Assembly (NCBI GenBank): GCA_015523565.1
Contig: WAKA01000153.1
Span: forward strand, 1 to 11,260
DNA from: Candidatus Heimdallarchaeota archaeon
GTDB taxonomy: Archaea; Asgardarchaeota; Heimdallarchaeia; Heimdallarchaeales; Kariarchaeaceae
Reading direction: 5' to 3'
Length of the DNA stretch: 11,260 bases
The position numbers and the translations under genes were made by a program. How positions within the stretch are numbered: the stretch's first letter is position 1; every line of letters begins with the position of its first letter. Below are positions 1 to 11,260 of the stretch, one piece after another. The notes below the pieces were generated by a model. It ran no database searches and was not told the DNA's origin. It saw nothing but the letters and a program-made list of their open reading frames with translations.

Positions 1-2
1 AT

Positions 3-974
3 CAAATCGATACAAAGGTTATCGGCGGTTTGGTCATTGCAATAAATGAATTTACTGGAAAACCATCAAAAAGAACAATTCGCTCAATTGTGATGAAAGA
101 ATTCACAATAAAATTCTCAACTGAATTAGATGTCTTGTTTGTTTTCATTTCAAAGAAGGGCATTGCTGAAAACGAATTGCTAAACGATTTTGTCAATTCC
201 CTATTGGATGCATACTCCGTGTCTTTTCTGACAGAGGATAACGAAAACATGGAATGGAATGACAAGGTAGCTATTGCATTTGTAAAAATTATCTTGTTGC
301 TTTCAGAGGAGTATCAACCTTCCATTCATTTGGGAGATAAATTGACATTGGATCTAGAGCTTTTATTCTATGAAGCTGATAAGAGCTTATCAAAAGTCTT
401 AAGCAGTATATACATCGAAACTGGTCCCACGATTGAAGAAAAGACAGAGGAAGATGCGGATAGCTCAATTGAAAAAGAAGAACAGGAAACACAAGAGGAA
501 ATCTTGGAAAAAAGCACAATTGCTCTTGAAAAAGAAGCAGAAACGATAGAAGAAAAAACCTACTCGTCAACGGATTCAACCGCCTTTGAGCAAATTCAAA
601 CTAATCCAATAAAAACCATTGAATTTATGGTTCGCAAATTCAACCAATCATTCTCTGATATTGTCTTGACCACTATCGTTCTAACATCAAGTGATAATCA
701 AATTCAAACCATTTCAGAAGGAACACTCGCCAATCATATCTTGGAAAAACTTAATTCAACTGTTCTTGAACTTCTTCCAATTGTCTACTCATTGTGGGAC
801 AAGTCGAGCCAAGAACGAACCCTAGAACTCGGAGAATATTGGGCATTTTTTCAAAAGATAAACGAGTCATCATTCATGTATGTAATCACTAAAACGCAGG
901 ATTCCATTACCCTAATAGAACCTATTCTGGAAAGACTGGCATATTCGATTCAATCAATTGTCCCTACCCTATAA
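3..974 (+). CDS. Hypothetical multidomain protein, 5'-truncated: longin-like N-terminal domain, acidic linker, roadblock/LC7-like C-terminal domain
   Basis: The frame is open from position 3 (QIDTKVIGGLVIAINEF...), so the true start is probably outside the window. The N-terminal pattern D-x2-IGGL-x2-AI-x2-F...IRSIVM...I-x-F...VLFVFIS...helix resembles archaeal longin-like domains. The last ~120 aa show an alpha-beta-beta-alpha-beta-beta-beta-alpha hydrophobic pattern typical of roadblock domains. The fold calls are inference. Confidence 0.6.
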   Translation, partial: QIDTKVIGGLVIAINEFTGKPSKRTIRSIVMKEFTIKFSTELDVLFVFISKKGIAENELLNDFVNSLLDAYSVSFLTEDNENMEWNDKVAIAFVKIILLLSEEYQPSIHLGDKLTLDLELLFYEADKSLSKVLSSIYIETGPTIEEKTEEDADSSIEKEEQETQEEILEKSTIALEKEAETIEEKTYSSTDSTAFEQIQTNPIKTIEFMVRKFNQSFSDIVLTTIVLTSSDNQIQTISEGTLANHILEKLNSTVLELLPIVYSLWDKSSQERTLELGEYWAFFQKINESSFMYVITKTQDSITLIEPILERLAYSIQSIVPTL

Positions 975-1712
975 CTGTCTTCTCATTTGCCATTGTGCAT
1001 GTGGGACACCAATGACAATGAAATAATAAATGTATACGGCAAAGATTTTCCCTAAAGTGTCAAACCATGCTGATGGACTGTATGTCATTAATAGCATAAG
1101 CAATATGCCTAAAATGAATTGAAACAGGTCAAATGGATTGTCTATTTTCTTCATAGCCGTAAATGGCAGACTTGACATCATCAGTGCACTTACCAAAATT
1201 GAAGAAAAAGCCACAAAAATTGGGTGTACATTGTTTATCACATAAAATGATGCAATGAAAATCGCGGCAGGAGGTGATGGCATTCCATTGAAAACCCATG
1301 ATTTCTTTGAAATAACAAAACGTGAAAGTCTAAATGAAGCAGTTAATACATAAAAACTTGCAGTAACCCATCCAATGAAGGTGTTATATGGAATTAACAT
1401 ATCCAACAACATTAATGCTGGAGAAAGTCCAAAAGTAACTAAATCTGCATATGTGTCAAGTTTTGCACCAATGGGGAACTTGAAATTCGATCTTCGTGCC
1501 AACTTGCCATCGATTGCATCAAATGATGCTCCCAGTACCACCAAACGCGTTGCCAAAGTTCTTTCTAAAGGTGAGTTAATTGCGAAAAAGAAAATGATGA
1601 TGGATCCGCAAAGTGCATTGGCGAATGTAGAAAAATATGCTGAGACTGCATAAATATCCATTTTTATCCCAAAAAGTGTGATCTCTCTTTTTCCAATCTT
1701 GTCTAAATCCAT
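969..1712 (-). CDS. pssA: CDP-alcohol phosphatidyltransferase, phosphatidylserine/archaetidylserine synthase
   Basis: Complete signature DxxDGxxAR-x8-GxxxDxxxD (DAIDGKLARRSNFKFPIGAKLDTYAD) followed by VTFGLSPA, RLSRF and FNGMPSPPAA, all typical of PssA. Multiple TM helices; adjacent to psd. Start moved to ATG at 1712, 1 nt after the psd stop and preceded by AGGTGG. Confidence 0.9.
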   Translation of the reverse strand: MDLDKIGKREITLFGIKMDIYAVSAYFSTFANALCGSIIIFFFAINSPLERTLATRLVVLGASFDAIDGKLARRSNFKFPIGAKLDTYADLVTFGLSPALMLLDMLIPYNTFIGWVTASFYVLTASFRLSRFVISKKSWVFNGMPSPPAAIFIASFYVINNVHPIFVAFSSILVSALMMSSLPFTAMKKIDNPFDLFQFILGILLMLLMTYSPSAWFDTLGKIFAVYIYYFIVIGVPHAQWQMRRQL

Positions 1713-1713
1713 T

Positions 1714-2340
1714 TTATTCCACCTTTGCCAATGCAGTAATGCCTGCATTTACCTTATCACCTTCCTTGACCATTAATGTTAAACCTCTTTTGGTGGTAAT
1801 TCGAAGATTTGTTTGACTTCCAAATCTGATAATCCCTATTTTCTCACCTTGACCTATTCTTTCCCCGATTTTCACCCATGTGTCGATTCTTCGTGCAAAT
1901 GCTCCTGTCAACAGTAAAATTTCTATATCCATAATTTCTGATTTTGCTTGGATTAATTTTCGTTCATTTTTCTGCTCTGCTCCCGCAAAATATACGGATT
2001 TATGCTTGCCTGGTGTATGCATAATTTCTTCTATTTCCATGTCATATGGTGCACGAATCAAATGAACATCAAATGGGGACATTCTGACTGCAACATTTAA
2101 GTGAAAATTTCCCTCTCTTTGTTCTATCTCCGCCTTGATGACTGTTCCATCTGCGGCAGAATAAATCAAAACCCCATTTTTTTCAATTTTCCTTTTAGGG
2201 TCCCTAAAAAACCAAATCAGATAAATCCCAAAAAAGGATGAAATAATGGATATGTAAATTCCCCATGGTCTAAACAATGGGATCAGGAGAATTGGTGAAA
2301 AAAAAGGAAATATGTATTTCCATGAACCTTTTGCAATCAT
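1714..2340 (-). CDS. psd: Phosphatidylserine/archaetidylserine decarboxylase proenzyme (pyruvoyl-dependent)
   Basis: N-terminal membrane segment, FFRDPxR, SAADG, MSPFDVH, NER, and the autocleavage motif IRFG/SQT (Ser codon at 1816-1818). ATG at 2340 preferred over TTG at 2352. Confidence 0.93.
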   Translation of the reverse strand: MIAKGSWKYIFPFFSPILLIPLFRPWGIYISIISSFFGIYLIWFFRDPKRKIEKNGVLIYSAADGTVIKAEIEQREGNFHLNVAVRMSPFDVHLIRAPYDMEIEEIMHTPGKHKSVYFAGAEQKNERKLIQAKSEIMDIEILLLTGAFARRIDTWVKIGERIGQGEKIGIIRFGSQTNLRITTKRGLTLMVKEGDKVNAGITALAKVE

Positions 2341-2613
2341 TGCTATTTGCAAATCCAGTTGCTGAATTTTAATGCTTTAGATATATGGTTCCACCTTAGA
2401 TCTAACGATTTATTCACTTATGATTTCAATTCAATAAAATATCTCGCCCTTTTCTTTACCACACATTCCCCCTCTCATTCTCTTAAAATATTTGATCTCA
2501 AATGTTTTTTGACGAAAAAATATCCTGGAATTATTTTTAGGTTATTTTCCGATTAATTTTCCTACAACAATTTGATCAAAACTTCTTTCCTGATTGTCAG
2601 ACACAAAATGACC

Positions 2614-2640
2614 TAAGGGAAGACTATTAATTACCCCTTA
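2614..2640 (+). promoter_or_regulatory. Candidate TATA-like box (TATTAATTA, 2625-2633) for the HMGCS operon, bracketed by the inverted repeat TAAGGG-N15-CCCTTA
   Basis: Seen directly in the divergent intergenic region, ~60 nt upstream of the ATG at 2692. Function is inferred. Confidence 0.35.
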
Positions 2641-2691
2641 AAATTTTGAATCGTTCAAAATAGTTTTTGGACAGTCAAGTGAGTTGGTAAA

Positions 2692-3735
2692 ATGAGCCTA
2701 GGAATTTTAGGTTATGGTGTCTATATCCCTAGATATCGAATATCGGTACATGAAATCGCCAGAATCTGGCACGAGGACGGCGAATCCATTTCAAAAGGGA
2801 TTAACGTTATTGAAAAGGCTGTCCCGGCTATGGATGAAGATACTGCAACAATAAGTGTCACTGCTGTTCAGAATGCTCTTCGACATAGCGGTCTTTCTCC
2901 CTCTGAAATCGGCGCTATTTATGTTGGTAGTGAATCCCATCCATATGCCGTAAAGCCTACTGCTGTGACAGTTGCAGAGGCCATTGGCGCAACTCCACAT
3001 TTGACTGCGGCTGACTTGGAATTTGCCTGCAAGGCTGGAACTGCTGGTATGCAAATGGTCTTTGGTCTGGTTGCCGCTGACGAGATAAGGGCAGGTATTG
3101 CAGTAGGAACAGACTGTGCCCAAGGAAGACCTGGTGATGCACTTGAATATACTGCTGGTGCTGGTGGGGCGGCATTTGTCATTGGAAAAAACAAGCCTAT
3201 TGCAACCCTTGAAGGAATGTATTCATACACAACCGACACTCCTGATTTTTGGAGGAGAGAGGGCGCCAGATATCCTTCCCATGCAGGACGGTTTACGGGC
3301 GCCCCCTCATATTTCAGACATACACTGTCTGCTACACAAGGTCTCCTTGATAAATTAGGACTCTCACTGAATGATTTTGACAGGGTGTCATTTCATCAAC
3401 CCAATGGCAGATTTCCGTTAAGTGCCGCAAAAGCATTGGGCATACCCCTTGAAAAGATCCAAGATGCACTATGCGTCCGACGTATCGGCAATACATATAG
3501 TGCCTCAAGCATGATGGGGTTTGCCAGACAACTTGATTTGGCAAAGCCTGGTGAACGAATTCTTTTGGTTAGCTATGGCTCTGGCGCAGGTAGTGATGCA
3601 TTTTCGTTTGTTGTGACGGATGAGATACTTGAGAAAAGGGAGCGGTCAATTCCTGTGGACAAATACATGGATAGGCGAACTGAGCTTGATTATGCCCTTT
3701 ATGCCAAACATAGAGGGAAAATCATAATGAAATAA
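2692..3735 (+). CDS. Archaeal-type hydroxymethylglutaryl-CoA synthase
   Basis: GxYIPRYRI start, DEDTAT, GSESHPYAVKP (Glu81), DLEFACKAGT (Cys113), DTPDFWRR, FHQPNG (His235), IGNTYS and SYGSGAGSDAF. The catalytic triad is intact. 347 aa; clustered with thiolase and DUF35 genes. Confidence 0.96.
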   Translation: MSLGILGYGVYIPRYRISVHEIARIWHEDGESISKGINVIEKAVPAMDEDTATISVTAVQNALRHSGLSPSEIGAIYVGSESHPYAVKPTAVTVAEAIGATPHLTAADLEFACKAGTAGMQMVFGLVAADEIRAGIAVGTDCAQGRPGDALEYTAGAGGAAFVIGKNKPIATLEGMYSYTTDTPDFWRREGARYPSHAGRFTGAPSYFRHTLSATQGLLDKLGLSLNDFDRVSFHQPNGRFPLSAAKALGIPLEKIQDALCVRRIGNTYSASSMMGFARQLDLAKPGERILLVSYGSGAGSDAFSFVVTDEILEKRERSIPVDKYMDRRTELDYALYAKHRGKIIMK

Positions 3736-3749
3736 AGGAGCAATGCGGT

Positions 3750-4916
3750 ATGGGAAAAAATGAAAAAGTTGCAGTCATAAGCACTGGAATGACTGAATTT
3801 GGTGACCTCTACGAATATGAAATAACTGGTATTGCAAATCTTGCAATTTATGAAGCGTTGAACAATCTTCATATCAAAAAAGAGGAAATTGAATCCCTTT
3901 ATGTCGGAAATATGGGCTCCCATCTTTTTGAAGGACAGGAAAACTTGGGAAATCTTATAGCCACATATGCGGGTCTGACTTGTCCTGCGTTCAAAATTCA
4001 AGCGGCAGGTGCATCTGGGGCTGTGGCTCTGAGGAATGCGGTCAAGGGCATTCAATCTGGATCAAAAGAGCTTGTCATGGTTTTGGGCGTTGAAAAAATG
4101 ACTGAAGCCACTAAACAGCACGAGGCACAACTTGCATTGGCATCTGGATTGGATACCAATTGGGAAACAAGGATGGGCGCAACACTTGCTTCACTTTTTG
4201 CAATCATGGCTAGAGCACATATGAGGGAATATGGGACAACTAGGGAACAAATTGCTAACGTTGTGGTGAAAAACCATTATAACGCAAGCCTGAATCCCAA
4301 GGCCCAATACAAAAATCGAGTGCGAGTTGAAAGTGTCTTAAGATCCAAGCTTCTCTCAGATCCCTTAAGGCTATTTGATGCCTGTGCTTTAAGTGACGGC
4401 GCCGCATCTGTTGTTTTGGCAAGCGAGGAAGTTGCATATTCATATGACAGTGATCCTGTTTTCATCTATCAAATAAAGCAAGGATTCGCTCCAATTGCAC
4501 TTCATCAAAGGGAATCCCTGACTGAATTTTCAGGCACAAAGTTTGCTGCGGAAAAAGCATATCGGGATATGGGAATTACTGCTGCTGATATCTCTCTCGC
4601 TGAAGTCCATGATATCTTTTCCATTGCAGAGATCATTGCAATTGAATCACTAGGTCTTGTCGAGAAAGGCAAGGGTGGATTTGCCACGGAAAACGGTGAT
4701 ACTGCATTGGATGGGTCAATCCCAATCAATACCAGTGGGGGCTTGAAAGGACGTGGCGCTCCTCTCGGTGCCACAGGGGTAGCTCAAATTATAGAGCTCT
4801 TTGATCAAATCAAAGGAAATGCTGGAGACAGGCAAATCAAAGACATCAAGTATGCATTGGCTCATTCAATGGGCGGTACAGGTGGAACTTCAGTAGTTAG
4901 TATTTTAGGAAGGTGA
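3750..4916 (+). CDS. Archaeal/SCP2-type thiolase-family protein with substituted catalytic residues (probably not an active acetoacetyl-CoA thiolase)
   Basis: Thiolase fold motifs GMTEFG, GVEKM, KNHYNASLNPKAQ, SDGAASVVL, AEVHD, INTSGGL, GATG and MGGTG are present. AAGASG replaces AACASG, HDIF replaces HDCF, and GAP replaces GHP. Confidence 0.9.
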   Translation: MGKNEKVAVISTGMTEFGDLYEYEITGIANLAIYEALNNLHIKKEEIESLYVGNMGSHLFEGQENLGNLIATYAGLTCPAFKIQAAGASGAVALRNAVKGIQSGSKELVMVLGVEKMTEATKQHEAQLALASGLDTNWETRMGATLASLFAIMARAHMREYGTTREQIANVVVKNHYNASLNPKAQYKNRVRVESVLRSKLLSDPLRLFDACALSDGAASVVLASEEVAYSYDSDPVFIYQIKQGFAPIALHQRESLTEFSGTKFAAEKAYRDMGITAADISLAEVHDIFSIAEIIAIESLGLVEKGKGGFATENGDTALDGSIPINTSGGLKGRGAPLGATGVAQIIELFDQIKGNAGDRQIKDIKYALAHSMGGTGGTSVVSILGR

Positions 4917-4921
4917 ATAAA

Positions 4922-5320
4922 ATGGGTGTTGCAAGATCTTGGAGAACTCAAAAATCTCGATATCGATTGACTGGAAGCAAATGCACTAAATGCGGTGCTC
5001 TATATTTCCCTATAAATATTGTTTGCATTAAATGCACTAGCCTTGATCTAGAGGAATTCCAATTCTCTGGAAAAGCAAAACTTATTGAATGGACCAGGGT
5101 TGATGAGGCCGCCAAAGGGTTTGAGCACCTAGTTCCCTATTATTTTGGTATCGTTGAACTCGAAGAGGGTGTTAGAATCTCCACTCAGATCGTTGATGTT
5201 GTTGATGAAAATATTCTGCAACCTGGGCTTCAATTGCAAATGACATTCCGAAAGCTTGGTGAAGGGACAGAAGAAGGTATCATCAACTACGGATTGAAAG
5301 CGGAACCTGTAGATTGGTAA
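4922..5320 (+). CDS. DUF35 family Zn-ribbon/OB-fold protein (thiolase-HMGCS scaffold)
   Basis: YRLTGSKCTKCGALYFP...CIKC zinc ribbon, then the OB-fold pattern PYYFGIVELEEGVRISTQIVD...MTFRKL...IINYGLK. ATG at 4922 is preceded by AGGTGA; the alternative is GTG at 4913. Confidence 0.93.
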   Translation: MGVARSWRTQKSRYRLTGSKCTKCGALYFPINIVCIKCTSLDLEEFQFSGKAKLIEWTRVDEAAKGFEHLVPYYFGIVELEEGVRISTQIVDVVDENILQPGLQLQMTFRKLGEGTEEGIINYGLKAEPVDW

Positions 5321-5395
5321 AAAAACATTGGAAAACTATTGGAAAGAAACTAATGGAAAAAATCTTAATACTCAGTTAATATTATTGTTAATATT
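5312..5395. repeat. Short imperfect tandem repeats in the convergent intergenic region; likely terminator region
   Basis: Four A(T/A)TGG(A/T)AA units between 5312 and 5360, then three TTAATA units (5365, 5376, 5388). On the minus strand these read as oligo-T tracts downstream of raSEA. Confidence 0.4.
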
Positions 5396-5426
5396 GTATT
5401 GCAAAAAAAATCTTGAAATGGTGTGG

Positions 5427-6524
5427 TCAGTGTCCATTATATCCAAAAATTCCTTGACCTGATGAAAATGTTTCGGCAATCAACGTGTTTTCGTATATAT
5501 TTCTGCAAACACAGTCTATTCCTTCCAAATACTTCAGATTTTGGCTCCCTGAGAATTTTTTAAGGGATTCCTTGATTGAATTGTCACACTTGCCACAATT
5601 TCTTGGTCCCCTGTCCTTGCCTGCGGCAACTGGATCACTGATGACAATGATGTCCTTTCCAAGTCGCTTTATGGCAATTGTGACGTCCAAAACAGTCCAA
5701 AGCCAAGGTGGACTATAACCACCCCTTTTGAAAAGCATTTCCATCAATGTCCATTTGCCAATATAGCATGGATTGATTGAAATTCCATCCACACCTAACA
5801 TTATCATTTGTTTCGCAGAAAAAATTGCATCGTCTTTTGCAAGCTTTTCTGAAACAAAGATTGGCTTGAGAAGGATATATCCCTTGACTCTAAATCCGTA
5901 TTGTTTTAATAACCTGACTGCTCGCTCAAATTGCTTAACCGTATGTCCCTTATTGTTTGATCGTTTGTTAATCTCATCATTCATGGTTTCCTGTCCGATG
6001 GCGACAATGACCCTTGAGGGGTCTATGACTTTTTTCACACTATCCAAATGTTTTTTGATTACGTATTCGCATCTTGTCTCTATAACTATCTCCCTCACCT
6101 TTTTTGAAAATCGCCTTAAGATTTCCTCTCTAACTTCAATTGGAAGTTCCCATGGATCTAGGAAGCTTCCTGAGGTATAGAACTTCACTGCAAGTATTTG
6201 GTCTGAATACTTCTTGCTTTTTTCAACAAACATACGTTCTGCATTATCGGGAATTCTCTTGAGGTCTTCATCAGAGGGGTTCAACGGATTGTCAGAAGGA
6301 AGTGTACAAAATGAACACCCTCCATGTTTTGCTCTGGCATATTTACAAGCCCTAGTTGGCAGTACCATTGCAATTGCCTTTCCCATGGTGCCGTCAGGTA
6401 GTATATGGTTATCAACCCATGAGGTGATCTTTGTGTGTTGTTTTTCCCTATGGCTGTCTGAAATGACCCTTAATCTTCCGATTTCAACTGTAAATGCTTT
6501 TGCTTTCTCTGGACTTGCTCTCAT
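5427..6524 (-). CDS. raSEA: Archaeosine biosynthesis radical SAM protein RaSEA
   Basis: Non-canonical radical SAM motif TRAC-x9-CSFC, plus KFYTSGSFLD, IETRCE, YILLKP, YSPPWLW, RGPRNCGKCD and a C-terminal CxC. Translationally coupled to arcS (ATGA overlap at 6521-6524, GGAGGTGA upstream). Confidence 0.9.
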   Translation of the reverse strand: MRASPEKAKAFTVEIGRLRVISDSHREKQHTKITSWVDNHILPDGTMGKAIAMVLPTRACKYARAKHGGCSFCTLPSDNPLNPSDEDLKRIPDNAERMFVEKSKKYSDQILAVKFYTSGSFLDPWELPIEVREEILRRFSKKVREIVIETRCEYVIKKHLDSVKKVIDPSRVIVAIGQETMNDEINKRSNNKGHTVKQFERAVRLLKQYGFRVKGYILLKPIFVSEKLAKDDAIFSAKQMIMLGVDGISINPCYIGKWTLMEMLFKRGGYSPPWLWTVLDVTIAIKRLGKDIIVISDPVAAGKDRGPRNCGKCDNSIKESLKKFSGSQNLKYLEGIDCVCRNIYENTLIAETFSSGQGIFGYNGH

Positions 6525-8362
6525 GGACTTTCACCTCCGATTCTCTTACGTACTTTGACTGCCGCACCGTTACTCACTTTTTTCATGGATAATCCAGACA
6601 TTATTGCATTGCCAACTGCAAGTGCTTGCTGACCCTCTTTATCAAAAATTATCACCTCATCTCCTGGCGCAATCGCTTCTGAAACTTCTGAAATCCCAGG
6701 GGCAAAAACTGAAGATCCTGAAATTTTATCCCCCTCAAATCTAACCCATGAGACCGTTTGCTTGTTTGATTCCACTATTGCAGGTGGAAATAGCCTTACC
6801 AATCCCCTATTCTCTGTCCAAGTGAGGTAATGCTCTCCTTTACGCTGTACAGCAATCGGTTTGGGTGAACGTCCATGAAATCTTAAATGATCCATTGGCA
6901 ATTCGAAACCATTTCCATGATTCCAATGAATCTGCGCCAAAATAGTATCAATCCATTCTTGGTGGCGGGTTTTCTCATTGAAAAAATAGTTGTCTTCAAG
7001 TTGAATGCTTTTCAATGTTTCCTCAAGACGCAAAATTGCCTCTTTCGAAGTTGGTTTGGTTCCTATCCATGACACCAATAAGTCAAATTCATTTTCCACC
7101 GCTTCAATCATTCCCCTGTAGCCTTCTGAAACATGAACAATAATTTTTGTCCCTTTTGGGATTTTCAACAACATCTTGCGCAAAATTTCTGCTGTCTCCT
7201 TTACTTCTTCAAGTGACCAATCACCACTGACAGGTATGTCATATGATCTTGCAGGGTGTATTGTTTCTAATTCATAAGGAACAACTCCTAACGGTGAAGT
7301 TAATGACCAAGTCTCAACCAACCGCCTTCTGCTTCCCAACGCCCTTTTGACCGCACCAAAAAACAAACGATGTGATCTTGAAAAAGAGTAGGGTTTTTTA
7401 GCGGAACATGGTACCAACAAAAGTATTGGTTTCTGCTTGGGATATGAATACCTTTCAACCAATCTTTGTTGATATGCTCTAACTTCTGGATGAGCAAGGG
7501 ATTCATCACCCGTGAAATAGATGGGATTTGTATGGTCAAACCTGAATTTTGAATAGGACAATCTTCTTTTGTTTAAGATTTTCACGTAGGTCGCAAAAGC
7601 CGGTGAAACATGCATTTCACGATAGAGCCTTTGCCAAATGATGTTTCTGGATACACTCTCTCTTAGCCCTGAAAAATCTCTCCACGTTTCCTCCAAATTT
7701 TCTTCAAGAATCTCCTGCATTGATTTGACCGATGGCTGTAAAAAATGGTCATGGTATGAGAAATGTTCCAATGCAGAAAGATACGGTGCGGCATCATCTA
7801 TAATGTCAACTCCCAAAGCAATCAACAAGGTGTTAAACCCTATAATTCCTGTTTTGGGGACATATAATGCAATGTTTGAGGGAAGTGTCTCCCGTATCTC
7901 CAAAATTTTGTCAATCAAGGTCTCTGGCTTTATTTTATCCAATCTAGGGAATCTTATCACCATTATTGATGGATTGAGCCCAACCAATTCCTCAAGTTCA
8001 GATATGTCCTGTCTCTCTGGATGAAATGGCAACCCAAAAGCGCCCTTTGGATTTATCTTTTCTAACCTGTCCAAAAACAGTCCATATTCATATTCAAAAG
8101 ATTCCTTGAACTCCGTATCTGGAGTCAATAAGGGCAAGTAAATTGGAATTGTCTCCCCCGAAATTTCCTTAAACTTATCTTCATTTTCAAACTCTTTGAT
8201 TGTTTCATTGTCAACAAATATTGGTTTCAGCTCAATCCCAGAAACAATATATTTTCCCTTCTGTGACTTCAGAAACCAAGGTGTCGGCTCATCTATCCTT
8301 GGCTCCACCAATTTCATTTCGCGGACATAGCCATTTTCCCTTATGATCTGAAATTTGCTCAC
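6521..8362 (-). CDS. arcS: Archaeosine synthase subunit alpha (degenerate TGT-like domain, DUF5591 domain, PUA domain)
   Basis: ALGVDIID (TGT-like), LLVPCSAKKPYSFSRSH, LTSPLGVVPYELE, YDIPVSGDW, and a C-terminal PUA domain (SVFAPGI...IAPGDEV...AVGNAIMSG...GAAVKVR). GTG at 8362 is proposed as the start because VSKFQIIRENGYVR matches the usual FEI..RDG.AR N-terminus. The ORF-track start at 8479 would overlap the divergent gene. Confidence 0.88.
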   Translation of the reverse strand: MSKFQIIRENGYVREMKLVEPRIDEPTPWFLKSQKGKYIVSGIELKPIFVDNETIKEFENEDKFKEISGETIPIYLPLLTPDTEFKESFEYEYGLFLDRLEKINPKGAFGLPFHPERQDISELEELVGLNPSIMVIRFPRLDKIKPETLIDKILEIRETLPSNIALYVPKTGIIGFNTLLIALGVDIIDDAAPYLSALEHFSYHDHFLQPSVKSMQEILEENLEETWRDFSGLRESVSRNIIWQRLYREMHVSPAFATYVKILNKRRLSYSKFRFDHTNPIYFTGDESLAHPEVRAYQQRLVERYSYPKQKPILLLVPCSAKKPYSFSRSHRLFFGAVKRALGSRRRLVETWSLTSPLGVVPYELETIHPARSYDIPVSGDWSLEEVKETAEILRKMLLKIPKGTKIIVHVSEGYRGMIEAVENEFDLLVSWIGTKPTSKEAILRLEETLKSIQLEDNYFFNEKTRHQEWIDTILAQIHWNHGNGFELPMDHLRFHGRSPKPIAVQRKGEHYLTWTENRGLVRLFPPAIVESNKQTVSWVRFEGDKISGSSVFAPGISEVSEAIAPGDEVIIFDKEGQQALAVGNAIMSGLSMKKVSNGAAVKVRKRIGGESP

Positions 8363-8485
8363 TGATACTCTTGTCTTTTCATCAAAATAAACTGTTTTGA
8401 TAGCCCCCACATAACTTCCCGATACAATGTTTTTCCGTAAAATCTGCTTAGAATCAAAAATATTAAACCCTTGAACCAAGAGAAA

Positions 8486-8503
8486 ACGAAAATAGTTAAA
8501 AAA
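8486..8503 (+). promoter_or_regulatory. Candidate BRE-TATA promoter of the gelsolin-domain gene
   Basis: ACGAAAATAG-TTAAAAAA has the same layout as the element upstream of the tRNA (CCGAAAAAGA-TTAATTAA). It lies ~55-60 nt before the ATG at 8558. Confidence 0.4.
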
Positions 8504-8557
8504 GAGAATGTGAAATTCTTATTAGAACTTTCATCCTCGGATGCTGTTGGTGATAAA

Positions 8558-9427
8558 ATGGCAGAATATTTCAAAGTACAGGAAGACGGGACATTACAAC
8601 CCTCATCAGAATTCAAACAAGAAGCTAACCAAGTCTACCTTGTTATTGACCATGACAAACGTCATCTTTTCCTTTGGAAAGGATCAGAAGCAGGAGTTCG
8701 ACTTAAATTTATCGGATCACGGGCAATGAGCGAGAAAAGGCAGGATTTGGGGTTCCATTACCAAATTCATGTCCTTGATCAAGGAGAGGAAACCCCGTTG
8801 TTTTGGGCCGCTATTGAAGGTAAAGATATTCCTGAGGTCATGCCCAAAAAGAAATCATATGAAATTGAACCTGAAGCTCCTCCAAACCTTGAAGAATTGG
8901 CAAGACAGCAAGGAATTTCTGTTGAGGAGGCTACCCGAGAATTTCAACAGCAAATGGAAGAAGTAGGTGATAAATTCGGAAAAATGGGTGGATTGACAAC
9001 CCGACCTAGAAAAACGCTTCTATCTGAAATGTCATCTGCGGCACCCCCAAGTCCACAAAGGGCATCTGTACCTCCTGCCGCATCAACAACTGTTGCAGAA
9101 AAGCCAAGAAAATCTCAATCAAACCTACTCAAAGAAGCTGTTGAACTCCTCAAGGCACTAGGTGACCTTAAAGGGTATACACGTGAAATGGTCGTTGTAG
9201 GGGATCAAGTTTATAGGGTCAAGGACGAAGTAAATCTTGAAGAGTTGGATACACCATTGGAGGGGATTTTCAGGGTTGATGAATTCACTCCGAGACTTAT
9301 TTGTGAATCTGGCAAAGTGAAGGTCATCGAACTCCTCAAACGTACTGGAACTGAAGAAGACATGGATGAAACCCTTACACAGAACCTCTCAGATCTTACA
9401 AGCATGTTCATGATTGAAATTGAATGA
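8558..9427 (+). CDS. Gelsolin/cofilin-fold protein: single N-terminal gelsolin-like domain, charged/Pro-rich linker, uncharacterised C-terminal domain
   Basis: QVYLVID...LFLWKGSEA...long helix...IHVLDQGEETPLFW matches the gelsolin repeat consensus (DxY/FILD..IYxWxG..S/A...V.V.QGxE...F). ATG at 8558 is preceded by GGTGA; 289 aa. Confidence 0.82.
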   Translation: MAEYFKVQEDGTLQPSSEFKQEANQVYLVIDHDKRHLFLWKGSEAGVRLKFIGSRAMSEKRQDLGFHYQIHVLDQGEETPLFWAAIEGKDIPEVMPKKKSYEIEPEAPPNLEELARQQGISVEEATREFQQQMEEVGDKFGKMGGLTTRPRKTLLSEMSSAAPPSPQRASVPPAASTTVAEKPRKSQSNLLKEAVELLKALGDLKGYTREMVVVGDQVYRVKDEVNLEELDTPLEGIFRVDEFTPRLICESGKVKVIELLKRTGTEEDMDETLTQNLSDLTSMFMIEIE

Positions 9428-9456
9428 AAATTTATTAGAGAAGGTCAATCAAACTA

Positions 9457-9476
9457 CCGAAAAAGATTAATTAATC
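9457..9476 (+). promoter_or_regulatory. BRE-TATA promoter of tRNA-Val
   Basis: CCGAAAAAG followed by ATTAATTAAT, centred ~30 nt upstream of the tRNA 5' end. GATTAATTAATC (9465-9476) is a perfect palindrome. Confidence 0.6.
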
Positions 9477-9500
9477 CCTTTCCGTCTTAACTTTGTAAAA

Positions 9501-9573
9501 GGGCTCGTGGTCTAGGGGCTATGACGCCTCCCTCACACGGAGGAGATCGCCGGTTCAATTCCGGCCGAGCCCA
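9501..9573 (+). tRNA. tRNA-Val(CAC), intronless, CCA not encoded
   Basis: Acceptor stem GGGCTCG/CGAGCCC, D arm GTC...GAC, anticodon stem CCTCC/GGAGG with loop CT-CAC-AC (anticodon 9534-9536), T arm GCCGG-TTCAATT-CCGGC, discriminator A at 9573. Confidence 0.97.
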
Positions 9574-9585
9574 TTTTTTATTTTT
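9574..9585 (+). terminator. Oligo-T archaeal terminator of the tRNA
   Basis: TTTTTTATTTTT immediately follows the discriminator base. Confidence 0.6.
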
Positions 9586-10033
9586 CCTGTATCTTTCTCT
9601 TTTGCAATGCCAGAAACATTCGGAGTGTGAATGAAAGTTCAATAATCCAAGCCAAAAAAAAGAAAATTAATGTGGCATCCTTGTTTATTTTCAATAGAAT
9701 TAATGCAAAGAAAATGGTGAATATCAGAAATGCAACTTGGAATACTGCCCTGTTAATTAACTTGCCCTTTACAAGTAGGAAAGAAAAATTTACTGGCACA
9801 TTGAATGAATTCATCTGTTTTGCATAGTCTGTTACCCTATATGTATTGTCCTTTAATTTTTCGAGATATCCTTTTTCTACAAGCTTGTTGAAATGCCAAT
9901 GAACTGTACTCGCACTGTGTATCCCTAGTTCTCTTTGTGTTTCCCTTATGCTTAAGGGCTCATTTTTTCTTTTGGCGTAAAGGAAAAGTTCAAGCGTCAG
10001 TGGATTCTGAAAATTTCCATTGTCCACTTTCAT
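9578..10033 (-). CDS. Membrane-anchored winged helix-turn-helix transcriptional regulator
   Basis: N-terminal wHTH (PLSIRETQRELGIHSASTVHWHFNKLVEKGYLEK...YRVT), followed by two hydrophobic helices (AVFQVAFLIFTIFFALILL; ATLIFFFLAWIIELSFTL) and a basic tail. Confidence 0.8.
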   Translation of the reverse strand: MKVDNGNFQNPLTLELFLYAKRKNEPLSIRETQRELGIHSASTVHWHFNKLVEKGYLEKLKDNTYRVTDYAKQMNSFNVPVNFSFLLVKGKLINRAVFQVAFLIFTIFFALILLKINKDATLIFFFLAWIIELSFTLRMFLALQKRKIQEK

Positions 10034-10842
10034 TCCTCCAATAGAAGTTCAATCAGATTATTGACTGCTTTGGTGTATGTTGGGAAATGAACCTGCTCTG
10101 TTGCAATATAATATTCATCTGGTTGTTCTGATACCCTGTATCTTGTCCCTTCCCTATTGGAAAAATATTCCGTGAAATATGTAACCCTTAAGAAAAACAT
10201 GTCTTGAATAATTGAAATGTAAAGCAGGGTTCCATCTGTAAAGGAAATTTGTATTCTTATTTCTGTGTTGTTCAAATGGATTTGATTCCTTTTCATTGTT
10301 TCAAAATAAGACTCATTGACGAAATGAAGGTCTTGCATTAAAGATATGTCTTGAGTCAACGCCTCTGAAATATTCTCAAGGTTCATATTTTGCATTTGCA
10401 ATTCCAAATCCCTCCATCCAAAAACAGAAGAATTGTATATTATTCTTCCAAGCCATGTGTTTGAGTTCATGTCCTTCCATATTCTGACGGAATATGTCTG
10501 ATGTGCATAAATTGGAATTCCAACCCCTGCATAACCAAATACAGGTTCTTCACATGGACTGGGTGAGCACGTCGCCTCTATATTTGTAGATTCCCCAAGA
10601 ACTGCATCAATCCTAATTCCTTCCGTAGAAAAGGCTATGATCTCATGATCATTGCTGGCAAACCCTTGTGCCATTGTAAGTCCTGAATTGAAATTCCAGA
10701 CATAATTTGAGGATACTGGAACCATCTTTACAGATTGCTCGTCATTCCTGAATTGCCTCTCAATTGAAAGGGATGCAAATGCAAGCAAAAACACAAGTAT
10801 AAATGCTTGGACAACTTGTTTTGAGTAAGGAAAAACTTTCAT
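10030..10842 (-). CDS. Hypothetical exported or membrane-anchored protein
   Basis: 270-aa ORF with an N-terminal signal/TM segment (VVQAFILVFLLAFASLSI) and a beta-rich soluble region containing a CSPSPC pair. Its stop overlaps the wHTH start (ATGA). No family recognised. Confidence 0.75.
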   Translation of the reverse strand: MKVFPYSKQVVQAFILVFLLAFASLSIERQFRNDEQSVKMVPVSSNYVWNFNSGLTMAQGFASNDHEIIAFSTEGIRIDAVLGESTNIEATCSPSPCEEPVFGYAGVGIPIYAHQTYSVRIWKDMNSNTWLGRIIYNSSVFGWRDLELQMQNMNLENISEALTQDISLMQDLHFVNESYFETMKRNQIHLNNTEIRIQISFTDGTLLYISIIQDMFFLRVTYFTEYFSNREGTRYRVSEQPDEYYIATEQVHFPTYTKAVNNLIELLLEE

Positions 10843-10865
10843 ACATTAGCTGTGACCAATGTAAT

Positions 10866-10907
10866 TAAAATATATATTGCGTGTACAATCCTGTCCAGGC
10901 TCTGGAC
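10866..10907 (-). promoter_or_regulatory. Candidate TATA box (TATATATTTT on the minus strand) with an upstream palindrome GTCCAG-GCT-CTGGAC (10893-10907)
   Basis: The AT box lies ~25-35 nt upstream of the ATG at 10842, consistent with a leaderless transcript. A GC-rich perfect 6-bp inverted repeat sits just upstream of it. Confidence 0.4.
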
Positions 10908-10919
10908 GCTAAAAAAATT

Positions 10920-11260
10920 TTATTCCATTTTGCATTTTCCGAATCTTCCTTGTTCTATATAATATCTATCTGGCAGGATGTTTATAGTTTGAATATCAGT
11001 TCATATCTCTTGTCAATATTCTTTTCAATCAGCTTTGGGATTGTGCTGAAATGAATTCGATCGCCCTTTGCTTTTTTCTTTGGTAACTTCGTTTCTACTA
11101 CATATCAATCTCAGTATCAAATGTTTTTGAAATCAATTTTAAATAAGATATGACTTCTTCTGGATCCAACTGGCTTCTTGGTTTTTCATTCGTTATCCCC
11201 ATCTTTTTTATTACCTTTGTTGCATGCAATGCCCTAATTATCTGTTGATGGGAAAAAAGC
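10920..11260 (-). pseudogene. Possible frameshifted 3' remnant of a gene
   Basis: Protein-like fragments follow one another in different minus-strand frames (LFSHQQIIRALHATKVIKKMG / ITNEKPRSQLDPEEVISYLKLISKTFDTEID / YVVETKLPKKKAKGDRIHFSTIPKLIEKNIDKRYELIF / INILPDRYYIEQGRFGK), with coding-like purine richness. No homolog recognised. Confidence 0.3.

Follow-up and report, generated by a model that had tools for sequence, protein, structure and literature searches.

In the textbook account, the unfavourable thiolase reaction of archaea is drawn towards membrane lipids by a complex of thiolase, HMG-CoA synthase (HMGCS) and a DUF35 protein. According to the passages of PMC12960953 and PMC12329534 that treat this archaeal complex and cite Vogeli 2018, HMGS alone is inactive and ACAT alone insoluble, the two enzymes have a fused CoA site where they meet, and DUF35 links both. 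A different arrangement is known from PhlABC, MucABC and a complex of P. fluorescens, which keep a dead HMGS-like subunit next to a thiolase-like one that works (PMC12960953). Here we describe a locus in a window of 11,260 nucleotides, the whole stretch of DNA that we analysed, from Candidatus Heimdallarchaeota archaeon (contig WAKA01000153.1). The locus resembles the M. thermolithotrophicus thiolase/HMGCS/DUF35 complex (6ESQ/6ET9) in its three genes, its HMGCS tetrad, the full-length homology of its thiolase and the zinc-binding Cys residues of DUF35, but in its thiolase-like subunit the nucleophilic Cys is missing, as are the Cys of HDCF and the His of GHP. The known mechanism for forming and channelling acetoacetyl-CoA therefore cannot operate in the subunit as read from its sequence. 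We consider it probable that the thiolase-like protein is a pseudoenzyme, acting as a structural and CoA-site partner of HMGCS, and that acetoacetyl-CoA comes from paralogues or from 3-hydroxyacyl-CoA dehydrogenases.

The three genes lie on the forward strand. The gene encoding an archaeal-type HMGCS (2692..3735; TIGR00748, 528 bits, above the cut-off) ends with a TAA at 3733-3735, and the gap of 14 nucleotides that separates it from the thiolase-like gene (3750..4916) contains a GGAG (3737..3740), which we read as a Shine-Dalgarno-like sequence 9 nucleotides 5' of the ATG. The thiolase-like gene has neither an internal stop nor a frameshift and encodes a thiolase-fold protein of 388 amino acids (P0001) with Thiolase_N and Thiolase_C_1 domains. 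The initial annotation of this DNA had described the ORF as full-length, free of frameshifts and with His287 and the structural motifs kept, and the protein length and the retained fold signature agree with that description. For the downstream DUF35 gene there are two candidate starts, a GTG at 4913 that overlaps the thiolase stop, and an ATG 6 nucleotides further on, at 4922, with GGAAGG in front of it. The ATG is the more likely start, and from either one the gene runs to 5320. Its product is a free protein of 132-135 amino acids composed of a rubredoxin-like zinc ribbon and an OB fold (PF12172 and PF01796, its only domains). Because the genes are co-directional, with a gap of only 14 nucleotides at one junction and an overlapping or adjacent stop and start at the other, we take HMGCS, the thiolase-like gene and DUF35 to form one operon.

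HMMER alignments of the thiolase-like protein with the thiolases of M. thermolithotrophicus (6ESQ/6ET9; E 2.6e-75, residues 6-386) and P. furiosus (7YVY; E 7e-78) placed Gly87 (GGT, 4008..4010) opposite the Cys of AACASG, so that the nucleophile motif reads AAGASG. HDIF (4608..4619) replaces HDCF, with His287 (CAT) and Asp288 retained and Ile289 (ATC, 4614-4616) at the acid/base Cys site, the third residue of HDCF or HDAF in 6ESQ and 7YVY. GAP (4755..4763) replaces GHP and carries Ala337 (GCT, 4758-4760) at the site of the catalytic His. The same three substitutions, at the same codons, had been read in the initial annotation together with the remark that two of them need at least two base changes. 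Both statements hold: a return from Ile to Cys and one from Ala to His take two changes each, and one from Gly to Cys takes a single change.

The three substitutions do not carry equal weight. Cys occupies the nucleophile column in all 116 non-redundant canonical relatives and His the GHP column in 99% of them, so Gly87 and Ala337 do not represent chance variation. The HDCF Cys, on the other hand, is replaced by Ala in 25 of the 150 best representatives and in 7YVY (HDAF); Ala at this position thus occurs in many real thiolases, and Ile289 alone is weak evidence. The earlier premise that thiolases depend on the CxS, HDCF and GHP motifs therefore stood for the Cys and for the GHP His and needs correction for the HDCF Cys, which is not universal, and, judged from the alignments, only the losses of Cys87 and His337 are strong evidence of lost thiolase function. 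The protein falls below the cut-off of the equivalog NF053570 AcCoTHIOL_METTL (406.6 bits against 600) and above that of PRK06064 (438 bits). It had been considered that another Cys could take the place of the nucleophile. The protein contains only two, Cys78 and Cys212, each of which varies within the genus or family, and a search for a conserved substitute Cys among the orthologues found none. Since neither residue is conserved even within the family, no alternative nucleophile is available. An AlphaFold (AF2) model of the protein (pLDDT 85.8) gave 6ET9_C and 6ESQ_A as top PDB matches, with TM scores of 0.92-0.93.

The partner proteins retain their functional residues. HMGCS matches the HMGCS chain of 6ESQ with an E-value of 3.6e-133, and its Glu81, Cys113, His235 and Asn267 align with the published tetrad E82/C114/H238/N270 (PMC12960953). 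This E-C-H-N tetrad is invariant across 22 orthologues, as are the four zinc Cys residues of DUF35. The initial annotation had noted the four Cys and the first three residues of the tetrad; Asn267 can be added. By its residues, HMGCS is predicted to be catalytically intact. A predicted complex of HMGCS, DUF35 and the thiolase-like protein scored 0.90, and a control in which HMGCS was replaced scored 0.84; we give this prediction no weight in either direction on binding.

The source genome is a metagenome-assembled genome (MAG) of 3.57 Mb in 233 contigs with about 90% completeness, an origin that might leave room for sequencing errors, misassembly or a decaying gene as the cause of the altered motifs. 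We searched 40 relatives, obtained 29 further loci with the operon and read the thiolase motifs in every one. The gene order HMGCS-thiolase-DUF35 is kept in all 29 wherever the flank was recovered. Orthologues that are 89, 82, 71 and 65% identical to the window protein, each from an independent assembly, are all Cys-less, with HDIF, GAP and an intact ORF. The closest orthologue pair is saturated at synonymous sites (pS 0.72), and its pN of 0.086 is as low as that of HMGCS (0.085). The shared state in independent assemblies and the selection data exclude artefact or decay, to which we assign practically no probability. The initial annotation had pointed out that intact motifs in close relatives, together with relaxed selection, would indicate simple decay; the relatives share the loss and selection is not relaxed.

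The nucleophilic Cys is absent from all 30 sampled operon-linked orthologues of the order, which come from families f1, f2 and f4. Residue 87 is G, D, E, N or T among them, residue 289 is I, V, S or A, and residue 337 is A, Y, F, D or H, with His occurring a single time. Even within the genus of the window, the four species have Gly, Gly, Asp and Glu at residue 87. Close homologues include proteins of a Heimdallarchaeota MAG (82% identical) and of Candidatus Kariarchaeaceae (57%). In a wider sample of the phylum the pattern is patchy: nine other families, one of them from the same class, have a canonical operon thiolase, and four further families a Cys-less one. Cys-less homologues also carry the labels Thermoplasmata, Thermoplasmatota and Methanomassiliicoccales, and one such homologue, on a contig of 2.56 Mb, lies in the same operon. 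About one third of the best 150 representatives (50% identity; drawn from 1.8 billion proteins) are without the Cys. In a FastTree phylogeny of 170 sequences, the window protein falls inside a group of 44 members, all Cys-less (support 89), within the HMGCS-linked archaeal thiolases. Other Cys-less groups lie elsewhere on the tree, and its well-supported branches require at least four changes of state. Loss of the Cys is thus order-wide, recurs in other lineages and is not peculiar to the source genome.

The steroid aldolases Ltp2-ChsH2(DUF35) and Sal-Shy(DUF35) (6OK1, 9MYR; PMC12329534) likewise combine a DUF35 domain with a thiolase fold that lacks the nucleophilic Cys, and both structures are found among the matches to the model, at ranks 32 and 48. 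On this likeness, the window protein would catalyse a retro-aldol reaction on a hydroxyacyl-CoA; the initial annotation had named Ltp2 as a Cys-less protein that acts as an aldolase. The analogy fails at the level of the motifs. The catalytic base of Ltp2 is Tyr294 (YDHF), with Tyr344, and Sal uses Tyr302 and Cys304 (YDCY) (PMC12329534), whereas the window protein has HDIF, with His287 where Ltp2 and Sal have the catalytic Tyr. The match to 6OK1 is partial (E 3.5e-23, residues 138-352) and weaker by 50 orders of magnitude than the full-length match to 6ESQ. In Ltp2 and Sal, moreover, DUF35 belongs to a MaoC-type hydratase (ChsH2 or Shy), of which it forms the C-terminal domain, and there is no HMGCS partner; in the window DUF35 is a free protein, and the tree places the thiolase-like protein among HMGCS-linked thiolases. 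The motif comparison largely refutes an Ltp2-type aldolase, which we regard as very improbable.

The thiolase-like protein is under strong purifying selection. Few numerical dN/dS values could be obtained because synonymous sites are saturated; they come from the few pairs with computable dS and amount to about 0.04-0.09, so that our main measure is pN against pS and the comparison with HMGCS. When pairs of equal HMGCS divergence are compared, Cys-less subunits have diverged only a few points further than their canonical counterparts, although these pairs are not independent. We then contrasted 82 non-redundant Cys-less sequences with the 116 canonical ones at a conservation threshold of >85%. 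Conservation above this threshold is lost in the Cys-less group at five positions only, 86, 87, 211, 290 and 337, and kept in both groups at 32 others, including Glu115, His287, Asp288, Asn327 and the glycine framework. Position 87 in the Cys-less group is G, S, D, N, T or E and position 337 is H, D, A, N or Y. Variation at the three catalytic positions among the orthologues is what a dead site would show, and not a re-tooled one. Catalytic positions that vary, with nothing new fixed there and all else constant, are the signature of a pseudoenzyme. As in pseudoenzymes of the PhlA/MucA type, the catalytic residues are lost and variable, selection is purifying and an active partner is encoded next door.

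Within the same set of 82 sequences, His287 is conserved in 90% and Asp288 in 100%, and His287, Asp288, Asn327 and Glu115 are all 90-100% conserved. In canonical thiolases His287 belongs to the active site. Retention of these four residues counts against an inert scaffold, which might be expected to lose them, and because they are retained the pocket of the thiolase-like protein may still bind or do something. Arg254 is conserved in 98% of the Cys-less group and in 58% of the canonical set, a gain that we count against a plain pseudoenzyme reading.

The four conserved pocket residues could also belong to a subunit that is still catalytic by Cys-free chemistry, through decarboxylation of malonyl-CoA, from which HMGCS would receive an acetoacetyl unit or the enolate of acetyl-CoA, or through aid to acetoacetyl-CoA formation by the HMGCS Cys. 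Many members of the group have Asp, Asn or Glu at the nucleophile position, and ketosynthases in which the Cys has been changed to Gln, Asn or Asp decarboxylate malonyl-CoA weakly. TbSLP, a Cys-less SCP2-thiolase-like protein, is likewise reported to decarboxylate malonyl-CoA, though only very weakly (PMC12329534). Opposed to this are the exchange of Gly, Asp and Glu at position 87 among species of one genus and the Ala at the GHP site, so that no new catalytic residue is fixed, and the finding that Arg254 is the sole position gained in the Cys-less group. These observations, with those on acetoacetyl-CoA supply given below, lead us to regard Cys-free catalysis as unlikely.

In the source genome, acetoacetyl-CoA supply would pose no problem. 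The initial annotation had raised the possibility of other thiolase paralogues, and the genome was found to encode four canonical C/HDCF/GHP thiolases elsewhere (one on C169, two on C122 and one on C202), each adjoining a DUF35 gene; their presence also argues against Cys-free catalysis by the operon subunit. Three Hbd-type dehydrogenases are encoded as well, one of them beside a canonical thiolase on C202. Only one HMGCS was found, and HMG-CoA reductase is likewise present once; with both in single copy, this operon is the entry to the mevalonate pathway. The neighbour of one canonical thiolase (L003) is a DUF35 protein with an N-terminal extension of about 300 amino acids. We considered that this extension might derive from a decayed HMGCS; BLASTP gave no match between them, and hhalign aligned only 60 residues (E 0.013, probability 3%). 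Of the two functions that had been proposed for the subunit in the initial annotation, a scaffold or CoA-binding partner is supported by the variable catalytic sites, the purifying selection and the four canonical thiolase/DUF35 pairs, and new chemistry is the less favoured.

A sister family presents a different situation. We examined five of its genomes, whose completeness is 88-95% (90% or higher in four). At E <= 0.001, Thiolase_N matched nothing there but the Cys-less protein, except for one extra match in G012 (E 4e-4, 20.6 bits) that is below the cut-off and lies inside a frame of 3524 amino acids. No canonical thiolase was found in these five genomes, and no KAS III or NphT7-type enzyme; their ACP_syn_III_C matches are limited to HMGCS and one type III polyketide synthase (G026). 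A single thiolase match was also obtained, in a first search, for most genomes of the sister family. Supply by paralogues therefore cannot hold in the five genomes, and their lack of these enzymes speaks for Cys-free catalysis. They do, however, each encode a single strong acyl-CoA dehydrogenase, a single crotonase and a single Hbd, enzymes that could provide acetoacetyl-CoA without a thiolase and whose presence weakens that argument. The 4-hydroxybutyryl-CoA dehydratase (PF11794), a possible source of crotonyl-CoA, was not found in the thiolase-free relatives. As judged from gene content, the sister family would either obtain acetoacetyl-CoA from a C4 acyl-CoA without a thiolase or depend on a residual, unrecognised or novel activity of the complex.

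We extend this only tentatively to the whole order, as a possibility that we do not expect to prove general. No thiolase condensation of two acetyl-CoA molecules would then take place at the entry to isoprenoids, and HMGCS, the dead thiolase and DUF35 would use acetoacetyl-CoA derived from a C4 acyl-CoA by a single acyl-CoA dehydrogenase, crotonase and Hbd, or the complex would carry out a Cys-independent, possibly malonyl-CoA-dependent synthesis. In the thiolase-free sister genomes one of these two, the C4 route or Cys-independent synthesis, must hold if the mevalonate pathway runs.

For the pseudoenzyme that we favour, the following scheme suggests itself. HMGCS, the thiolase-like protein and DUF35 would still assemble as in M. 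thermolithotrophicus, with the dead subunit as a structural element that also contributes to the site for CoA and pantetheine. The subunit may have been retained because archaeal-type HMGCS needs the complete complex and the CoA site at the HMGCS-thiolase interface. Acetoacetyl-CoA would arrive from solution and not by channelling, supplied by a paralogous thiolase or by oxidation of 3-hydroxybutyryl-CoA, and Cys113 of HMGCS would perform the sole condensation in the complex. A possible gain is that the complex would no longer cleave acetoacetyl-CoA to acetyl-CoA in a host that also runs reactions of the beta-oxidation type.

In full-text literature searches we found no account of an archaeal HMGCS operon whose thiolase lacks the Cys, and a survey of mevalonate genes in archaea, published in 2024, leaves out the thiolase step. 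The present analysis adds the thiolase-free sister family and the conservation contrast at five positions. If the thiolase subunit is dead throughout the lineage, channelling cannot operate there; the annotation of such genes as acetyl-CoA acetyltransferase would be wrong, and the first mevalonate step would be mis-assigned in reconstructions of Asgard archaea, Thermoplasmatota and others. Relatives without any other thiolase point to a different entry of carbon into isoprenoids, a matter of relevance to the lipid metabolism of the archaea most closely related to eukaryotes.

Among known proteins, two more share features with the window subunit. ST0096 of Sulfolobus tokodaii (4YZO; E 2.4e-68) is an archaeal relative that is also Cys-less, with Ser in NTSGSGG, HDMA and an intact GHP, and for which our literature search found no functional study. 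It belongs to a separate Cys-less group of the tree (S|HDM.|GHP), whose representative nearest to it, P0058, has no HMGCS neighbour; from both observations, ST0096 is apparently not a member of the HMGCS-linked group. TbSLP of Trypanosoma brucei (5AB4-5AB7) resembles the window protein in its SCP2-thiolase fold and altered catalytic motifs. It is a distant match (E 6.2e-20) and, unlike the window protein, is eukaryotic, has a YDCF motif and lacks a DUF35 or HMGCS partner. A parallel to the proposed role of the subunit would be offered by PhlABC of P. protegens, MucABC of S. macacae and the P. fluorescens ACAT/HMGS-DUF35 complex (PMC12960953), which are tripartite as here and keep one dead subunit of the superfamily as an obligatory partner. 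In these bacterial systems it is the HMGS-like subunit that is dead and the thiolase-like one that works, whereas in the window the roles appear reversed, and within primary (mevalonate) metabolism. The archaeal operon would thus be the mirror image of PhlABC and MucABC, suggesting that each of the two enzymes of this machine can persist as a pseudoenzyme with a structural role.

We searched five genomes of the sister family f2 (G012, G026, G028, G031 and G035) with the PF00108 profile. No canonical thiolase, with nucleophilic Cys, HDCF and GHP motifs, was found in any of them, and the sole significant PF00108 match in each was the Cys-less protein of the HMGCS-thiolase-DUF35 operon. In all five genomes, acyl-CoA dehydrogenase, crotonase and Hbd are each present in exactly one copy. 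The Hbd gene of G012 is solitary, with a family-B DNA polymerase locus on one side and a Ras-like GTPase on the other.

The closed genome G015 carries two tandem HMGCS-thiolase units (L046 and L048, C1:1296100-1302482) separated by ~4 kb; the HMGCS scores of the two are identical. The thiolase was read in one copy (L020/L048) and is Cys-less; one canonical thiolase is encoded elsewhere in this genome. An operon with the HMGCS-thiolase-DUF35 arrangement of the window was also present in a 2.56-Mb Methanomassiliicoccales-like ENA contig (L039:2944-5563), where the thiolase is again Cys-less (G|HDNF|GDP at the three motif sites) and the HMGCS and DUF35 reading frames are fragmented, assembly indels being the most likely cause. 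Archaeal-type HMGCS was not found at E <= 1e-60 in family f5 (same class as the window, 7 genomes) or in family f13 (29 genomes), completeness being 87-100% among the listed genomes of the two families; these lineages may use another type of HMGCS.

The window's own genome, G000, holds further thiolase-related loci. On contig C122, a canonical thiolase (56795-57940) adjoins a DUF35 protein on the minus strand (L003:203-1495) bearing an N-terminal extension of ~300 amino acids, for which Pfam gave no match. The extension contains a DEDATT motif resembling DEDTAT of HMGCS but matches the HMGCS profile weakly (E 0.013, probability 3%); it is possibly a decayed HMGCS remnant. Two tandem thiolase-fold ORFs on the minus strand of C99 (L006/L007, 1105-3140) share 30-36% identity with P0001, the window's Cys-less thiolase-fold protein, and are very divergent, the nucleophilic Cys, HD motif and GHP His all being absent. 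On C202 (13981-16692), a Hbd-type 3-hydroxyacyl-CoA dehydrogenase gene and a canonical thiolase/DUF35 pair (L005) lie ~1 kb apart on opposite strands, likely forming an acetoacetyl-CoA-handling cluster.

Within the window, three ORFs of 270-318 amino acids (30-974 and 8471-9427, plus strand; 10030-10842, minus strand) matched no Pfam or NCBIfam family. Overlapping minus-strand genes at 969-2352 encode an archaetidylserine-synthase-like CDP-alcohol phosphatidyltransferase and a phosphatidylserine decarboxylase. Their transcription diverges from that of the mevalonate operon, which places lipid head-group genes beside isoprenoid entry genes. Profile matches assigned the minus-strand genes at 5427-8479, which overlap by 4 nt, to the archaeosine synthase alpha subunit ArcS (DUF5591 plus PUA, 652 amino acids; 275.6 bits, short of the 440 set as equivalog cut-off) and its radical-SAM partner RaSEA (TIGR01210, 283.7 bits, exceeding that profile's own cut-off), and this is an ordinary ArcS-RaSEA pair.

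Follow-up and report, generated by a model that had tools for sequence, protein, structure and literature searches.

The window analyzed here, 11,260 nucleotides that make up the whole of contig C153 in a 3.57 Mb assembly (approximately 90% complete) of a Candidatus Heimdallarchaeota archaeon, carries a gene at 8558-9427 that raises two related questions: does it encode a regulator of actin, and what is the domain that lies behind its gelsolin-like N-terminus? The first-pass annotation proposed an archaeal actin regulator of the 1DGelX type, composed of a single gelsolin-like domain, a long linker and an unassigned C-terminal domain that it held to be potentially new. In what follows, the gene is delimited and its two domains are placed among known proteins, after which its genomic context and the competing accounts of its function are considered.

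The Gene and Its Gelsolin Domain

On translation of the window, the frame is free of stops through 289 codons (Table 1). Because it has 18 full-length homologues (E 1e-28 to 1e-185), it is, on grounds of homology, not a chance ORF; the close relatives that bear names are Heimdallarchaeota and Kariarchaeota MAGs. The ATG at 8558 is the likely start, since the closest homologues begin MAEY... or MVEC... at the same place and end ...MFMIEIE, while an upstream TTG at 8471 and a 305-aa gene call (P0002) bring in unconserved residues only. Every segment listed by the first-pass annotation was recovered, at approximately the positions it had given. Within the close clade, mean identity is highest in the tail (78%), followed by domain X (61%) and the gelsolin (Gel) domain (58%), and is lowest in the linker (26%); phylum-wide, the corresponding mean is 32.5% for domain X vs. 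31% for the Gel domain.

Table 1. Features of the GelX gene, of the insert that follows it, and of the Roadblock/LC7 genes in related loci. Positions refer to the window unless a locus is named.
Feature	Position	Strand	Basis or context
GelX-class protein, complete CDS (P0001)	8558..9427	+	289 aa plus stop
Gelsolin/ProGel-like domain, residues 1-88	8558..8821	+	PDB sequence match and Foldseek
Acidic/helical middle part, conserved, residues 89-158		+	
Linker motif 1, clade-specific, PPNLEELARQQGISV, residues 108-122	8879..8923	+	homologue alignments
Linker motif 2, clade-specific, KMGGLTTRPRKTLL, residues 142-155	8981..9022	+	homologue alignments
Variable Pro/Ser/Ala/Thr-rich linker, residues 159-183	9032..9106	+	predicted disordered
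P/S/A stretch AAPPSPQRASVPPAASTT, residues 161-178	9038-9091	+	within variable linker
Domain X, compact alpha/beta, residues 184-262	9107..9343	+	AF2 and profile search
Acidic hinge (residues 263-272) and amphipathic tail (273-289, core LSDLTSMFMIEIE)	9344..9424	+	
Acidic-hydrophobic tail, residues 268-289	9359-9424	+	
tRNA-Val	9501-9573		in insert
Membrane-anchored wHTH protein (membrane hairpin)	9578-10033	-	in insert
Exported protein	10030-10842	-	in insert
SAM methyltransferase gene and NADAR-domain gene	across contig break		in insert
Roadblock/LC7	L007 3160-3558	-	beside GelX orthologue
Roadblock/LC7	L008 6405-6803	+	beside GelX orthologue
Roadblock/LC7	L009 3623-4021	-	beside GelX orthologue
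Roadblock/LC7	L010 2678-3079	+	beside GelX orthologue
Roadblock/LC7	L011 1362-1760	-	beside GelX orthologue
Roadblock/LC7	L012 5515-5916	+	beside GelX orthologue
Roadblock/LC7	L014 1893-2294	-	beside GelX orthologue

The gelsolin fold supposed for residues 1-88 is confirmed by sequence and structure alike. In a phmmer search of the PDB, residues 1-82 align to a chain of Thorarchaeota ProGel (7c2f_B; E 2.9e-5), and residues 27-84 to gelsolin G3 and adseverin A3 (E 1e-4 to 3e-3; 1.3e-4 for G3). The full-length AF2 model, built on a 17-sequence alignment with a mean pLDDT of 64.6, has blocks of pLDDT 79-89 across most of residues 1-90, with a dip at approximately 51-70; the long helix that should span residues 45-57 is modeled badly in it, residues 53-57 falling below a pLDDT of 50. 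When the Gel domain was compared with the PDB by Foldseek, 7c2f_B was again best (E 1.1e-6; TM 0.67 by target), all 18 matches at E ≤ 1e-3 belonged to the gelsolin family, and so did nearly all of the top 50. The Pfam family Gelsolin (PF00626) scores only 14.8 bits over residues 24-83, under its gathering score of 21 bits, and is matched at E ≤ 0.01 by 29 of 60 family members. We take this shortfall to reflect divergence of the sequence, given that the PDB matches and the fold are in agreement. A second Gel match within the protein was not found; it contains exactly one gelsolin domain, at the N-terminus.

The Gel domain carries an LWKG motif (W40, G42) that is invariant or nearly so in the alignment, as is the segment A45-R55 (AGVRLKFIGSR) in the region of the long helix, which by homology would be the putative actin-binding helix. 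Alignment to gelsolin G3 places Gln25 at the strand position and Arg48/Leu49 at the helix position, and these are presumably the type II Ca2+ ligand positions of gelsolin, occupied there by an Asp in the first strand and a Glu in the long helix. Since these positions read Gln25 and Leu49/Arg48 in our protein, type II ligands appear to be absent and no Ca2+ control would be expected. ProGel is likewise without type II Ca2+ ligands, and their absence fits the Ca2+-independent 1DGelX.

Comparison with characterized gelsolins delimits what is peculiar to the protein. ProGel (PDB 7C2F), the best match of residues 1-88 in both sequence and fold, is a single gelsolin/cofilin-like domain without Ca2+ sites; however, it consists of that domain alone (approximately 90 aa), without linker, domain X or tail. 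The Asgard 2DGel proteins (7C2G, 7C2H, 7WHF, 7WHG) have the same Gel fold (Foldseek E 2.6e-4 to 3.5e-3), but to it they add a further gelsolin repeat, a WH2-like motif in the center and Ca2+ sites, whereas the second module here is unrelated to gelsolin. Eukaryotic gelsolin, villin and adseverin also share the Gel fold, the G3 and A3 domains being the best matches among them, but they comprise three to six repeats under Ca2+ control, and no counterpart of domain X turned up among PDB chains or non-Asgard protein clusters.

Domain X and the GelX Class

A profile of the C-terminal domain (A2), made from 17 sequences of Heimdall type only, was run against 1.84 billion representative proteins and retrieved 103 clusters at E ≤ 1e-3, 22 of them at E ≤ 1e-10. 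Nearly all of the full-length matches (approximately 250-320 aa) have the Gel domain N-terminal, then a linker, and domain X C-terminal. Among them is the Thor-type protein P0034 (E 3.3e-12 in the whole library); it is the same as the only X-domain gene in one genome of a family (f31) whose other members are named Thorarchaeota. Named members of the protein family come from Ca. Hodarchaeum mangrovi (Hodarchaeales), Odinarchaeia, Thorarchaeota, Lokiarchaeota and Promethearchaeota; the Odin LCB_4 member (WEU39881.1) is listed in UniRef as "Gelsolin-like domain-containing protein." The Gel domain of a Thor member matches ProGel at E 5.5e-11 with approximately 35-40% identity, and the published identity of 1DGelX to ProGel is 35% (PMC7444086). 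In previous work, MK-D1 was credited with two 1DGelXs and GC14_75 with three (PMC9433394), and B35_GelX of L. ossiferum was found to cluster with Thor_GelX (bioRxiv 10.1101/2025.11.30.690169).

Because a profile made from Heimdall sequences only finds proteins built of Gel, linker and X in Thor, Odin, Loki and Hodarchaeales genomes, we place the protein in the GelX class with high confidence, the link to Thor being made through members in Thor genomes and not through the published construct's own sequence. In all likelihood, the C-terminal domain is the domain X known from the published 1DGelX/GelX class. The earlier label of 1DGelX type thus suits the protein, with its one N-terminal Gel domain and a C-terminal X shared with Thor-type proteins. 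The GelX family is real, well conserved and already described, and the gene in the window is its Heimdallarchaeial member.

The family is also widespread. A broader profile (A3; 104 domain-X sequences), run on the genomes of the phylum, found domain X in 364 of 400, and in 88 of the 90 that are of high quality. Copy number is one per genome in the Thor-type family (f31), four to six in the largest family and two in the window's own order. Other architectures were sought among ten atypical matches, on which Pfam gave only Gelsolin or a zinc ribbon, and by a word-indexed search for longer X-bearing proteins, which added one further Heimdall protein and no new architecture. As a separate observation, four families (f22-f25; 14 genomes) gave no domain-X match with A3, and three sampled genomes from these families have only a divergent actin, 51-53% identical, where full-length matches in other families reach 66-80%. 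These genomes are mutually related, and the coincidence of missing domain X and divergent actin is offered as a lead only.

An AF2 model of domain X, from the 104-sequence alignment, has a pLDDT of 83.3 and a pTM of 0.67, with core blocks at pLDDT 88-96. It comprises a helix (187-201) followed by five strands (207-214, 217-222, 226-229, 244-250, and 253-262); the tail beyond it is modeled as a helix at approximately 269-288, with low confidence (pLDDT of about 60). The domain is marked by the motifs P.GY.RE, PEG.F...Y.PR and G.V.AIELLK, and G206, R209, G236, R246 and E258 are conserved at 90% or more across the phylum. E210 in X and L280 and F284 in the tail also rank among the invariant residues. 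Domain X was predicted in 2020 to be a coiled coil by I-TASSER (PMC7444086), a prediction that we reject, the AF2 model being confidently alpha/beta. Nor does it behave as a gelsolin repeat: hhalign of X (104 sequences) against the family's Gel domain (73 sequences) returned a probability of 0.3%.

Relatives of domain X were sought by several routes. It matched no Pfam family and no NCBIfam; Foldseek against the PDB gave nothing at E ≤ 1e-3, the best match being a GAF domain (E 0.25); and VIA-align against 48,161 chains reached at best Z 3.3, with Cache/PAS-type sensor domains, and none at Z ≥ 5. Only Asgard clusters were retrieved from the ESM Atlas, as well as by a feature search (at 0.80). 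A counterpart was therefore found neither in the PDB nor in non-Asgard protein clusters, and the modeled domain X is without detectable structural relative; because the domain is small, we do not claim a new fold. The first-pass annotation had suggested a distinct partner domain, and this stands insofar as X is not a gelsolin repeat and lacks a fold relative. It is not new to this protein: the C-terminal domain is the X that the published GelX class carries throughout the phylum, and this takes away most of the claimed novelty.

Separately, one of the ESM Atlas clusters, a 387-aa Asgard protein with Rho_N/SAP/HeH annotations, contains a region that can be superposed on the modeled X (TM 0.60 by query, 86 residues), and because of this superposition domain X may also occur outside gelsolin proteins.

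Within the class, the protein shares with Thor 1DGelX/Thor_GelX and B35_GelX an N-terminal ProGel-like Gel domain, a long low-complexity linker, domain X and an L.DL...F tail, and Ca2+ ligands are expected neither in it nor in Thor 1DGelX. The Thor members are approximately 30% identical to it in both domains. They differ in having a Pro-rich linker and a Lys-rich end, where the present subfamily has two extra linker motifs and an acidic end (...MFMIEIE). A related tail core occurs as LSDLITFFK in Thor, LSDLVDFFK in Odin and LQDLSKLGI in Hodarchaeales. Across the close clade there is no variation at A115, Q118 and G119 of motif 1 (PPNLEELA..QGISV), nor at M143, G144, P150 and L155 of motif 2 (KMGG...RP.KTLL). 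Profile search detected both motifs only in Heimdall/Kariarchaeal proteins, and the gene would represent a subfamily specific to Heimdallarchaeia/Kariarchaeaceae. When 21 middle regions were run through hmmscan, neither motif matched Pfam significantly. For motif 1, a helix-loop-helix of SAP/HeH/Rho_N or peripheral-subunit-binding-like type was considered and is unsupported, the same scan at E ≤ 10 giving no SAP/HeH match and one E3_binding match (E 0.13). The WH2 signatures LKKV, LRRV and LKDV are absent; the two motifs are only loosely WH2-like, without a profile match. Residues 136-182 of the linker have a pLDDT below 50 in AF2, and the linker varies in length among homologues.

Host Actin Toolkit and Gene Neighborhood

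The first-pass annotation had tied its proposal to the presence of an actin in the same genome. Such a gene is indeed encoded by the host (G000:C57:6197-7300; PF00022, 456 bits, E 9.9e-137); it is of Lokiactin type and 70-80% identical to actins across the phylum. The genome also has a two-domain gelsolin on contig C13 and a second, shorter GelX on C232 (L018 1126-1776, +), a protein of 216 aa with Gel and X that ends IELWRKR and is tail-less. This paralogue lies tail-to-tail, four bases apart, with a gene for a Ras/Rab-family GTPase (L018 1780-2307, -; PF00071 E 1.8e-53). The Pfam family Profilin had no match in the genome, and likewise none in the controls.

In seven of the eight Heimdall/Kariarchaeal loci with enough flank, the next gene downstream of GelX encodes a Roadblock/LC7 protein of 133-134 aa (PF03259 E 2.4e-7 and 7.7e-8), its orientation varying between convergent and co-directional (Table 1). 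The host's own orthologue is on another contig (G000:C140:1984-2382) and is 95% identical to that of L007, a locus from a genome of the same genus. In DNA alignment, L007 follows the window as far as 9433 and picks up again at C140:1975, because of which at least 3.8 kb (window 9434-11260 plus G000:C140:1-1975, L064) appears as an insertion between GelX and Roadblock in this genome. The insert begins just 5' of tRNA-Val, and no integrase was seen in its available parts.

On the other side, and divergent from GelX, are a radical-SAM gene and an ArcS-like gene with a PUA domain (window 5427-8479, -), whose position is kept in seven of ten related loci; this synteny is probably inherited gene order and not a functional link. 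Farther away, an ORF at window 3-974 (+), open at its 5' end, would encode two globular parts with a Glu-rich linker between them, and has no Pfam match at E ≤ 0.01; the first-pass annotation proposed it as a candidate longin-plus-roadblock protein.

Proposed Actin Regulation and Competing Readings

Some proteins with gelsolin-like domains, Sec23/24 among them, are not actin binders. Actin binding by the protein studied here is nonetheless likely, by analogy with its class, and we regard it as fairly probable that the protein regulates actin without calcium, as a member of the Asgard 1DGelX/GelX class and of its Heimdallarchaeia/Kariarchaeaceae subfamily. Thor 1DGelX binds rabbit actin with a Kd of 7.7 uM and has Ca2+-independent nucleating, sequestering and severing activity (PMC7444086). 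Five gelsolin homologues were recovered in a Lokiactin co-immunoprecipitation from L. ossiferum (PMC13716822). A mechanism may be proposed from the biochemistry of Thor 1DGelX together with the ProGel-actin and 2DGel-actin crystal structures. Owing to the flexible linker, domain X and the tail would be able to make an additional contact, be it with the side of the filament, with another GelX molecule, or with a partner such as the neighboring Roadblock. By this contact, a protein that binds monomers or filament sides weakly would become one that severs, caps or sequesters actin. A filament-side second contact was proposed for the C-terminal extension by Akil et al. (PMC7444086). Severing through two sites is a serious candidate for this protein, albeit one that we lean slightly against. 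Because its tail is acidic and it has two extra linker motifs, in place of the Lys-rich end and Pro-rich linker of Thor GelX, its activities may differ from those of the latter.

The gene order described above lends itself to an account in which the protein is a scaffold for GTPase signaling, with X and tail docking Roadblock/LC7 or a small GTPase and the Gel domain serving only as a tether, or having lost actin binding. The downstream Roadblock gene of the related loci and the Ras-family gene beside the C232 paralogue both speak for such a scaffold. Gene neighborhood is not binding, however; in this genome the insertion splits GelX from Roadblock, yet the GelX gene has no signs of decay, and Thor 1DGelX is active on actin in vitro by itself (PMC7444086). 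We therefore consider this scaffold unlikely as the protein's role. Alternatively, X might dimerize GelX, so that two Gel domains act like a two-domain gelsolin and produce severing and short bundles. It is consistent with this that the single Gel domain of ProGel is only a weak actin binder, in contrast to the potency and short-bundle formation of 1DGelX (PMC7444086), and the modeled X, a small sheet with a flanking helix, has a shape that may often pair edge to edge; we nevertheless judge self-association unlikely. Neither the scaffold nor dimerization excludes regulation of actin, and both are compatible with the reading we prefer.

A further alternative would make domain X a highly diverged second gelsolin repeat, so that the protein would be a cryptic 2DGel. 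Among Asgard relatives that carry two actin-binding modules, the nearest are indeed 2DGels, and small strand-rich domains can diverge beyond recognition. Against this stand the hhalign comparison of X with Gel reported above, the absence of any gelsolin chain among the Foldseek and VIA-align matches of the X model, and an order of elements, one helix and then five strands, that differs from that of the gelsolin domain. A cryptic 2DGel is consequently scarcely credible.

For a calcium-independent actin regulator of the GelX class, a more specific proposal may be ventured, in which X and the L.DL...F tail would dock the dedicated Roadblock/LC7 protein, and through its Heimdall-specific linker motifs the regulator would also engage actin monomers or a different partner. 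We put this forward as speculation that is more apt to be wrong than right by a good measure.

The GelX gene is itself an expected part of the Asgard actin toolkit. What the present analysis adds is modest: X is a confidently folded, phylum-wide alpha/beta module that is as conserved as the Gel domain, and orthologues of this gene keep a Roadblock neighbor. Heimdallarchaeia rank with the archaea most closely related to eukaryotes, and the biochemistry of GelX has so far come from one Thorarchaeote only. Members of this subfamily provide a compact construct (289 aa, with a short linker) with clear boundaries for Gel (1-88), X (184-262) and tail (273-289), and are thus suited to experiments on domain X. 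If docking of Roadblock by X were true, it would couple small-GTPase signaling to the severing of actin, and would represent an Asgard forerunner of GTPase-controlled actin remodeling.
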